Below, piece after piece: positions 1 through 64,000 of a stretch of DNA of 64,000 nt. Both the position numbers and the translations under genes were made by a program. The stretch's first letter is position 1. Each line of letters opens with the position of its first letter. Source of the stretch: a virus; the IMG/VR virus record IMGVR_UViG_3300026097_000805, positions 115,648 through 179,647 of that record, one strand, 5' to 3'. The notes below the pieces were generated by a model, which saw nothing but the letters and a program-made list of their open reading frames with translations, ran no database searches and had not been told where the DNA came from.

Positions 1-219
1 AAAAGTGTCTTTATTGCCAAAAAACACATCACCCAAGTGGTATACAATATCACCGGGCTTGACAACACGGTTCCAGTTTTCGATCATTGTTTCGTCCATT
101 TCTTCAACAGAACTAAAACGATCGCCACGAACTAACTTACCTGTGCGTGAATCCACAAAGTTAAGGATATTGGCATGTTGAAAGTGTGTATCACTAATTA
201 ACCAAATATCTCTAGACAT
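1..219 (-). CDS. Calcineurin-like metallophosphoesterase, N-terminal part (runs off window)
   Basis: Manual translation MSRDIWLISDTHFQHANILNF...VVKPGDIVYHLGDVFFG shows the DxH and GD metallophosphoesterase motifs; RBS GGAGG upstream. Confidence 0.85.
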   Translation of the reverse strand, partial: MSRDIWLISDTHFQHANILNFVDSRTGKLVRGDRFSSVEEMDETMIENWNRVVKPGDIVYHLGDVFFGNKDTF

Positions 220-248
220 GTTGCCCTCCTTTCTTAAGTGTTAATAGT

Positions 249-277
249 ATTATATGTGTATTTAACTTGTTTGTCAA
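249..277 (-). promoter_or_regulatory. Sigma70-type promoter
   Basis: TTGACA-17bp-TATAAT upstream of the phosphoesterase gene. Confidence 0.8.
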
Positions 278-284
278 CCAATAG

Positions 285-360
285 TGGTGCTAGAGGACGG
301 AATCGAACCGCCGACACGAGAATCTTCAATACCCTGCTCTACCGACTGAGCTACTCTAGC
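285..360 (-). tRNA. tRNA-Phe(GAA)
   Basis: 76-nt cloverleaf, loop TT-GAA-GA, encoded CCA. Confidence 0.92.
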
Positions 361-364
361 ATTA

Positions 365-435
365 TGGTAGTAAATGATAGAATCGAACTATCTCTTCAGG
401 CTTATGAGACCCGAGTCCGGACCACCGGATTTACT
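365..435 (-). tRNA. Atypical CAT-anticodon tRNA (Met or Ile2)
   Basis: Acceptor AGTAAAT/ATTTACT, loop CT-CAT-AA, T-arm GATAG-TTCGATT-CTATC, CCA; D-arm non-canonical. Confidence 0.7.
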
Positions 436-436
436 A

Positions 437-519
437 TGGAGTGCAAGACAGGACTCGAACCTGCATAGTCTTACGACACGGATTTGCAATCCGATGCATA
501 ACCATTCTGCCACTTGCAC
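437..519 (-). tRNA. tRNA-Cys(GCA) with long variable arm
   Basis: 83 nt, loop TT-GCA-AA, discriminator U73, extra hairpin GTC-GTAA-GAC. Confidence 0.88.
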
Positions 520-520
520 A

Positions 521-596
521 TGGCTGGGGCGGAAGGACTCGAACCTCCAATCGACAGAATCAAAATCTGTTGCATTACCAATTATGCTACACCCCA
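521..596 (-). tRNA. tRNA-Gln(TTG)
   Basis: Cloverleaf, TTG anticodon, CCA. Confidence 0.93.
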
Positions 597-601
597 AAAC
601 T

Positions 602-677
602 TGGTGGACTCGCTCGGATTCGAACCGAGGACCAATTGATTAAAAGTCAACTGCTCTACCAACTGAGCTACGAGTCC
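602..677 (-). tRNA. tRNA-Lys(TTT)
   Basis: Cloverleaf, loop CT-TTT-AA, CCA. Confidence 0.95.
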
Positions 678-678
678 A

Positions 679-762
679 TGGTGGGGAAGGTAGGATTCGA
701 ACCTACTCACTTTACGAACTGATTTACAGTCAGCCGCGCCTCTCCAACTGCGCCGCTTCCCC
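679..762 (-). tRNA. tRNA-Tyr(GTA)
   Basis: 84-nt type II cloverleaf, CT-GTA-AA, CCA. Confidence 0.95.
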
Positions 763-763
763 A

Positions 764-839
764 TGGTGTCAAAGGATGGACTTGAACCATCGACCTAACG
801 GTTATCAGCCGTTTGCTCTACCAACTGAGCTACATTGAC
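764..839 (-). tRNA. tRNA-Ile(GAT)
   Basis: Cloverleaf, CT-GAT-AA, CCA. Confidence 0.95.
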
Positions 840-844
840 AAACT

Positions 845-918
845 TGGCACCGGTCCAGGGAATCGAACCCCGAGTTTCAGTTTTGGAGACTGACGTGTTG
901 CCATTACACTAGACCGAT
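845..918 (-). tRNA. tRNA-Trp(CCA)
   Basis: Cloverleaf, CT-CCA-AA, CCA end; first tRNA after attenuator 1. Confidence 0.93.
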
Positions 919-939
919 ATAAAACTTTTTCCTCCTACT

Positions 940-980
940 AAAAATAAAAAACCCCTGCTAATATCTCTACTAGCAGGGGT
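940..980 (-). terminator. Intrinsic terminator / attenuator 1
   Basis: ACCCCTGCTA-10nt-TAGCAGGGGT followed by TTTTTATTTTT; lies between the leader ORF and tRNA-Trp. Confidence 0.85.
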
Positions 981-1004
981 GCGTTAAATAACTTTTCTTG
1001 ACTA

Positions 1005-1082
1005 CTATGTCAAAAGCACACTCCTGCCTTCGCTAAACCAGCGAATGCAATATTGTTGAATATGTTTCATCATTGTAGTCAT
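1005..1082 (-). CDS. Putative attenuator leader peptide 1, MTTMMKHIQQYCIRWFSEGRSVLLT (25 aa)
   Basis: Manual translation; purine-rich AAAGAGA upstream, promoter ~40 nt upstream, double TAG stop, then terminator; codons match the downstream tRNAs. Confidence 0.75.
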   Translation of the reverse strand: MTTMMKHIQQYCIRWFSEGRSVLLT

Positions 1083-1119
1083 TTCTATTTCTCTTTGTTT
1101 AATTTCTTAGTATGTGTAT

Positions 1120-1148
1120 ACTATACACGTTTATTTATCTTCTGTCAA
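1120..1148 (-). promoter_or_regulatory. Sigma70-type promoter driving leader 1; spacer also contains GATAAATA late-type motif
   Basis: TTGACA-GAAGATAAATAAACGTG(17)-TATAGT. Confidence 0.8.
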
Positions 1149-1163
1149 CCGTTTATTTTACTT

Positions 1164-1187
1164 TTTGACAATTTAGATACAATATTT
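1164..1187. repeat. 24-bp inverted repeat copy A (pairs with 2564-2587)
   Basis: TTTGACAATTTAGATACAATATTT is the exact reverse complement of 2564-2587. Confidence 0.95.
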
Positions 1188-1191
1188 TAAA

Positions 1192-1266
1192 TGGTACACC
1201 GTAGGGGAATCGAACCCCTCTTTCCTGCGTGAAAGGCAAGCGTCCTAACCGATAGACGAACGGTGC
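1192..1266 (-). tRNA. tRNA-Glu(TTC)
   Basis: Cloverleaf, CT-TTC-AC, CCA. Confidence 0.94.
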
Positions 1267-1271
1267 ATATA

Positions 1272-1348
<77 letters not shown>

Positions 1349-1354
1349 AATAAT

Positions 1355-1447
1355 TGGCGGTGAGGGTGGGATTTGAACCCACGGAACGCTATTAACGTTC
1401 GTCTGTTTTCAAGACAGGTGCAATAAGCCGGACTCTGCCACCTCACC
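1355..1447 (-). tRNA. tRNA-Ser(TGA)
   Basis: 93-nt type II cloverleaf, CT-TGA-AA, CCA. Confidence 0.94.
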
Positions 1448-1454
1448 AATAAAT

Positions 1455-1740
1455 TGGCAGCCCGTTAGCCACACACCGTTGGAATGATGCTTGTGACCCC
1501 TACACTGTAATAGCCCTGCTGTCTAGTTTATCAGTCTAGGGCACAAACTATTGTTTAGGTATAGGACTTTTGCTTCTCACTAAAGACCGCCACGGACCAA
1601 CGGACGGCACTCTTTAGAACTAACACTAATGCAAAGAGCAAGTGGTTAACCAATGCATCGACCTAGTTACTTGATAGACTATATCATATCTTTCGCTACT
1701 ATCGGGCGGTTCAGGCCCTTATCGCCGTCTCTTTCGAGCT
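1455..1740 (-). ncRNA. Unknown ~286-nt structured RNA with acceptor-like stem and CCA end
   Basis: 5' AGCTCG pairs with 3' CGGGCT-G-CCA; several internal hairpins; occupies a tRNA slot in the array; no T-arm, no ORF. Confidence 0.6.
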
Positions 1741-1750
1741 AGTGTGTAGT

Positions 1751-1826
1751 TGGTAGCGGGAGCAGGAATCGAACCTACCTCAGTCCGGCTTATGAGACCA
1801 GTGAGTTCCCAGAACTCTATCCCGCA
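1751..1826 (-). tRNA. tRNA-fMet(CAT), initiator-like
   Basis: CT-CAT-AA loop, 1:72 mismatch (T/T), CCA. Confidence 0.85.
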
Positions 1827-1829
1827 ACT

Positions 1830-1903
1830 TGGAGCGGATACCGAGAATCGAACTCGGACGATCACGTTGGCAACGTGAGAGGCTACCTTTACATCATATC
1901 CGC
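1830..1903 (-). tRNA. tRNA-Gly(GCC)
   Basis: Cloverleaf, TT-GCC-AA, U73, CCA. Confidence 0.92.
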
Positions 1904-1907
1904 AATA

Positions 1908-1983
1908 TGGTGGAGATACGCGGGATCGAACCGCGGACCTGAAGCTTGCAAAGCTACTGCTCTCCCATCTGAGCTATATCCCC
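1908..1983 (-). tRNA. tRNA-Ala(TGC)
   Basis: Cloverleaf, TGC anticodon, G3:U70, CCA. Confidence 0.95.
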
Positions 1984-1988
1984 ATTAA

Positions 1989-2065
<77 letters not shown>

Positions 2066-2072
2066 TTTAATA

Positions 2073-2155
2073 TGGTGCCCTGGGGGAGACTCGAACTCCC
2101 ACTCCGAAGAACTGGTACCTAAAACCAGCGTGTCTACCAATTCCACCACCAGGGC
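2073..2155 (-). tRNA. tRNA-Leu(TAG)
   Basis: Type II cloverleaf, TT-TAG-GT, CCA. Confidence 0.94.
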
Positions 2156-2161
2156 AATTTA

Positions 2162-2236
2162 TGGTGCTGATGGAGAGAATCGAACTCCCAATCTACGCAT
2201 TACAAGTGCGTTGCCTTACCATTCGGCCACATCAGC
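2162..2236 (-). tRNA. tRNA-Thr(TGT)
   Basis: Cloverleaf, CT-TGT-AA, CCA. Confidence 0.93.
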
Positions 2237-2242
2237 AATATT

Positions 2243-2317
2243 TGGAGCGGGTGGACGGGATCGAACCGACGACACCTGACTTGGAAGGACAGTGCTCTAC
2301 CACTGAGCTACACCCGC
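2243..2317 (-). tRNA. tRNA-Gly(TCC)
   Basis: Cloverleaf, CT-TCC-AA, T-T mismatch in anticodon stem, CCA. Confidence 0.92.
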
Positions 2318-2321
2318 AATA

Positions 2322-2410
2322 TGGCGGAGCGACTGGGAGTCGAACCCAGTGAACGCGGTTAGCGTTCTACGGATTAGCAATCCGCTGCATTACCATCCTG
2401 CCCCCGCTCC
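2322..2410 (-). tRNA. tRNA-Ser(GCT)
   Basis: Type II cloverleaf, TT-GCT-AA, CCA. Confidence 0.94.
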
Positions 2411-2419
2411 GTATGTGTT

Positions 2420-2475
2420 TGGCTCTACCCTCCCCTCTGGGCGATTTAACTAACGAGGCATCTTGCGTTAGTACC
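2420..2475 (-). ncRNA. ~56-nt CCA-ending hairpin element (mini-RNA or tRNA remnant)
   Basis: ACTAACG/CGTTAGT hairpin, ends GCCA, flanked by the same short spacers as neighbouring tRNAs. Confidence 0.3.
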
Positions 2476-2480
2476 ATGTT

Positions 2481-2555
2481 TGGCTCCCGGTGTTGGAATC
2501 GAACCAACCAATGACGGATTAACAGTCCGCTCCCCCACCTTGGGGGCAACCGGGA
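2481..2555 (-). tRNA. tRNA-Asn(GTT)
   Basis: CT-GTT-AA loop, CCA; unusual C5/G5 D-stem. Confidence 0.9.
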
Positions 2556-2563
2556 ATAAACCT

Positions 2564-2614
2564 AAATATTGTATCTAAATTGTCAAAGAGCGTGTAGCAA
2601 GTTCTTCTTGCTAC
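2564..2614 (-). promoter_or_regulatory. rrn-like leader: boxB-like hairpin, boxA-like GCTCTTTGACAATTTA and inverted repeat copy B (2564-2587)
   Basis: GTAGCAAG-AAGAA-CTTGCTAC hairpin followed by a sequence resembling rrn boxA (TGCTCTTTAACAATTTA). Confidence 0.6.
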
Positions 2615-2625
2615 GTTATGTATAT

Positions 2626-2654
2626 ACTATACTACTTTATTCTGTGCCTGTCAA
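2626..2654 (-). promoter_or_regulatory. Sigma70-type promoter for tRNA array 2
   Basis: TTGACA-17bp-TATAGT. Confidence 0.8.
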
Positions 2655-2674
2655 CTACTATTTTGCCTTAAACC

Positions 2675-2713
2675 AAAAAAAAACCTTCCTTGCTGTGTGC
2701 TTGGAAGGTTTTT
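2675..2713 (-). terminator. Intrinsic terminator / attenuator 2
   Basis: AAAAACCTTCC-13nt-GGAAGG followed by T9. Confidence 0.85.
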
Positions 2714-2737
2714 GGAATCTTGTTAGCTAATGCTCGC

Positions 2738-2827
2738 TTACGTTCCGCAACCCTCCAGGCATAGACTACCCGCTGGATTTTCCGATCCAGGTGTCCATGT
2801 ATCTAATGTGAGTACGAATGTAAACAT
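2738..2827 (-). CDS. Putative attenuator leader peptide 2, MFTFVLTLDTWTPGSENPAGSLCLEGCGT (29 aa)
   Basis: Manual translation; AAGGA RBS and GATAAATA motif upstream; terminator 25 nt after stop; codons match array 2. Confidence 0.75.
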   Translation of the reverse strand: MFTFVLTLDTWTPGSENPAGSLCLEGCGT

Positions 2828-2916
2828 TGAAAGTTTTTTCCTTATTAACTATGCATTTATTTATCATCTAGATAAAAAACACGCACATATTGGCTTATTT
2901 TTGGAACTTTGCTGTG

Positions 2917-3513
2917 TTAATATCTCTTAGGATGAATAAATGAAGAAATAGAAAATCTACCATCTATTGCATCATCCGACTGCATTTTTACCGGTTCTAC
3001 ATTATGTATTAAACAACTGGGAAATAGCACAGTTCTTGCATTCTTCAGTTGAATATTGTTGCCTGCAATATTAAAATCTCCACCTGTAAACTTTTTTGGT
3101 TCCTTAAATAACCATGTAATACACGACATCAAAGCTGTATCTGCATGAGGCTTGTAATAGTCGCCTTCATTGTACCTTGATAACAACACGTCATACTCGA
3201 ACTCACAAAATAAGAATTCAAAAAAATTACTTTTGCTTGCTAAACTTTGCTTTATCTGTAGATCATAAAGTTTTTTATGAACATTAATAATATCACTATA
3301 TTCCGGATTTATCACTTGATGAATCCAGATTCCTTTATTCTTTTTTAAATCTTGGCCTGTTAGATCAATTGCTGACCCAGTATTATTAGGGTTAAGCAAC
3401 TTTGAAGACAAAAATGATACTTCTTTCCAAATTGCAGAAATTTCTTTGTCGTCAAAAAAATTGTCTATAATAGCAACAGGTAAGTCTTTTACTTTAAGGA
3501 TTTGTAAATGCAT
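2917..3513 (-). CDS. 2OG-Fe(II) oxygenase (prolyl-4-hydroxylase-like)
   Basis: HxD (YYKPHAD), GGDF, H...R-x-S motifs. Confidence 0.85.
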   Translation of the reverse strand: MHLQILKVKDLPVAIIDNFFDDKEISAIWKEVSFLSSKLLNPNNTGSAIDLTGQDLKKNKGIWIHQVINPEYSDIINVHKKLYDLQIKQSLASKSNFFEFLFCEFEYDVLLSRYNEGDYYKPHADTALMSCITWLFKEPKKFTGGDFNIAGNNIQLKNARTVLFPSCLIHNVEPVKMQSDDAIDGRFSISSFIHPKRY

Positions 3514-3518
3514 TTGAT

Positions 3519-3965
3519 TTACTTACTAAATTTTAGCGTATAAGTCTTACCATTGTTCCAAAACTTAATTGTGCTATGACTATAAACTTCTCGCTGGCGT
3601 TCTTCATATCGTGTTTCGATCGAGCATTGACGCTCCGTACGATAGCCTGTGACGCTTTGCTTGGACTGATTTTTATCAGCGGCAATCATACCTCCAATAA
3701 CGGCGCCAGCTGCCGCACCTTTGTCGTCACCCGAAGCACCTTTGCCAATAAGGCCACCAATAATCATACCACCTAGTACATCTCCTGCACTAGCACCACT
3801 TCCAGTCTGGCCGTACACAGGTACCTGTACATCCTTGCATACCTCTACACGATATGGCTCTTGTTCGATTACAGTTTTATAATGATCTTGTGTGACACCA
3901 CGAACATTTTCTGCAAGTGCAGGAGTTGCAATTAACATACACGAAGCAACAATAAATTTTCTCAT
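3519..3965 (-). CDS. Secreted glycine-zipper protein
   Basis: Signal peptide and GAAAGAVIGG repeats. Confidence 0.75.
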   Translation of the reverse strand: MRKFIVASCMLIATPALAENVRGVTQDHYKTVIEQEPYRVEVCKDVQVPVYGQTGSGASAGDVLGGMIIGGLIGKGASGDDKGAAAGAVIGGMIAADKNQSKQSVTGYRTERQCSIETRYEERQREVYSHSTIKFWNNGKTYTLKFSK

Positions 3966-4315
3966 TTTATATCCTCTCTATACCATCCAGTATTGTATTC
4001 ATCTACAATGTTTACATTATTTACACGATCATAACGGAAACTGCGCCATCCTTTAGCATTTACGTCCCATACACTCACAACAGCATCTGAGACTTTTCGA
4101 ACAGCTTTTTGAGTCATAGGATCTTTCTTAGTTGCTGGCGGTTTCATGTCTTCACGCAAGGTACAGGTCATAACACGCTTGTCACCGTCTAATTTAGTAA
4201 AGTCAACTACGAGCACATTTTGTTCTAGTAATCTTTCTAAATCTTCACGTACAGGAATACCTTTGAGTGTTGCTACTGTCTCAGCGACTTGAGACGACTT
4301 TATCTGCGAATCCAT
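3962..4315 (-). CDS. SH3-fold/WYL-like phage protein
   Basis: [15 protein letters not shown]...[15 protein letters not shown] pattern; start uncertain. Confidence 0.6.
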
Positions 4316-4898
4316 TTTCTACTGCTTCCTCTGCTGTTAAGAACGTATCAAACTTCATAGTTTCAAACAGTTCTTCATAAGACTTGTTTGCTGTGTTGTG
4401 TTTAACATACAGCTCTGTAAGACGCTTGTTGATCTTCTGCGACTCTTCGTAATGACGTTTTGCATCTTCAAACTGTAGCTCTTGAACATGCACACTGCCA
4501 CTTGTACCTGGAGTACCTGAGCTTACACGATGGATCATCGTACGGCTTTCTGGCAATACAACTCGCTTTCCTGGCGTGCCTGCTTGTGCAAGGAACGAAC
4601 CCATTGAACATGCTTGGCCCATTACAATAGTGCGTATATCGGGCTTAATAAACTGCATAGTGTCGTAAATAGCAAGTCCTGCTGTGACAGCGCCTCCGGG
4701 CGAGTTAATGTACAAACTAATTTCTTTGTCACTGTTTTGACTTTCTAGATATAGCAACTGTGCTACAATCAAATTGGCCATATTATCTTCTACTGGACCG
4801 TTCAACATCACAATACGGTCTTTCATCAATCGGCTGTAAATATCGTATGAACGTTCGCCGCGACTTTCTTGTTCTACTACCATTGGAATTAGTGGCAT
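4281..4898 (-). CDS. clpP: ATP-dependent Clp protease proteolytic subunit
   Basis: [25 protein letters not shown] (catalytic Ser), [19 protein letters not shown]. Confidence 0.96.
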
Positions 4899-5122
4899 TA
4901 TCGGCCCTCCTTAATATATTGTACTTTTGGACCTTTTGAAGTAAACTCCATTCCGGCCATATTTCCTACATAAATCTTACCGTTCCAGCTCATGCGTATT
5001 CTGTTGCCTGCTACAAAAGCATCAAATTTTTGTTCTTCTTTGAAGTTATCTACTTCCGCTTCGACGCTTACATCACTCTTTGTATTTGTAAGCATCACTT
5101 TATCATCTACTATAGTTCTCAT
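4898..5122 (-). CDS. Hypothetical protein
   Basis: 74-aa ORF abutting neighbours. Confidence 0.7.
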
Positions 5123-5373
5123 TTCTTTCCTAACAATTTAAGATTCAGTACAAAGTTTTCTACTAGTAGTTTAACAATGATTGCGCCGTCTGTCAATGGA
5201 TTTCTTTCCATTTCAAGCACATGAGTTGCCATCATTATGTAGGCTTGTTCTTCGGTAATGTTTAGTTCGCTCCAATCAATAGGGTCTATTGACTCGCCTT
5301 CTTTTGCTAGAATAACCAGGTTTCTAACTGCCTCGTCATCTACTTCGAACATATCAGTCATCTGTATTTTCAA
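5119..5373 (-). CDS. Hypothetical protein
   Basis: 84-aa ORF, ATGA overlap. Confidence 0.7.
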   Translation of the reverse strand: MKIQMTDMFEVDDEAVRNLVILAKEGESIDPIDWSELNITEEQAYIMMATHVLEMERNPLTDGAIIVKLLVENFVLNLKLLGKK

Positions 5374-5755
5374 ACCCTATATTTAGAAGACTGTCTGCTA
5401 AAATAATATCATCTTCGATGTCGTCTTTCTTTGCTTTAATTGCTGCCATGTCTGCGGCAGTAAATTTTACGTCTTTGCCACTAACTCGTAGTTCTTCTTC
5501 TAAACGAAAAATCTTTTCTAAGCTTCCTGGTCCTTCCCAAATATCATTCATTACTTGGTTTATTTTTTCTAAAGGCACTCTACGAATTCTATATTGTCCA
5601 AAATACCTCTGTAGAAATCCGTGAAATACACTTGGAATTAAATCGTGTGCAGAGAAGTTAAATGTCCCATTAAATCCATTTGGATGAAAAGGATCTTCTA
5701 AATACTTTGGATTGTTATAAAATTCAATTGTGCTTTCAATATTAGTTTGATACAT
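5354..5755 (-). CDS. Hypothetical protein
   Basis: 133-aa ORF with AGGA RBS. Confidence 0.7.
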   Translation of the reverse strand: MYQTNIESTIEFYNNPKYLEDPFHPNGFNGTFNFSAHDLIPSVFHGFLQRYFGQYRIRRVPLEKINQVMNDIWEGPGSLEKIFRLEEELRVSGKDVKFTAADMAAIKAKKDDIEDDIILADSLLNIGFENTDD

Positions 5756-5763
5756 AGGTTTCC

Positions 5764-6168
5764 TTAATTTACTAGTTGTGATACTAAATTCATTGCTACT
5801 GCTGTGCCTGTGATGCTCGAGCCAATCATAATAGCTCTGTCACTCCACGCCATGCCCACATATACCCATGCCATACTGGCTACAAGATATGCAAACTGTC
5901 CATACATGCCTAGTCCTGCTGAGATAAGAAATACTCCAGCTACTGCTAAAATTGTAGCAGTCCACTTAACATACCAGTCCGGTGTTCCTGTAGGCGTAGT
6001 AGGTGTTAGATCCTCTACTTCTGTTTGTAGTTCTGCAAGTTCTTCTTTGAGGCGTTTGCGTTCTTTAGAAAGTTCCATTGCAAGATTGCGAGCTCTACTT
6101 TCAGAACTTGCTTCCTTGTATTCTTCTTTAGCTATTTCTTGTGTTTCAGACAATTTGTTCGATCTCAT
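5764..6168 (-). CDS. Membrane protein (coiled coil plus 3 TM)
   Basis: N-terminal coiled coil, hydrophobic C-terminal half. Confidence 0.7.
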   Translation of the reverse strand: MRSNKLSETQEIAKEEYKEASSESRARNLAMELSKERKRLKEELAELQTEVEDLTPTTPTGTPDWYVKWTATILAVAGVFLISAGLGMYGQFAYLVASMAWVYVGMAWSDRAIMIGSSITGTAVAMNLVSQLVN

Positions 6169-6982
6169 ATTTTGCGCCTAGTGCGTAGACATTGTAATCA
6201 TAACCTATAACTTTTGTTATACTGCCGGTTTCGCTTTTAATATTAACTTTACCTTGTTGTGCAAGAAACTGCCAAGCAGCCAATCCCATGTCAGTCAGCG
6301 GAAACTGTAGCCTTACAAGATAGTTGTCGGGTGTACGCCAATACTGTATGTCCAGCTTGCTACGGCTGCTTCTACGCTTTACTGTGCCTACATATTCAAT
6401 AGTAGTATGCAAGCCGTGTTGCTGTTTATTGGGCAAGCTGGTGTGTGCATTAAAGATAGCTTCTGTTGCCTTGTCTTCTTCATAGAAGTCAGGCAGCTTC
6501 AACAACGGACTAACACTGTCCTTGTTGACGCGACGAGGCGATTCAATCAAGTCATCCACAGCCAACATAAACTTTGAAATACGTGTATTCTGTAGGCGCC
6601 GCATTAGAATCTTGTTGCGAAAGTGCTTGCGCACAACAATAGCTCGTTCTCTATCTTCTGCTTCGATAGTATCTTTAATAGAGGTATAGCCATGCAATAC
6701 TTCTGCAATCTCACTATATTGGTTGCCTGTGCGAAGCATAGCACACACTATTGCCAGAGGATCGTTATCAAACTCTAGATACACGGGCTCTGAAAGGCCT
6801 GCCTGTGCTTGATTACAATCCCACTCAGTCCACTCGTCTATCGCGACTGTGTTCATTTTAGTCCCAAAGATTTTCGTAGTATTTGCCAAAGAGCCTAAAG
6901 CCATTTGAAATCCTTTCTTGATATTTCTTTCTACCTTCCCAATCATACTCTTTGGTATCATTAGGTCCACGAACCATTTCAC
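6146..6982 (-). CDS. Hypothetical protein
   Basis: 278-aa ORF in operon. Confidence 0.7.
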   Translation of the reverse strand: MKWFVDLMIPKSMIGKVERNIKKGFQMALGSLANTTKIFGTKMNTVAIDEWTEWDCNQAQAGLSEPVYLEFDNDPLAIVCAMLRTGNQYSEIAEVLHGYTSIKDTIEAEDRERAIVVRKHFRNKILMRRLQNTRISKFMLAVDDLIESPRRVNKDSVSPLLKLPDFYEEDKATEAIFNAHTSLPNKQQHGLHTTIEYVGTVKRRSSRSKLDIQYWRTPDNYLVRLQFPLTDMGLAAWQFLAQQGKVNIKSETGSITKVIGYDYNVYALGAKYEIEQIV

Positions 6983-7577
6983 TCATACCACCTTTAAGTG
7001 TCTTGAACTGAATATCACTTTCGCCTGTTTCAAACTGATCTTCCCAACTATCATCTAGTTTGCTTTCAAACGCAAAAATCATTTCGTCCAGTACCCAGTC
7101 CCAACGTTCAAAGAACTTTTCGTCTGTAGTACCGTCGTACTCGTATTTCCTCGTATCAATCTCGTTAGCTCTCAAAGACTCAGGCACATCTTCCATATCT
7201 ACGTTAGGAGCACCGTGCTTGGTTGCTTTTAGCTGTACAAGCATGGGCAAGATAATGTGTGCAAGTGTTTCATCCATGCTCCAAGTGTCCCAGCGATCAA
7301 TATGCACTTGAATCTTACGCTGCTTCTTTGAGTGTGCCCAGCTTAGGAAACGTGCTAGCAGAGTTTCGTGACGATTACGATCCCACCCATGTATTTCACC
7401 TACTTTAGGATCTGGCTCTACACTACCGTGAGCCAGCCATTCACCAAAGTTGTGTACCCAGTCTGGCTTACGGGGAATGCCATATTCGTCTTCTACTGGC
7501 TTTGCCCAAAAGCAAAGTTTTTCAGCGAGCTGATATGGGCCGATCCAGTTTGTGTATGGTCCTATACGTACTTTCAT
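6858..7577 (-). CDS. Conserved phage hypothetical protein
   Basis: Start revised to MKVRIGPY; WDTWSMD...WDWVLDEMIFAF...GFRLFGKY. Confidence 0.7.
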   Translation of the reverse strand: MKVRIGPYTNWIGPYQLAEKLCFWAKPVEDEYGIPRKPDWVHNFGEWLAHGSVEPDPKVGEIHGWDRNRHETLLARFLSWAHSKKQRKIQVHIDRWDTWSMDETLAHIILPMLVQLKATKHGAPNVDMEDVPESLRANEIDTRKYEYDGTTDEKFFERWDWVLDEMIFAFESKLDDSWEDQFETGESDIQFKTLKGGMSEMVRGPNDTKEYDWEGRKKYQERISNGFRLFGKYYENLWD

Positions 7578-7741
7578 TTCTTGTTCCTTGTTGTACACTT
7601 GCCGCTCATGCACATTGAACAATAGTGCTTGCGGTCTTCATGCTCGAATCCATAAGCTATTATAACATCACATCCGTCACAGAGCAAGGCCCCACGGCCT
7701 CCATTAAATTTAACTTGTGCAACTTTATATTGCTTCGTCAT
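7574..7741 (-). CDS. Small zinc-finger-like protein (55 aa)
   Basis: Manual translation MTKQ...LLCDGCDV...HYCSMCMSGKC; two CxxC; ATGA overlap with next gene. Confidence 0.6.
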   Translation of the reverse strand: MTKQYKVAQVKFNGGRGALLCDGCDVIIAYGFEHEDRKHYCSMCMSGKCTTRNKK

Positions 7742-7949
7742 AATTAACTACCTTGACATTGCGTTCTTTGCCTTCGATGGTAAATGTTCTTGCATACTCT
7801 AATGCATCGTTGATGTCGTCAAACAACACAGGACGCAGGTCCCACATGTCACACGACCCTGTGTCTTCTGTGACAAAGATCCAATCGTCTTTGCCGTCCA
7901 AACATACCATTATCGCCCAAGGTTGATCTGTGTAATCTTCAAGACTCAT
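7725..7949 (-). CDS. Hypothetical protein
   Basis: Start revised to MSLEDY. Confidence 0.6.
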   Translation of the reverse strand: MSLEDYTDQPWAIMVCLDGKDDWIFVTEDTGSCDMWDLRPVLFDDINDALEYARTFTIEGKERNVKVVNYDEAI

Positions 7950-8094
7950 TCCAGGTAAATCCACAAAAATAATCGCCTCTAGGGCATTGTCCGTTATTAA
8001 ATCCAATATCTCGATTCTCGCCGCCACCTAGAAATGCAAATACACCTCCAGTTGCGCCAAACATCAATACCATTCCAATTATTACTTCTTTCAT
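7939..8094 (-). CDS. Small membrane-anchored protein (51 aa)
   Basis: Manual translation MKEVIIGMVLMFGATGG...CPRGDYFC. Confidence 0.55.
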   Translation of the reverse strand: MKEVIIGMVLMFGATGGVFAFLGGGENRDIGFNNGQCPRGDYFCGFTWNES

Positions 8095-8246
8095 ACGCCT
8101 GCCTCTTTTCTCAGTTCTTCTGCTCGTTCCATTAGGAAACTGTACTGCTTGATGTCACCGTTTCGCTGTGCCTTTTGAGCAACTTCCAGTGTTTCCAAAT
8201 ACTTTTTCTTTGCTTTTTCTTTAGGCGATTTAAATAGTCCAAACAT
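8091..8246 (-). CDS. Small basic protein (DUF6435/Lacal_2735-like, 51 aa)
   Basis: MFGLFKSPKEKAKKKY...AQKAQRNGDIKQYS. Confidence 0.6.
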   Translation of the reverse strand: MFGLFKSPKEKAKKKYLETLEVAQKAQRNGDIKQYSFLMERAEELRKEAGV

Positions 8247-8545
8247 TATCCTTCCTTCTCTAAATCCCACTGTACCTTATTAGGTGGTGCTGGAGGAGTT
8301 CTTGACTTCTCCTTGGTGAATACATAAAAAGTAAAGAACAAACAAGTAAGAAGCACGGTGTGTCCAATAATGTTGTATCCAATAAACAGTAGTTCTGCTG
8401 TGTAGATACCAAAGCCGATACACCACATTGCCGCAAGTAGATTGCTTGCTAAGAACTTGTATTCCATAGGACTGTTGCGTAGTCCGTTCTTTGTAGCATC
8501 CAAGATGCCGTAGGCAAAAGTGCCCAAGTTAATCCAACCTCTCAT
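8246..8545 (-). CDS. Membrane protein
   Basis: Two hydrophobic segments. Confidence 0.7.
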   Translation of the reverse strand: MRGWINLGTFAYGILDATKNGLRNSPMEYKFLASNLLAAMWCIGFGIYTAELLFIGYNIIGHTVLLTCLFFTFYVFTKEKSRTPPAPPNKVQWDLEKEG

Positions 8546-9681
8546 TTTAAAATCTCCACGATTCTTTCTGCTAATTGTTTAAACCATTCAGCATCCTTGC
8601 CCCGTGTAGTCTCTGCGGCTGTGCCAATTCTAATACCACTTGTTTCTACAAACGAACGTGGATCATTTGGTACGCCATTCTTGTTTACTGTGATGCCATT
8701 CTCTTCCAATAAGTCTGCGGCTTCACGACCTGAATGTTTACTTTCACTCAAGTCAAGTAATAGTATATGCGAATCCGTGCCTCCTGTCAAGAGTTTAAAG
8801 CCATTATCTACAAATACTCTTGCCATTGCTTGTGCATTGTGTACAACACGACTTGCATAGTCAATAAACTCGTCTGTGTTTGCTTCTGCGAATGCCTGTG
8901 CTTTTGCGGCAACAATGTTCATCAATGGTCCGCCCTGTGTGCCTGGGAAGATTGCTGAGTTTATCTTTTTAGTAAAGAACTCATCGTTCCAAAGAATAAT
9001 GCCGCCGCGAGGCCCACGCAAAGTTTTGTGTGTTGTGCTTGTGACAACATCTGCATAATCACAGGGATTAGGATATGCTTTGCCAGCAATCAAGCCACTG
9101 TAATGTGCCATATCAACCATAAAGATTGCGCCTACTTGATCTGCAATATGACGCATTTCTTCCCAGTCAATGCGGCGTGGATATGCACTTGCCCCTGCAA
9201 TAATCATAGCAGGTTCTACTTCCAGTGCTTGTTTCATAATAGCATCATAGTCTAACCAACCTTCATCGTTTACACCATAACTGTGTGCTTCAAACCATTT
9301 GCCACTTACATTCGCTGGTGATCCGTGTGATAAATGTCCACCACTTGCCAAGTCCATTCCTAGGATTTTATCACCTGGTTGTAAAAATGCTTTGAACACA
9401 GCAAGGTTAGCGTTAGCACCTGAATGCGGTTGAACATTGGCAAATTCACATCCATACAGTTCTTTGAGTTCGTCAATGGCAAGTTGCTCAACCTCATCCA
9501 TGTGCTCGCAACCATTGTAGTATCGCTTGCCTGGATAACCTTCTGCATACTTGTTGGTAAACACACTACCGCACAATTGCATAACTGCTTCACTTGCAAA
9601 GTTTTCACTGGCAATAAGTTCTACTGTTTGATACTGTCTGTCTGTTTCTTTTGCAAGAATGTTATTGATTCTTTGATCCAT
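8542..9681 (-). CDS. glyA: Serine hydroxymethyltransferase
   Basis: ELIASENF, NKYAEGYPGKRYY, TTHKTLRGPRGG (PLP Lys), SGIRIGT; start MDQR. Confidence 0.97.
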   Translation of the reverse strand: MDQRINNILAKETDRQYQTVELIASENFASEAVMQLCGSVFTNKYAEGYPGKRYYNGCEHMDEVEQLAIDELKELYGCEFANVQPHSGANANLAVFKAFLQPGDKILGMDLASGGHLSHGSPANVSGKWFEAHSYGVNDEGWLDYDAIMKQALEVEPAMIIAGASAYPRRIDWEEMRHIADQVGAIFMVDMAHYSGLIAGKAYPNPCDYADVVTSTTHKTLRGPRGGIILWNDEFFTKKINSAIFPGTQGGPLMNIVAAKAQAFAEANTDEFIDYASRVVHNAQAMARVFVDNGFKLLTGGTDSHILLLDLSESKHSGREAADLLEENGITVNKNGVPNDPRSFVETSGIRIGTAAETTRGKDAEWFKQLAERIVEILK

Positions 9682-9931
9682 TGTTTTTCCTTTGTTCATA
9701 GTCGTGCATTAGTACAGTTAGCTCATCTAACTCATTGCCGCTTTGTATTACTTCTGGACACTTCCTTGATATCATGTCTAAATCGTAAGGACGGGGATAA
9801 TGTCGCAGACAACTACGTGCCATGTTTCTAACTTCTCTAGACACTCGCGGTGTCTTCTTAGGATCGCACAAGTCCAACAGAAACTTTTCTGTGTACCGTA
9901 AACTGTTGTAGCGTTCACATGGCAATGTCAT
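9662..9931 (-). CDS. Conserved phage hypothetical protein
   Basis: MTLPCERYNSL...TPRVSREVR...CLRHYP. Confidence 0.7.
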   Translation of the reverse strand: MTLPCERYNSLRYTEKFLLDLCDPKKTPRVSREVRNMARSCLRHYPRPYDLDMISRKCPEVIQSGNELDELTVLMHDYEQRKNNGSKNQ

Positions 9932-10259
9932 ATGATGTATTCCTTGTAGTGTCAAATTTTAGACTCATAAAAGTATAGTCTTTAGGGCGTAAATATCCTG
10001 TGAGGACATATTTAGCAGTATAGCCTGACATATTTTTAATCAGAGCCCATTCATGTTCGCGAGCACGATCCATCACAAACTGTGCCAGTTCTGGATATCT
10101 GATAAAGAATTCTTCTACTGCTCGCCGTTCGTTATTCTTTTTTACTTGATCTATATATGTCTCTGGATCTTCGTTATGAAATATTTCTAGAGGTAGTGAA
10201 ATACTGCGGTACAATATACGCTGTTCATACACTTCATCGTTGATGATTTTACATCTCAT
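9915..10259 (-). CDS. Hypothetical protein
   Basis: ORF in operon. Confidence 0.6.
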   Translation of the reverse strand: MRCKIINDEVYEQRILYRSISLPLEIFHNEDPETYIDQVKKNNERRAVEEFFIRYPELAQFVMDRAREHEWALIKNMSGYTAKYVLTGYLRPKDYTFMSLKFDTTRNTSYDIAM

Positions 10260-10440
10260 TGCTTTTGCTATTCTTCATCCAATCCATAAACAACTTGTAA
10301 GCCTCGCCTGCATCGTCAATGGTCTCGCCTTTGTAATGGAAGCCCTTGTCGTCTAATCGTAGAACTTCTGTTTTGTCTTTGAAAAATCTAAACTCATTTT
10401 TTGGTTCAATGTGAAATGTATATACTTCTTCATTACTCAT
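10249..10440 (-). CDS. Hypothetical protein
   Basis: 63-aa ORF, ATGA overlap. Confidence 0.6.
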   Translation of the reverse strand: MSNEEVYTFHIEPKNEFRFFKDKTEVLRLDDKGFHYKGETIDDAGEAYKLFMDWMKNSKSNEM

Positions 10441-10640
10441 TGTTTATCTCCTGTTCGAGCACAAAAAATTCCCTCACCAACACGACCACATTCAATCTTA
10501 CCTTGCCAATGCTGTGCCGCACCGTAGTTGATGTAGCGTTGTTTGCTATTAAATTCGCCAGCCTTGTAAGAAAGTAAAGCGGCAACTATTACCGCAGGTG
10601 CGGCGATAGCGACAATCTGTAACTTACTAATTGTTTCCAT
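10437..10640 (-). CDS. Small membrane-anchored protein
   Basis: N-terminal TM segment. Confidence 0.6.
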   Translation of the reverse strand: METISKLQIVAIAAPAVIVAALLSYKAGEFNSKQRYINYGAAQHWQGKIECGRVGEGIFCARTGDKQ

Positions 10641-10644
10641 TACT

Positions 10645-11031
10645 TTAAGATAACCCCGCGATTAATTTGTAGTTATTCCACGCCTTTTGTGCCGCAGGAT
10701 TTGTAGCAATTTCTTCTTCTGGAGCAAATGTATCTAACCAGTAGTAGGGCAAGCGTCTAGGATGAGCACCAAACTGTCGTGGCTGATGCAGTTTACCGCC
10801 TTCGTAAAGTTCAACAAGAATGTCTCGCATCGCTTGCTCTTGTTCTTCTAAGCCTGCCCACTCTGGGTTGCTCATGCCACCATAGAGATAGCCTTGCCAA
10901 AGACCGTCCCAGTGACTTTCATTATGCGGGTCTACATCTGTGCGAGCAACGATTACTAGCACATCTTCAATGTCTACCTTTTCCTCTAATATGTCTCGCA
11001 TACAACGTGATAGGCTCAATCCAATTTTCAT
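10645..11031 (-). CDS. Hypothetical protein
   Basis: 128-aa ORF. Confidence 0.7.
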   Translation of the reverse strand: MKIGLSLSRCMRDILEEKVDIEDVLVIVARTDVDPHNESHWDGLWQGYLYGGMSNPEWAGLEEQEQAMRDILVELYEGGKLHQPRQFGAHPRRLPYYWLDTFAPEEEIATNPAAQKAWNNYKLIAGLS

Positions 11032-11330
11032 GACTTCTTCCTTTTGGGATTATTGTTGGCGATAAGGTCCCCCAATCCAGCTTCCTGTGCCATACTACTT
11101 TTGTAGCCATTCTTCAAACTGTTAAGTCTAGAATAGTCTACACCTTTTTTAGTTTCAATGGCTTTTTGTACAGCGAACAATTCGTTGTCACGTTCTTGTC
11201 CGTTGCGTTTTTGCTTTTGCTCTAGTACAATTTCATACAACTTATAAAGTTCTGCATCAGAAAGTTTGCGAATCATTTCGTATGCTTCTTTGTCGTAGTT
11301 GCGTGTATCTACGTGTACTGCTCGTCTCAT
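11028..11330 (-). CDS. Hypothetical protein
   Basis: 100-aa ORF. Confidence 0.65.
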   Translation of the reverse strand: MRRAVHVDTRNYDKEAYEMIRKLSDAELYKLYEIVLEQKQKRNGQERDNELFAVQKAIETKKGVDYSRLNSLKNGYKSSMAQEAGLGDLIANNNPKRKKS

Positions 11331-11821
11331 ACGTCATCTCGTTTGTCAATAAACACTTTTAGTGTGCGATCGTCATCTTGAAGATTATACTTGATCCTTT
11401 CGCCTTGATCTTTGTGTAAGTACTTTACATATGCTCGCCCAGAGTCGTCAATCACTTCAAAGCGAGTCACACCTTTCATACGCTGTAATTCTTCACCGTC
11501 AAAGATAGCATTGTGAATAGCCATATAACCACAGTTCATACCATGCATATACATGCCTGGATCAAAGCCAAACACATCGTACAGTGCCCAACGATACGTG
11601 CCGTTATCTATGCCATCTGCCTGCCATATACGCTTACACACAGCATAAAACGCATCTTCACGTTCTTTCTCAGAGAGTCCATTCCACCAGGCATCATTGT
11701 CTGCTTCATGTTTTTTGCGAGACTTTTCCATTTCTTGCTGTAATTTTGCAAGACCGTCTAGTGCTCGTTCTTGCTTTTCGTGTTCATCTGCCATTTCGTT
11801 AAGATCCACCATCTTGTTCAC
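11327..11821 (-). CDS. Hypothetical protein
   Basis: 164-aa ORF; true start may be MVDLNE. Confidence 0.65.
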   Translation of the reverse strand: MNKMVDLNEMADEHEKQERALDGLAKLQQEMEKSRKKHEADNDAWWNGLSEKEREDAFYAVCKRIWQADGIDNGTYRWALYDVFGFDPGMYMHGMNCGYMAIHNAIFDGEELQRMKGVTRFEVIDDSGRAYVKYLHKDQGERIKYNLQDDDRTLKVFIDKRDDV

Positions 11822-11951
11822 GTTCCTTAAAATATGCAGTTCCTTCTACTACTAGTATGGTCATCCCTGCTACTATAAGAAATACATTGTCGTATGTCCA
11901 GCCTGTAAACAATCCTAAATAACCTACAAGCATACCTGTTGTTCTAGTCAT
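11799..11951 (-). CDS. Small membrane protein (50 aa)
   Basis: Manual translation MTRTTGMLVGYLGLFTGW... Confidence 0.5.
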   Translation of the reverse strand: MTRTTGMLVGYLGLFTGWTYDNVFLIVAGMTILVVEGTAYFKEREQDGGS

Positions 11952-12223
11952 TTGCTTTTACCTACATCAACCCAATCACGAAACTTGTGTGCAAATTCCT
12001 TTGCATGTAAGTCGTGTTCAAAGTAGAAACTGTGACTGTACACATCTGTGTATGTGTCCATGCTCCACTCCCAGCGATTTAGATTTCCTCTACACCAATG
12101 TTTACATTGTACATCCAAATCACTGTGTACGTCAACCTGATAGGAATTGGGCTTCCAACGATTTTTATATTCAAATATTTCTTGCGGTGTCATTTTCATT
12201 AAGTCAGTGAAAGGTCGGTTCAT
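11948..12223 (-). CDS. Hypothetical protein
   Basis: Start revised to MNRPF. Confidence 0.65.
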   Translation of the reverse strand: MNRPFTDLMKMTPQEIFEYKNRWKPNSYQVDVHSDLDVQCKHWCRGNLNRWEWSMDTYTDVYSHSFYFEHDLHAKEFAHKFRDWVDVGKSK

Positions 12224-12416
12224 TATCTTCCTCGTTAGGATCAATACCAAAAAATTCCATACAAATATCTGCAATAGAATCAGGTATTGTTTCTTCGTCT
12301 ACTCCTTCAGGTATCCAAATACCTTTAAGTTTTCCTGTTTTCCCGCATACTATAAATCCGTAATCGGTTTCTTCTAGAGAATCTTCAAAACCAATGTGTA
12401 CTTTATTATTACTCAT
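12204..12416 (-). CDS. Hypothetical acidic protein
   Basis: Start revised to MSNNK. Confidence 0.65.
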   Translation of the reverse strand: MSNNKVHIGFEDSLEETDYGFIVCGKTGKLKGIWIPEGVDEETIPDSIADICMEFFGIDPNEEDNEPTFH

Positions 12417-12491
12417 CGTTCTTCTCCTGTTCTTTAACCCATAGCCATAGCAAAAATAATACTGATATTCCTGCAATCAAAACTAGGTCGT

Positions 12492-12971
12492 TCATACTTG
12501 ACAGTCGCCGCCTGGATAAACGTATTCTTTCTTTTCGCTAATATTCATTAAATCTTCTACGTCCTTGGCAATAAATTTGCCGTTGATAATACGCATTACA
12601 GCATCACATCCTCTGTTAGAGCGAATGTATGCTCGGCCGCCGTCAATCATCTTACCATTATCTAAAACCTTATAGTCGTGATGACTTTGACTGTAATAGT
12701 ACTTACCATCCCATTCTACCATACCAAACTCAAATGACTCCACAATGTCAGCGTTTGTAATCATTGTACAATCTCTGACATGATCCCAGTAAATGCCAAA
12801 GTAGTGATTACCAAACTGTGGGTGCGGAGTAGGTCGATAGAACACATCTACAGGAACATCACTTGCTCGTAGATCTGTAGTGCAGACATACTTTACTTCT
12901 ACACCATCTTTTTCTGTGTAGATTTTTTCTACTTCTTCAGTGTTAAACAAATTCTCGTGTACAATGTTCAT
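12492..12971 (-). CDS. Conserved phage hypothetical protein
   Basis: YSQSHHDY...MIDGGRAY motif. Confidence 0.7.
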   Translation of the reverse strand: MNIVHENLFNTEEVEKIYTEKDGVEVKYVCTTDLRASDVPVDVFYRPTPHPQFGNHYFGIYWDHVRDCTMITNADIVESFEFGMVEWDGKYYYSQSHHDYKVLDNGKMIDGGRAYIRSNRGCDAVMRIINGKFIAKDVEDLMNISEKKEYVYPGGDCQV

Positions 12972-13569
12972 CTTCTTTTACCTTTTTAGCGATGACTTTG
13001 TGAATCCCAGGATTGACCCTGAGTACGTGTGGCATCATCTCATGCCTTATATAGTTTCTAGTATAACAGGTATCTGCATTGCTGTCATCCTCTACATAAG
13101 GTACATTGTGCATTGCTGCCCATAATTCGAAGTCTCTTTTGCGTGTTTGTCTAAACGGACGAAAAATGTCACCTCGAATGTAGGGCACAATTTTTCCTGT
13201 GCCGTGCATGCTTGACCAAATCCAAGTTTCAACACAGTCATCCAAGTGATGACAGGTAATCAAAGGTAGGACTGTGCTTGCAAACATGTCCATCCATTCA
13301 TAACGTGCTTGTCGCCAATAATCTTCTTGACTCATGCCCTTGGGTTTGTGAGGTTTACTAATACCTCTAATATGAAATGACAAGTCGTGTTTGTTCACAT
13401 AACGTCTTACACAATCTTCTGCTTGATCACTGTGTTTTGTGCCATGATTAAAATGAAAAACTTCTACTTCATGTGAACGACGGAGGAAATCCAATGCTGC
13501 CATTGAATCTACTCCGCCACTTACTGCAACTATTACCTGCCGCGGAATTTTTCCTTGTATCTTAATCAT
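12943..13569 (-). CDS. tilS: tRNA(Ile)-lysidine synthetase, compact catalytic-domain form
   Basis: AVSGGVDSM PP-loop, RQARY, TCHHLDD-VET, RPF, DDSN...RNYIRH. Confidence 0.88.
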   Translation of the reverse strand: MIKIQGKIPRQVIVAVSGGVDSMAALDFLRRSHEVEVFHFNHGTKHSDQAEDCVRRYVNKHDLSFHIRGISKPHKPKGMSQEDYWRQARYEWMDMFASTVLPLITCHHLDDCVETWIWSSMHGTGKIVPYIRGDIFRPFRQTRKRDFELWAAMHNVPYVEDDSNADTCYTRNYIRHEMMPHVLRVNPGIHKVIAKKVKEDEHCTREFV

Positions 13570-13768
13570 CTTGCCATTCAGTGTGCTTTAGGATTTCCAT
13601 ATTGTCATCATGGCCACGAGTCTTTAAATACTTCTGTTCGATAAGGCTGTCAATGACTGCTTCTGAAACATTCTTTACTTGTCCTTTGAAGCCCATATAC
13701 CAACCAAAGGCTGTGCCTACTGCATAAGCAAAAAATAACCAACCCAAGTCTGCTGTAAACATTTCCAT
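13562..13768 (-). CDS. Small membrane protein
   Basis: Start MEMFTAD; one TM. Confidence 0.6.
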   Translation of the reverse strand: MEMFTADLGWLFFAYAVGTAFGWYMGFKGQVKNVSEAVIDSLIEQKYLKTRGHDDNMEILKHTEWQDD

Positions 13769-13938
13769 ATTATCCTCCAAAAAACCAAATTGCAACCGCT
13801 ACCGCAAGGATATAAGGTGCAAATTTCCAACCAATCTTAATGCTGCCTGCCAAAATAGCAATTACTACACCTGCACTTACTCCTGCAATTATAAGAGGTT
13901 GTAGTACATCCCATGCAAATTGTAAATCGCCACCCATA

Positions 13939-14190
13939 TCAGTCTCCTTTAATATTACGCATTAGTTCACGGTTTTCCCATTCGACTTTGCGTTTAGCAT
14001 CACGCCACATGTCGCGGATCATATAAACTAGTATAGGCAATGCTATAAACACCAGTGCAACAAGAGCACCGCCTCCTTCATAGATGTTTTTTTCCACGTA
14101 AACTGCTAATGCGACTACACTCCACACATATACAGCAATGCTCACGGGCCATGCTAGATTCTTAAGAAATTGTTTCCATACTCGACTCAT
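13939..14190 (-). CDS. Two-TM membrane protein
   Basis: Hydrophobic hairpin. Confidence 0.65.
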   Translation of the reverse strand: MSRVWKQFLKNLAWPVSIAVYVWSVVALAVYVEKNIYEGGGALVALVFIALPILVYMIRDMWRDAKRKVEWENRELMRNIKGD

Positions 14191-14200
14191 CTCTATCTCC

Positions 14201-15037
14201 TTATACCTTATAGAGTTTTACATAGTTTAAACGTGTTTCATTTGCACTAAAAAATTTATTTTTACTTAGTGCTTTTATTTTAGCTTTAATACGTTTACGA
14301 TCACCTACTGTGTGTTCGAACTTGTTCATAAAACTAACAAGGTTGCCTTCTGTAGTTACTGCTACATAATTGTAGCTTTCCCACTGATTGCTATAACGCT
14401 TATCAAGGATTTTAACAACAGATTCTACTAGGTCTTTTTCCTTGCCTAAGTGCTTACTATCACGGTATTCTACACGGATCTCTTTTTTCAATCCTGTTTC
14501 GTGTTGATCGCGAGTAATAAACTCTGGAGCAAACGCAATGCGGCCTTGGCTTACTACAGCCACTTCGTCCTTGGATAGTTCTTTAACCATGTCAGCTTTG
14601 AAGCCGTCAAGCTCGCCCAATCCCAGCATCACATAACGCTTCATCCACTTGAGTGCTTCTTGTACACTAGCATAATCTGCTTCAGTGGGCTCAAACATTT
14701 CAAAGTCGCTAGGCAAGTACTGTGTATCACGAGTGCCTAGTTTCTTTTCCCAGTAGAAGCGTACAAGACTCTTGTTGTCAAACTGTGTCTTGTTTTCATC
14801 ACAACTGAAGCGACGAGTGTCTTTGATATAGGTATTGCCGTTGATGCGATATGCCGCATATGCTACAGCCAGTGCGTCTGTGAGTGGAACAGTTTTCAAC
14901 GGAATTGTCCTCGCCGTTAGTTTCTGTTCTACAAACTGGGGTTCTTCATCTTGAAGTTCATAAGCAAGTTCGGTTCGTTTAAACTCACGCTTGCTCATGT
15001 TTCCCCAATCAAGTGTGTTTGGATCTGGAAGTGTCAT
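14201..15037 (-). CDS. Hypothetical protein with C-terminal OB-fold-like region
   Basis: Start revised to MTLPD, downstream of promoter 15072-15100. Confidence 0.7.
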   Translation of the reverse strand: MTLPDPNTLDWGNMSKREFKRTELAYELQDEEPQFVEQKLTARTIPLKTVPLTDALAVAYAAYRINGNTYIKDTRRFSCDENKTQFDNKSLVRFYWEKKLGTRDTQYLPSDFEMFEPTEADYASVQEALKWMKRYVMLGLGELDGFKADMVKELSKDEVAVVSQGRIAFAPEFITRDQHETGLKKEIRVEYRDSKHLGKEKDLVESVVKILDKRYSNQWESYNYVAVTTEGNLVSFMNKFEHTVGDRKRIKAKIKALSKNKFFSANETRLNYVKLYKV

Positions 15038-15071
15038 GTGTGCCTCTATGTGTTTGCCTAAGTATGTATAT

Positions 15072-15100
15072 ACTATAGCATCAAGGAACGAACTTGTCAA
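15072..15100 (-). promoter_or_regulatory. Sigma70-type promoter
   Basis: TTGACA-17bp-TATAGT. Confidence 0.75.
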
Positions 15101-15104
15101 CCCT

Positions 15105-16115
15105 TTATTGATCGTCGAATAAAGCATTAATAGGCTTATGCATCTCATTCAATGTATTTTCAATGCGACCTTTTGCAAAATTTAAATAGTTTTGGTCAAT
15201 ATCAGTTCCGATACTTACCATCTCTAACTTAACAGCACTTACAATAGTTGTACCTGTTCCAATAAAAGGATCATATACAACACTACCTTCAGGTATGCCG
15301 CTATATTTAATACACTGTGTAGACAATCCTTCTGGATATGTTGCAGGGTGGCCGCCTCGGCCTTTTTCTCTTGATCCGCTATCATTCTCAGCGCCAGCTT
15401 CTTTTGCTAACTTTGAAGTAGGTGTATATGGAATAAACCAAGCATTGCCTATGCATTTTTTCTTATCAGGATCGTACGGATTCTTCTTCAACATATCGTC
15501 TAGTAATTCTTCAAATTTTCCTATCTGTTCAGGAGTACCGTTTTCTTGTATATCTTTCCAATTTGTAAATCCTAAGCGTCTGCTAGCTTTACGGCGTTGT
15601 GTAGCAATGTGTCGGCTTTCACTGTATAGTTCAGGATACTTGTATCCTTCTCCTTTGTTCCTTTGCCCAATAGCAAGTCGGTCTACTTTAACTTTGCCAT
15701 CTTTAGTAAAATGAAAAATACTTTCTGTTGTAGCACTAGAAAATCTGTCACTGCTAATAGGTTTATACTGCCCGTACCCTTGATCATTTACAGCAATATG
15801 TTTTACCCATGTAAAATTATTCTGTAAAACAAACACGTTTCTAAATACTTGTGCAACATCCATGGCTACCCAAGGATCTATATTAGAATATCCAACATTT
15901 AAAAATAACTGACCATCATCAGTCAATACTCGTTTCATTGCTACTGCAACGTCGTGCAGCCATTTAAGATAACTATCTCTTGGTAAGTCGTCTTCATACT
16001 TACCATATTTAATATCTAAATTATACGGGGGACTAGTTATAATGCAGTCGACTGATTTTTCTGCTTGATTATTCATCCAATCAATGCAGTCTTGTAGATG
16101 TAATGTATATGACAT
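15105..16115 (-). CDS. DNA N4-cytosine/N6-adenine methyltransferase, beta class
   Basis: Motif IV TSPPY precedes motif I DPFIGTGTT; HPATYP. Confidence 0.92.
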   Translation of the reverse strand: MSYTLHLQDCIDWMNNQAEKSVDCIITSPPYNLDIKYGKYEDDLPRDSYLKWLHDVAVAMKRVLTDDGQLFLNVGYSNIDPWVAMDVAQVFRNVFVLQNNFTWVKHIAVNDQGYGQYKPISSDRFSSATTESIFHFTKDGKVKVDRLAIGQRNKGEGYKYPELYSESRHIATQRRKASRRLGFTNWKDIQENGTPEQIGKFEELLDDMLKKNPYDPDKKKCIGNAWFIPYTPTSKLAKEAGAENDSGSREKGRGGHPATYPEGLSTQCIKYSGIPEGSVVYDPFIGTGTTIVSAVKLEMVSIGTDIDQNYLNFAKGRIENTLNEMHKPINALFDDQ

Positions 16116-16172
16116 GTTCGTTCCTTTTTCAGTATACTATCAGGCATTTCCAGCAAGTTGATAGTAATGTAT

Positions 16173-17018
16173 TTACTTAGAATTGATCCAATCAATAATG
16201 GATTCGGTATTGCCAACAAATACTCTATCTTCGTAGCCTGTCAATAGTTCGCGATGTTCGTCGATAAATTTTTCTGCATAGCCGCCGTCTAAGGTATCTA
16301 CGAAGTAAGTTTTTTCGTTTGGATGCTTGTCAATATATTTTCTAACTTCTGCAAGGAAATATTTTGATTCTTTGATCTGGTGGCCTTGTCCGCCACCTGC
16401 AACGTGCGCAAATTTAGCAAAGTCCATAATTGTAATATCTCCTTTAGTCATTCTAAAGTCAATACTACGTGCCTTTGTATATTCATCCGAAGCAACATCT
16501 GATGCATTGTCATAAACCCACTCACCGTCTTTAAGAGTTAAGTGTCCGGCTGCTAAATTTTCTACATTCCAATCTGGCAGATATTTTTGACGAATAGCAA
16601 ATTGTACTCGCTCATCTGAAGTTTGTCTATTTGGCTCACGACACAATTGAAGTTGCAGTTCAAGTGGCCCATCCACTACAGTTTTTGCTAAACGAGAAAT
16701 CATATCCAATGTGACGGATGCCTCGTCGTCAGTTGCTGCTTCGTAGCCTGGATATCCTTGATACAATCTTATTATTTGCGCTGTTAATTTATCTCCGCGA
16801 GCCCATACTTCTTTCAAAGATGTGTCTACTACCTCCTTTGTATTACCATTTTTATAAACTTTGGTTTTTGTAGGTTTATTTAAGGAATTCATAGGATGGT
16901 CAATAAGGACTTTAAATAAATCCATATCAGCTTGTCGATTCTCTTCTCGAGATTTGCGTCTAATCCGCATAATCTCTTTTTCACCGTGTTTACTTTCTAT
17001 AATAAGCTGGTTAGACAT
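16173..17018 (-). CDS. Hypothetical protein, possible type II restriction endonuclease
   Basis: Directly upstream of the MTase; SIDF...FAK and GGGQGHQ are reminiscent of PD-(D/E)xK nucleases. Confidence 0.4.
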   Translation of the reverse strand: MSNQLIIESKHGEKEIMRIRRKSREENRQADMDLFKVLIDHPMNSLNKPTKTKVYKNGNTKEVVDTSLKEVWARGDKLTAQIIRLYQGYPGYEAATDDEASVTLDMISRLAKTVVDGPLELQLQLCREPNRQTSDERVQFAIRQKYLPDWNVENLAAGHLTLKDGEWVYDNASDVASDEYTKARSIDFRMTKGDITIMDFAKFAHVAGGGQGHQIKESKYFLAEVRKYIDKHPNEKTYFVDTLDGGYAEKFIDEHRELLTGYEDRVFVGNTESIIDWINSK

Positions 17019-17070
17019 TAGATTCTCTTTTCTTTAGTGTGTTTACAGTATAACACTTATTTGGTATCTG

Positions 17071-17505
17071 TCAACCTACTTGTGTCCATTTTAGATGTCC
17101 GAGACGTTCTTGTTCAGCCCAACGGATAAAAAGACCAACTTCGCGTCCGTGTGCTTCGATCTCCCAAGGAAGATCCCAGTAGCTTACTTTCTTAGGATTG
17201 TATGTTTTACCCATCCAAATATTAGCGTCTGGGTGTAGTTCACGCCTAGCATACTGCTTTACATGTACCATTTCGTGTGCAACTGTTTCTAGCAATTTCC
17301 GCAGTCTAAGTGTGCGATCTACTTCGATCTCAAACTCACGGTTGCTGTCTAGCTCTAGGCAATAGCCCATTGCACCTTTGGGAGAACATAGTTTTACAGT
17401 GATGTCTAGTGTGCGCATACGTGGCATCATTGTGGTAATACAAAAGTTTACCATGCTTTCTACGTATTTGCGTTGTTTGAGTTTTCCGCCAACTACTGTA
17501 ATCAT
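17071..17505 (-). CDS. Zinc metallopeptidase-like protein
   Basis: AHEMVHVKQ (HExxH) and PWEIEA. Confidence 0.8.
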   Translation of the reverse strand: MITVVGGKLKQRKYVESMVNFCITTMMPRMRTLDITVKLCSPKGAMGYCLELDSNREFEIEVDRTLRLRKLLETVAHEMVHVKQYARRELHPDANIWMGKTYNPKKVSYWDLPWEIEAHGREVGLFIRWAEQERLGHLKWTQVG

Positions 17506-17574
17506 TTTGTGCCCTTTGTTGCTACATCTACTATTATAGCTTCTGCAGTTATTTTGTCAAGCACTAAATTAGCA

Positions 17575-17793
17575 TTACATTCTAAAAATTATTCTGCCTC
17601 TTTCGAGGTCATACGGGCTCATTTCTACTTTTACCCGATCGCCTTGTACTAATCGTATTTTGAATTTCTTCATTTTACCACCAGTATATGCTGTTATAAT
17701 ATGATCATTATCAAACTTTACTTTGAACATTTGGTTAGGGAGAATATCTATTATTTCTCCCTCGTATTCTATAAGGTCTTTATCCTTCGCCAT
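17575..17793 (-). CDS. infA: Translation initiation factor IF-1
   Basis: [19 protein letters not shown]...[33 protein letters not shown]. Confidence 0.95.
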
Positions 17794-17992
17794 CCGACTC
17801 CTCTTCTTCGATAACCTTTTCTATTACTACAGTACCTTTATCTCCCCACAAAATCCTAATATTATCACCAGGTTCAAGTCCTGCTTCTTTTGCGATTTCA
17901 TCTGGAATTTTCATATTGACATTTTTTGGATCATCAGGGATGTCTTCAAATATTTCTTCTGCTTTATAGATAAATCTTTTAGCTTCGCTCAT
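17780..17992 (-). CDS. AbrB/MazE-like small DNA-binding protein
   Basis: [17 protein letters not shown]. Confidence 0.6.
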
Positions 17993-18018
17993 TGGTTTCT
18001 CCTATGCTAAATATTTAT

Positions 18019-18444
18019 ATGAAGGACGCATATACTACAGCCTTCTATGATGTTGTAAAAGATACTCAAGCAACCAGCGGTATGGATTTACCACATCACG
18101 TAGAGGCCTATATTGTGATGTTGTTAAGCGACTATATAGATCGTTTTGACATTCCACCTGAATCAACATTTGCGGAGATGTTCCTTACTCTTCGCGACAG
18201 TCAGCAAGCCAAACAATTGGGCGATACTTGTCTTATTGTAAGCGGAGCATTTCCTCGCCTTAAAGCACGTCACGGTCTTAATCGTAGATACTATCAAGAT
18301 ATCGGTTCCACATCATACGAAATGGCTAGTGGGATGAACGAAGAACTGTTCCCTGTACTAGCCAAACATTTTGTATTTCTAAGTGAGTTCATAGAGCTTG
18401 CTGTTAATTCGCCCAAACTGCCGCAGAATAACCTTTTCCGTTAG
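18019..18444 (+). CDS. Conserved hypothetical protein (lone plus-strand gene)
   Basis: Start MKDAY; LGDTCLIVSG...YYQDIGSTSY. Confidence 0.7.
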   Translation: MKDAYTTAFYDVVKDTQATSGMDLPHHVEAYIVMLLSDYIDRFDIPPESTFAEMFLTLRDSQQAKQLGDTCLIVSGAFPRLKARHGLNRRYYQDIGSTSYEMASGMNEELFPVLAKHFVFLSEFIELAVNSPKLPQNNLFR

Positions 18445-19123
18445 TATCGCCGCCGTAGTTTTCTACTTCGACACCGTCGTAGTGTACTTCAGTAATAGTG
18501 TCTTCACCGTTTAGATATTCCGTAGTATAGACCATTAGCTTCTTAGGATCAAAGTCTCCCACAGTTTCAATCACGCCGTCAAAGAATCCACCTTTCTCTG
18601 CTGAGTACAACTGTGCAATATATTCTACACCTTCTGGATCATCGTCACAACAGCCCATTTCAATAATTTCGACTGTGTCGTCTGATTCTTCCAAAACACG
18701 CTCGTTAAGCTCTGATATATCTTCGTTGTAGATAACGTCTGCAATGTGATCTGAATCGTGCGAAACTTCGTCTACTGTAATATATGCACTGCCGTAAGAT
18801 GCACCATAGGTGTGTTCAAACTCTGTGTGTGATTCATACCAAGGACGCTTGTACATCTCATCTTCTGGATCGTTTAGAAACTGTGCTTCTTCTGGCACAG
18901 TGTCAATACCTTCAAAATCACACTCGTCTACGTGATCAGATACCATATACTCTACAAGATCATGGTCGCCATGCTCTTCTACAATAGGTTGCCAAAAGTC
19001 GTGTGCGGCTTTTGAAATACTCATGTAGGCACCTTCACCACCGTATCCGCCAATTGTGACACGATAGTAGCGAGGACCGCTCAGTGTATCTACTAGTTCT
19101 TGTTTCTCTTCTGATGTTGCCAT
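18404..19123 (-). CDS. Acidic hypothetical protein
   Basis: Start MATSEE. Confidence 0.7.
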   Translation of the reverse strand: MATSEEKQELVDTLSGPRYYRVTIGGYGGEGAYMSISKAAHDFWQPIVEEHGDHDLVEYMVSDHVDECDFEGIDTVPEEAQFLNDPEDEMYKRPWYESHTEFEHTYGASYGSAYITVDEVSHDSDHIADVIYNEDISELNERVLEESDDTVEIIEMGCCDDDPEGVEYIAQLYSAEKGGFFDGVIETVGDFDPKKLMVYTTEYLNGEDTITEVHYDGVEVENYGGDTNGKGYSAAVWAN

Positions 19124-19124
19124 C

Positions 19125-19664
19125 TTATAACTCCATATCAGCGGCGACAATATATCGCCATTCTTTCTTTTCTAAAATACCTGGACGATGCCAGCTCTTG
19201 CCAGGGAATATAATCCACTGGCCTAGTTTTGCAGGAGCATAGAAGTGTCCATCACTTTCTGGCCCCATGAGTGCAAATTCTGTGCCTGATGTTTCTAGAT
19301 CGGTACCTTCAGGAATATGTAGATAGTATACGCCGCTTAATACTAAACTGTCTTGTCTAATATGTTGATGCCAGTATGTGTTGCGGTCTTCTTGTGTGTC
19401 AACGTTGGTTTTGTATCCCCAACTCTTGATGGTTTTAATTTGACGCTCTTGCTTCATGTATGCAAAAGCACTCCAGATAAAACTCATCTTTAGATTGTTC
19501 CAGTCCTCACCTGGTAAGCCAAACACATTTACATCTGTTTGATAAGGTGGGCTGTTCTTCCAATACTTGCCCTGTTCTACAAGGCTGTGTATATCCTGTG
19601 CCATACGCTCTCTTGCGCTAGCATTGATAAGAGAAGTCCAGTCGTAGTATTCATATTCAATCAT
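19125..19664 (-). CDS. Putative 2OG-Fe(II) oxygenase
   Basis: WHQH, LSGVYYL, GT.F, IIFPG..WH.P. Confidence 0.75.
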   Translation of the reverse strand: MIEYEYYDWTSLINASARERMAQDIHSLVEQGKYWKNSPPYQTDVNVFGLPGEDWNNLKMSFIWSAFAYMKQERQIKTIKSWGYKTNVDTQEDRNTYWHQHIRQDSLVLSGVYYLHIPEGTDLETSGTEFALMGPESDGHFYAPAKLGQWIIFPGKSWHRPGILEKKEWRYIVAADMEL

Positions 19665-19703
19665 AATATTATACTAACAGACTGGACTAGATTTGTCAAC
19701 CGT

Positions 19704-20249
19704 TTATTTTAAATGTTGTGCTGACTGTAGATATGCTACCATATTTTCTGGAGTAGTTTCTCCGTACGGATCTTCGTCTGTGCCTTCGTTGTTGATACCA
19801 GGTTCCTGCCACCACTTCTCTACAACGCCGTCATTGAACACTGCCATGTAGCGCCATGAACGCAATCCAAAGCCCAAGTGGTTCTTACCAATCAACATAC
19901 CCATAAAGCGAGTAAAGTTGCCTGATCCATCTGGAATAACTTTTACGTTTTGAATATCCTGTTGCTTGGCCCATGCATTCATAACAAAAGCATCGTTTAC
20001 ACTGATACAATAGACTTCGTCAACACCCATTGATTTAATTTCTTCGTACTTTTCTTCAAAGCCTGGAAGTTGGTATGTTGAGCAAGTTGGAGTAAATGCA
20101 CCTGGTAGGCTGAATACTGCTACACGCTTGCCTTTTAAAATGCTATCGCTGGTCACGTCTTCCCAACGAAATGGGTTAGGTCCGCCAATGCTTTCATCGC
20201 GAACACGAGTTTTGAACACCACACATGGTGCCTTAAATCCTTCAATCAT
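19704..20249 (-). CDS. Peroxiredoxin (Prx5/AhpC-TSA family)
   Basis: FSLPGAFTPTCS, SVNDAFVM, RSWRY. Confidence 0.95.
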   Translation of the reverse strand: MIEGFKAPCVVFKTRVRDESIGGPNPFRWEDVTSDSILKGKRVAVFSLPGAFTPTCSTYQLPGFEEKYEEIKSMGVDEVYCISVNDAFVMNAWAKQQDIQNVKVIPDGSGNFTRFMGMLIGKNHLGFGLRSWRYMAVFNDGVVEKWWQEPGINNEGTDEDPYGETTPENMVAYLQSAQHLK

Positions 20250-20296
20250 ACTGTGTGTCTCCTTGAGTTAGTGGACATCCTTGTCCACATTGTATG

Positions 20297-20731
20297 CTAT
20301 GCGTTTTCTTCTTTGTAGGCTGCTAATGTTTTAGTAAACTTATTAGCATGAGAACGTTCTGCTTTGGCTAGTGTTTCAAACCAATCTGCGATCTCATCAT
20401 ACCCTTCGTCACGAGCTGTCTTAGCCATTCCTGGGTACATGTCTGTATATTCATGTGTCTCTCCTGAAATAGCACTTTCAAGAGCTTCTTCTACAGACTT
20501 AGCTGGAAGCCCAGTTTCTGGATCACCAGAACCACCTTCAATTAGGTATTCCATGTGACCGTGTGCGTGACCAGTCTCGCCTTCTGCTGTATTACGAAAT
20601 ACATTGGCTACATCTGGTGCGCCTTGAATATCTGCTTCGTTTGCAAAGTAGAGATAACGACGATTGGCTTTTGATTCGCCTGCGAAAGCATCTTTCAATG
20701 CCTGTTCTGTTTTAGTACCTTTTAGGCTCAT
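20297..20731 (-). CDS. Rubrerythrin (short ferritin-like form)
   Basis: [38 protein letters not shown]. Confidence 0.95.
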
Positions 20732-20764
20732 AGTTTCCTCCTTTTGTTGTAAAACTACATGTAT

Positions 20765-20851
20765 ATTATACAGAGTATTTACATAGAAATCAACTATAAA
20801 ATGCGTGGTTTATAATGTTATTTTTAAATAGACCTAATAGACTAAATCTAT
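20765..20851 (-). promoter_or_regulatory. Promoter with two ATAG-N7-CTAT (OxyR/LysR-type) boxes
   Basis: TTGATT-17bp-TATAAT; ATAG-N7-CTAT at 20783-20797 and 20837-20851. Confidence 0.5.
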
Positions 20852-21285
20852 TTTGCAAAAGCAACCAGTCCCCAAATGCCAAATCCTATCAGCGCAACCA
20901 CGCCCACAACTGCACCAACTATGATCAAAGTGTTTTGAAGTGCAGCTTTTCTTTTCATCTTGGCACGCTTCTTTTGTTTCTCTTCTTCTTCACGAGATTT
21001 TTTCATGTCTGATTGAAACTTTAACCAATCATCCCACATGCCGCCGCGACCTTGATAGATCATCATGTTCTTCAACTCTTCTTCTTGTTTCTTGAGTTGT
21101 TCAGCGGCCATGAACGCTTGCAGATCACTTTTGTATCCGTGTTCATGTGCTTTCTTTTGTATTTCGGTTTTCAGTCCGAAGTATTCCGCGACTGCTTCAC
21201 CAGCCTCGTATATTTCTTTGCCGTTCTGTATGCTTTGTTTGATGACGTCAAACGCGGCATTAGCGGCTGCTAATTCAGCGATCAT
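20848..21285 (-). CDS. Hypothetical protein with C-terminal TM anchor
   Basis: Start MIAELAAA after GGAGG. Confidence 0.75.
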   Translation of the reverse strand: MIAELAAANAAFDVIKQSIQNGKEIYEAGEAVAEYFGLKTEIQKKAHEHGYKSDLQAFMAAEQLKKQEEELKNMMIYQGRGGMWDDWLKFQSDMKKSREEEEKQKKRAKMKRKAALQNTLIIVGAVVGVVALIGFGIWGLVAFAK

Positions 21286-21316
21286 AGTGGTGCCCTCCTC
21301 CACTAATACTATTTAT

Positions 21317-21853
21317 CTACACACTGCTCTCTCTACGAATGCTCAAAGCACGATGAGCAGGATATAGCTCTATGCTAACCTTGTTGTTTTGATTGCCGCC
21401 TAGTATCCTATAATACTTTACGTTTCCAATAATAACCTCGCCAAAATAAAATCCAACATGCCCCTGCCAAGATACATTACCTCTGGGGAATACTACAATG
21501 TCTCCTGTGCGAGGTTCATCAACTTCTGTGCCCCAATGGAGGAAGCTTCTAGCTGTAAGAGGATATTCACTTACACTACTACTTCCATCTATGCCGCTGT
21601 CACGCAACACCGCATTTACGAATGCCGCACACCACTCTGTGCGCACAGGATCTACTCCAGTGAGATCTTTCAATTCTGTTCTATGGCTGTATTCTCCATA
21701 GTCCAAATATTGAAATGCTATCATTGCGGTATGTAGTGCAGGTTCAGGCTTTTCAAAAAAAGGACGACTCTGCGGGAAAGGTATTTGGTCGCTAGGAGCT
21801 TCAGCGGAGCTACATCCTGCCAACAGCATCAATGATAAAAGTAAAGACCTCAT
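21317..21853 (-). CDS. NlpC/P60-CHAP-like peptidoglycan hydrolase lipoprotein (TIGR02594-like)
   Basis: Lipobox LAGC; WCAAFV, GDIVVF, GHVGF, LGGNQ. Confidence 0.88.
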   Translation of the reverse strand: MRSLLLSLMLLAGCSSAEAPSDQIPFPQSRPFFEKPEPALHTAMIAFQYLDYGEYSHRTELKDLTGVDPVRTEWCAAFVNAVLRDSGIDGSSSVSEYPLTARSFLHWGTEVDEPRTGDIVVFPRGNVSWQGHVGFYFGEVIIGNVKYYRILGGNQNNKVSIELYPAHRALSIRRESSV

Positions 21854-21864
21854 TATTCAATCCT

Positions 21865-22500
21865 TTACATATCATTCAAAGGATTATCAAGTGCTTCTTG
21901 TAGCAACTCTCTAATGTCTTTGTCCAGCTGACGCATGTCTTCGTCTATACGACCTTCAGTTGTTCGCATTGTATCACGCACATCTTTTTCAGTTTCTCTG
22001 TTAAGACTTTCAACTTCACGGATGCTTTGTGCAACATCCTTCTCAACTTGATTCATATCGTTGCGTACACCTTCAAGTGTTGCTTCAATGCTTGCCTGTG
22101 CTGCTTTTACGCGAGCTTCTGACTCATCTACTTTGTCTTCCATTCTGTCTACTGCTTGTTCAGTTTTTAGAATATCATCACGTAGTCCGTCTTTGATGTC
22201 GCGAGTGTAATCAACTGCTTCTTCCAATTTGATTTCAATTAGAGACATTCTTTCATCGTAGCTTGCCATAAGCTCTTGATACTCTTGCTGTTGATCAACA
22301 AACGCTATTGCTTCTTCAATTTTTTGATACATCAAGAAGCCCCCATATAGTGAACCAATTACAGCACCAATTACACTTACAAGTGCTGTTGCACTTACGA
22401 ACGTCACTTTTATACCAAACACACGAAACTCTTTGTTCTTTAGATTTTCTATGCCCTCTTCCATATTTTCTAGGCTTTCACCTAAGTCTTTGTCAGCCAT
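21865..22500 (-). CDS. Membrane-anchored coiled-coil protein
   Basis: TM at ~30-55 aa followed by long heptads. Confidence 0.75.
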   Translation of the reverse strand: MADKDLGESLENMEEGIENLKNKEFRVFGIKVTFVSATALVSVIGAVIGSLYGGFLMYQKIEEAIAFVDQQQEYQELMASYDERMSLIEIKLEEAVDYTRDIKDGLRDDILKTEQAVDRMEDKVDESEARVKAAQASIEATLEGVRNDMNQVEKDVAQSIREVESLNRETEKDVRDTMRTTEGRIDEDMRQLDKDIRELLQEALDNPLNDM

Positions 22501-22515
22501 TGCCCTCTCCTTAAA

Positions 22516-22893
22516 TTAGAAACGCTTTTGTGTTCCTATAACAATTCCTCTATCAAAACTGCCATCTGGTTGTACTTGTCCACCTGGCATTGCCCATATA
22601 GTTAAACTATCTGTGACTTCATACCCTAAACGCACAAATGGTGTCATAGGTATATCAAATTCTTCTTGTATTCCATCGTAGCCAGTTGCCCATCCTAGCT
22701 CAATAAAACTGTCATCTGTAAAGTTCCAACTCTTTTTAGCATACAAACTAACATTGCTTTCGCTGTTGTATGTGACACCAACAGCATAATGACTCTGCGT
22801 TTCATATTCTACAAAAGGATGATACTTGTTAAATTCAGCGTCATTAAAGCCTGCGTGTATGCTTAGTGCTAGTCCAAAACTAATAGGATCCAT
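22516..22893 (-). CDS. Putative outer-membrane beta-barrel-like protein
   Basis: Alternating beta-strand pattern, C-terminal Phe. Confidence 0.5.
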   Translation of the reverse strand: MDPISFGLALSIHAGFNDAEFNKYHPFVEYETQSHYAVGVTYNSESNVSLYAKKSWNFTDDSFIELGWATGYDGIQEEFDIPMTPFVRLGYEVTDSLTIWAMPGGQVQPDGSFDRGIVIGTQKRF

Positions 22894-23053
22894 TTTTCAT
22901 TCCTTTATATTCTTTATTTAATTCGCCCTTAAGAATACGCTTTTCTACTTTAAAGGCAGTGTTGTCCTTTGTACTGCGTGTTTCGTATTCGCCAGTATTT
23001 ACCCATTCGCTGGTCCAATAAACCACAGGAGATTTTTTAGTTTTGTTTCTCAT
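22880..23053 (-). CDS. Hypothetical protein
   Basis: Start MRNKTKK. Confidence 0.55.
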   Translation of the reverse strand: MRNKTKKSPVVYWTSEWVNTGEYETRSTKDNTAFKVEKRILKGELNKEYKGMKNGSY

Positions 23054-23199
23054 TGATAGTTCCTTGTCCAAGCTGGTGTTCTGCCAAGATCTTTATAATC
23101 AGATACCGCTATACCTATCCATCCCCAAGCATGTCCTACAGCTACGCCGCCAAGTAAGCCTACTATTACAATAATCAGAGCCAGTAAATTAGTTCTCAT
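23050..23199 (-). CDS. Small membrane protein (49 aa)
   Basis: Manual translation MRTNLLALII... Confidence 0.5.
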   Translation of the reverse strand: MRTNLLALIIVIVGLLGGVAVGHAWGWIGIAVSDYKDLGRTPAWTRNYQ

Positions 23200-25447
23200 A
23201 CTGACTCCTCACCATTTGTCTGTGTAGTGCATCACTTGCACCATTAAACAGTCCTGCTCTTGGGTTGTCATATGTTTTTTGATCTTCGTACACACCTTGA
23301 TCATTGTATATGTCGCCACCTGGCATTTGTGGCTGTTGATATGCTCTAAAGTTTGGATTGTATCCTAGCAGTGCTGCTTGTGCATCTTCGTCATCTGATC
23401 CTGCTAGTGCTTCTGCTACCAGTGCATCCTCTTGTGCGTTCTGCGATTCAACTGATGCTTCAGCACTTTCTTCTGCTGTTTCCTCTGCGTCTGCTACAGC
23501 TTGTGTAATCAAAGTTGATGTTATATCATTTATTATTTGATTGATAGGGTTAGTAGGATCGTTAAGCATTGCCAGTTGTGTTAGTGCTTCATTTGATGTA
23601 GCAAGGTCTTGTTCGCCTGTGATGTCATTGGTTTCAACTGCGCCGCCGCTTGCTAATGGATTGCTGTCTTGTGCAGTTTGTCCTGTGCTTGCGAAGTCAG
23701 TAGAGCCAAACGAATCATTTGACTGCGATCCGTTGTTTGATCCTGTTGCACCATTTTGTGATTCACCATTGTCTGACCCACTGGCAAAACTTTGTCCACC
23801 GTTTGAGTTAGAACCAAACTCAAAGTTGCTTCCGCCTTGAATGCCGCCATTTGCACTTGTGCTGCCCGTAGGATCTACACTTGTTAGTGTGCTGCTTACA
23901 CCGCCAGACTCAGACAAGCCAATGCCTGCGCTTGCTTGTGCCGCTGCTGTGCTTGATGATACAGCACTGTTGGCTACATTGTTAGCCGCATCTAATGCAC
24001 TTAACTGTGTTGCGTTTAATCCTGTGCCCGCTGACTTTGTTTCGTCTGATGCTTCTGTGGTTGCTTGTTCAGTTGTTTCTTGTACAGGATCTGGTGTTGC
24101 TTCTGCTACTGCTTCTTGTACAGGATCTGGTTCTCCTGTTGCTTCTGCTACTGGATCTGACATTCCGTTGTCTGAGCCCGTATCTGAACCGTCATCTATA
24201 ACTGCACCAGTTGCGTCAGCAAGTTGTTCAGTGGTTCCCGTAGTATCGTCAAATGTTCCTGTACTACCATCGTTTGCAGTAGTTTGCACACTTGCGACTG
24301 CTCCAGTGTTTACATCATCTATTGTGTTGGTGCTTGCAATCTGTGCCATCATAGCATCATTGTATCCAGGACATGCAGGATCGTATAGCGGATCTGCAAT
24401 GCACTGACTGGTTAACAAAGTATCTTCAACCGTAGTATCTTCTGCCGCAGGATTGCCTGTGTATCTGTAATTCAGTTTGATTGAAGGATTTGCAAACTCT
24501 GGACCATAGTATCCTGCCCAGTATCCCAAATCTCTACCAGTCACGCTCAGTTCAATCTCTGACAGCGTATTTACATCAAACGGGTTAGCGAATGTTTCTT
24601 CTCCACTAACAGTTGTCCATTGTTCTATATATTGACTGTAGTCATAGGTTTTAGAAAAAACTGCGTTTCCTTGTGTATCACGGATAACAACTTCCACATA
24701 AAAAGTATCAGGAGTGTTTCTACCATTACCACTGTCTTTGTAGCCAGCATCTATGTTCTTCACGCTCCACGAATAGTTGTAGCCTGTTGCTTCTACGCCT
24801 GCTTCTTCTAGTGCGATGTTTATTGCGGCGAGGTTTGTTAGCGTTTGTTGGACATATCCAAAGTTAATCTGTCCATCCGCCGCACCAACGTATTGATCGT
24901 TAATAGTAGGACATGATCCGCCTGAAGTTCCGCCCCATCCTTGATTGAGAGTATAACATCCATCCCAATACTGAGAAGTGTCGCCCATTAAGTCACCTGT
25001 CTGCATTACTATTTGATCTGGAAAGCCGTTGGTCCAGTCCATTTTGTCAATTTGTACATATGAGTAAGTTGAGTCCACTGCTCTATCTTTACAGATATCT
25101 GAACGACCTATATATACTTGGTTTACATCATCACGAATGCAGATGTATTCATTTCCTAGCACACCGTCTGTGCCAGTTGTAAATCCTTCACTATAAAAAT
25201 ACTCACCAACCTCATATCCTTGTTTGATCAACAGTTCAGTTAGGTCAGCAAGGTCTGTGTATTGACTATTTGCAAACGGGTTTTCTTTAGAATAAGTAGG
25301 AGTTGGCTCAGCAGTCTGAGTCGTAGTAGGCTCAGCCATAGCAGGTTCTTGGTAAGTCTCTTGCGCTAGTGCAGGATTATATGCCCAGAAGCAGAGTAAG
25401 CAAGCCAGCAGCAAGGATACCTTGGACTGCACCTTCAACTTTATCAT
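23189..25447 (-). CDS. Large secreted/virion protein with Ala/Thr/Ser/Gly-rich low-complexity half
   Basis: Signal-peptide-like N-terminus; carbohydrate-binding-like central region; PVQEAVAEAT repeats. Confidence 0.75.
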   Translation of the reverse strand: MIKLKVQSKVSLLLACLLCFWAYNPALAQETYQEPAMAEPTTTQTAEPTPTYSKENPFANSQYTDLADLTELLIKQGYEVGEYFYSEGFTTGTDGVLGNEYICIRDDVNQVYIGRSDICKDRAVDSTYSYVQIDKMDWTNGFPDQIVMQTGDLMGDTSQYWDGCYTLNQGWGGTSGGSCPTINDQYVGAADGQINFGYVQQTLTNLAAINIALEEAGVEATGYNYSWSVKNIDAGYKDSGNGRNTPDTFYVEVVIRDTQGNAVFSKTYDYSQYIEQWTTVSGEETFANPFDVNTLSEIELSVTGRDLGYWAGYYGPEFANPSIKLNYRYTGNPAAEDTTVEDTLLTSQCIADPLYDPACPGYNDAMMAQIASTNTIDDVNTGAVASVQTTANDGSTGTFDDTTGTTEQLADATGAVIDDGSDTGSDNGMSDPVAEATGEPDPVQEAVAEATPDPVQETTEQATTEASDETKSAGTGLNATQLSALDAANNVANSAVSSSTAAAQASAGIGLSESGGVSSTLTSVDPTGSTSANGGIQGGSNFEFGSNSNGGQSFASGSDNGESQNGATGSNNGSQSNDSFGSTDFASTGQTAQDSNPLASGGAVETNDITGEQDLATSNEALTQLAMLNDPTNPINQIINDITSTLITQAVADAEETAEESAEASVESQNAQEDALVAEALAGSDDEDAQAALLGYNPNFRAYQQPQMPGGDIYNDQGVYEDQKTYDNPRAGLFNGASDALHRQMVRSQYEN

Positions 25448-26426
25448 TGCGTCTTGTCTCCTGTTCTATGTTGGTTGGTTGCATCTCAGGATTTGCTTCC
25501 CATTGTGCTCTGGCTTCTGCGCCAATTGAACCATCAAACGGACAAGGTGTTCCTGCCATTTCCATAGCACGATATACGTTAGGATCTTGACACATCAAAC
25601 TAACCGCCGCAACTTTCATGCCCATATTGTAGAGTGTTTTGGAGTTCTTTAGTCGCTCACAGTTCATATCGCGAACATGTCCGCCGCCTGATGCACCTAA
25701 TATCTGTGTTTGTACAGCCGCTGAATATGTCACAGTACAAGTGTCATTGCCACCCATTTGCACAGTAGGAGCAATAGCAGTTGGAGGTGGTGATTTGATA
25801 GTCTGTGTGATCTCACTAGTGTTATTATTGTTGTTGTTATTGGTATTGGTGTTTTCTGATGTACTGTCTACAGTTGTATTATTAGTATTGTTGTTTGTGT
25901 TGGTATTTGTGTTATTACTAGTCACATTACTGTTTACATTTTGATCAATAGTTTGATCAATTGTGCTGTCAGTGGTTTGATTGATTGTGCTATCGTTGGT
26001 ACTGTTGATAGTGCTGTTGTTGGTATTATTGGTGGTCTGATCAATTGTGCTGGTATTAACATTTGTGTTGGTATTGGTATTGTTTGTACCCCCACTTAAA
26101 ATATTATTATTAGTATTAATATTCGTGTTGGTGCTAGTACTATCAACGGTTGTGTTGTTAGTATTTAGATTAGTATTTGTGTTCGTGTTGGTATTTGTAC
26201 TGTTTATAGTGCTAGTATTGACATTAGTGTTGGTGTTTGTACTGTCAATAGTAGTATTGTTTGTGTTTGTGTTTGTAGAATTTACTGTACTGTTTGTTGT
26301 AGTATTGCTGTCTGTACCTACATAGCTAGAGCTGTCGTAGGTGACGCCGTCCACAACAGTCTCTGCAACTGCCGTAGTACCGTAAGTAAGTGTGATGGCT
26401 GCGACCATCCATAGCATCTTTTTCAT
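25377..26426 (-). CDS. Secreted protein with Asn/Thr-rich repeats and Cys-containing C-terminal domain
   Basis: NTNTN repeats; APT...C...C...KTL..MGMKVAAVSLMCQD...GTPCP. Confidence 0.8.
   Translation of the reverse strand: MKKMLWMVAAITLTYGTTAVAETVVDGVTYDSSSYVGTDSNTTTNSTVNSTNTNTNNTTIDSTNTNTNVNTSTINSTNTNTNTNTNLNTNNTTVDSTSTNTNINTNNNILSGGTNNTNTNTNVNTSTIDQTTNNTNNSTINSTNDSTINQTTDSTIDQTIDQNVNSNVTSNNTNTNTNNNTNNTTVDSTSENTNTNNNNNNNTSEITQTIKSPPPTAIAPTVQMGGNDTCTVTYSAAVQTQILGASGGGHVRDMNCERLKNSKTLYNMGMKVAAVSLMCQDPNVYRAMEMAGTPCPFDGSIGAEARAQWEANPEMQPTNIEQETRRNDKVEGAVQGILAAGLLTLLLGI
25830..26320 (-). repeat. Low-complexity (AAC/AAT/ACA)n coding repeats
   Basis: Imperfect NTNTNxNxxTIDST units. Confidence 0.85.
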
Positions 26427-26505
26427 CTGAAGCCCCCGAATTATAGAAGAACGCCCTCACGCTCTACTATTAGTATTTATAGCCAGAGATTGAAAATATA
26501 TAAGA

Positions 26506-28200
26506 CTATTTAATTTTGAAATTAAATCCTGCAGGGGGTTTAGTAGCGTAGAAATAACTTCCTGCTTCTAGTTTGATATCTCCGTCGAACACAGGCGGAT
26601 AAATTACATCAAACTTACTAAAACTTGCTTGATCACCTTTGGCTGTCAGTGTAGTCATAACTTGAATCATGTTAGAACTTTCAAGGACTGTGGCAAAGAA
26701 GCTGTAGGTTTGTTCTTTGTCTTCGTTGAATTTGTCAGCTACCATTCTTGCAAGGCTTGCTGTTGAATGATAGCTTACTCTATACAAAGGATGATCTGTT
26801 TTTGGTTTATAACCTGGATAATTTATGGTCATCTCGTAGAATTTGCCATTATCTATAGCCATTAATGCTTCGGCATCATTTGGATTACTTGTTAATACTT
26901 CGTATGCTTGATTAGCAACTTCTGCAGTAATTAATCCCATATCAGCTGCTAAATCAAATGCAACCTTTTTACCTGATGAAGCTTCAATAACTCTTAGTCT
27001 TGAAATGTATTCTGCATATCGTTCTTCAAAGTCTGGCACACGTTCCTTTATCACTTCTAGCTTATTATTAATAGTATCAATGATGCTTGAAATACTTGCC
27101 GCGGCACCGCCTCCCTTATCTTTTGAACTTACTCCAATTCTACTACCGTTTGGTGTGATTAAATAACTATCAACTAGTTTTTCTGCAATGTCTTCAGGAA
27201 ATTCAACCTGTGTAATACTAGTAAATTTAGTGCCTGGGTCTAACAGTCCTAATAATTGTTCTTCCGCGGCTTGAATTGAACCTGTGACATTAATACCTCT
27301 AGTGATAGCAAGGGGTGCTGCTACTTCGCCAAATTCTACTTCATAATTTGCTTTGTATTCAGGATTGATAGTAGTAGGTGCACCTCCTAAATTTTCTAGT
27401 AGTTCAACAAGCGTTGTTTGATCTTCTGGAGCAATCTTATCTTGTACACCTCTTTGAACTTCTGAAATAAGATTGTTAATAGAAATAACACGATCAGTAA
27501 TACCTACTTCTAATGGGCCAAAGTTTACATTTCCTGATCTACCTGTAGCTCCTGCCGCTCGTTTTTGTTCTAGTTCAATGCCTACAGCTTTACAATCTCT
27601 AACGAAATGCGATACCTGCCAAAAAATATGCCCGTCTGTCTTTTTAGCCGCATAGTATTTTCCGACCCATTCGCGACCTTTTTCACTTGTTAGTTCAACT
27701 ACTAGAGCAGCGAAGCCCGTGCTAGGTTTTTGGCCTCCTGTCCACTTAATAGTGTCAACATTCATACCAGTTGCTTCTTTTAGTTCTGCGGCAAATTGTT
27801 CTTCTGGATCTGCTGATGACACACCTTTGTTTTCTAATTCTTGTAGTGCAGCATCTGAAAGGAAGTTAATATTGCTAGTTGCAATTTTTTGTAAATCGCT
27901 AGGATTGCTAGTTTGTAGGATATTATCTATTTCGCTTTGTAGTGCTGAATCTAGTTCTGTTGCATTGTTAAACTTTGCTTGTAGTTGTTTGATATATCCT
28001 GGCGATAGTGTAGAAGACGCATACTTTAATGTTCTTTCGTCAGTAGGAAATTTCCATGCATTAGTTGCTTGCACAACAGTACCATCTGGCTTAGTAAAGC
28101 TAGCACCGCGGCCGCCTTGTGTATCAATAACTGTGCCTATGATACCACGATTGGCTTCAAAAAGTTTCTGTTCTACTAATCTAAATTCACGATAACGCAT
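26506..28200 (-). CDS. Large putative internal head protein
   Basis: N-terminus MRYREFRLVE resembles a capsid-targeting sequence; late-type promoter motif upstream. Confidence 0.6.
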   Translation of the reverse strand: MRYREFRLVEQKLFEANRGIIGTVIDTQGGRGASFTKPDGTVVQATNAWKFPTDERTLKYASSTLSPGYIKQLQAKFNNATELDSALQSEIDNILQTSNPSDLQKIATSNINFLSDAALQELENKGVSSADPEEQFAAELKEATGMNVDTIKWTGGQKPSTGFAALVVELTSEKGREWVGKYYAAKKTDGHIFWQVSHFVRDCKAVGIELEQKRAAGATGRSGNVNFGPLEVGITDRVISINNLISEVQRGVQDKIAPEDQTTLVELLENLGGAPTTINPEYKANYEVEFGEVAAPLAITRGINVTGSIQAAEEQLLGLLDPGTKFTSITQVEFPEDIAEKLVDSYLITPNGSRIGVSSKDKGGGAAASISSIIDTINNKLEVIKERVPDFEERYAEYISRLRVIEASSGKKVAFDLAADMGLITAEVANQAYEVLTSNPNDAEALMAIDNGKFYEMTINYPGYKPKTDHPLYRVSYHSTASLARMVADKFNEDKEQTYSFFATVLESSNMIQVMTTLTAKGDQASFSKFDVIYPPVFDGDIKLEAGSYFYATKPPAGFNFKIK

Positions 28201-28223
28201 ACTAATTCCCTACTTTGAAGTAT

Positions 28224-28916
28224 TTATGCTACTTTAGGAAACAACATGTCTCTACAGAACAAGTCAACGTCCTCTTCTGGCAAGCCTAGGCTTTTCATTG
28301 TACGAGGAGTGTGCGGATTTTGTTGCTGGTTGTGTGCATAATAGTTTTGTGATGCAATAACTAAGTCTCTATCCCCAAAGCCCACAAACTCAGGTGCTTC
28401 TTCGAGGTAAGCACGTAGATTATCTAGTGCTAGTTCTATAATTGCAACTGCTTCTTCTTCAGTGTTTACATTGCCTGCGGCTAGCATATGATCTGAAAAG
28501 ATGTTGCGAGCCCATTCAGGTAGTTCACGCTTTTTCTTTGGAATAAACTCTGCTACACTTTCTGCATAACCTTCCATCATAGGATGTTCTGGGTTTGCAC
28601 TTGCACTAAAGTCAAGGAATGCCCCTGTCATTTTGTTCTTACCAGCGATAACATCAAATCCAAAGATAGGTGCATCACTGTTTAGCACAGGCATACAAGT
28701 CACATGCATCATCCAAAGGCCCTTTGAATCTCTTGCGTCAACTACATCGATGTGTGCTCGTCTCACACTATTGTTTTGCCATGTACGATTGATCCAACCA
28801 CTGCCTGGCTTGTTAAAATTTTCCAGTCCTGGCTCTTTATATTCTACAGCATAGTGGTCAAACAGATTGATAATTTCTTTCTGGCATTCTATAAGCTTAG
28901 TCCAGATAATGCTCAA
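28224..28916 (-). CDS. pcyX: Ferredoxin-dependent bilin reductase (PcyA/PcyX family)
   Basis: WINRTW, RRAHIDVVDAR, LWMMH, PIFGFDVIAG, QQQNPHTPRTM. Confidence 0.85.
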   Translation of the reverse strand: MSIIWTKLIECQKEIINLFDHYAVEYKEPGLENFNKPGSGWINRTWQNNSVRRAHIDVVDARDSKGLWMMHVTCMPVLNSDAPIFGFDVIAGKNKMTGAFLDFSASANPEHPMMEGYAESVAEFIPKKKRELPEWARNIFSDHMLAAGNVNTEEEAVAIIELALDNLRAYLEEAPEFVGFGDRDLVIASQNYYAHNQQQNPHTPRTMKSLGLPEEDVDLFCRDMLFPKVA

Positions 28917-29457
28917 TGTCTAACTCCATTAGTTCTTGAAATAATTTTGTGCTAAATTCAAAACATCTACGAGCTTCGTCTGCCATGCCGTCGTGTGTTT
29001 TTGCTCTGATTGCTTCTTTTGTACTAGCAATATCACCTTCGAACTTGTACATACGTCCTTCACCTGGAGCCTTGCGAGCAATCATTTGTCCGCCGCTTAG
29101 ATCGCCCATATGTAGAACATAAATGTGTGCCATAATAGCATCAGGATCTTGTAATTTGTCTTTCATATGAGTCATAAATTCGTCAGTGCTCGGCAATACT
29201 ACAGGTGCTTCTTTTCGGTTCCATAGTTCAAGAAAATCTTGCTCAATAGCTATTTTCCTACGTATGTCAATTGGCAAGTCTGCTAGTAATCCGTGTGCTG
29301 TTGCAAGCGCCTCGATTAAATCATATTTTTTATGTTGGTTCCAAAGATATGTAGCATAAAATTCAGGGTTAATGCGGCCGCTCATTAACACCTTAACAAA
29401 TGCCTGCCGTTCTGCATCTGTGTGTTGTTCTTTAGTAAGTTCTTTTAAATTACTCAT
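28897..29457 (-). CDS. Heme oxygenase (HemO/Ho1-like)
   Basis: LKELTKEQHTDAE, AHIYVLHMGDLSGGQMI. Confidence 0.92.
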   Translation of the reverse strand: MSNLKELTKEQHTDAERQAFVKVLMSGRINPEFYATYLWNQHKKYDLIEALATAHGLLADLPIDIRRKIAIEQDFLELWNRKEAPVVLPSTDEFMTHMKDKLQDPDAIMAHIYVLHMGDLSGGQMIARKAPGEGRMYKFEGDIASTKEAIRAKTHDGMADEARRCFEFSTKLFQELMELDIEHYLD

Positions 29458-29768
29458 TCTGTTTCCATTTTAATTACAAGAGGAAAGCCATTTTCTCTAC
29501 TAGCTGTAATTGCTTCTGCTGTTTTTTGTTCTGCTATTTCGTATGTATACACACCTACTACTCCAGAACCTTCATTGTGAATCGTAAGAGTAATTTTTTC
29601 AGCAGTCTCTTGACTGTGTTTAAAAATAGTTGTTAATAGACCGATTACCCATTCCATTGGAGTTTTTTCATCGTTAAGCATTATAATTTTATATTTTTTT
29701 GGTTCTTCAATATCTTTTTCAATCTTTTCATCTATCTTGATATCTTCTAAAATATCTACATCACTCAT
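29454..29768 (-). CDS. clpS: ATP-dependent Clp protease adaptor
   Basis: MLNDEKTPMEWV, IHNEGSGVVG, FPL. Confidence 0.93.
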   Translation of the reverse strand: MSDVDILEDIKIDEKIEKDIEEPKKYKIIMLNDEKTPMEWVIGLLTTIFKHSQETAEKITLTIHNEGSGVVGVYTYEIAEQKTAEAITASRENGFPLVIKMETE

Positions 29769-29787
29769 TGTTATCCCCTTTAGTGCA

Positions 29788-29812
29788 AAAAATGGGGGAG
29801 CTTAACTCCCCC
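29788..29812 (-). terminator. Intrinsic terminator after hsp20
   Basis: GGGGGAG-TTAAG-CTCCCCC followed by ATTTTTT. Confidence 0.75.
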
Positions 29813-29821
29813 TAGACTCGA

Positions 29822-30292
29822 TTACTCGCCGTCGGTGTCAATTGCTTCTTGTACATGACCATTCCAGTCAGTAATAGCAATCTTTTTAGGTTGTAGTTCT
29901 TCTGGTACTTCACGCTTAAGGTGTACATTAAGCATACCTAAGTCAAGGCCAGCACTTACTACTTCTACATGGTCAGCTAGTGTAAACTCTCTACGGAAGT
30001 TGCGTCCACCGATTCCTTTGTGTAGATAGTTTACATGTTCATCGCCTTTCGGAGATGTACCTTCAATACGAAGAATGTTCTTATCTTTAGTCACGTCTAA
30101 ATTATCCATACCAAAGCCTGCGACAGCTATACTAATCATGTATTCGTCGTCGTTAATTTGCGCTATGTTGTATGGTGGATAACCGTTTGACTGTGAATTA
30201 GCAAAGTTTCTTTCTAATTCGTCGAACATTCTATCAAAGCCAATAGTTGCTCTGTGGAATTGAGGTAGGTCTAGAGTTGTTAGTCTTGTCAT
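29822..30292 (-). CDS. ibpA: Small heat-shock protein (Hsp20/IbpA)
   Basis: IGFDRMF, YPPYNI, AVAGF, YLHKGI..R.F.R.F.LA. Confidence 0.93.
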   Translation of the reverse strand: MTRLTTLDLPQFHRATIGFDRMFDELERNFANSQSNGYPPYNIAQINDDEYMISIAVAGFGMDNLDVTKDKNILRIEGTSPKGDEHVNYLHKGIGGRNFRREFTLADHVEVVSAGLDLGMLNVHLKREVPEELQPKKIAITDWNGHVQEAIDTDGE

Positions 30293-30357
30293 TTTGTTTC
30301 TCCTTTATAAAAGCAAGATTAATGTAATGTAGAACCCTTTCGGCATCCTACATTACT
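30293..30357 (-). promoter_or_regulatory. ROSE-like RNA thermometer in hsp20 5' UTR
   Basis: UCUUGCUU pairs over AAGGAGA (SD) with bulged G; a second hairpin lies upstream. Confidence 0.7.
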
Positions 30358-30394
30358 ATTTATACACAGAATTATCTAAACTGTCAAGTTTTGA

Positions 30395-31450
30395 CTAGAC
30401 AATCAGTGTAATTCCGCCAGCGCCTACTAGCAACACTGCCCATAATCCTAGGGCACTAAGATAACGCTTCCACGGTGTACCAAAGTATAGTTTACCGATT
30501 GCCATGCACTTGTGGGCAGGCGATATCAAGTATCCTACATAGTCGAGAGCAAAGAACCATACAAAGTATTCTATACCGTAAATAAGTGATAGAATGGTAG
30601 TAATGGCTGCAAATCTACTAGAAGAGCCAAACGCAAATGCAGCTCCAAAAGAGAACGCACTTAGTGTTAAAAAACCTTCTAGGGTGTTAATATCTAACAT
30701 TGTGTTTTCGAAGTACGAATTAACATCATCAGTATATTGTCTAGTAACATTTGCCAAGACAATAATAACACCTACCCAAGCAATCATTTTCCAATCAACA
30801 TACGAGAACAACTTTTTATAGTCCCATGTTGTAGTGAGTGTCATGTAATATATCAATAACCCTCCAAATGCCATCCATGGGTCAACACCTGCTACAGGTT
30901 TAAGTGCTAGCGCAATCGCAATCAAGAAGGGAAATACATTTCTAATTATATTAGAAATCTTATAGTGTCCTTTTTGGACATTTAATTGTATGTCGTCTTC
31001 TTTTACTGCAAACATAATATAACAGAACACTAATCCTAGTGATACTATCAACAATGGCAATAATTGAAATACTACAGCACCGTAGCCTATACCAAACGCA
31101 GCCATTGGGATAAGAATAGTCTTTTCCAAAGGCGACCACACATAGTAGTGGTGTGTTGATAGGTAATCAATAATACCAAATTTCTCTCGTCCTGGTTGTC
31201 CTTTGGGAGGAGCCAGTGTGTCTAGCATGCCAGCTGAAACTGTAACACGGCCGCTAATGGGGAGAATACCTGTAAATGCGCTCATTAGTGCAACAATTAC
31301 TCGCTTTGATTTAAACACCTTTTGAATGTAGGCATATGCACCTGCAAACAATTGATATTCTTTAATCAATCCAACAATCATCATAATAAACACAAAAAAC
31401 AGAAGATATTCTTGCCCCTTGTACAGCAAGTTTATATTTTCCAAGGTCAT
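30395..31450 (-). CDS. Polytopic membrane transporter-like protein
   Basis: About 9-10 TM segments; LPISGR motif. Confidence 0.7.
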   Translation of the reverse strand: MTLENINLLYKGQEYLLFFVFIMMIVGLIKEYQLFAGAYAYIQKVFKSKRVIVALMSAFTGILPISGRVTVSAGMLDTLAPPKGQPGREKFGIIDYLSTHHYYVWSPLEKTILIPMAAFGIGYGAVVFQLLPLLIVSLGLVFCYIMFAVKEDDIQLNVQKGHYKISNIIRNVFPFLIAIALALKPVAGVDPWMAFGGLLIYYMTLTTTWDYKKLFSYVDWKMIAWVGVIIVLANVTRQYTDDVNSYFENTMLDINTLEGFLTLSAFSFGAAFAFGSSSRFAAITTILSLIYGIEYFVWFFALDYVGYLISPAHKCMAIGKLYFGTPWKRYLSALGLWAVLLVGAGGITLIV

Positions 31451-31461
31451 TTTATTTCCTT

Positions 31462-32610
31462 CTATTTTCCTATTGTATTAGACTCATAAACCCTATTATG
31501 AGTCTGAGTACAACGAACAAACGTTGTACACTTACTTAGATGCTTCAATTTGATAGCACCCGCATACGTACAAGTACTGCGTACTCCACCGAGTACATCT
31601 TGTACAGTATTCTCTACTGCGCCGCGATATGGTACTAGCACAGTTCGTCCTTCTGACGAGCGATAATCTTTTAACCCGCCAAAATGCTTTTCATTTGCAC
31701 TTTCACTACTCATACCGTAGAACTGTACAAACTGTTTTTCTTCAATCTTACGATGCCATTTAGTTTGACTGATAGGATTGCGTTCAAGTTCGTTGGTCTT
31801 GTAGCGTTTTGTAATCACTTCGCCGCCGCCTTCATCGTGTCCGGCCAGCATACCGCCTAACATTACAAAGTCTGCACCTGCGGCAAACGCCTTAGCAACA
31901 TCGCCAGGGCAAGTGCAACCGCCGTCAGCGATAATGTGGCCACCCAAACCGTGGGCTGCATCGGCACACTCAATGACAGCTGATAGCTGAGGATAACCAA
32001 CCCCAGTTTGAATCCGTGTAGTACATACACTCCCAGGGCCAATACCCACTTTAACAATATCTGCACCAGCAAGAATAAGTTCCTCCGTCATTTCGCCTGT
32101 CACAACATTTCCAGCGATGATTACAATATGTGGATACTGTTGTCTAAAACGTGCTACAAAGTCACGGAATCTGTTGCTGTATCCATTAGCAACATCAATG
32201 CAAACATATTTTAGATTACCGTCTGCTTGCTCGTATACACTACGAAACTTCATTTCGTCTTTGTCAGTAATACCAATACTCATAGCAACATGATTGGTGC
32301 GTAGATACTCGTCTGTGTCGTAGAAGTCCACAAGCTCGTCTACCGTATAAGTTTTAACTAGACATGTAAACATACCCAATCGTGCTAGATCGTCTGCCAT
32401 AGCAAACGTACCAACACCGTCCATGTTAGCAGCCATAATCGGAATGCCACGCCAGTGTTCGTCTTCAATATTGTCAGGAAAGTCTGGTGTCCAATTGCGC
32501 CAAGCATAACCTCTGTGTAGTTGCACTTCTTTACGACTACCTAAAGTGCTACGCTTTGGGCGGATCAGTACATCCTTGTAATCTAATTTGATATCTTCTT
32601 CTAGTCTCAT
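31462..32610 (-). CDS. guaC: GMP reductase
   Basis: [46 protein letters not shown]. Confidence 0.96.
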
Positions 32611-33185
32611 GTTTTTTCACCATAATTAAACGAAATACTAATTCTGTCTGTATTAGATCTATTACCTTCAACACTATGCTTTAACCAACTAGGAAAAACA
32701 TAAAGAGCGCCAGTTTTACAAGCATAGGTTGCCCGAGTGCTTGTATAATAAGTCGCCTTTTCTACATAATCTGGAATATGATATTCAGCACCGTCGGATC
32801 TTTCAAACTGTATGTTGCCTTGATGATTGCTAGCATCTACATAATAAACTCCGCTGAACACACTACCTACATGATTATGTAGATGATTGTATGCTCCAGG
32901 AGGATTAATGTTTAACCAAATATTATAAAGTTCAACTTCTGGTAATCCTACTTGTTTTGCACAAGCGGCCAGTTCTTTATCTAGATGTTCAACTAATTTG
33001 TCAATTTCTTCGCATTGATTAGGCATGATATCAGAGCTTTGAAAGCCGTTGTAATTACTTACAGTTCGACCAATATCGTTCTTTTTTCTATCATAGGCCC
33101 AATGTTTTAGAGCTTTATTGTCAATCATATGTATAACAGCACTCCAAATTACACTTGGAAACCACAACTCTGTGTGCATGGCCAT
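32607..33185 (-). CDS. 2OG-Fe(II) oxygenase (TIGR02466-like)
   Basis: [32 protein letters not shown]. Confidence 0.85.
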
Positions 33186-33428
33186 TTACTTGATCCCGCG
33201 ATCTTGTTCCATTTTGCGTTGTTTTTTGAGCCAACGAGCGCGACCGGCAGCCTTTTCTTTTTTACGTCTTTCACTTGGCTTTACATAAGCCTGACGCTCA
33301 CGGATTTCCTGAATGACTCCTGCTTCTTGGACAATTTTTTTAAATCGTCTAAGAGCGCCATTAAAGTCTCCGTTGCGGACTTCTACCGATAGTCCTTTAA
33401 TAATATCGTTATTCTGCTTGCGTTTCAA
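33186..33428 (-). CDS. rpsU: Ribosomal protein bS21
   Basis: GALRRFKK...YVKPSERRKKEKAAGRAR; TTG start after GGAGG. Confidence 0.9.
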   Translation of the reverse strand: MKRKQNNDIIKGLSVEVRNGDFNGALRRFKKIVQEAGVIQEIRERQAYVKPSERRKKEKAAGRARWLKKQRKMEQDRGIK

Positions 33429-33810
33429 GGTTGCCTCCAATTTTATCTGCAAAGTAATCCAAGCTATATATTCTTTTATTACTAATCTTAGTATAAAACA
33501 TCTGCTCGGCATTTGTCAACCAGTAAGTTTTAGGATCAGCAATAAAATACGAAACAAGATCCTTTATCTCTGCAGGACAATTGTCTACATCGAGTATAGT
33601 ATAATCTGCAATCTTATGTGTACTAAGTAGCCAGTCTATTTCATGTACGTCAGATAGACTTTCGTACAAGTATACATTAAAAGATTGTGTGTTATTTTGG
33701 AGTAAAAAGTTAAATTGTTCTTTTATAACTTTACTAGGATAAATTAACAAAAAACTTATTGCATTATTAAAAAGTCTGTCGGGTGCGGTGATAAGATTAA
33801 TATCAGCCAT
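33409..33810 (-). CDS. Hypothetical protein
   Basis: 133-aa ORF. Confidence 0.7.
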   Translation of the reverse strand: MADINLITAPDRLFNNAISFLLIYPSKVIKEQFNFLLQNNTQSFNVYLYESLSDVHEIDWLLSTHKIADYTILDVDNCPAEIKDLVSYFIADPKTYWLTNAEQMFYTKISNKRIYSLDYFADKIGGNLETQAE

Positions 33811-33897
33811 TACGTATCCTACTCCATATACTATTGGGATTTTGTTCGCTGTTTTGTATATAACCGTCTGGCTCTATAACTTCTGTGAGATCTGGTT

Positions 33898-35640
33898 TTA
33901 CTCTGAAGTTTTGCGTATTTGATGATTGCCCTGTTTCATTATGTAAGTCTTTTTTTTAGAGTCAACACGATCTTCCCAGGGCAGGCTGTCTATTTCGCCA
34001 TTTATATAAAGATCTTTATATTCTTTAAGAGTCTCATTAGGATTATCTTCTTTCCATGAACGTTTGGCTTCGCTCCAAGTAATATCGTTCTCCTGAGCTT
34101 GTAATTCTTGAGTTCTAACTTCTTTTAACTCTTCCGATAACTCTATATCTTTTTTTTCGACAGAGTCTTCTTGAATATATTGCTGTGCTATTTCGGATTT
34201 TTCATCTTGCGTAAGATCGTCTTCTTGGTCCATTGGAACTGGTTTCGTATCTCCCGGATCCTCTCCAGGAGTAAATCCGTCTCCGTCACTTGTTTCTGTG
34301 GTATCACCGGAGCCCTCTTTCTCGGTGGTAGCATCTACTTCCTCCTCTTCCTCAATATCATCAGACGTATTGTCCTTATCCGTAGATACAGGATCATCAA
34401 ATGTAAATCCATGATTGTCAACTATGCGCTGTGCCCTTGCTTGCTCGTATTCTTGCCGAAGACTTTCACCGTCGTCATCTTTGCGGGATTTCCTCCACTC
34501 AAAGGTATATTGGCTAGCAATAAGTAATAAGACTGCTAGCGGATCAAATACTATAATAATTACAATAATAACCCAGCGTACTGCTTCTTCTAGTAGATTG
34601 TTGTCAGCAGTTTCGCCATAGATAAATTCTGCAATATATTTTACAGGTCCAACTTCTGCTTCTAGTTTTCTATACTCTGCTTCTAGTTGGAACTTTTGCT
34701 CAAACAGTGCGTCAATCTCAGATGATGCGGTTCGAACACGTTCGTTTTGTTCATCCAGCATCGCTTGGAGATCGTTTCCATCATTGGACTTCAATTGATT
34801 GCGTAGGTTGTTGATCAGTGCATTTGATTCTGCAATCTGTTCGTCTGCGCCTGCACGTAGTCTTGTGATTTCTTCACGTGCCGCTAATACTGTAGTGCTT
34901 TGTGCGGCATCTTGTATCTTCTGGAGCCATTCGTTGCGCTCTGCACGTTTGTCTTCTTGGAACTGTGTGAATGCTCTTGCTGTAGCAGGACCATAGTCTC
35001 CATCAACTGCTGTACCCACCATTGCTTGGGCTCGTTCAATTTCGTCATTGTCAATAAAGCCTTGCAGTCTAGCAAGCTCCTCGTCAATGCGATCTAGTTC
35101 TGTTTGGAATAGTGCAGTCACACCTGCAATGATTTGATTCTGCTCATCAATAGCAGGTTGAATACGATCATATGCTCCTGCAATACGCTCTTGTTCTCTA
35201 TCAATTTGCGTTTGCAGTTGATTGGTTGCACCTGTACCACTGGTTTCAAGTTCTTCAATTTTAGTTTCTGCTCGTGCAATAATTTGCTCGTTGCGATTGA
35301 TTTCTGCTTCGATACGCTCTAGCTGTGCTACGCCTTCACCTGCACTTGCTGTTTGTTCAATGTGTGCTTTTGATAGGAAGCCGAAGATACCCATGCTTGT
35401 GATAAACATAAGCACAACCACTGCTGTTGTTAGGTAAGTCTTTAACCACCATGTTGCTTGCTTCCAATACTTGTGTAGCCAAACTGCTGTGACAAGTTTG
35501 CCTATCTCAAGTGCGCCACCCATAATCATAATGGGGATAGCTGCCGCGGCAAAAATAGTCATAAGACCTGCCACGGAGTAATATATTGCTACAGCACTGA
35601 TCGCTAGTGCTGTTATTAGTGTGAGTATACCTAAAAACAT
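33898..35640 (-). CDS. Membrane coiled-coil protein with peptidoglycan-binding-like motif
   Basis: N-terminal TMs, VDGDYGPAT motif, acidic tail; start MFLGIL. Confidence 0.75.
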   Translation of the reverse strand: MFLGILTLITALAISAVAIYYSVAGLMTIFAAAAIPIMIMGGALEIGKLVTAVWLHKYWKQATWWLKTYLTTAVVVLMFITSMGIFGFLSKAHIEQTASAGEGVAQLERIEAEINRNEQIIARAETKIEELETSGTGATNQLQTQIDREQERIAGAYDRIQPAIDEQNQIIAGVTALFQTELDRIDEELARLQGFIDNDEIERAQAMVGTAVDGDYGPATARAFTQFQEDKRAERNEWLQKIQDAAQSTTVLAAREEITRLRAGADEQIAESNALINNLRNQLKSNDGNDLQAMLDEQNERVRTASSEIDALFEQKFQLEAEYRKLEAEVGPVKYIAEFIYGETADNNLLEEAVRWVIIVIIIVFDPLAVLLLIASQYTFEWRKSRKDDDGESLRQEYEQARAQRIVDNHGFTFDDPVSTDKDNTSDDIEEEEEVDATTEKEGSGDTTETSDGDGFTPGEDPGDTKPVPMDQEDDLTQDEKSEIAQQYIQEDSVEKKDIELSEELKEVRTQELQAQENDITWSEAKRSWKEDNPNETLKEYKDLYINGEIDSLPWEDRVDSKKKTYIMKQGNHQIRKTSE

Positions 35641-35674
35641 AACGTATTTATTGCCTTTGCTATCGATAATGCAC

Positions 35675-36052
35675 CTAACTGTGTGCTTTAAACCAATCAC
35701 CAGAACTACGCTGACAATAGATTTCTTGGAAATATTTTGGTTTATTTTTGTAGTATAGAGTGTTCAGCATAGTATGACATCCGTTGCTATCAATCTTGGC
35801 CAGTTTTACAATGCCAATAGCACTCCGTGTCTGCCACTTGCATTCTTCTCCTGCAGACATTTCTCTAAGAGCAAAGTCAACACAGCGTTGATGTTCTCGC
35901 ATACTATTACGAGGAACCGTATAATATAAATCTCTAGATAGATTTACACCTAAGTCTACGACACTACCCGTGTGTTGATACTTTGAATTTACAGTCATGC
36001 CACTTCCACATGCTGTCAAACTAATTAAAATTGGGATAAGCAAAAGCCTCAT
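35675..36052 (-). CDS. Lipoprotein
   Basis: Lipobox LTAC. Confidence 0.65.
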   Translation of the reverse strand: MRLLLIPILISLTACGSGMTVNSKYQHTGSVVDLGVNLSRDLYYTVPRNSMREHQRCVDFALREMSAGEECKWQTRSAIGIVKLAKIDSNGCHTMLNTLYYKNKPKYFQEIYCQRSSGDWFKAHS

Positions 36053-36392
36053 TTACTGGCCTCCATACTGTTTTACCCATAGGGTCTGTGAATCTACACA
36101 GTAAAGTTTCACCATATTTTGGATTAGATCTATTAGAATTTAAAGGTCTACTAATCCTGCAATCACTTGCTATACCCGCATCTTTCACTACATGCTCCAC
36201 ACGCGGTTTATCTGTGCATTGCACTTTTGTTCGAGACTTAACTTGTGTTCGATCTTCCATTTCGATAATCTCATCAGTATAGCAATACTGATGTTGATCT
36301 GCACTAGATGCAACTTGAGGGGTGCTTGAACACCCCGCAAGAATACTAGTTAGCAGGAGTAGGGGAAACGACAACTTGAGGTGCGTTTTCAT
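36021..36392 (-). CDS. Lipoprotein
   Basis: Lipobox LAGC; start MKTHLK. Confidence 0.65.
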   Translation of the reverse strand: MKTHLKLSFPLLLLTSILAGCSSTPQVASSADQHQYCYTDEIIEMEDRTQVKSRTKVQCTDKPRVEHVVKDAGIASDCRISRPLNSNRSNPKYGETLLCRFTDPMGKTVWRPVNEAFAYPNFN

Positions 36393-36885
36393 TCTTAGCC
36401 TCTTGCAATAAACCATTAAACACTTCTAGCGGCATTTTAATACGCACATAAGTGTGTACGCGACCAGTGCTTGCTAGCTCATAAGAATAACGTTTAACTT
36501 CTAAATGTTCGCGAATACTTGTTTTACGCACGGCATGCTCAACATATGTGCGAGTATTGCGCATTTCATTAGCATCGTTGCCTATGATATCAATTGTAGT
36601 AGAGCTATTAACTTCACCGTTGATACGTTCTGCAAATGCTTTAACAGCAAATGCATACGCTTGTGCCTCACTTGCTTGTTCGTATCGGCTTTCGCCCATG
36701 CCGCATGCATAAGCATAGTCCTGACGATTGAAGAAAATAAATCCTTCAGTACCAATTTGTTCACAGTCTACATACCAATTAGGATGTGCCTTAGTGTCGC
36801 GCACTGTGATCTCTTGTACACTAGAACAGCCTGCAAGTGTTGCAATACCTGTTGCGAGTGCAATTGCCTTAATTGTGCCTTTCAT
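36346..36885 (-). CDS. LPP20-like lipoprotein
   Basis: Lipobox LAGC; A..QA...A..AFAERI pattern. Confidence 0.7.
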   Translation of the reverse strand: MKGTIKAIALATGIATLAGCSSVQEITVRDTKAHPNWYVDCEQIGTEGFIFFNRQDYAYACGMGESRYEQASEAQAYAFAVKAFAERINGEVNSSTTIDIIGNDANEMRNTRTYVEHAVRKTSIREHLEVKRYSYELASTGRVHTYVRIKMPLEVFNGLLQEAKNENAPQVVVSPTPAN

Positions 36886-36917
36886 TGTTGCCTCCTAGGC
36901 GTTGTTTCAGTTTTTAT

Positions 36918-36946
36918 AGTATAAGATAGTTTAAGATGTTTGTCAA
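36918..36946 (-). promoter_or_regulatory. Sigma70-type promoter
   Basis: TTGACA-17bp-TATACT. Confidence 0.75.
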
Positions 36947-36951
36947 CCATT

Positions 36952-37443
36952 TTATTCCCAGCGATAGAATACATGTACACCGATGCGTCCTACCAGCTGA
37001 AGTTCACGTGCCCATTGCGGCTTTACGTAGTCTGCGTGATAATGATCAGCGCCTTCTGTAAGTCCACGGCCTTGATTGTATTGTAGCATATTGTATGCGA
37101 TCATCTGTGCATCTACCCATGCATCTGTATCACGGGGCCAATCGCTCTTGCCGTCACAGTACCATGAGAACTGACATGCATTACGCTTCATACTACCGTC
37201 AGCAAGTTTTTTGCCTTGGCGTACCACATCACAAATAGTATCAGGATAACGAGTGTCTTGCACACGATTGAGTACTACGTCTGCAACAGCAATACGATCT
37301 GCTCGATTACTGCCGCGAGATTCATAGTATATGTTTTGTGCTAGACACCATGCTTCAGGATTTTCTTCTGCGGTGTACAGACCCTTTGCATTTGCTACTG
37401 ACGCTGACATCAATAGCACTACTGCTATTAGTAAATTTTTCAT
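36952..37443 (-). CDS. Cell-wall hydrolase (SleB/Hydrolase_2 family)
   Basis: CLAQNIYYESRG, VVLNRV, CQFSWYCDGK, HYHADYVKP.W, H.FY. Confidence 0.92.
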   Translation of the reverse strand: MKNLLIAVVLLMSASVANAKGLYTAEENPEAWCLAQNIYYESRGSNRADRIAVADVVLNRVQDTRYPDTICDVVRQGKKLADGSMKRNACQFSWYCDGKSDWPRDTDAWVDAQMIAYNMLQYNQGRGLTEGADHYHADYVKPQWARELQLVGRIGVHVFYRWE

Positions 37444-37462
37444 GATTTTGCCCTCTTGGTAT

Positions 37463-37912
37463 TTAGTTGCGGCGCATTTGCGCGATTTCTATTGCTTCTT
37501 CTTTTTTATCAGCAAACACAGGAACCATATTACTCTTATGAAGTGTTGCTATTCCAAGGAGTTGTCTTTCTCCTGAGTAGACTTGGGTTTCTTTTTTGGC
37601 TGCGAATCCTGGGACTTGATCCGACGTTTCGAGGCTTCGATACTCCTTTGTGTCGCGGACATACGGTTGGGTTGGCGCATAGGTTTTGAACTCCTTTTCT
37701 TCCTTGCGGTTGGATTTGTACTCGCCACGAATGTATGCTAGATAATCATCGAACTCTTTAAATTGTAGGCTGTGATTGTTGTTGCGGCGCATGCGTTTGT
37801 TGTACTGACGCCATTCAAGTTGTAGCCGCTCAGTGTCCTTTTGAGTCAGCTTTTTTGCTTTAGGTTTTTTAGTATTGATTGTTGTAAGCCCTCGGGCTAG
37901 CGACATCGTCAT
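37463..37912 (-). CDS. Conserved phage hypothetical protein
   Basis: YSGERQLLGIATLHKSNMVPVF motif. Confidence 0.75.
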   Translation of the reverse strand: MTMSLARGLTTINTKKPKAKKLTQKDTERLQLEWRQYNKRMRRNNNHSLQFKEFDDYLAYIRGEYKSNRKEEKEFKTYAPTQPYVRDTKEYRSLETSDQVPGFAAKKETQVYSGERQLLGIATLHKSNMVPVFADKKEEAIEIAQMRRN

Positions 37913-37917
37913 AAAAA

Positions 37918-37975
37918 AAACTCCTGCTTATTTACGTTATGTATTAACTATAGCAGGAGTTTATTACGGTGTCAA
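37918..37975 (-). promoter_or_regulatory. Sigma70 promoter overlapped by an RBS-sequestering hairpin/terminator
   Basis: TTGACA-17bp-TATAGT; AAACTCCTGCT (in promoter) is complementary to AGCAGGAGTTT (RBS). Confidence 0.65.
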
Positions 37976-37979
37976 CCGA

Positions 37980-38450
37980 TTATTTGCCTTCCATTAGCTT
38001 TACGGCTGCATCATAGTCTTCTTGTGCTATCACGCCTTCGCGTAGTAGTTTCTGTCTGTTGACCATATGCTTGGCTTGGATTTCTTCTTTGCTTCCGCCA
38101 AAGTATGCGACTGCATGACCTTCTTCAATAAGAATGTCTGTTACTTTTTTATCGCCTACTTTGAAGTCGCCCAGTATACGTCCGAACTTGCCTTTCATGT
38201 CTTCGCCGTGCTTGTTTTCTGTTGTGATAAGTTTTGCGCCTTCTGACATAAGTTCTTTGAGTCTTGCTTTGGCTGCTTCTCCAAAGAGGTCCTCCACTTT
38301 GTCTCTAGTTCTGCTCTCTGGCGTGTCAATGCCCATAATTCTAACTCGTTCATCTCTTAGTGTTACTCCAAAGCCCAAGTCAATGTCTACATCTACTGTG
38401 TCGCCATCAATTACTTTGACGACAACTACGTCATATTCATTTGTGTTCAT
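37980..38450 (-). CDS. Staphylococcal-nuclease-like (SNase) protein
   Basis: VIDGDTVDV, RVRIMGIDTPE, GKFGRILG. Confidence 0.9.
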   Translation of the reverse strand: MNTNEYDVVVVKVIDGDTVDVDIDLGFGVTLRDERVRIMGIDTPESRTRDKVEDLFGEAAKARLKELMSEGAKLITTENKHGEDMKGKFGRILGDFKVGDKKVTDILIEEGHAVAYFGGSKEEIQAKHMVNRQKLLREGVIAQEDYDAAVKLMEGK

Positions 38451-38493
38451 TTTTTATTCCCTCTAAGTTATATGCCCATAATATTTAGTCAAG

Positions 38494-38521
38494 AAAAAAG
38501 GGCGATGTCACCACCGCCCTT
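38494..38521 (-). terminator. Intrinsic terminator
   Basis: AAGGGCG-10nt-CGCCCTT followed by T-run. Confidence 0.7.
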
Positions 38522-38545
38522 GTTGCCGTTTTGTTTTGTATCAAC

Positions 38546-38947
38546 TTAAAAGTTAAGTGCTACACCGATTTCGATTTCGCCACGCTTCTCTGTGTTGAAG
38601 TCCCATGATGTTTCGCCATATGCTTGCACAGTTTGAGTAACATCATAATATGCACCCAGATCCAGTGTTGGATAACTGCCGTCTGTAAATGTATCAGCTA
38701 GTGTAAAACTGTCTGTTGCTGTCGAGTCATATACGCTGATCAATGCTCCTGCGGTTAGGTTGATTGGACCATCGACAATAGGCTGCCAATTTAGTTCTGG
38801 CTCAACTGTTGCATGTGTTGATTCTGCGTCAGCTTTGTAAAAAGCTTTTGCTTCTGTGTTGAGTTGTAGTCCTGGCACAGGCAAGTCCATTGCTGTTGCA
38901 GATGTTGCAGCCATTGCGGCTACCATTGTTAGTACGAATGTACGCAT
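38546..38947 (-). CDS. Small outer-membrane beta-barrel-like protein
   Basis: Signal peptide MRTFVLTMVAAMAATSATA, amphipathic strands, terminal Phe. Confidence 0.65.
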   Translation of the reverse strand: MRTFVLTMVAAMAATSATAMDLPVPGLQLNTEAKAFYKADAESTHATVEPELNWQPIVDGPINLTAGALISVYDSTATDSFTLADTFTDGSYPTLDLGAYYDVTQTVQAYGETSWDFNTEKRGEIEIGVALNF

Positions 38948-39063
38948 ATAAAATATTCCTTTTTTCTTATTTGGAGTGAGTTTGTTGCCCACTTAGTAAT
39001 TATAGATATGCCGAGTATTTTGCACTTGTTCTAGAGCGGATTTAAGTTGATTTTGAGTATAAT

Positions 39064-39097
39064 AAAAAAGAGTGTTGCATCGCTACAACACTCTTTT
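39064..39097 (-). terminator. Terminator after tmRNA
   Basis: AAAAGAGTGTTG-8nt-CAACACTCTTTTTT. Confidence 0.8.
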
Positions 39098-39104
39098 GCT
39101 ATGT

Positions 39105-39393
39105 TTGATAACAAGGTCTAACTACCTCGTAGCGATTAAGCCGCTAATGCCGTTTCTGGCGCATAATTGTCGTTTGCAATTATAGTTTTCGTTCGCGTTA
39201 ACCGAGCTTACATCCGGACAACTCCACTTACCTATTAAACGTCAATCGATCCTATCTCAGCCCCATCATAAACACATGCCCGACGTTTCTTATGTCTCAA
39301 TATGCTATCTGCATATCCAGCACATGTGCTTATGGTGGAGCTGCCGGGATTCGCACCCGGGTCTTGTCCGTCGTTGAGTTTGCTTCAACGTTG
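39105..39393 (-). ncRNA. ssrA: Two-piece circularly permuted tmRNA, tag ANDNYAPETALAA
   Basis: Acceptor piece ...CCGGGTGCGAATCCCGGCAGCTCCACCA (CCA ends 39333), spacer, coding piece from GGGGCTG (39264), G3:U70, tag ORF 39136-39177; outer ends approximate. Confidence 0.92.
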
Positions 39394-39424
39394 TAGTATA
39401 TTTATAACACAATTCTAAAATGTG

Positions 39425-39598
39425 TCAACCTAAAAATACCAAACCCCAGCCGTGATTGGCAATTGCATTCAGTATAATAGCAAGACAGGTAGCAATGTGT
39501 AAAAGTATCCACACTGTGCGGATCATTGCTACCTTATCTGCTTTGCGGTCGTCGTCATAGGCTTTGTGACCTATAGCTTTACACCACAGTTCCCACAT
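39425..39598 (-). CDS. Small membrane protein (57 aa)
   Basis: Manual translation MWELWCKAIG.KA..DD..ADKVAMIRT. Confidence 0.6.
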   Translation of the reverse strand: MWELWCKAIGHKAYDDDRKADKVAMIRTVWILLHIATCLAIILNAIANHGWGLVFLG

Positions 39599-39780
39599 TA
39601 CATTTCGTTTTTCTTTTCTTGGATTTCCTTACGGCGATCCTTTGTAAGTTTGCCTAGGTCACCTAGTGCTTTACGAGCACGAGCGGCAGCGGCTTTTACA
39701 CCTTTTTCGTCAAACGTTTCTGCTTCTGCAAGGTAGTTATTAAATGCTTGAACAATCTGTTCATGTGTTGTATTACTCAT
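39598..39780 (-). CDS. Small basic histone-like (Hc1-like) protein
   Basis: KGVKAAAARARKALGDLGKL.K.RRKEIQ. Confidence 0.7.
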   Translation of the reverse strand: MSNTTHEQIVQAFNNYLAEAETFDEKGVKAAAARARKALGDLGKLTKDRRKEIQEKKNEM

Positions 39781-40360
39781 TGTTTTCTCCTGTGATAATA
39801 TTATAAATTTCTTTCCAGTTCTTAACTACTTTAGCCGAACCGGTATAATTTGTATTGTGGTCGTGGCTAACAAGTATACCGTCAAGACCTAATCTAATTC
39901 CAGTATCTACATTTTCTGGTTTATCTTCTACCCAGTAGCATCCACTGTCTTTGTAAACTTCTAATTCAGCATCTTTATCTGCACCAGTGTCTAGATAAAC
40001 GTATTTTTCGAATACGCTGTTTCCAAACATTTCACGTAGGTTTTTAGTACGTAAATGCTGAGAGTAAACATCATTACTTAAACTTGTAATTGCATGAAAA
40101 ATATATCCGTGATCGGTATGTAGTTTCTTCACATATTTAATAGCATCACGAAGTGGAGGAAGTTTGCGAATCCAAGCACTTTCATTGAACATACGAATTA
40201 ACCGTTTGGTTTCATTATATTCAAGTCCGTACTTGATGTCCATCATATAGTTGCCTGTTTCCACGACTGTATAACCATGTCGTTTCATCCACTGATCAAA
40301 AGCGTATTCCCAATCGAATAATACACCGTCACAGTCTACTAGAATTAATTTGTCTTTCAT
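39773..40360 (-). CDS. HAD-family 5'(3')-deoxyribonucleotidase-like protein
   Basis: DCDGVL, WVEDKPEN. Confidence 0.8.
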   Translation of the reverse strand: MKDKLILVDCDGVLFDWEYAFDQWMKRHGYTVVETGNYMMDIKYGLEYNETKRLIRMFNESAWIRKLPPLRDAIKYVKKLHTDHGYIFHAITSLSNDVYSQHLRTKNLREMFGNSVFEKYVYLDTGADKDAELEVYKDSGCYWVEDKPENVDTGIRLGLDGILVSHDHNTNYTGSAKVVKNWKEIYNIITGENNE

Positions 40361-40390
40361 TAGAGCCTCTTATTGCCTTGTTGTGTTTAT

Positions 40391-40419
40391 ATTATAATGC
40401 CTAAGTTTTGTTTTGTCAA
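40391..40419 (-). promoter_or_regulatory. Sigma70-type promoter
   Basis: TTGACA-17bp-TATAAT. Confidence 0.8.
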
Positions 40420-40422
40420 GTC

Positions 40423-40713
40423 CTAAGGACCTGCAAATACATCAGGCGAACCTTCTGCTACACTGGTACAACCAGTAATAGCGTCTCCTACTCTCCCGCA
40501 TCCTAAGTTGTTTATAAAAACAGTTGTAGATCCTGTTGTAATAGGTGCATTATGACTAGGACACGGACTACCTGGAAGTAAATGTCCTGTGTTAACGTCT
40601 GTTTGCCTACTTACTGGAATATTGTTTACGAATACATTTCCAGAACCTTGTGCTCTGACCATTCCAGAACAATGCGGAACATCTGCATCTCCTATTCTTG
40701 TTACTGCTGGCAT
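40423..40713 (-). CDS. PAAR-repeat spike-tip protein
   Basis: MPAVTRIGD..PHC, GS.NVFVN, GRVGD. Confidence 0.9.
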   Translation of the reverse strand: MPAVTRIGDADVPHCSGMVRAQGSGNVFVNNIPVSRQTDVNTGHLLPGSPCPSHNAPITTGSTTVFINNLGCGRVGDAITGCTSVAEGSPDVFAGP

Positions 40714-40714
40714 A

Positions 40715-41194
40715 TTATCCTCCTGTACCGTTATAATTATAATTATCCATATAATATCTAATGGCTTCCCAGTCATTGTTTACATCATGCGGCACAGTTA
40801 TTGTCGTAGTTCCACTACTCATGGTATCCGTGTCATAATATGATACGGTAACACTGTATGTCTTAGTTACGATTGCAGCCATATCTTGCGTTAGATCGAA
40901 TAAATTTTTATTATCGGGCATATTTGCAATATTGATTGCTGTTTGTGTGGGTGCAGTTCCTACACTTTCTCCTGCTTCCACATAAGAAAACACATCTGAC
41001 CAACCAGAAAGATATCTTCCTGATATAGTAAATGAATTACTACTGTTGGCTACTTCAATCTCATCACCTTCGTCATTATATACTGCGTTTACAGATGTAA
41101 TTGATCCAGAACTGTGACTGAATGTTAATGTTTGGCTAAAAGGCACACCTCTTAGCGCAGGATTTACAGGATCTGGTGAATAAGAAACTGACAT
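40715..41194 (-). CDS. Hypothetical (likely virion) protein
   Basis: Beta-rich, next to PAAR. Confidence 0.6.
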   Translation of the reverse strand: MSVSYSPDPVNPALRGVPFSQTLTFSHSSGSITSVNAVYNDEGDEIEVANSSNSFTISGRYLSGWSDVFSYVEAGESVGTAPTQTAINIANMPDNKNLFDLTQDMAAIVTKTYSVTVSYYDTDTMSSGTTTITVPHDVNNDWEAIRYYMDNYNYNGTGG

Positions 41195-41391
41195 TAAAAT
41201 TTAGCTCTAGTCATGAGTTCTTGAAGACGTGCGTTCCAAGTATCCATTTCTTTATGCTGTGCTTCAGAATGAGGAGGTTCAGGGACTTCTGGTTTGAATT
41301 TTATTATATGATCAAAATCGAGAGGAATGTCTTCATAATTTTGATAGGTTTCCAAAATACCATTACGCTTTATCACAAATTCGTGCGGCAT
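41194..41391 (-). CDS. Hypothetical protein
   Basis: IIKFKPEVPEPPH motif. Confidence 0.65.
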   Translation of the reverse strand: MPHEFVIKRNGILETYQNYEDIPLDFDHIIKFKPEVPEPPHSEAQHKEMDTWNARLQELMTRAKF

Positions 41392-41679
41392 TTATACAGC
41401 TATTCCAGTAGTGCTTTGCATATATTGTTTACCCATTTCTTCATCAGTCTTATGAATGAACAAAACAGCATCTTTATTAAATTTAAATTTACTATCCGGA
41501 CTTACTGTAAAACAAAATGGACCTAATCCAATGCCTTGTTGAGTTGCCTGGAGAGCAAGCGGTTTAGTCACAGTTATCGTCTTAGCATCTTCTTCTATAA
41601 AACGTGCTACGACTTCTTCTCCTGCTGTTGTTCTTACTGTAATCGGGTCTTGTGTCTTATATGGTGTTTCAATAATCAT
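41392..41679 (-). CDS. Hypothetical Sm/SH3-like protein
   Basis: GEEVVARF...KPL. Confidence 0.65.
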   Translation of the reverse strand: MIIETPYKTQDPITVRTTAGEEVVARFIEEDAKTITVTKPLALQATQQGIGLGPFCFTVSPDSKFKFNKDAVLFIHKTDEEMGKQYMQSTTGIAV

Positions 41680-41927
41680 AATGTATGTCCTGTTCCGTTA
41701 TAGCCTGTTTCTTCTACGTATGTTCTAAGTTGATCCCAGCCGCCGATCTTTTCGCCGTTGACTACAATCTGTGGAAATGTTCTTGCACCTGGAAAGTGTT
41801 CAAGAACTTCTTCTCGAGTAAAGTCAACATCAAGTTGACGATACTCAAAGTTAAATTTGTTTTGTTCACAAAATGTCTTTGCTTGTTCGCAGTGAGGACA
41901 CTGTGCTTTACCCCAAATCTGTATCAT
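41676..41927 (-). CDS. Glutaredoxin
   Basis: CPHC, RTFPQI, IGG. Confidence 0.93.
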   Translation of the reverse strand: MIQIWGKAQCPHCEQAKTFCEQNKFNFEYRQLDVDFTREEVLEHFPGARTFPQIVVNGEKIGGWDQLRTYVEETGYNGTGHTL

Positions 41928-43051
41928 AAACTAAATCCTTTAAATGTATCAGCACTTACGTCCTGCTTTGTACCGCCTTGTATGTAGCTAGTAATCTCAG
42001 TTTCTTGCGGAGCAACTTGTACATCTGCACCTGAGATCCACTTTTGTGTCCAAGGAAGTGGATTATTTTTAATATTGAAGGGACTCTTTAGCCCTACATT
42101 TGTCATACGACGAGTTGCAATAAATTCTACATATTGCGATAAAAGCTCTGTGTTTAGACCAATCATTGATCCGTCTTTGAACAAATATTCTGCCCAACTT
42201 TTTTCTTGATTGACTGCATCAACAAACATTTGTACACTTTCGGCTTCTGTTTCTTCTGCGATCTTCGCAAACATCGGGTCGTCTTTCTTAAGAACTTTTA
42301 GAAGTGCTTGTGTACTTGCAAGGTGCAAGTTCTCATCGCGAGCAATTAGCTTAATAATCTTAGCATTGCCTTCCATCTTTTTAAGTTCTGCAAACGCCCA
42401 ACTACATGCAAAGCTCACATAGAAACGAACGCCTTCTAAAATATTAACACTCATTAGAGCAAGCCATAACTTCTTTTTAAGTTCGTACTCATCAACAACA
42501 ATTTCTTTTCCATTAACAGTATGAGTGCCATATCCCAACAAGTTATAATAACCTGCTGTTTCAATCAAGTCGTCGTAGTATTCGCTGATGCTGTCTGCAC
42601 AATCTACAATTTCTCCTACATCCATGAGTTCGTCAAATACTTTGCTAGGATTTGAGAATACATTGCGGATGATATGAGTGTAGCTACGACTGTGAATAGT
42701 TTCACTAAATGTCCAAGTAATAATCCAGTTTTCAAGTTCAGGCAAACTTACAATGCTGCCGAAACTTTCTGCTGGCGCACGGCCTTGTACACTGTCTAAT
42801 AGGATTTGACGTTTAAGATTAGATGTAAAGATATGGCGTTCATGTTCGGTTAGACCCTTGAAGTCTTTTGCATCCTGATAGATGTCGACCTCTTCTGGAC
42901 GCCAGAAAAACCCTAACTGTTTATCAGTCAATCCGTCAAATTGTTTATATTTTAGCGTGTCATAACGCTGGATAGTTGGGCCTCCGGTTGGATCAAGAAA
43001 GGCTTTTACCTTTGTATGATCTGCACGGTTATCTACTGCAAAAACGCTCAT
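41924..43051 (-). CDS. nrdB: Class Ia ribonucleotide reductase beta subunit
   Basis: FFWRPEE, LLDSVQ, ETIHSRSY, EGVRFYVSF, DENLH, QETEITSY. Confidence 0.97.
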   Translation of the reverse strand: MSVFAVDNRADHTKVKAFLDPTGGPTIQRYDTLKYKQFDGLTDKQLGFFWRPEEVDIYQDAKDFKGLTEHERHIFTSNLKRQILLDSVQGRAPAESFGSIVSLPELENWIITWTFSETIHSRSYTHIIRNVFSNPSKVFDELMDVGEIVDCADSISEYYDDLIETAGYYNLLGYGTHTVNGKEIVVDEYELKKKLWLALMSVNILEGVRFYVSFACSWAFAELKKMEGNAKIIKLIARDENLHLASTQALLKVLKKDDPMFAKIAEETEAESVQMFVDAVNQEKSWAEYLFKDGSMIGLNTELLSQYVEFIATRRMTNVGLKSPFNIKNNPLPWTQKWISGADVQVAPQETEITSYIQGGTKQDVSADTFKGFSL

Positions 43052-43079
43052 TATTTTATCATCCTTATTTTATCTGTCT

Positions 43080-43108
43080 ATTATATTGTACTCTATATTC
43101 GTTGTCAA
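43080..43108 (-). promoter_or_regulatory. Sigma70-type promoter for nrdB
   Basis: TTGACA-17bp-TATAAT. Confidence 0.8.
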
Positions 43109-43111
43109 CTA

Positions 43112-45439
43112 CTAAATTGTACAACTATCACATGCCTCGTCATCTGTGTGAGCATAACCGTTTGTTTGTACAGAATTTCCGTTGGGTGTTTCTTCTGCTT
43201 CAAACATTTTGTTTACATCCAACTCACCTTGGCCGTCAAAAGTGTTAAAATAGTAAAGTTGCTTGCCACCGTACTTGTAAAACATCAATATGTGCTGTAG
43301 CATAACACTCATTGGAATCTTTTCATCATCGTAGTACGTGGGATTATACGAAGTATTAACACTGATACCTTGATCAATATACTTTTGTAAAACACTTACA
43401 ATTTTGATATAACCTTCTGGACTACGTTGTTCCCACAATAGATCATACATGTTTTTTAAACGTTTATATTCTGGAACAACTTGCTTGAGTACACCGTGTT
43501 TGCTTTGCTTAACAGAGATAAGACTACGTGGCGGTTCAATACCATTAGTTGCATTTGCAATCTGCGCACTTGTTTCGCTTGGCATGAGTGCCATCAGTGT
43601 TGAATTACGAATGCCTGTCTCTTTCAATTGCACACGTAGTCCTTCCCAATCCATGCGCTCAACATGCGGTACAAGTTCGTCTAGTGCTTTTGTATATGTT
43701 TGGTTAGGAGTAATACCATGACCGTACTTTGTTTCCATGTTACCACTTGGCGCACCTTGCTCTGCGGCTAAATCTGCACTTGCTTTGATTAGATAATAAC
43801 TCCAGGCTTCTGCATACTCGTCGATTAATTTTAACCCTTCTGGTGTAATATCTTGATAGGTCAAATGATTTTTTGCCATCCAGTACGCAAAATTAATTAT
43901 TCCGACACCCAAAGGTCTGCGTTTCTCTGTTGATAGTTGTGCAGCCAAGATAGGATAGTCTTGATAAGTAAGGAGAGCATCTAATCCACGAACTGCCAAA
44001 CGACACACCCTTTCAAAGTCTGCTGGTGAACGCACATTGCCCCAATTGATCGCACTAAGCGTACATAGACTAATTTCTCCATCAGGATCATTTATATCAT
44101 TTAAAGGCTTTGTTGGCAAGTCAATTTCTGCACACAAATTACTTTGACGAATTGGAGCAACTTCAGGAAGAAAGCTACCGTGACTGTTTGCATTATCAAC
44201 GTTTTGTAGATAGATACGTCCTGTATTTTTACGTTCTTCCATAAACGAACTAAACAACTGAATTGCAGGAACTGTCTTCTTACGTAATTTTGTATTACGC
44301 TCTGCTGTTTCGTAAATTTCTTTAAACTTGTCTTGGTCAGCATAAAATGCTTCGTATAATCCGGGAACGTCACTAGGCGAGAAAAGGGTAATATCTCCTC
44401 CAGATATAAGTCTTTCATACATTAACTTGTTAAATTGTACACCATAGTCCATATGCCGCACACGGTTGTCTTCTGTGCCTTTGTTGTTCTTTAGCACCAA
44501 CATTTCTTCTGCTTCTAAATGCCAGGCTGGATAGTAAACGGTTGCCGCACCGCCACGCACACCGCCTTGGCTACACGATTTTACAGCTGCCTGGAACATT
44601 TTATAGAAAGGAATGATACCAGTATGATATGCATCTCCTTTACGGATAGGCGACCCAATTGCACGGATAGCTCCGCCGCCAACGCCAATACCTGCCTTTT
44701 GGCTTACATACTTAACAATACTGCTTGAAGTGGCGTTTATACTATCCAAGCTGTCGCCGGCTTCGATGAGCACACAGGAACTAAACTGTCGCTGTGGAGT
44801 GCGTACACCTGCCATGACAGGAGTAGGTAGGCTGATATCATGTAGACTGATAGCATCATAATATTCTTTCACATACTTTAGACGCTCGTCTTTTGGGTAT
44901 GCGTTAAACAATGTAGCCGCGATAAGAACATAGCACATTTGCGGTGTTTCGAAGATTTCGCCACTTACTCTGTTCTGTGCTAGGTACTTGCCACGCAGTT
45001 GCTCCATAGCAACATAAGTTAGGTTTTCATCACGATCGTGTTTTACAAAAGAGTCGATGCGCTCCCACTCATCGTCATCGTAATAAGAAATGAGGTCAGG
45101 ATCGTAAAAGCCTAAACCTATATTCCTTTCAACAAGTTCTTTTACGGTTGTAGGTTCATATCGTCCATAAACCTGCTTGCGAAGTGCATAGTTGATAAGG
45201 CGGCCACCTACATATTGATAGTTGGGAGTTTCTTCGGAAATAAGATCTGCGGCTGCTTTAATTAAAGTTTCTTGAATCTCGTCTGTAGTCATCCCATTGT
45301 AAAATTGGATTTGACTTTTAATTTCTACCTCGCTCGGACTAACTCCAGTAATGTCTTGACATGCATAAAAAACAACTTTGTGTAGTTTTTCAATATCTAG
45401 TGGCTCTTTGCGTCCGTCGCGCTTGGTGACTTGAATCAT
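43112..45439 (-). CDS. nrdA: Class Ia ribonucleotide reductase alpha subunit with ATP-cone
   Basis: VTKRDG cone, QFSSC, SNLCAE, CTLSAIN, MPSETS, C-terminal CxxC. Confidence 0.98.
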   Translation of the reverse strand: MIQVTKRDGRKEPLDIEKLHKVVFYACQDITGVSPSEVEIKSQIQFYNGMTTDEIQETLIKAAADLISEETPNYQYVGGRLINYALRKQVYGRYEPTTVKELVERNIGLGFYDPDLISYYDDDEWERIDSFVKHDRDENLTYVAMEQLRGKYLAQNRVSGEIFETPQMCYVLIAATLFNAYPKDERLKYVKEYYDAISLHDISLPTPVMAGVRTPQRQFSSCVLIEAGDSLDSINATSSSIVKYVSQKAGIGVGGGAIRAIGSPIRKGDAYHTGIIPFYKMFQAAVKSCSQGGVRGGAATVYYPAWHLEAEEMLVLKNNKGTEDNRVRHMDYGVQFNKLMYERLISGGDITLFSPSDVPGLYEAFYADQDKFKEIYETAERNTKLRKKTVPAIQLFSSFMEERKNTGRIYLQNVDNANSHGSFLPEVAPIRQSNLCAEIDLPTKPLNDINDPDGEISLCTLSAINWGNVRSPADFERVCRLAVRGLDALLTYQDYPILAAQLSTEKRRPLGVGIINFAYWMAKNHLTYQDITPEGLKLIDEYAEAWSYYLIKASADLAAEQGAPSGNMETKYGHGITPNQTYTKALDELVPHVERMDWEGLRVQLKETGIRNSTLMALMPSETSAQIANATNGIEPPRSLISVKQSKHGVLKQVVPEYKRLKNMYDLLWEQRSPEGYIKIVSVLQKYIDQGISVNTSYNPTYYDDEKIPMSVMLQHILMFYKYGGKQLYYFNTFDGQGELDVNKMFEAEETPNGNSVQTNGYAHTDDEACDSCTI

Positions 45440-45470
45440 TCTTATTTCCTCTTTTGTTTCTGTTTGATAT

Positions 45471-45896
45471 TTATTGTAAATCAGGCATGGTGTAGATCTT
45501 TTGAGCTACTAGACTTTTTGGTAATTCTTCTACGTTAACATAAGCATCGTTCCATCCCAACACAGTTGAATTGTCTATAATAAGAAGATAACAAGTCCTG
45601 CTTTCTTCCTTATCTATACCTATATGTATCTCGAAAGATGACCCCTTAAAACGGTCTGTTAACTGTAAAGAATAGCATTGTCCTAGTACGGTACAGAAGT
45701 CATCGTATTGGTTTTCAAAAACCAACTCCCAAGGGTTAGGCCACCGTGTTTCGTCCCAAGGATCTGTAGCTATACTTACACGAGGAGCCATGCTATAGAA
45801 GTCAATTACATGTTGTAAGGGATCGTCGGATGTCTCTAAATCTTGCCGAAGACAGCTCCATGATTGTAGCCTATCTTCGTATTTTAGATCAAACAT
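45471..45896 (-). CDS. Hypothetical protein
   Basis: WPNPWEL motif. Confidence 0.7.
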   Translation of the reverse strand: MFDLKYEDRLQSWSCLRQDLETSDDPLQHVIDFYSMAPRVSIATDPWDETRWPNPWELVFENQYDDFCTVLGQCYSLQLTDRFKGSSFEIHIGIDKEESRTCYLLIIDNSTVLGWNDAYVNVEELPKSLVAQKIYTMPDLQ

Positions 45897-47596
45897 TATT
45901 CACCTGTTGCATCAACTAGAGTTTTCTTTAGTTTAACTTTAAATTCCATTTGGCTGTTGTCGTCGCTAGGCATTTGACTAGAAGCTCTTACATCCAACAC
46001 GCTAGGATTTCCACTGAATGTTTGTATTATAGCATCAAAATAAATTGTGTCAAGATATTGATCGCCGCTTGCTCCTATAAAATTATGATCATCATCTACA
46101 AGAACAGTCTTATTATATCCATCTACAATAATAGTCAGCGTACCCGCTCTATGGGCAGCATAACTACGACTTGTGATTATGTAATCTATTTCAAATGTTT
46201 GGTTAGCAATATCAACTTCTGCTGGTAATCTAAATATTTTTGAATAGTTAGGATCACCATTACCATCTACACCAGTGTAAGTGATGCTCACAGTGTGTAC
46301 TTCGCCTAGTGTGGTATTTACAGTGCCTTCAATTTCAGGAGCATAATCATAACTAGTCCAAAACCCAGGAGTAAAACCTAATACTTCTGTTCTTGTAAAA
46401 TAATCATTCTCGCTATGATTGGTATTAGTTTGAAATTTGATTATACTATGTTGTGACACACTTTCGGCGCCGCCGTCATTACCGCAACTTTCAAATCGAT
46501 TATTAATACTCTTATTCCATTCACCGAACTTGACCCAAATTGCCTGACGATCTATATCATTAAAACGACAGCGTTCTATAATGTTATTGTAAGGTCCGTA
46601 GTTTTTACTTGAATATGTATTAGGATCAAGTGTGACAAGATTTGTTCCAAATGCAAACCCGTATCCTAAATCAAATAAGTCACAGTCTATAAAATTGTTT
46701 GTGTTTGTATCCCAGTCAGAACTTACTGCATAAGTAAAACCGTTTACCGTCACGTTTCTAAATGTGTTGTTGCGAGTTTCCACTACACTGGATACTAGAC
46801 TTAGATTGTTTAATTCTAATCCTACATCTGTGCTCAGTGCATCTCCGCTGACCCAAGGACCTTTAATCCTTATATCTTCAAAAATACTATCTCGGCAGCA
46901 ATCTAAGATCAAAGCTTTATTCGACACAGTTGTCTCAATTGTTAGTCCTCGAAGTGTAATATTTGTTGCTTGATTAAGTGTAGTAGTGCTCGAAATATTT
47001 GCAGGTGCACCAGGTGTGCTAGAACTGTTCACAGTTTTAATCATATCAGTACTGGCTGTGCTTGTTCTAATAATAGTTTTATCGGCGCCGGCACCTACAA
47101 TCGTTGTATAAGGAGGAATGTAAATTGTATCATCAATAATATATTCGCCGGCTTCTAAATGCAAAACGACTCTGCTACTTGCGCTACCTTTGGTTGCATC
47201 ATTAATGAATAATTGATCGATCGCTGTTTGTAATTTACTAGTTGCTACTTGCGATGTTTCGCCTGTGAGCCCAAAAGCTCTGCCGCTTACCCTATCATCT
47301 AGTCTTGCTTGTAAAGTCCTTTGGACATCTGCACCGTCGGTGCCGCCTGTAGAGATCGTACCTGCGCCGTCTTTATAGATATAAGTATCTGCAACACTGA
47401 ATAAATCGTCGTACTGTGTAAGAATCTTACTATTTCCAACAGCAGGAGCACCTTCGCTTACACTACCATTACCAATGTATAATTCTCTTGTATCTACAGC
47501 CCAACCAAACTCGCCTGAAGCTAGTTGTGGTATGCCACTACCTTGTTGTGCTTGTCCTCTACGAACTTGTATCCTAGAAATTTGTACTACGGCCAT
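45896..47596 (-). CDS. Tail fiber/baseplate-associated protein with beta-helix
   Basis: MAVVQISRIQVRRG, LASGEFGWAVDTRELYIGNG, beta-helix (LEAGEY...IVGAG). Confidence 0.75.
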   Translation of the reverse strand: MAVVQISRIQVRRGQAQQGSGIPQLASGEFGWAVDTRELYIGNGSVSEGAPAVGNSKILTQYDDLFSVADTYIYKDGAGTISTGGTDGADVQRTLQARLDDRVSGRAFGLTGETSQVATSKLQTAIDQLFINDATKGSASSRVVLHLEAGEYIIDDTIYIPPYTTIVGAGADKTIIRTSTASTDMIKTVNSSSTPGAPANISSTTTLNQATNITLRGLTIETTVSNKALILDCCRDSIFEDIRIKGPWVSGDALSTDVGLELNNLSLVSSVVETRNNTFRNVTVNGFTYAVSSDWDTNTNNFIDCDLFDLGYGFAFGTNLVTLDPNTYSSKNYGPYNNIIERCRFNDIDRQAIWVKFGEWNKSINNRFESCGNDGGAESVSQHSIIKFQTNTNHSENDYFTRTEVLGFTPGFWTSYDYAPEIEGTVNTTLGEVHTVSITYTGVDGNGDPNYSKIFRLPAEVDIANQTFEIDYIITSRSYAAHRAGTLTIIVDGYNKTVLVDDDHNFIGASGDQYLDTIYFDAIIQTFSGNPSVLDVRASSQMPSDDNSQMEFKVKLKKTLVDATGE

Positions 47597-47619
47597 CTAT
47601 ATTCTCCTGCTACGAGTAT

Positions 47620-48297
47620 TTATGCGTATTTCTCGTAATAGGTGTAGACCCTATTGTACCATTCATTTCGCCATTCGTCGTATTCGTCTGGCCATACATC
47701 AAATTGTTGATACTCTCCTGCACGACTGCACATAAACACATGTCCTTCACGTATATCTGTACCGTAAACTTCGTTGTGAGCTTCTGCATATGCAACTAAC
47801 TGCAAGAAATAATCAACTACCCATTCTTCTTTCTTAGGCTTGTTTGTCTGCTTAAAATCCATGATAGCAGGTTCGCCTTTGTATGTTCCTACAAGGTCAG
47901 TTGTACCAGCATACATGTTAGGCATGTATAGATTTACTTCTGAACCCCATACTTCAACATCATCCATTACATTATCTTTGATAACTTGTGCCATGCTGTG
48001 TGCTTGTTGTGCATAAGGATTGCTTCCAGGCTGAGGCCATTCACCAAACTCAATATAGTCTTCAAGATACTTGTGCATCCTTGTGCCTACACCTGCGGCT
48101 TCTGTCACAATCTCTTGTGCTTTCTTTTCGCCTACACGTTTCTTCCAAGCAATAAGATGTGTTTTATCTTTAGTAGCGTCAAGAATAGTTGTCACACTCG
48201 CGACAGCATTGCCGTCTGGTGTTTCATATAATCTCTTGCCGTTAACTTGTTTTCGTGAGATAGGACTATAATTAAATTTATTAACTATTAGAGTCAT
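47620..48297 (-). CDS. PD-(D/E)xK (Cas4-like) exonuclease
   Basis: SVTTIL, GTRMH, AGTTDLVG, IMDFK. Confidence 0.88.
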   Translation of the reverse strand: MTLIVNKFNYSPISRKQVNGKRLYETPDGNAVASVTTILDATKDKTHLIAWKKRVGEKKAQEIVTEAAGVGTRMHKYLEDYIEFGEWPQPGSNPYAQQAHSMAQVIKDNVMDDVEVWGSEVNLYMPNMYAGTTDLVGTYKGEPAIMDFKQTNKPKKEEWVVDYFLQLVAYAEAHNEVYGTDIREGHVFMCSRAGEYQQFDVWPDEYDEWRNEWYNRVYTYYEKYA

Positions 48298-48634
48298 CAG
48301 TGTCCTCACTCTCTACTAAATCAATTGTTTCCCATTCATCGAACATAAAAGGATCTGTATAGTAAGGAGTGACTGTTGAGAAAGGATCGTCCATTGCTTC
48401 AACTGTTTGGATCTCAGGCACAAAATGTTTGAGCATATTTTCAACACCCATCTTTAGTGTCATTGTGCTTCCTGCACATCCTGAACATGCTCCGCCTAAT
48501 TCTAGTAATAAGTGTCCTTCTTCATAGCTGACAAATTCTATTGTGCCGCCGTGGCCAGCAACACCAGGTTTAACTTGCGTTTCGATAAGTTCTTTAATCT
48601 GTGAGATAATTTCTTCATTGGTTCTATCGGTCAT
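48281..48634 (-). CDS. NifU/NfuA C-terminal-domain Fe-S carrier
   Basis: P.V..HGG.IE, GACSGC..S..TLK.GVE. Confidence 0.9.
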   Translation of the reverse strand: MTDRTNEEIISQIKELIETQVKPGVAGHGGTIEFVSYEEGHLLLELGGACSGCAGSTMTLKMGVENMLKHFVPEIQTVEAMDDPFSTVTPYYTDPFMFDEWETIDLVESEDTDDSNS

Positions 48635-48657
48635 AATTATTCCTTTTGTTAATAGCA

Positions 48658-48686
48658 ATTATAGCGTCAAAATATTAACTTGTCAA
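48658..48686 (-). promoter_or_regulatory. Sigma70-type promoter
   Basis: TTGACA-17bp-TATAAT. Confidence 0.8.
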
Positions 48687-48692
48687 GATAAA

Positions 48693-49073
48693 TTATAGAT
48701 CTGCACCAACATCAGTTGCACGTTTTGCCATTGTGCTTACAGTGTCGCCGCCGTCCTGTGTGTCGCCTTGTGGCACTTCGTTTGGATCATCTGTAGCTGT
48801 CTTAGGCTCAATACCTGTTTGGTTAAAGTTCTTAACCATAGTTTTTATACGTGGATCAGTTTCATATGCAGCTACAAATGTGTCATAATCAAACTGTTCA
48901 CCGCCCACGTTTTGCATAAGTTTGTTTAGATCTAAGTTTTTTGAGCCTTGACGGATGTCTTTTGCTTGTGGTTTATCGAAGTGAAGAAAAACGGAGACAC
49001 CTTTTTGATCAGCGTCTCCGATTACTGTGCGTAGAACCTGTACGAGCTTACTAGGCTCGTCAGCCTCTGTCAC
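48693..49073 (-). CDS. Hypothetical protein
   Basis: GTG start overlapping upstream stop. Confidence 0.7.
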   Translation of the reverse strand: MTEADEPSKLVQVLRTVIGDADQKGVSVFLHFDKPQAKDIRQGSKNLDLNKLMQNVGGEQFDYDTFVAAYETDPRIKTMVKNFNQTGIEPKTATDDPNEVPQGDTQDGGDTVSTMAKRATDVGADL

Positions 49074-50029
49074 TTTTTTTTTGAAAGGATTGTACCTAAT
49101 CTGCGAGCTTGTTCTAGCATCGCTTTCTTCTTATACATTCTTGATTCGCGTCTTGCTCTACCTGCTTCTTCTTCGCCGCCGGCTGCTGGTGCCGCAGCAC
49201 CAAACTCGTCGTCCATGGTAGGTTCCATTTCATCTTCTTCTGGCTCAACGTCTGCAGGAATATCGTCTGCCGGTGCTCCCATGTCTGGAGCAGGCATGTC
49301 GCCTTCCCCTGTTAGCATACTAACGCCAGCTGTTAGACTTTCGCGTGTTGTTTCCATAGATGCATATAGTTGCTCTAGTGCAGGCTTAACTGTGTTTACA
49401 AAAGTATCAGAATCTTGCTGACTCATTTCATCACGTATGGCATCTGCTAGTTCGAGCATAGACTCTGACTGCATTTCTGCTGTGTCTTCCATCCATCCAG
49501 TCAAACGATCAACCATATCTTTAGCTGCCATGACTAGTTCTGCTTTGTCTTCAGCACCTTCTTTAACAATGTTTTCGTTTTTCTTTTTCTTGTCTTTAGC
49601 TGCATGCACGGCTTTGCGCTGTGCATCGTTAGCATATTGACCTTCGTTATAATCTTTGTCTTTCACTTTTTTAATTGCATCAGCCTTGCTCATACCACTT
49701 TTTACCATTCTTGCTATCTGTACATCTGCAAAGTCCTTGTCGCCATCTTCGTCTTGGTCTTTGCTTTCTGCAATATCGGCACGTTCTGAAATTGCAGCAT
49801 TTAGGATATCAAGGAAGAGTTTGTTTTTGCTGTAAGTTTCGTTCTTAGGTAAACCACTGAAGCTTTCGTTAGTTTCGATCTGACTTAGTTTGGTTCTAAC
49901 TTTATTGCGAGCATCTTGTAGTTGCTCAAGCGTAAAGTTATCAGTGTCAAGACGTGTACCAAACTTTTTAGCTAGTGTTTCGTTTAAAGTCTTTGAGTTG
50001 ACCGGTTTGTTAATATCTCTAATGTTCAT
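49070..50029 (-). CDS. Prohead core/scaffold-like protein
   Basis: Acidic, helical, several (I/L/V)-x-E putative protease sites, EF-hand-like DQDEDGDKD. Confidence 0.6.
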   Translation of the reverse strand: MNIRDINKPVNSKTLNETLAKKFGTRLDTDNFTLEQLQDARNKVRTKLSQIETNESFSGLPKNETYSKNKLFLDILNAAISERADIAESKDQDEDGDKDFADVQIARMVKSGMSKADAIKKVKDKDYNEGQYANDAQRKAVHAAKDKKKKNENIVKEGAEDKAELVMAAKDMVDRLTGWMEDTAEMQSESMLELADAIRDEMSQQDSDTFVNTVKPALEQLYASMETTRESLTAGVSMLTGEGDMPAPDMGAPADDIPADVEPEEDEMEPTMDDEFGAAAPAAGGEEEAGRARRESRMYKKKAMLEQARRLGTILSKKK

Positions 50030-50073
50030 TTTTTACTCTTCCTAAAAGTATTGTTATATTTATTTATCTGTTT

Positions 50074-50490
50074 CTACGAGAATATATAGCTATCAAGACG
50101 CTGCTTGGCATCTGATGTAATAGATTTTGCTATCTCATAACGTACCGTAGTTATCTCTTTTTTAAAGTCATCTTTGGTTTTCTTTATGGTGTGTCTATAA
50201 AATACACAGTCGTTGTAATGCTTCTCTATAGTCTTATCTAGATCCAAAACTCGGCTAGTATCTTTACCTTTATGTAGACTTTTAGCAAGCGCAACAGCGG
50301 CCGTTTTGCAAAAAGTTTTAGCAATTTGCCTATTTGATTCAATATTGTAAACCAAGTAGCCTGCTCGACTTTGTCTAATTACAAACTTACCTATGCGAAG
50401 AGAATTTCCTTTCTGATAAGGAAACATACTAGGATCGAGATTATCTTCAATTATATCTTGAAGGTCTTTAAGTATCTGTTTGTTGATCAT
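50074..50490 (-). CDS. Hypothetical protein
   Basis: 138-aa ORF. Confidence 0.7.
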   Translation of the reverse strand: MINKQILKDLQDIIEDNLDPSMFPYQKGNSLRIGKFVIRQSRAGYLVYNIESNRQIAKTFCKTAAVALAKSLHKGKDTSRVLDLDKTIEKHYNDCVFYRHTIKKTKDDFKKEITTVRYEIAKSITSDAKQRLDSYIFS

Positions 50491-50683
50491 TCCTGGCTAC
50501 CATAATTTGATTGTTGTGACGTATCTTACTTACCAAACTCTTACGTATGAGATTATTAACTATGACTCTTTGTCTTTCATTAAAACTTATCAGTGGTACG
50601 ACCTGTTCAAGCTGTTCGTACAGAGATCGTTCTTCATTTGTCATGTAGATGTCAAACTCTGTAATAAGCTCGTTCAGTTTCAT
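50468..50683 (-). CDS. Small putative head protein
   Basis: MKLNELITE N-terminus. Confidence 0.65.
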   Translation of the reverse strand: MKLNELITEFDIYMTNEERSLYEQLEQVVPLISFNERQRVIVNNLIRKSLVSKIRHNNQIMVARNDQQTDT

Positions 50684-50976
50684 CTTATAGCTGCCATTTG
50701 CGCTTGTATTGCTTTGACGTTTTCTTTTGCTGCCTTCTCGGCATCTTTAGCTTGCTTTAGCTGAATTCCTAGTTGTTTTTTCTGCTCAATCTTTTGCTTG
50801 TTCTGCTGTGCAGGATCCATAGCTTGACCAGTTTGATTTTGTGCTTGTTGCGTTGCTGTGCTTGCAGGTTGCTGAGGAGTAGTCGGAGAACCTGAAGTGT
50901 TAGTTCCCGGAGCACTGGCACCTGGTTGACCCGGTGCTGTTGACATTGGTTGCTCTAGTAGATCTGTCATCTTCAT
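50680..50976 (-). CDS. Gln/Pro-rich putative head protein
   Basis: MKMTDLLE N-terminus. Confidence 0.65.
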   Translation of the reverse strand: MKMTDLLEQPMSTAPGQPGASAPGTNTSGSPTTPQQPASTATQQAQNQTGQAMDPAQQNKQKIEQKKQLGIQLKQAKDAEKAAKENVKAIQAQMAAIR

Positions 50977-51260
50977 ATCTTTTTCCTTCTAGTACCTGCA
51001 TTCATTCTTGCAATTCTCTTTGAAGCGGGATTGGTTCTTTTTGTTTTTGCAGTTTTAACCTGTATTCTTCCAGCTTTTGCTGCTTTAGTGTGCTTGATTG
51101 TTGCACTCTTTTTAATATTTATCGGAGCCATACAAGCTGCGGCACTTGCCCTGACTTGACCTTTTCTAGGACCAGTAGTGCATCTGTACTTCAAACTAGC
51201 ACCTCCGCCTTTCTTGCCCCAGGCTCTAGTAGTTCCTTCAAATATCTCCGCAACTATCAT
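50973..51260 (-). CDS. Basic protein, paralog A
   Basis: W.KKG...KYRCTTGPRKGQV...C...TKRTNPASK. Confidence 0.7.
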   Translation of the reverse strand: MIVAEIFEGTTRAWGKKGGGASLKYRCTTGPRKGQVRASAAACMAPINIKKSATIKHTKAAKAGRIQVKTAKTKRTNPASKRIARMNAGTRRKKI

Positions 51261-51529
51261 TTGTTTAACCTTTTGAGCATTTTTGATGCTGGATTTATTC
51301 TTTTTGTTCTACGAGCTTTACGTGCCATTTTAGCACCCAATCTTGCTTTTGTTCTTTTAAGTGCGGCTCGTTTTTTAATATCTACAACTTTAAAACACTG
51401 GGTAGGATCAGAAACAACTCGGCCTTTGCGCTGTCCGCCGGCACAACGATACTTGCGAACAATCTTAGTACCTTTGCGGGCCCAAACTTGTTTTTCTTCT
51501 AAAGATGTGAATAACTCGTTTAATAACAT
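51257..51529 (-). CDS. Basic protein, paralog B
   Basis: W.RKG...KYRCAGGQRKGRV...C...TKRINPASK. Confidence 0.7.
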   Translation of the reverse strand: MLLNELFTSLEEKQVWARKGTKIVRKYRCAGGQRKGRVVSDPTQCFKVVDIKKRAALKRTKARLGAKMARKARRTKRINPASKMLKRLNK

Positions 51530-51547
51530 ATAGTTATTTAGTGTTTT

Positions 51548-51790
51548 TTATTGGAAGGAAACTAAAAGAACTACGATAGTGGATAGCAATCCTGCGATAA
51601 TTGTGCCAGTGGCACCAATTAGGACCTTTGTCATTGACTTGTTGCCGTTGGTTATGTCTTCATGGATGTCGTCTACTTTTGATTCTATCTTAGTTAGACG
51701 CTCGTCGAGATTCTTATAACGCAGAGCGCATAGGTCTACGTGTGCTTCTAGACTTTCTTTTTCTAATTCTGTTGTTGGCAAGTCAGCCAT
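51548..51790 (-). CDS. Coiled coil with C-terminal TM (holin/spanin-like architecture)
   Basis: HVDLCALRY, heptads, C-terminal TM. Confidence 0.55.
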   Translation of the reverse strand: MADLPTTELEKESLEAHVDLCALRYKNLDERLTKIESKVDDIHEDITNGNKSMTKVLIGATGTIIAGLLSTIVVLLVSFQ

Positions 51791-51874
51791 TTATATTCTC
51801 CATAAAGTAAACTCGAAGTTGGCCTTTGATGTGTTTAAATTAAATGCCTTGTTATTGCCCTATGCTATTATTTA

Positions 51875-52267
51875 TCAAATGTCTATCATTTCGAACACTA
51901 TATTACAGTCATTTGGGCAAGTAGTGCGAAGGATTTTGTTATGATTATGTACAGTTTCGTCAAGTCCAGTTATTACAGGTATAAGATCGAAATCGGTAGT
52001 TAACATATCTATATTCAACGCACCTTCATATTCTACTTCAAAACAAAATTCCCAATAACGTTGCTTACCTTTAATTGAATCACCAAATCCTATACTATCA
52101 ACTTTATCTACTATACTTTTGACGTACATAGGATTTAGGTTGACTCTCAATCCTATAGTTTGTATCACAGTATTATAGTTGGCCTGTTGACTGAATAATT
52201 TTTTGTCATCGCTTCGCTTGGCACTAGTTTCTGTAATATCGACTACTGTACGTATTTTAAACTGCAT
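51875..52267 (-). CDS. Hypothetical protein
   Basis: TVVDITET..N.NT..Q..GLR. Confidence 0.7.
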   Translation of the reverse strand: MQFKIRTVVDITETSAKRSDDKKLFSQQANYNTVIQTIGLRVNLNPMYVKSIVDKVDSIGFGDSIKGKQRYWEFCFEVEYEGALNIDMLTTDFDLIPVITGLDETVHNHNKILRTTCPNDCNIVFEMIDI

Positions 52268-52284
52268 GTACTATTTAAGATCAT

Positions 52285-52316
52285 AAAAAAAGAGCCACTT
52301 AAAAAGTGACTCTTTT
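52285..52316 (-). terminator. Intrinsic terminator (with two further hairpins at 52320-52363)
   Basis: AAAAGAGTCAC-TTTTTAA-GTGGCTCTTTTTTT. Confidence 0.7.
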
Positions 52317-52363
52317 AATGTGACGCCTGTTATAACGTCACGGTTCCTAAGGTAGTAGGAATC

Positions 52364-52753
52364 TTACATACCAAATAGGTCTGTTTGTGCTGTCACAGTA
52401 GTTGTACCTGTTGTACCGCCGTCTGTGTAAACACCGCCTGATACAGAACCAGGAACACCAGCTGCGTCAAAGTGACGACCAATTTCAGTTGCAATAGTAT
52501 CAACATTTGTTGAGTGTCCATCTGCTACGATGATTGCTTCGCGTCCGTTTGCATCCCACTGGAAGATGTGAACCGGAGCACCCATTGTTTCCATTACTTG
52601 CTGAACACCTGCTGCGTCTAGATCAGTTGTACGACCGCTGTTTGAAAGCACAACTTTGTAAACAACCATTTGATTTGTTTTTACAACAGTGTTTAGTGCT
52701 GTTGCACTTGGGTTTGTACGTGTTACGTCACGTGTAATACTTGAAATAGCCAT
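52364..52753 (-). CDS. Probable virion structural protein
   Basis: Thr/Ala/Gly-rich, strong RBS, own terminator. Confidence 0.6.
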   Translation of the reverse strand: MAISSITRDVTRTNPSATALNTVVKTNQMVVYKVVLSNSGRTTDLDAAGVQQVMETMGAPVHIFQWDANGREAIIVADGHSTNVDTIATEIGRHFDAAGVPGSVSGGVYTDGGTTGTTTVTAQTDLFGM

Positions 52754-52840
52754 TTTTATTCTCCTATACTCTAAATGGCAAATTCACGCTCAGTGAATTT
52801 GTATACTTGTATTTACCATTTTTATAAAAAAACTGCTATA

Positions 52841-53200
52841 TCAGCTTCTTTTTGCTCGTTTATGAAGTACCTTAAGCATTTGCACATAGCCTGGGCCAGC
52901 TGTGACAATATCATCTACCATTTCTATGACTGGTAGATATCCTTCTACAAAAGAACTAGGAATAGTTTTTTCATTCTTTGCAAATTCTAGGAAGTTTTTA
53001 CACTTCATTATATTATTAGCACCTACTATTAGTCTGTAAAGAGCCATGTCCCGTACTTCTACTCGTGCTGCAATTCTATCAAAAGCTGCTTCATCTAATA
53101 GCTCAGAATCTTCAAGATCTTCTAGCTCTTGCAGTAATTTATCTACTTCTTCATCTAGTATAATATCCGAATCGTTTACAATAGATCTAATAAAGTTCAT
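52841..53200 (-). CDS. Hypothetical protein
   Basis: 119-aa ORF. Confidence 0.7.
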   Translation of the reverse strand: MNFIRSIVNDSDIILDEEVDKLLQELEDLEDSELLDEAAFDRIAARVEVRDMALYRLIVGANNIMKCKNFLEFAKNEKTIPSSFVEGYLPVIEMVDDIVTAGPGYVQMLKVLHKRAKRS

Positions 53201-53607
53201 TAAGCTCTCTTTGCTCTTGCTGCGGCATCTGCTTGACGTGCTAGTTCTTCATCATCTGGTTCGTTGAAGTCATCGTCGGTATCGTTGGTATCGTCTAAGC
53301 CACCATCTTCGTGATCTCTTGCAAGGTTTGATTTATTTTTATCTATCTTTTGTGCATATGCAAGAAGTTTTTTAATCACTTCTTCAGTAGCACCCGTCTT
53401 GCGTACAAGATCTCCCATATTACGAGGTCCAAATGTAGCGCCAAAGTTTGTAAGTTCATTGCCTACTGTGGCCATCATATTTGATAGTCCGTCGTCTTTG
53501 GTTGTTGCCGCTTGATCCATTAAGATTCTACCTAAGTTTGCAATCTCTCGTTGTTGCGGTGACAATCCAAAATTATCTGCTTCATTTAAAAGTTCATCTA
53601 TTTTCAT
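53200..53607 (-). CDS. Putative head protein
   Basis: MKIDELLNE N-terminus. Confidence 0.65.
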   Translation of the reverse strand: MKIDELLNEADNFGLSPQQREIANLGRILMDQAATTKDDGLSNMMATVGNELTNFGATFGPRNMGDLVRKTGATEEVIKKLLAYAQKIDKNKSNLARDHEDGGLDDTNDTDDDFNEPDDEELARQADAAARAKRA

Positions 53608-53618
53608 TTTACTATTCC

Positions 53619-54785
53619 TTATCGTTGTACTGCTCTGTTGGCTTGTGTGAACCCGCCTTCGCCTCTATTGACTAATTTAATAGAACCTTCTGGATGATCT
53701 AATACATAACCTTCTCCGCCCGATTGTCCGTTTATGCTTGACCTAACCGGAGCTTCGTGCGAATCAAATTGATTAATAATATTATTCTTTACTTCTTGTA
53801 TACCTCTAACAACTTGCCAAAGTGCATCAAATCCTTTTGCATTAGAACGTGTCCATTCTATGATACGTTTTTTCTTAGATTCACTTAATTTAGAAGTTGC
53901 TACCCAATCTTCAAAATTTCCACCTAGATTAGGATTAGTTCCATTTTGATTTACATAGGTATATAGTATCTTTGAAAAGTCACTCATTTTAAGTTCGGTG
54001 AGTTTTGCTTTGTCTAGTAAAGCATCTATTGCCTGAGCATTCTGTGCAACAACGGCTTTCAAACTGTTAATGTTTTCATCGTCTATTTGTGCCGGCTGTT
54101 GGGCTGTGACTGGAGGTACAACCAAAACTTCGTCACCTTGGAATTGATTAATTATACTAGGATCTACAGCTGTCTCTGTTCCGCTTACAGGATCCATATA
54201 TCTGTGTACAACTACTCCTGTCTTTGATTTACCAATCTGTTGTCCTAGATCACTGTCTTGCGAAACTTCATATGTCACAATGTTAGGTGTAAATTCATAA
54301 TCGCCATTTTCGTTGACAGACGGTGTATTGTAGTATAATAAGTCGCCTTTGAAGAAACCTAACAAATCTTTTGGTACAGCACGTTCATACTCATCAAAGA
54401 TGTCTTTCATATTACCTACAAATTGCAGATAATTATTTCTTTTAGCTTCGTCTGGATTGCTAGCACCTTTGCGATTCATTAGCATTGCTTCTAGGTCGTC
54501 TGCACTTTTTGCCTTGCCATCATAGCCAGAAGCTGAAAACCCACTCTTGTCTGTAAGAAGGAAGTCTCCATTCTCATCACGACCAAATATAATTGCAGGG
54601 CTTCCGTCCCACTTGATTGTGACTTGTTCGTGGCCACCTTTTTCTAGTTCAAACAAACTATCTAATGCACGAACAGCACCCTTTGATCCTTCCCAAAATA
54701 CAATGTCTTCAGCATGGTCTATACGAGGACCTTCTTCGTTTAATTGTACTTTACTTTCTACTAATCTAAACTCTTTGTATCTCAT
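53619..54785 (-). CDS. ATP-dependent ligase-fold protein (DUF6267-like), putative RNA ligase
   Basis: KWDG (motif I), GEGYV (motif IV), IKLV (motif V); N-terminus MRYKEFRLVE. Confidence 0.6.
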   Translation of the reverse strand: MRYKEFRLVESKVQLNEEGPRIDHAEDIVFWEGSKGAVRALDSLFELEKGGHEQVTIKWDGSPAIIFGRDENGDFLLTDKSGFSASGYDGKAKSADDLEAMLMNRKGASNPDEAKRNNYLQFVGNMKDIFDEYERAVPKDLLGFFKGDLLYYNTPSVNENGDYEFTPNIVTYEVSQDSDLGQQIGKSKTGVVVHRYMDPVSGTETAVDPSIINQFQGDEVLVVPPVTAQQPAQIDDENINSLKAVVAQNAQAIDALLDKAKLTELKMSDFSKILYTYVNQNGTNPNLGGNFEDWVATSKLSESKKKRIIEWTRSNAKGFDALWQVVRGIQEVKNNIINQFDSHEAPVRSSINGQSGGEGYVLDHPEGSIKLVNRGEGGFTQANRAVQR

Positions 54786-55666
54786 TGCATAGCTCTCATT
54801 AGTTCTACAATTCTATTGTAATTACGATCGGCTAGACTTTCGCGTTGCACTGCTTGGCTTCTTAGTTCGTTTGGTACACCGATGTCTTGCACTTGTTTGT
54901 TTTGTGCAAATCCATCTAAAATTTTCTGCACCATGTTCTTAGGATAGTTCTTTTCCATAGCCTTTTTCAAGCTTTCATAACTATTTAGATCTTGCGGTCC
55001 ATCTAATCCTAGTGCTTGTGCAATACCTTCTGCATCCTTTATAGGATCGCCAATTATTTCGTTTTTATTTTTCTTAGTATAACCTACTCCATTGGCTTTA
55101 GGTACAGGTGTGCGTTTAATTCTTACAAGTCCGTCAGTTGGCGACCACATCCAACGCTCGCTTTCAACAGCACGGCCATCTTCAATTTTTTCTTCTGAAT
55201 CTTCTCGTTGCCACACTGCGGCAATTGTAGCAATCATAATATTACGGAATACACCTTTGTACTTTGATTCTTTTTCACTCGGGCTGTGATAATAGGTCTT
55301 TAACCAACCCGGATCACCCATCATGAAATCTACTTGTACATATCCTGTTCTAGGCTTTTGTGTTTGCTTTTCTTGATCATAGTTCTGTATTTGAACCTTT
55401 GTCATGATCACAGAACTTTTGTCTATATCTAAAATTGCCGGAGTTGCTTTCAGTCTATCTATAAATGCAGGAATATCATCTGGATCAATCTGTAGTGCAA
55501 CGTCAATATCGCCTGAAAATTCTTTTTTACCAACACTGCCAAGAACATTATTTTTAAGATCAATACCCAATGCTCGTTCTAATACATCAAGAGTAGGATT
55601 AATTTCGTCAATGTGTATTGGCCCTACACCTGGCATTGCTCCGCCTTCAAATAGTTTACTTGTCAT
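54782..55666 (-). CDS. Pol-beta-superfamily nucleotidyltransferase-like protein
   Basis: LGSVGKKEFSGDIDV...VQVDFM. Confidence 0.7.
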   Translation of the reverse strand: MTSKLFEGGAMPGVGPIHIDEINPTLDVLERALGIDLKNNVLGSVGKKEFSGDIDVALQIDPDDIPAFIDRLKATPAILDIDKSSVIMTKVQIQNYDQEKQTQKPRTGYVQVDFMMGDPGWLKTYYHSPSEKESKYKGVFRNIMIATIAAVWQREDSEEKIEDGRAVESERWMWSPTDGLVRIKRTPVPKANGVGYTKKNKNEIIGDPIKDAEGIAQALGLDGPQDLNSYESLKKAMEKNYPKNMVQKILDGFAQNKQVQDIGVPNELRSQAVQRESLADRNYNRIVELMRAMQ

Positions 55667-55916
55667 TAGATTTGCTCTCTATTACTTTTTGTATTCCACG
55701 CTTGAACTTTCTCGGATCGCCACTTTTAATTGAATTAAGAAATCTACGTTCTAATTCACCTGCGGTCGCATCGTCATATGTATTACTGATACGGTTTAAT
55801 AAGTTTATTGCGCTCTCTATAATATTACTAGCAGATGATTCAATCATACGATCAGCATCGCGTGATAAATTCAGACTATTTAATTCTTCTAATATCGATC
55901 GTGTGCGTTTTTTCAT
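55656..55916 (-). CDS. Hypothetical protein
   Basis: 86-aa ORF. Confidence 0.7.
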   Translation of the reverse strand: MKKRTRSILEELNSLNLSRDADRMIESSASNIIESAINLLNRISNTYDDATAGELERRFLNSIKSGDPRKFKRGIQKVIESKSNDK

Positions 55917-55983
55917 TATTACAACTCCGTAATGTATTTAGCAAGTCGATAAATATGATTAGCACACTTGAGGGAGAGGGCTA

Positions 55984-56769
55984 ATGTCAATATCAAAGAT
56001 GAACTTTGCTGATCGTTCTCTATTGTTCGCTAAACTATCTAGTATAGCTTATAATGATAACATCAAAGAAGTGAAAAAACAAGTAAAAGCGTTAGGATTC
56101 ACAACTGTTGAATTCTACGATAGAGATGGCGCACAGGCATATCGTTTCCAAAACGCAGACGATTTAGTAATTGCTTGTCGCGGCACACAACCAACATGCT
56201 GGAACGATGTCAAGGCAGATCTACAAGCAATGCCTGTCGTTGCAGAAACAATTTCAAGGGTACACCAAGGATTTAAAACAGAAGTAGATGACCTGTGGCC
56301 TATGATCGTAGAAGACATCACAAGAACACAGAACTTAGATAATAAACTATGGTTCTGCGGACATAGCCTAGGAGCAGCAATGACTACTATCATGGCAAGT
56401 CGTTGTCATCACGACCCTGAACTACCTGATCCAATTGAAACTTATACGTATGGTTCACCTAGAGTGGGCTGGCCCACATATGTTAAGAGTCTAGGAATGA
56501 CTCATCATCGCTGGGTAAACAACAACGACATTGTGTGCAGAGTGCCGTTAACCATCATGGGCTACAGACACCACGGTGAAGAACATTACATGAATGCGTT
56601 TGGTAATATTCGTAAAGTCACAGGCTGGCAGCGTTTCAAAGATCGTATGCGTGGCATGTGGATGGGTATCAAGCAAGGCAAGATTGACAACTTTGGTGAT
56701 CATGACATGAGTGGCTATATTCATAATTTAGAAATGTATGCACAAGGCAAGGAAAACAGTCAACGCTAG
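55984..56769 (+). CDS. Lipase class 3 (alpha/beta hydrolase)
   Basis: ACRGTQ, GHSLG, TYGSPRVG, NNDIVCRVP, DH. Confidence 0.92.
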   Translation: MSISKMNFADRSLLFAKLSSIAYNDNIKEVKKQVKALGFTTVEFYDRDGAQAYRFQNADDLVIACRGTQPTCWNDVKADLQAMPVVAETISRVHQGFKTEVDDLWPMIVEDITRTQNLDNKLWFCGHSLGAAMTTIMASRCHHDPELPDPIETYTYGSPRVGWPTYVKSLGMTHHRWVNNNDIVCRVPLTIMGYRHHGEEHYMNAFGNIRKVTGWQRFKDRMRGMWMGIKQGKIDNFGDHDMSGYIHNLEMYAQGKENSQR

Positions 56770-57497
56770 GTCTTGCGGACGCGACGATTATATTCAATTG
56801 CTTCTTGCAGTATTGACAGCTCAACGTTTTCTCGTTGAGCTGTTCTTATGAGTGCGCTAGTATCTTTAGGAAAACAATGTCCGCCGAAGCCTCGTTCTTC
56901 TGTAATGAATGTATGACTATCACCGATGCGTTCGTCCATGGTTGTATAGTGTGCAACTGCTGAATATTCTACATCAAGTGCATTACACAAATCATACAGT
57001 TGATTGAAGTATGCAACCTTTAGTGCAAGGAAACTGTTGCGAGCATATTTGGCCAAGACAAGTTCACGAGGCTCTGCGATTTCTGTGCTAACTCCAAACA
57101 CGTCTTTCCAAAAGCAGGTATTGGTTCCGCCGATAAGCATTAAATTCATGTTGGTAATATCTTCCAACCAACTTGCTTCTCTAAGAAACTCTGGACTAAA
57201 ACTTATCATTCGATTGGGGAACGCATCAACCAACATATCCCAACCTTCTACTGAAATTGTGCTTTTGATCAAGATAGGCACATCTGGCGCTGCATCTATA
57301 ACGTTAAACACATTGTCCATTTTGCATCCGCCGCCAGCATTAGGAGGTGTTGCTACACACACAATCACTGCATCGATATCATCGTAAGAATTAGTGTACC
57401 CGAGTGCGGGATCATTGATCACAACATCATGTTTAAACTTTAAGACTTCGTAATGTGCTCTTCCAACAAAGCCGTATCCTGCAATTAATATTTTCAT
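56766..57497 (-). CDS. UDP-glucose/GDP-mannose 6-dehydrogenase family (short form)
   Basis: GYGFVG, VCVATP, IKST, PEFLRE, KYARN, GFGGHCFPKD. Confidence 0.9.
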   Translation of the reverse strand: MKILIAGYGFVGRAHYEVLKFKHDVVINDPALGYTNSYDDIDAVIVCVATPPNAGGGCKMDNVFNVIDAAPDVPILIKSTISVEGWDMLVDAFPNRMISFSPEFLREASWLEDITNMNLMLIGGTNTCFWKDVFGVSTEIAEPRELVLAKYARNSFLALKVAYFNQLYDLCNALDVEYSAVAHYTTMDERIGDSHTFITEERGFGGHCFPKDTSALIRTAQRENVELSILQEAIEYNRRVRKT

Positions 57498-57706
57498 TGT
57501 GTGTTATCTTTCTTGAGTAAGTGATGCATTACTATAATTATTAAGAGTGTGACCATCCAAGCCTGCCATATTGGCAATGCACTGTTGTCTAAGTTTTCTT
57601 TGATCCATGCACGATCAAAAAACGAACCTAAAAAGGACACACTAATTAAAGTTGTAAAGTAGGCTATAAATGGTATTGATATTATTTTATACAATAACTT
57701 TTTCAA
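57494..57706 (-). CDS. Small two-TM membrane protein
   Basis: Hydrophobic; ATGA overlap with dehydrogenase. Confidence 0.6.
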   Translation of the reverse strand: MKKLLYKIISIPFIAYFTTLISVSFLGSFFDRAWIKENLDNSALPIWQAWMVTLLIIIVMHHLLKKDNTQ

Positions 57707-57710
57707 TTTG

Positions 57711-58424
57711 TCAATCCCAATATTTGCTGTAGTCTATATTATCCCAATACTGTTCGTTGTTGCGATTCCAAAAGTTTTTAACCAAATACCAAGCCATGCC
57801 AAAGTATCCCATCTTTTGAAAGCGTCTGCTGTCCTGACCAAAGTGATGTGAGATCAATCTAAACTTTTCTGGGCTGTACAGTTTGCTGAGGAAGAAGTCT
57901 TCTGATGTCACATAACGACAAGGAAAGCAGCCTAGTTCTTCAAATCTATCTCTGCGTGTCAACATAAAAGCACCTACCGCGAATGGAACAAAGTGTTGCA
58001 TCACACTGTTGACCATGTTGAATATACTAAATCCAATCTGTGCTCGCCAGTCTCCGTCATAGCATTTGATATACATGCCCAATAGATCTAAGTTCTGTGA
58101 TTCAAACACTGCCACACTATCCGCGATTTCAGTGTGAGTAAAGAAACGCACGTCTGCATCTATGAATAGAATGTAGGGTGTTTTGGCATGACTGGCGCCA
58201 TTGTTCTTGGCTTCACTTACTGGACCGCCTTGGACTACTTTGATGTTTAACTTGTGTTGACGTTTCTTTTGTGCGATTACTTTACGAGTATCATCGTCAC
58301 TAGCGTCTGCTATTATTATCTGTGTGTCAGGCACCTGTCGTGCTAGATCATCTAGCAGGTGTCCTATGTAGTCTTGCTCGTTCTTAGAGGGTATGACTAT
58401 CGTTATCTTGTTCTTCAAACTCAT
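57711..58424 (-). CDS. Glycosyltransferase family 2
   Basis: IVIPSKNE, IIADAS, FIDAD, SEDF; start MSLKNK. Confidence 0.9.
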   Translation of the reverse strand: MSLKNKITIVIPSKNEQDYIGHLLDDLARQVPDTQIIIADASDDDTRKVIAQKKRQHKLNIKVVQGGPVSEAKNNGASHAKTPYILFIDADVRFFTHTEIADSVAVFESQNLDLLGMYIKCYDGDWRAQIGFSIFNMVNSVMQHFVPFAVGAFMLTRRDRFEELGCFPCRYVTSEDFFLSKLYSPEKFRLISHHFGQDSRRFQKMGYFGMAWYLVKNFWNRNNEQYWDNIDYSKYWD

Positions 58425-59181
58425 CTTCTGTTCCATCGTTGTTGTATTTGTAGAACAGGACTTCCCATTCTCCCGACTCATGTTCTAGTAGTGCTGAACA
58501 ACTCTCAACCCAATCGCCACTGTTCTTGTATTCAATGTCGTTGATTGTTTTCATTTCTGCGGTGTGAATGTGCCCACATATGGCGCCGTCATAGCCTTTT
58601 TTGTAGCAGTAAAGCGCAACATGCTCTTCAAAGCTGTTGATGTAGTTCACAGCACTCTTGGTCTTTGATTTGAGAAACTTGCTCAAACTCCAGTAGGGCA
58701 AGCCTAACCAACCTCTCACTGTGTTGAAGTGTGTGTTTGTCCATATCAGAAAGTTGTAGGCAGCATCACCTAGATGCATGATCCACTTTTTGTTGGGCAT
58801 CATAAGATTGTCAAACATGTCGCCGTGAACCACTAGATACTTCTTGCCGTTTACTGCTCTATAATCATAACGATTTAACACACGTATGCGTCCGATATCA
58901 ATATCAAAGTTTAGATACTTGCGCAGTGCTTCATCGTGATTGCCCAGTATGTAGTACACTTTGGTATCGCGTTTGGCTGCTGTGAATATTCTGCGTATTA
59001 CGTTAGCGTGGCTTTGTGGGAAGTACCAACGGTTCTTTAGTCGCCATCCGTCCACTATGTCGCCAACTAAAAATAAATTTTCGCAAGTATTTTCTTTTAA
59101 AAAAGAACAAAGGGCGTCTGCTTGACAACCCCTTGTCCCTAGATGTATATCTGAAATGAATATACTTTTGTAATGCATCAA
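58384..59181 (-). CDS. plcP: PlcP/LpxH-family metallophosphoesterase (phospholipase C of lipid remodelling)
   Basis: FISDIHLG, VGDIVDGWRL...WYFPQSH, GNHDE, HGD.FD, SLS..LK.K.K, CGHIH, NSGDWVES. Confidence 0.75.
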   Translation of the reverse strand: MMHYKSIFISDIHLGTRGCQADALCSFLKENTCENLFLVGDIVDGWRLKNRWYFPQSHANVIRRIFTAAKRDTKVYYILGNHDEALRKYLNFDIDIGRIRVLNRYDYRAVNGKKYLVVHGDMFDNLMMPNKKWIMHLGDAAYNFLIWTNTHFNTVRGWLGLPYWSLSKFLKSKTKSAVNYINSFEEHVALYCYKKGYDGAICGHIHTAEMKTINDIEYKNSGDWVESCSALLEHESGEWEVLFYKYNNDGTEDEFEEQDNDSHTL

Positions 59182-59197
59182 TTATTTAATCGATTCT

Positions 59198-60133
59198 TTA
59201 CTCAACTGTGATCAATCCGAGATCTTCTAACATGCCACCTGGTGCACTCAATTGCTTAAACTTAGCAATATATTCTTCGATGCCCGGAACTAGTCCAACA
59301 TGCTCTTCTTTCACATAGTAATAAAGTGCTCTTGAAATTGGATATGAACTATCAGCAATTGTTTCAAATGTAGGATTTACACCGTCTACGATTGCACCTT
59401 GTACCACATCAGAATTTTGATCTAAAAACGAGAATCCAAAAACACCGTAACGATTCTTGTCATCACCTAGTTTTTGCACAATTAGGTTATCGTTCTCTGT
59501 CATTTCAACAACATAACCATCTGTTCGAACAGGAGTACATAACTTTTTGTATTCTTTTTTGCTAAGACCGTATTGCTTTTTACAGGTTTGATGCATCACA
59601 AGTTCAACCAATGCATCTCTAGTTCCAGATGTAGTTGGAGGAATCATCATGGCAATTTCCAAATTCGGAAGACTGCTGTCAATCTCATTCCATCTTGTGT
59701 ATGGGTTTTCAATCCAACCGTTGTCACTTGGAATTTGATATGCCATAGCAAGATACAGTTGCTGAAGTGTGACGGTAAGAAGTGTGCCGTCCTTTGAGTT
59801 TGCAATAACAATACCATCATATCCAGCGAGATATTCAACTGGAGTCACACCGTTCTTTTTACAATCGTCAATTTCTTTTTGCTTAATTGCTCTTGAAGCG
59901 TTTGTGATGTCCGGATATGTAGTTCCTAGCCCCGAGCAGAAGATTTTAAGGCCTCCACCTGAACCTGTCGATTCTACAACAGGAGTTTTGAATCTAGAAT
60001 CTTTTCCAAGATTTTCTGCTACTGCTGTTGAAAATGGGAACACTGTTGATGAACCCACAATTGAGATATATTCCCGTGCTTGAGCACCAACGCTCAATAG
60101 AGCAACCAGTGCTCCTACTAACATAGTTTTCAT
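59198..60133 (-). CDS. pstS: Phosphate ABC transporter substrate-binding protein
   Basis: GSSTVFP, ESTGSGGG...FCSG, DITNASR, PPTTSGTRD, YPISR.LY.YVK; start MKTML. Confidence 0.92.
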   Translation of the reverse strand: MKTMLVGALVALLSVGAQAREYISIVGSSTVFPFSTAVAENLGKDSRFKTPVVESTGSGGGLKIFCSGLGTTYPDITNASRAIKQKEIDDCKKNGVTPVEYLAGYDGIVIANSKDGTLLTVTLQQLYLAMAYQIPSDNGWIENPYTRWNEIDSSLPNLEIAMMIPPTTSGTRDALVELVMHQTCKKQYGLSKKEYKKLCTPVRTDGYVVEMTENDNLIVQKLGDDKNRYGVFGFSFLDQNSDVVQGAIVDGVNPTFETIADSSYPISRALYYYVKEEHVGLVPGIEEYIAKFKQLSAPGGMLEDLGLITVE

Positions 60134-60190
60134 AGTTTGATAACCTCCTTTAACTACTAACATTATGTATGATAATGATAGCACATAATT

Positions 60191-60208
60191 ATTACAATTT
60201 TATTACAT
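60191..60208 (-). promoter_or_regulatory. Pho-box-like 11-bp-period direct repeat
   Basis: ATGTAAT-AAAA-TTGTAAT vs consensus CTGTCAT-AAAA-CTGTCAT (14/18), ~60 nt upstream of pstS. Confidence 0.65.
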
Positions 60209-60260
60209 TCAGCAATCTGTGCATTATACATTAGTAGTAGAGATTATATTGTATTTTTAT

Positions 60261-60422
60261 TTAGAAGCCATCAGCCAATGTCCACTTGTGATTAAAAGAC
60301 TTGCCTTTCGCTTTACGTTCTGCAATCTTACGAAACTCTTCCATGCGTAGTTCTTCAATTGCTTGTGCGTTGTGGGAAAGAGAAGCTTTGTACATTTCTT
60401 TGATTAGTTTAGTCTGTTTCAT
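60261..60422 (-). CDS. Small basic protein (53 aa)
   Basis: Manual translation MKQTKLIKEMYKA...; AGGAG RBS. Confidence 0.55.
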   Translation of the reverse strand: MKQTKLIKEMYKASLSHNAQAIEELRMEEFRKIAERKAKGKSFNHKWTLADGF

Positions 60423-60605
60423 AGTTTCTCTCCTTTGTACTATATATAGTATTTACGCAACTTGTGCAGACTATAATATGATTAGTTTATTTTCTGTACA
60501 ATTTCGTGCTTTTAATAAATACTTCGGCAAGATCCGTTCTGGACCTGACAACTTGGTAAGACAAGTCGCGCTCGCGAAAAAAAGCATCATTACAAGGAGA
60601 AAACA

Positions 60606-60779
60606 ATGATCAACCTAGCAAATGCTATTGGTCGTGTAATGATGACTGCGGTCAAACTTCCACGATCAACCAAAGAATCACGTGCTGATTTTAAAAAATG
60701 GGCAGAAACTGAATACCGTAGAGACAAGGATTATGTATATCAATGCATGATCGAGGGTAGGCGTATAGACTTGCGTTAA
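60606..60779 (+). CDS. Small hypothetical protein (57 aa)
   Basis: Manual translation MINLANAIG...KKWAETEYRRD; AAGGAG RBS. Confidence 0.65.
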   Translation: MINLANAIGRVMMTAVKLPRSTKESRADFKKWAETEYRRDKDYVYQCMIEGRRIDLR

Positions 60780-60998
60780 ACGCATGACAGCAATGCACAG
60801 AAACTTGTTGATTTTTGTGCATTGCAATGCTACTATAGTATAAATAAGTTTGTTGTGCAGAGCAACAGAAAGCGTCTTCAGCTTGCAAAAAATGAAGGGC
60901 ATATCCTATGCCATAAAAAGGTGACGCCGGAAGAGACCGGGGTACGTGACAGACCTTATTATCACACACACTATACACACATAACAGGAGAAAGAAGC

Positions 60999-61253
60999 AT
61001 GACTTCAACAACATTTACGGCTGGCACAACTGGCCTAATCAATAGCGTGAGAGAGTTTTTTGTTAACCTAAACGAAAAACGTATCCAACGCAGAAACGCT
61101 CAATATACTATCCGTCAACTATCAGCACTCACAGATCGTGAACTGTGGGACATGGGCATCACTCGTGGTGACATCTACAGTGTTGCACACGGTGATCCAA
61201 GTTTTCGTAGAGCAGGATCAAAAACAAATCCTAATCTAGAGGGGTGGGTGTAA
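60999..61253 (+). CDS. DUF1127 (YjiS-like) small protein
   Basis: TIRQLSALTDRELWDMGITRGDI; start revised using AGGAG RBS. Confidence 0.9.
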   Translation: MTSTTFTAGTTGLINSVREFFVNLNEKRIQRRNAQYTIRQLSALTDRELWDMGITRGDIYSVAHGDPSFRRAGSKTNPNLEGWV

Positions 61254-61462
61254 TGCAAGTATCACTAGAAGCAAAACGCAACGGTGTTGCATTTAGACAG
61301 CCAACTTTCGTTAATCCTTTGCCTAAATTCTTTCGTGCGGTAGGTCGTACTTTTGAAATTGCAGGCTATAGTCGAGCAGCCTCAGAGCTTGCAAGACTGG
61401 GCTATATGGAAGAAGCTAAAAACTGCATGATGCAGATTAAAACGCTAAAGGGGTTAGAGTAA
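61253..61462 (+). CDS. Small hypothetical protein
   Basis: GYSRAASELARLGY.EEA motif; TAATG overlap. Confidence 0.7.
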   Translation: MQVSLEAKRNGVAFRQPTFVNPLPKFFRAVGRTFEIAGYSRAASELARLGYMEEAKNCMMQIKTLKGLE

Positions 61463-61562
61463 GCTCTAATTCGATTTGCAATTCTGCTTCTGTGCTTTGA
61501 TATCATTGCCACAGAAGCATATGCAAAACCCAAAAGAATACCGACACACACAGGAGAAAATT

Positions 61563-61619
61563 ATGTGGCCTTATACACCAGAAGAGTATGATGACTTCTT
61601 CAATCCTAAGAAAGGATAA
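61563..61619 (+). CDS. Short upstream ORF MWPYTPEEYDDFFNPKKG (18 aa)
   Basis: Strong AGGAG RBS; stop 3 nt before AOX start. Confidence 0.55.
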   Translation: MWPYTPEEYDDFFNPKKG

Positions 61620-61622
61620 ACA

Positions 61623-62213
61623 ATGAATATTAGCGATCGTGTAGCCTACGGCTTGACTATGAGCTTTCGCTGGTTTGCGGATACATTCTTCGCCAAACGC
61701 TATGGACACCGTGCTGTTGTACTAGAGACAGTAGCCGGTGTTCCTGGCATGGTAGCAGGCATGTGGAACCACTTGCGCAGTTTGAGAAAGATGCAACCAG
61801 ATGAACGTGGCTGGATCAAAACACTGTTAGATGAAGCAGAGAACGAACGCATGCATCTAATGATCTTTATTGAAATTGCTAAACCAAACATCTTTGAACG
61901 ACTGCTTATTATGTTTGCTCAATTTGTGTTTTGGCATTTCTACTTTGTGTTGTACGTGTTGTTCCCCAAGACAGCACATCGCATGGTAGGATACTTTGAG
62001 GATCAGGCTGTGATCAGTTATACACAATATCTAGAAGAGATTGATAGCGGGCGCATTGAGAACATCGAAGCACCTAACATTGCCAAAGACTACTACGGTC
62101 TACACTACGATGCAACACTGCGTGATGTTGTGATTGCTGTTCGTACAGACGAGCAAGGTCATGCAGATGTAAATCATTCTATGGCAGATCAACTGTTGAC
62201 AAAACATAAATAA
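61623..62213 (+). CDS. aox: Alternative oxidase (ubiquinol oxidase, di-iron)
   Basis: LETVAGVPGMV, EAENERMHL, HRMVGYFE, SYT, VRTDEQGH. Confidence 0.95.
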   Translation: MNISDRVAYGLTMSFRWFADTFFAKRYGHRAVVLETVAGVPGMVAGMWNHLRSLRKMQPDERGWIKTLLDEAENERMHLMIFIEIAKPNIFERLLIMFAQFVFWHFYFVLYVLFPKTAHRMVGYFEDQAVISYTQYLEEIDSGRIENIEAPNIAKDYYGLHYDATLRDVVIAVRTDEQGHADVNHSMADQLLTKHK

Positions 62214-62269
62214 TACGTTACATTAATAAAGTGATGTAACACTACACACAGACACATAGGAGAAACACA

Positions 62270-62593
62270 ATGTCAAAAGTAGAAACTACCTACGGGGAAA
62301 CTATCCTCAAGCAAACACAAGAAATTGCCGACATGTTCAAACAGGCAATGCCCAAAGTAACAATGAATAAAAACGGTTATGAAATTCGCACACAAGTACT
62401 AGAAATGGCCAAAGACAATGTCTGGAGCGATTTCCATGCTAAGTTCGCAGGCTGGGAACAGACTGTAAAGCGTGATCCAGAAAGCGGAGAAGTTGTCTCA
62501 ACTACTACAATGCCTGAAGTACCAGGTGCTGATCAAGTATTAGAAGCAGCTGAAAAGTTTTACGACTTTGTAAACGGCAAGACAAATAAATAA
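62270..62593 (+). CDS. Conserved phage hypothetical protein
   Basis: KNGYEIRTQVLEMAK...A.KFY.FV. Confidence 0.75.
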   Translation: MSKVETTYGETILKQTQEIADMFKQAMPKVTMNKNGYEIRTQVLEMAKDNVWSDFHAKFAGWEQTVKRDPESGEVVSTTTMPEVPGADQVLEAAEKFYDFVNGKTNK

Positions 62594-62660
62594 CTAACAG
62601 TAAAGATAATAATTAGTAGGGACATAGTCCTTTAATAATAAAGTACATTTTAGAACCAGC

Positions 62661-62693
62661 AAGCCCCGGCATTGGAAACAGTGTTCGGGGCTT
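62661..62693. terminator. Hairpin between convergent genes
   Basis: AAGCCCCG...CGGGGCTT. Confidence 0.7.
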
Positions 62694-62699
62694 AATCGT

Positions 62700-64000
62700 T
62701 TATCTAACTTCGGTCCAACCTAGACTTGCCCAGGCATCCTTGTTGCTTGCTATCGCGGCTACGGCAATGATAAATGTTTCTGAAGTGTCGCCTATAGTTG
62801 TGGTTGTGGTTCTCTGTAGCTGTGTGATAGTTCTGTCGGGAAAACGGAATATCTGTCCCATATTGCCGGAGTTAATAAAAGTTGTGGTTAAAACCTCTCC
62901 GTTGGTAAAGCCTGTTGCGGTAAGATTGTATTCAACTGGTGAATCGACACCATAACTAACCCAGGTGCCGCCTGTGACTGTGGCATTCCTGATTGCCCTT
63001 ACAAATATAGAAGTGTTGTCCAGTGTTGCCGCAGAAAACTCATCTGGTAATACTACACCGTTCAATCTGTCTGACTTCAATCTAATCGCAACCACAGGCT
63101 TGAATGTATTGGCGGTGGTGCCAAGATCGTAGCCTGTGAGCGGGCTGGCAACACTCTGCTGTCTGCCCAACAGTTCTGTTCTGCCTTCTGTGGCGAAACT
63201 GTGCGATCCTTGATAGAAGGTGTGTGTGCCAGGTGTGCCTGCTACATTTGTGAGTTCTATTCTCACAGGCAGTGCGGCGGTGCTGGCCCAGGAGTATGGT
63301 AGCACATTGCCTGTTTGTATCTGATGAACAGGATAGGCATTGTTGTTGATAATAAACTTGAACTCCACCATACCAGCCCCATACCATTCGTATTCAATGA
63401 TCATATGCTGTGTGGCTGTAGGGTCTGCCACAATGCCACTTGGTCCTGTGCCGTCCAGTTTATCCACATTCCAGTCTTCTCGGGCTATTCTGGTATCCGC
63501 TGGGCCTGACTCTGTGTTTCTGCGTGTGGCACAATAGTAAGTGCCGTCTCCGCCGTCTTCAAAGTATGCTCCGTTGAGTGCGTCAAATATACCAAAGCGT
63601 CTGCGTATGCCTGTGGTGGGTGTTCCAAATCTCACGGTCATTGCCACTTCGCTCTGTCTGCCTGGAATGTATCTCTGAACACGACGAGTCTGTCTTATAA
63701 CTTCATCGCCAGCGTCCCCGCCCACTTCCAGTTTGACCTTGCCTAGATATTCATCGTGTGTGGCTGAGGCTGTTCCTGTTGTGACTTCATCCCAAATGTC
63801 CGGGTCTTTTGAATATGTAAAGTTTCCAAAGTCTGTGATTTCGTATGTGCTGACCTTCACACGGTTCTTTGAAGTGTGCTGTTTAGTGGTGTCGTCTATG
63901 CGTATAACAGGATAACCATACGGATCGTAGGTCATTGCCTGCACCAAGTCGTTGGTGTTAGGTTCGTGGCTGTGAACGTAGTTGGTTGAGTTGGGATTTA
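62700..64000 (-). CDS. Virion structural-like protein, 5' end outside window
   Basis: Frame stays open to the window edge (..NPNSTNYVHSHEPNTNDLVQAMTYD); beta-rich lectin-like body. Confidence 0.7.
   Translation of the reverse strand, partial: NPNSTNYVHSHEPNTNDLVQAMTYDPYGYPVIRIDDTTKQHTSKNRVKVSTYEITDFGNFTYSKDPDIWDEVTTGTASATHDEYLGKVKLEVGGDAGDEVIRQTRRVQRYIPGRQSEVAMTVRFGTPTTGIRRRFGIFDALNGAYFEDGGDGTYYCATRRNTESGPADTRIAREDWNVDKLDGTGPSGIVADPTATQHMIIEYEWYGAGMVEFKFIINNNAYPVHQIQTGNVLPYSWASTAALPVRIELTNVAGTPGTHTFYQGSHSFATEGRTELLGRQQSVASPLTGYDLGTTANTFKPVVAIRLKSDRLNGVVLPDEFSAATLDNTSIFVRAIRNATVTGGTWVSYGVDSPVEYNLTATGFTNGEVLTTTFINSGNMGQIFRFPDRTITQLQRTTTTTIGDTSETFIIAVAAIASNKDAWASLGWTEVR

What the first reader, a model, noticed from the sequence alone, without database searches (positions are those of the whole stretch)
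55984..60208. Pho-box-controlled phage module for phosphate-starvation lipid remodelling (pstS-plcP-GT2-TM-ugd, plus convergent lipase)
Seen: a Pho-box-like repeat precedes five tightly packed co-oriented genes: PstS, a PlcP/LpxH-type phosphoesterase, a GT2, a small membrane protein and a UDP-sugar dehydrogenase. A class-3 lipase converges on them. Established: marine alphaproteobacteria under P limitation use PhoB-regulated PlcP to release DAG and phosphate from phospholipids, and a glycosyltransferase (Agt, GT4) to make glucosyl/glucuronosyl-DAG from UDP-glucose or UDP-glucuronate. Inference: the phage mines host membrane phosphate for DNA synthesis and backfills with glycolipid, with GT2 replacing Agt and Ugd supplying UDP-GlcA. 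This would go beyond the known phage pstS/phoH genes. An LpxH-type lipid A role cannot be excluded.
Basis: partly seen in the sequence, partly recalled or inferred. Interest (0 to 1): 0.8.

Follow-up and report, generated by a model that had tools for sequence, protein, structure and literature searches.

The report
Phage phosphate-starvation membrane lipid-swap operon
A large uncultured phage carries, behind a phosphate-starvation control site, a phosphate-binding protein, a PlcP-type enzyme that cuts the phosphate head off membrane lipids, and a virus-specific sugar-adding enzyme, so it probably mines its host's membrane for phosphorus, a viral trait I found in no searchable paper.

Summary
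On the minus strand, 56766-60208 is one tight operon: Pho-box-like repeat, pstS, a metallophosphoesterase, a GT2, a 70-aa two-helix membrane protein and a short Ugd-like dehydrogenase. A class-3 lipase converges on it.

- **Phosphoesterase:** it is PlcP-type, not LpxH. It scores 46 bits against an LpxH cut-off of 134. In a tree it sits with agt-linked SAR11 plcP and apart from true LpxH of genomes that hold both paralogs.
- **GT2:** it fills the Agt slot. Of 87 viral plcP loci, 53 are followed by a GT4 and 11 by this GT2. Of 69 viral GT2 loci with upstream sequence, 66 have plcP upstream. The GT2 was absent from 401 alphaproteobacterial genomes sampled.
- **Pho box:** chance alone gives about one hit per window, but it is about 80-fold enriched just upstream of plcP across viral loci.
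- **Weaker parts:** the "Ugd" lacks the UDP-binding domain. It belongs to a common viral short family usually found without plcP. The lipase has its own promoter-like motif and is a backbone gene of this phage lineage.

Earlier follow-ups in this scan reached the same reading on other phage DNA. I found no paper describing viral PlcP; surveys list such genes as "lpxH".

The parts
60191..60208 (-). Pho-box-like direct repeat (TGTAAT, 5 nt, TGTAAT; 11-bp period), overlapping the -35 position of the pstS promoter
   Evidence: Sequence read and pattern hit. It is the only such site before a gene in the whole record. The same repeat class lies 41-59 nt upstream of plcP or pstS in other viral loci and is about 80-fold enriched there.
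60169..60180 (-). Two tandem TATCAT -10-like hexamers, 9 nt downstream of the 18-bp box
   Evidence: The consensus scan found TTGTAA, a 17-nt spacer, then TATCAT.
59198..60133 (-). pstS: periplasmic phosphate-binding protein with an N-terminal signal peptide
   Evidence: PF12849, E 6e-41. TIGR02136 scores 136 bits, below its subfamily cut-off of 206.6. Translation. It is 47-48% identical to Pelagibacteraceae PstS and shows 68% DNA identity to pstS of pelagiphage Mosig.
58384..59181 (-). plcP-type metallophosphoesterase (predicted phospholipase C that releases diacylglycerol)
   Evidence: PF00149. LpxH models score 46 and 30 bits against cut-offs of 134 and 190. It is 53% identical to Pelagibacteraceae genes that are followed directly by a GT4. 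The tree places it in the PlcP-like clade, split from LpxH with 99/96 support. All metallophosphoesterase metal-ligand motifs are invariant.
57711..58424 (-). GT2 (GT-A fold) glycosyltransferase, predicted diacylglycerol glycosyltransferase. The ORF is open up to 58481.
   Evidence: PF00535, E 8e-17, and PF13506 (GT21) at 31 bits against a gathering score of 21.7. The DAD (DXD) and ED motifs and an aromatic/basic C-terminal tail are conserved. AlphaFold2 pLDDT is 87, with generic GT2 structural matches. Of 69 viral homologue loci with upstream sequence, 66 have plcP upstream.
57494..57706 (-). 70-aa protein with two hydrophobic helices and a TTG start
   Evidence: Translation and hydropathy. 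About 30% identical homologues lie downstream of the cassette in L002, L003 and L177 (E about 1e-5). No family hit.
56766..57497 (-). Short NDP-sugar dehydrogenase-like protein: UGDH N-terminal and central domains, no UDP-binding C-terminal domain
   Evidence: PF00984, E 1e-24, and PF03721. It aligns to residues 82-302 of a 446-aa UGDH. The catalytic Cys208, Lys150, Asn154 and Asp212 are conserved in the family. AlphaFold2 pLDDT is 96.7, with TMq 0.86 and TMt about 0.5 to UGDH structures. No PF03720 match anywhere in the record.
55984..56769 (+). Class-3 lipase, convergent, without a signal peptide, with GHSLG serine motif
   Evidence: PF01764, E 9e-18, and phrog_21992. Translation. Found beside o86/o388 homologues in many related loci, with or without plcP.
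55948..55955 (+). GATAAATA motif about 30 nt upstream of the lipase start, a candidate phage-type promoter
   Evidence: 7 hits against 3.7 expected, 6 of them on the minus strand, which carries most of the window's genes. Similar GATAAATAT or GGTAAATAT elements follow the Pho boxes of related loci.

Best explanation
This is a phage auxiliary operon for phosphate stress, wired to the host's PhoB/PhoR switch.

Proposed mechanism:
1. When the infected cell is phosphate-starved, host PhoB binds the Pho-box-like repeat and drives transcription of the operon.
2. PstS is exported and raises phosphate capture.
3. The PlcP-type phosphoesterase cuts the phospho-head group off host glycerophospholipids, leaving diacylglycerol. 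The released phospho-alcohol feeds the phosphorus pool needed for phage DNA.
4. The GT2 glycosylates the diacylglycerol from a UDP-sugar, so the membrane is back-filled with phosphorus-free glycolipid. It takes the place of the GT4 enzyme Agt and, being an inverting GT-A enzyme, probably makes a beta-linked product.

Shown here: gene content and order, family assignments, PlcP rather than LpxH placement, the near-obligate plcP-GT2 pairing, and the positional conservation of the Pho box.

Inferred: enzyme activities, PhoB binding, and the benefit to the phage.

The small membrane protein is a conserved but unexplained accessory. The short Ugd-like dehydrogenase may supply a uronic-acid sugar donor, but its link to the pathway is weak. 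The lipase is probably a separate late gene.
For: PlcP identity:
- LpxH equivalog models are far below cut-off.
- Six beta- or gammaproteobacterial genomes hold both a true LpxH (219-262 bits) and a separate paralog that matches the phage protein at 48-52% identity.
- The tree splits LpxH from the clade holding the phage protein and agt-linked SAR11 and Holophagaceae genes, with 99/96 support.
- SAR11 plcP followed by agt is the published, experimentally supported 'type 2' operon (PMC4796936).
- Characterised PlcPs are only 46-47% identical to each other (PMC8528852).

Pathway context:
- IMG/VR holds at least 290 viral stretches with plcP.
- Of 87 distinct loci with downstream sequence, 53 have an Agt-like GT4 (38% identical to the SAR11 one) and 11 have this GT2. 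The two never occur together in that slot.
- At least 265 viral stretches carry the GT2. Of 69 with upstream sequence, 66 have plcP upstream.
- The GT2 was not found at E <= 1e-20 in 401 alphaproteobacterial genomes. In 301 Bacteroidia genomes, 5 matched at E <= 1e-10: one is the binned phage-like contig L009, and only one other is a full-length relative (36% identity, E 8e-35).

Regulation:
- 8 of 22 strict Pho-box hits in 2.2 Mb of viral loci lie within 100 nt upstream of plcP, against about 0.1 expected.
- 7 of 56 further plcP-GT2 loci have one at -41 to -55.
- Spacing to the -10 element fits PhoB promoters.

PstS has a signal peptide. An alpha-type tmRNA points to an alphaproteobacterial host.
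Against: - No experimentally characterised PlcP sequence could be placed in the tree by name. Orthology rests on synteny and identity.
- No curated PlcP model exists in Pfam or NCBIfam.
- Nothing in the GT2's sequence or fold points to a lipid acceptor. Structural matches are generic GT2 enzymes, and the best NCBIfam hit is an unrelated subfamily below its cut-off.
- The Pho box count in the window equals chance. Most plcP-GT2 cassettes in other phages have no Pho box and sit inside other operons.
- The host and its PhoB site are unknown.
- PlcP releases phospho-alcohols, not free phosphate, so further host phosphatases are needed.
Confidence: 0.7

Rival explanations
1. PlcP works as proposed, but the GT2 (with the short dehydrogenase) glycosylates something other than diacylglycerol. 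Candidates are a surface polysaccharide or O-antigen, to block superinfection, or phage DNA or virion components.
For: - A weak PHROG hit to GtrB-like O-antigen conversion, E 6e-6.
- Structural neighbours are wall-teichoic-acid, polysaccharide and polyprenyl-phosphate GT2 enzymes.
- The short dehydrogenase family elsewhere sits in nucleotide-sugar clusters with phosphomannomutase, a nucleotidyltransferase and an epimerase, unrelated to plcP.
Against: - The GT2 family is almost never found without plcP directly upstream (66 of 69).
- It alternates with the lipid glycosyltransferase Agt in the same slot.
- It shares the Pho-box promoter.
- It has no transmembrane segments of the GtrB kind.
Confidence: 0.15
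2. The phosphoesterase is an LpxH-type UDP-2,3-diacylglucosamine hydrolase, and the module adjusts lipid A or LPS synthesis, as viral gene surveys annotate it.
For: - The best-named NCBIfam hits are LpxH models.
- JGI, and GenBank for pelagiphage Mosig, call homologues LpxH.
- AMG surveys list viral lpxH under LPS synthesis.
Against: - Scores are 46 and 30 bits against cut-offs of 134 and 190.
- Genomes with a true LpxH keep this protein as a second, distant paralog.
- The tree separates the two with 99/96 support and a very long branch.
- The partner genes are Agt-like or GT2 enzymes and pstS, not lpx genes.
Confidence: 0.03
3. PlcP, alone or with the lipase, serves mainly to degrade or weaken the host membrane for lysis or fatty-acid release, with no phosphorus-sparing purpose.
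For: - A cytoplasmic class-3 lipase lies next to the operon.
- Some viral plcP genes have no glycosyltransferase partner (23 of 87).
- Some are behind late-promoter-like motifs rather than Pho boxes.
Against: - In this window plcP is co-transcribed with pstS from a Pho-box promoter and followed by a glycosyltransferase that would repair the lipid loss.
- The lipase has its own promoter-like motif and occurs without plcP in related phages.
Confidence: 0.07
4. The cassette is recently captured host DNA, or an assembly or binning artefact, with no role for the phage.
For: - The record is only about 50% complete.
- One related contig is binned in a Crocinitomicaceae MAG (L009).
Against: - The cassette sits between conserved phage genes (the o53 homologue and lipase/o86/o388) in several related contigs.
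- Viral homologues at 55-93% identity keep intact active sites.
- The GT2 and short dehydrogenase families are predominantly viral.
Confidence: 0.03

Closest known systems
Bacterial PlcP-Agt lipid renovation operon (Sinorhizobium meliloti SMc00171; Phaeobacter MED193_17359; SAR11 HTCC7211 PB7211_983 and PB7211_960; P. aeruginosa PA3219/PA3218). Sources: PMC4796936, PMC8231724, PMC8528852.
   Same: - A PlcP-type metallophosphoesterase is followed directly by a glycosyltransferase.
- A Pho box lies in the promoter.
- The phage PlcP is 53% identical to agt-linked SAR11 genes.
   Different: - The operon is encoded by a phage.
- The partner is a small, virus-specific GT2 (inverting GT-A fold), not the GT4 Agt (retaining GT-B fold).
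- pstS is fused into the same operon.
- A 70-aa membrane protein and a short dehydrogenase follow.
Phage phosphate-stress auxiliary genes under host PhoBR control (cyanophage pstS and phoA; phoH). Recalled from my own knowledge of Zeng and Chisholm 2012, not re-read here.
   Same: - A phage pstS sits behind a Pho box.
- The logic is to relieve phosphorus limitation of phage DNA synthesis.
   Different: - It adds an internal phosphorus source, the membrane phospholipid, and a lipid replacement step.
- The host is probably a heterotrophic alphaproteobacterium.
LpxH (UDP-2,3-diacylglucosamine diphosphatase)
   Same: - Same calcineurin-like metallophosphoesterase superfamily and the same metal-binding motifs.
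- Databases give homologues this name.
   Different: - Far below the equivalog cut-offs.
- A separate clade from LpxH of the same genomes.
- A different gene neighbourhood.
Lipid glycosyltransferases of GT-A type: Pgt (GT21) next to plcP in some Rhodobacterales ('types 3 and 5' of PMC4796936), and cyanobacterial MgdA (GT2; from my own knowledge)
   Same: - A GT-A enzyme downstream of plcP.
- A PF13506 (GT21) hit above the gathering score.
- DXD and ED motifs.
   Different: - Only about 236 aa, with no membrane-spanning segment.
- No close bacterial relatives in the genomes sampled.
- The activity is untested.
UDP-glucose 6-dehydrogenase (Ugd/UGDH)
   Same: - NAD-binding and central domains.
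- Catalytic Cys, Lys, Asn and Asp retained.
- Structural match with TMq 0.86.
   Different: - Lacks the whole C-terminal UDP-binding domain.
- Belongs to a large, mostly viral family of 240-290-aa proteins.
Pelagibacter phage Mosig EXVC030M (MT647606), gene Mosig_00120
   Same: - A cultured phage with a PlcP-type gene, 56% identical, next to pstS.
   Different: - pstS and plcP are divergent there.
- There is no glycosyltransferase partner.
- It is annotated as a putative UDP-2,3-diacylglucosamine hydrolase and is not discussed in its genome announcement.

Membership tests
PlcP (phosphate-starvation phospholipase C) | Calcineurin-like metallophosphoesterase with intact metal-ligand motifs (DxH, GD, GNH, H, GHxH) | tested here: met
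   PF00149, E 9e-17. D11, H13, D41, N81, H82, H119, H204 and H206 are invariant in alignment A1.
PlcP (phosphate-starvation phospholipase C) | Falls with plcP genes of lipid-renovation operons and apart from LpxH | tested here: met
   Tree, 99/96 support. It is 53% identical to SAR11 genes followed by a GT4. Named, experimentally characterised sequences could not be fetched, so this is orthology by synteny.
PlcP (phosphate-starvation phospholipase C) | Operon partner that makes a phosphorus-free lipid from diacylglycerol | tested here: inconclusive
   A glycosyltransferase follows directly, but it is a GT2 of untested activity.
PlcP (phosphate-starvation phospholipase C) | Phospholipase C activity on glycerophospholipids | not testable with these tools
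   Needs an enzyme assay or lipidomics.
LpxH | Score above the NCBIfam equivalog cut-off (NF003743 134 bits; TIGR01854 190 bits) | tested here: not met
   46.1 and 30.3 bits. True LpxH of six genomes scores 219-262 bits.
PhoB-dependent promoter (Pho box) | Two direct repeats of about 7 bp at an 11-bp period, replacing the -35 element, about 10 bp upstream of the -10 | tested here: met
   TGTAAT-N5-TGTAAT at 60191-60207, 9 nt before TATCAT. It matches 14 of the 16 specified bases of the published consensus CTGTCATNNNNCTGTCAT.
PhoB-dependent promoter (Pho box) | Conserved at the same position in related operons beyond chance | tested here: met
   8 hits within 100 nt upstream of plcP against about 0.1 expected. 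A further 7 of 56 loci have one.
PhoB-dependent promoter (Pho box) | PhoB binding and low-phosphate induction | not testable with these tools
   Needs EMSA, a reporter or a transcriptome. The host is unknown.
PstS | Type-2 periplasmic binding fold of the phosphate-binding family, plus an export signal | tested here: met
   PF12849, E 6e-41. A signal peptide is read. TIGR02136 scores 136 bits, below its subfamily cut-off of 206.6.
Agt (GT4 diacylglycerol glucosyl/glucuronosyl transferase) | GT4 family, GT-B fold | tested here: not met
   The window's enzyme is GT2 with a GT-A fold. It is not a member of the Agt family, though it sits in Agt's place.
GT2 glycosyltransferase | PF00535 domain with DXD motif and GT-A fold | tested here: met
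   62 bits against a cut-off of 23.3. DAD at residues 89-91 is invariant. Foldseek gives E 2e-12 to TarS and PcManGT.
UDP-glucose 6-dehydrogenase | NAD-binding and central domains with the catalytic Cys in GGxCxxKD, plus Lys and Asn | tested here: met
   The motif reads GGHCFPKD.
UDP-glucose 6-dehydrogenase | C-terminal UDP-binding domain (PF03720) | tested here: not met
   The protein ends at the position equivalent to residue about 302 of a 446-aa UGDH. There is no PF03720 match in the record, while the control search found it in all 14 control genomes. It is therefore not filed as a standard Ugd.
Class-3 lipase | PF01764 domain with the GxSxG nucleophile | tested here: met
   65 bits against a cut-off of 22. 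GHSLG is present.

The most novel reading that the evidence does not exclude
Many unrelated aquatic phages carry a two-gene cassette in which PlcP is paired with a small, virus-only GT2 enzyme that is a new kind of diacylglycerol glycosyltransferase. In some phages the cassette is wired to host PhoB. Infection in phosphorus-poor water would then convert host phospholipid into a (probably beta-linked) glycolipid that the host itself does not make, while feeding the freed phosphorus to phage DNA. In this phage a short dehydrogenase that works without a UDP-binding domain may add a uronic-acid head group.
Probability: 0.5. Interest if true: 0.8.

Novelty: new variant of a known kind. Interest (0 to 1): 0.7.

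Why it matters
Membrane phospholipid is one of the largest phosphorus stores in small aquatic bacteria, and phage DNA synthesis is phosphorus-hungry. A phage-encoded, phosphate-switched lipid renovation pathway would be a new class of auxiliary metabolism alongside pstS, phoA and phoH.

- It would change how viral 'lpxH' genes in ocean and lake surveys are read. They are currently filed under LPS synthesis.
- It predicts that infection alters the lipid make-up and phosphorus quota of cells in phosphorus-poor waters.
- The GT2 partner offers a compact, untested candidate glycolipid synthase with almost no cellular relatives.
- The short dehydrogenase family raises a clear enzymological question: how does a UGDH work without its nucleotide-binding domain?

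Tried and rejected
- **Single-protein scan of genome contigs:** found nothing. The alignment-based scan worked.
- **phmmer of PlcP against PDB sequences:** no hit at E <= 0.01, so there was no structural anchor. I ran no further search on it.
- **GT2 against GenBank phages:** no match.
- **GT2 in bacteria:** apart from the binned phage-like contig L009, only one full-length relative in 301 Bacteroidia genomes (36% identity), and that one has no plcP nearby. None at E <= 1e-20 in 401 Alphaproteobacteria. I could therefore not tie it to the 'uncharacterised glycosyltransferase' that PMC4796936 lists next to plcP in Bacteroidetes.
- **Fold search of the GT2:** gave only generic GT2 neighbours.
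- **PADLOC:** no hit for any of the six proteins, so a defence or anti-defence reading was dropped.
- **Split-Ugd idea:** rejected for the part of the genome held, because no C-terminal domain is encoded elsewhere. The record is only about 50% complete.
- **'Ugd is specifically linked to plcP':** rejected.
- **Literature:** searches for PlcP with phage, viral or auxiliary metabolic genes found no paper on a virus-encoded PlcP. Subscription journals were not searched.

Full report
**Setting.** The window is the last 64 kb of a 179.6-kb IMG/VR virus record judged about 50% complete. It is plainly a large phage. It holds 20 tRNA genes and a tmRNA, a class Ia ribonucleotide reductase closest to those of large myophages and a virion protein. 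The tmRNA matches the permuted and alphaproteobacterial Rfam families, which points to an alphaproteobacterial host.

**Observation.** On the minus strand, 56766-60133 holds five tightly packed genes. Pfam assigns them as follows:
- PBP_like_2 (PstS), E 6e-41.
- Metallophos, E 9e-17.
- Glycos_transf_2, E 8e-17.
- No family for the 70-aa ORF.
- UDPG_MGDP_dh central and N-terminal domains for the last gene.

Lipase_3 (E 9e-18) converges from 55984.

Reading the sequence moves the pstS start to the ATG at 60133, behind AAGGAGG. The product has a signal peptide. Homologues of the GT2 are 235-238 aa, so its start is probably at 58424. No terminator-like site lies on the minus strand.

The repeat TGTAAT-N5-TGTAAT sits at 60191-60207, 9 nt before TATCAT. 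It matches 14 of the 16 specified bases of the published consensus CTGTCATNNNNCTGTCAT.

**Is the phosphoesterase PlcP or LpxH?**
- LpxH equivalog models score 46 and 30 bits against cut-offs of 134 and 190.
- An alignment-based scan of species genomes found 393 relatives. The best are Hyphomonadaceae and a Coraliomargaritaceae MAG at 64-68% identity, with many Pelagibacteraceae at 53%.
- In the Pelagibacteraceae and Holophagaceae loci the gene is followed directly by a GT4. This is the published plcP-agt 'type 2' operon, whose SAR11 members were tested experimentally (PMC4796936).
- Six beta- or gammaproteobacterial genomes hold both a true LpxH (219-262 bits) and, elsewhere, the paralog that resembles the phage protein.
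- A maximum-likelihood tree separates the five LpxH sequences from a clade holding the phage protein, 11 other viral proteins and the agt-linked bacterial genes, with 99/96 support and a very long branch.
- The metal-ligand residues are invariant.

**A viral trait, not a one-off.**
- IMG/VR holds at least 290 stretches encoding relatives, and I kept 96 distinct loci.
- Of the 87 with room downstream, 53 have a GT4 directly after plcP, 11 have the GT2 and 23 have neither. The GT4 is 38% identical to the SAR11 agt-like gene.
- Starting from the GT2 instead, at least 265 viral stretches encode it.
- Of the 69 best loci with at least 900 nt of upstream sequence, 66 have plcP upstream on the same strand, 65 of them within 400 nt.
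- The language-model atlas places the GT2 among clusters that are mostly 100% viral.
- It was not found at E <= 1e-20 in 401 sampled alphaproteobacterial genomes. In 301 Bacteroidia genomes, 5 matched at E <= 1e-10. One is the binned phage-like contig L009, and only one other is a full-length relative (36% identity), which has no plcP beside it.

So the GT2 is a near-obligate, virus-specific partner of PlcP that alternates with Agt. That is the strongest available evidence that it acts on PlcP's product.

Its sequence has DXD and ED motifs and a conserved tail rich in Trp, Tyr, Lys and Arg that would suit an interfacial enzyme (my inference). Its model (pLDDT 87) matches only generic GT2 structures. 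As a GT2 it should invert the anomeric configuration, unlike the retaining Agt.

**Regulation.**
- Counted alone, the repeat is at chance level in the window: 1 hit against 0.86 expected.
- It is the only properly placed site in the whole record.
- The same repeat class appears upstream of the first gene of the cassette in diverged loci, with different sequences: TGTAAT.., TGTCAT.., TGTTAT...
- In 2.2 Mb of viral loci, 8 of 22 strict hits fall within 100 nt upstream of plcP on the coding strand, against about 0.1 expected. Six of the eight are distinct sequences. Three more hits lie upstream of a preceding pstS.
- In the plcP-GT2 loci of other lineages, 7 of 56 upstream regions have one at -41 to -55.
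- Most of those other cassettes have no intergenic space and no Pho box, so PhoB wiring is a feature of some phages, including this one, and not of all.

**The weaker parts of the reading.**

*The short dehydrogenase.*
- The last gene aligns to residues 82-302 of a 446-aa UGDH and keeps the catalytic Cys, Lys, Asn and Asp.
- It folds with pLDDT 96.7 onto half of UGDH, with TMq 0.86 and TMt about 0.5.
- The UDP-binding domain is absent, and it is not encoded elsewhere in the record.
- It is not a pseudogene. An exhaustive search found a large family whose best 150 representatives are mostly 240-290 aa. The nearest atlas clusters are 94-100% viral, and IMG/VR has at least 594 stretches.
- Among the 79 nearest viral loci, none has plcP, the GT2 or the Agt-like GT4 within 6 kb.
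- In other phage lineages it sits with phosphomannomutase, a nucleotidyltransferase and an epimerase, which points to nucleotide-sugar metabolism in general.
- In 13 loci of this phage lineage it lies directly against the convergent lipase with no cassette upstream. It does turn up near plcP in roughly eight other contigs, with GT2 or GT4 partners.
- Supplying a uronic-acid donor, which Agt-type enzymes accept (PMC8231724; PMC8528852), therefore remains possible but unproven.

*The lipase.* It has no signal peptide. It has its own GATAAATA motif and ribosome-binding site. It belongs to the conserved lipase/o86/o388 backbone.

*The 70-aa membrane protein.* It has about 30% identical counterparts at the end of the cassette in three related loci. 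Its role is unknown.

**Known or new?**
- The bacterial pathway is well established.
- In the searchable literature no paper links PlcP to a virus.
- Two viral gene surveys list 'lpxH' under LPS synthesis.
- The one cultured phage with a close homologue, pelagiphage Mosig (56% identity, next to pstS), annotates it as a UDP-2,3-diacylglucosamine hydrolase, and its genome announcement does not mention it.
- Earlier follow-ups in this scan reached the same reading for other phage genomes. I treat these as leads only. The tests above were done independently here.

**Verdict.** The Ugd and lipase extensions are not supported. All activities remain to be shown at the bench.

Noticed in passing
window 285-2555 and 39066-39446 (minus strand): There is an array of 20 tRNA genes, plus a phage tmRNA that matches both the permuted and the alphaproteobacterial Rfam families (111 and 86 bits). 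This suggests an alphaproteobacterial host.
   Followed up: partly
L110 (= L191) 2172-3782 and 8287-9900: One viral contig carries two plcP-GT2 cassettes about 6 kb apart. They are 51% and 68% identical to the window's plcP, and each has its own Pho-box-like repeat.
   Followed up: no
L003 about 7940-8000; L110, L289, L292, L293, L300, L311, L316 upstream of plcP: In related loci the Pho-box-like repeat is followed by a GATAAATAT, GGTAAATAT or TATAAATA element rather than a sigma-70 -10 hexamer. This hints at combined host PhoB and phage-type promoter control.
   Followed up: partly
L339-L402 (e.g. L342 1750-10138): In other viral lineages the short Ugd-like gene sits in a conserved cluster with a family-B DNA polymerase, a cytidylyltransferase-like protein, a phosphomannomutase and an NAD-dependent epimerase. 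This looks like a phage nucleotide-sugar pathway of unknown product.
   Followed up: partly
L129, L130, L141, L147 and others, directly upstream of plcP (e.g. L129 7996-8937): Another viral plcP lineage has a 313-aa NAD-dependent epimerase/dehydratase gene just upstream of plcP-GT4. It may provide a second sugar donor.
   Followed up: no
L088-L092 (e.g. L088 1063-1671): In the abundant group represented by P0026, which is identical on 91 contigs, plcP is followed by a 202-aa protein with no Pfam family instead of a glycosyltransferase.
   Followed up: no
L220 (MT647606 93031-94866): Pelagiphage Mosig has pstS and the plcP-type gene divergently arranged around a 150-bp spacer. The spacer holds TTAACA-type repeats at an 11-bp period, a possible shared Pho box.
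   Followed up: no
L008 (Coraliomargaritaceae MAG) in the tree: This bacterial plcP nests inside the viral clade, as sister to viral L009 with 96/91 support. That could reflect virus-to-cell transfer, a prophage or a binning error. L009 itself is a phage-like contig binned in a Crocinitomicaceae MAG.
   Followed up: no
window 60261-60422 (minus strand): A 53-aa ORF just upstream of the Pho box has homologues in the same position in several related phages (46-70% identity). It marks a conserved insertion site for the variable cassette between it and the lipase.
   Followed up: partly
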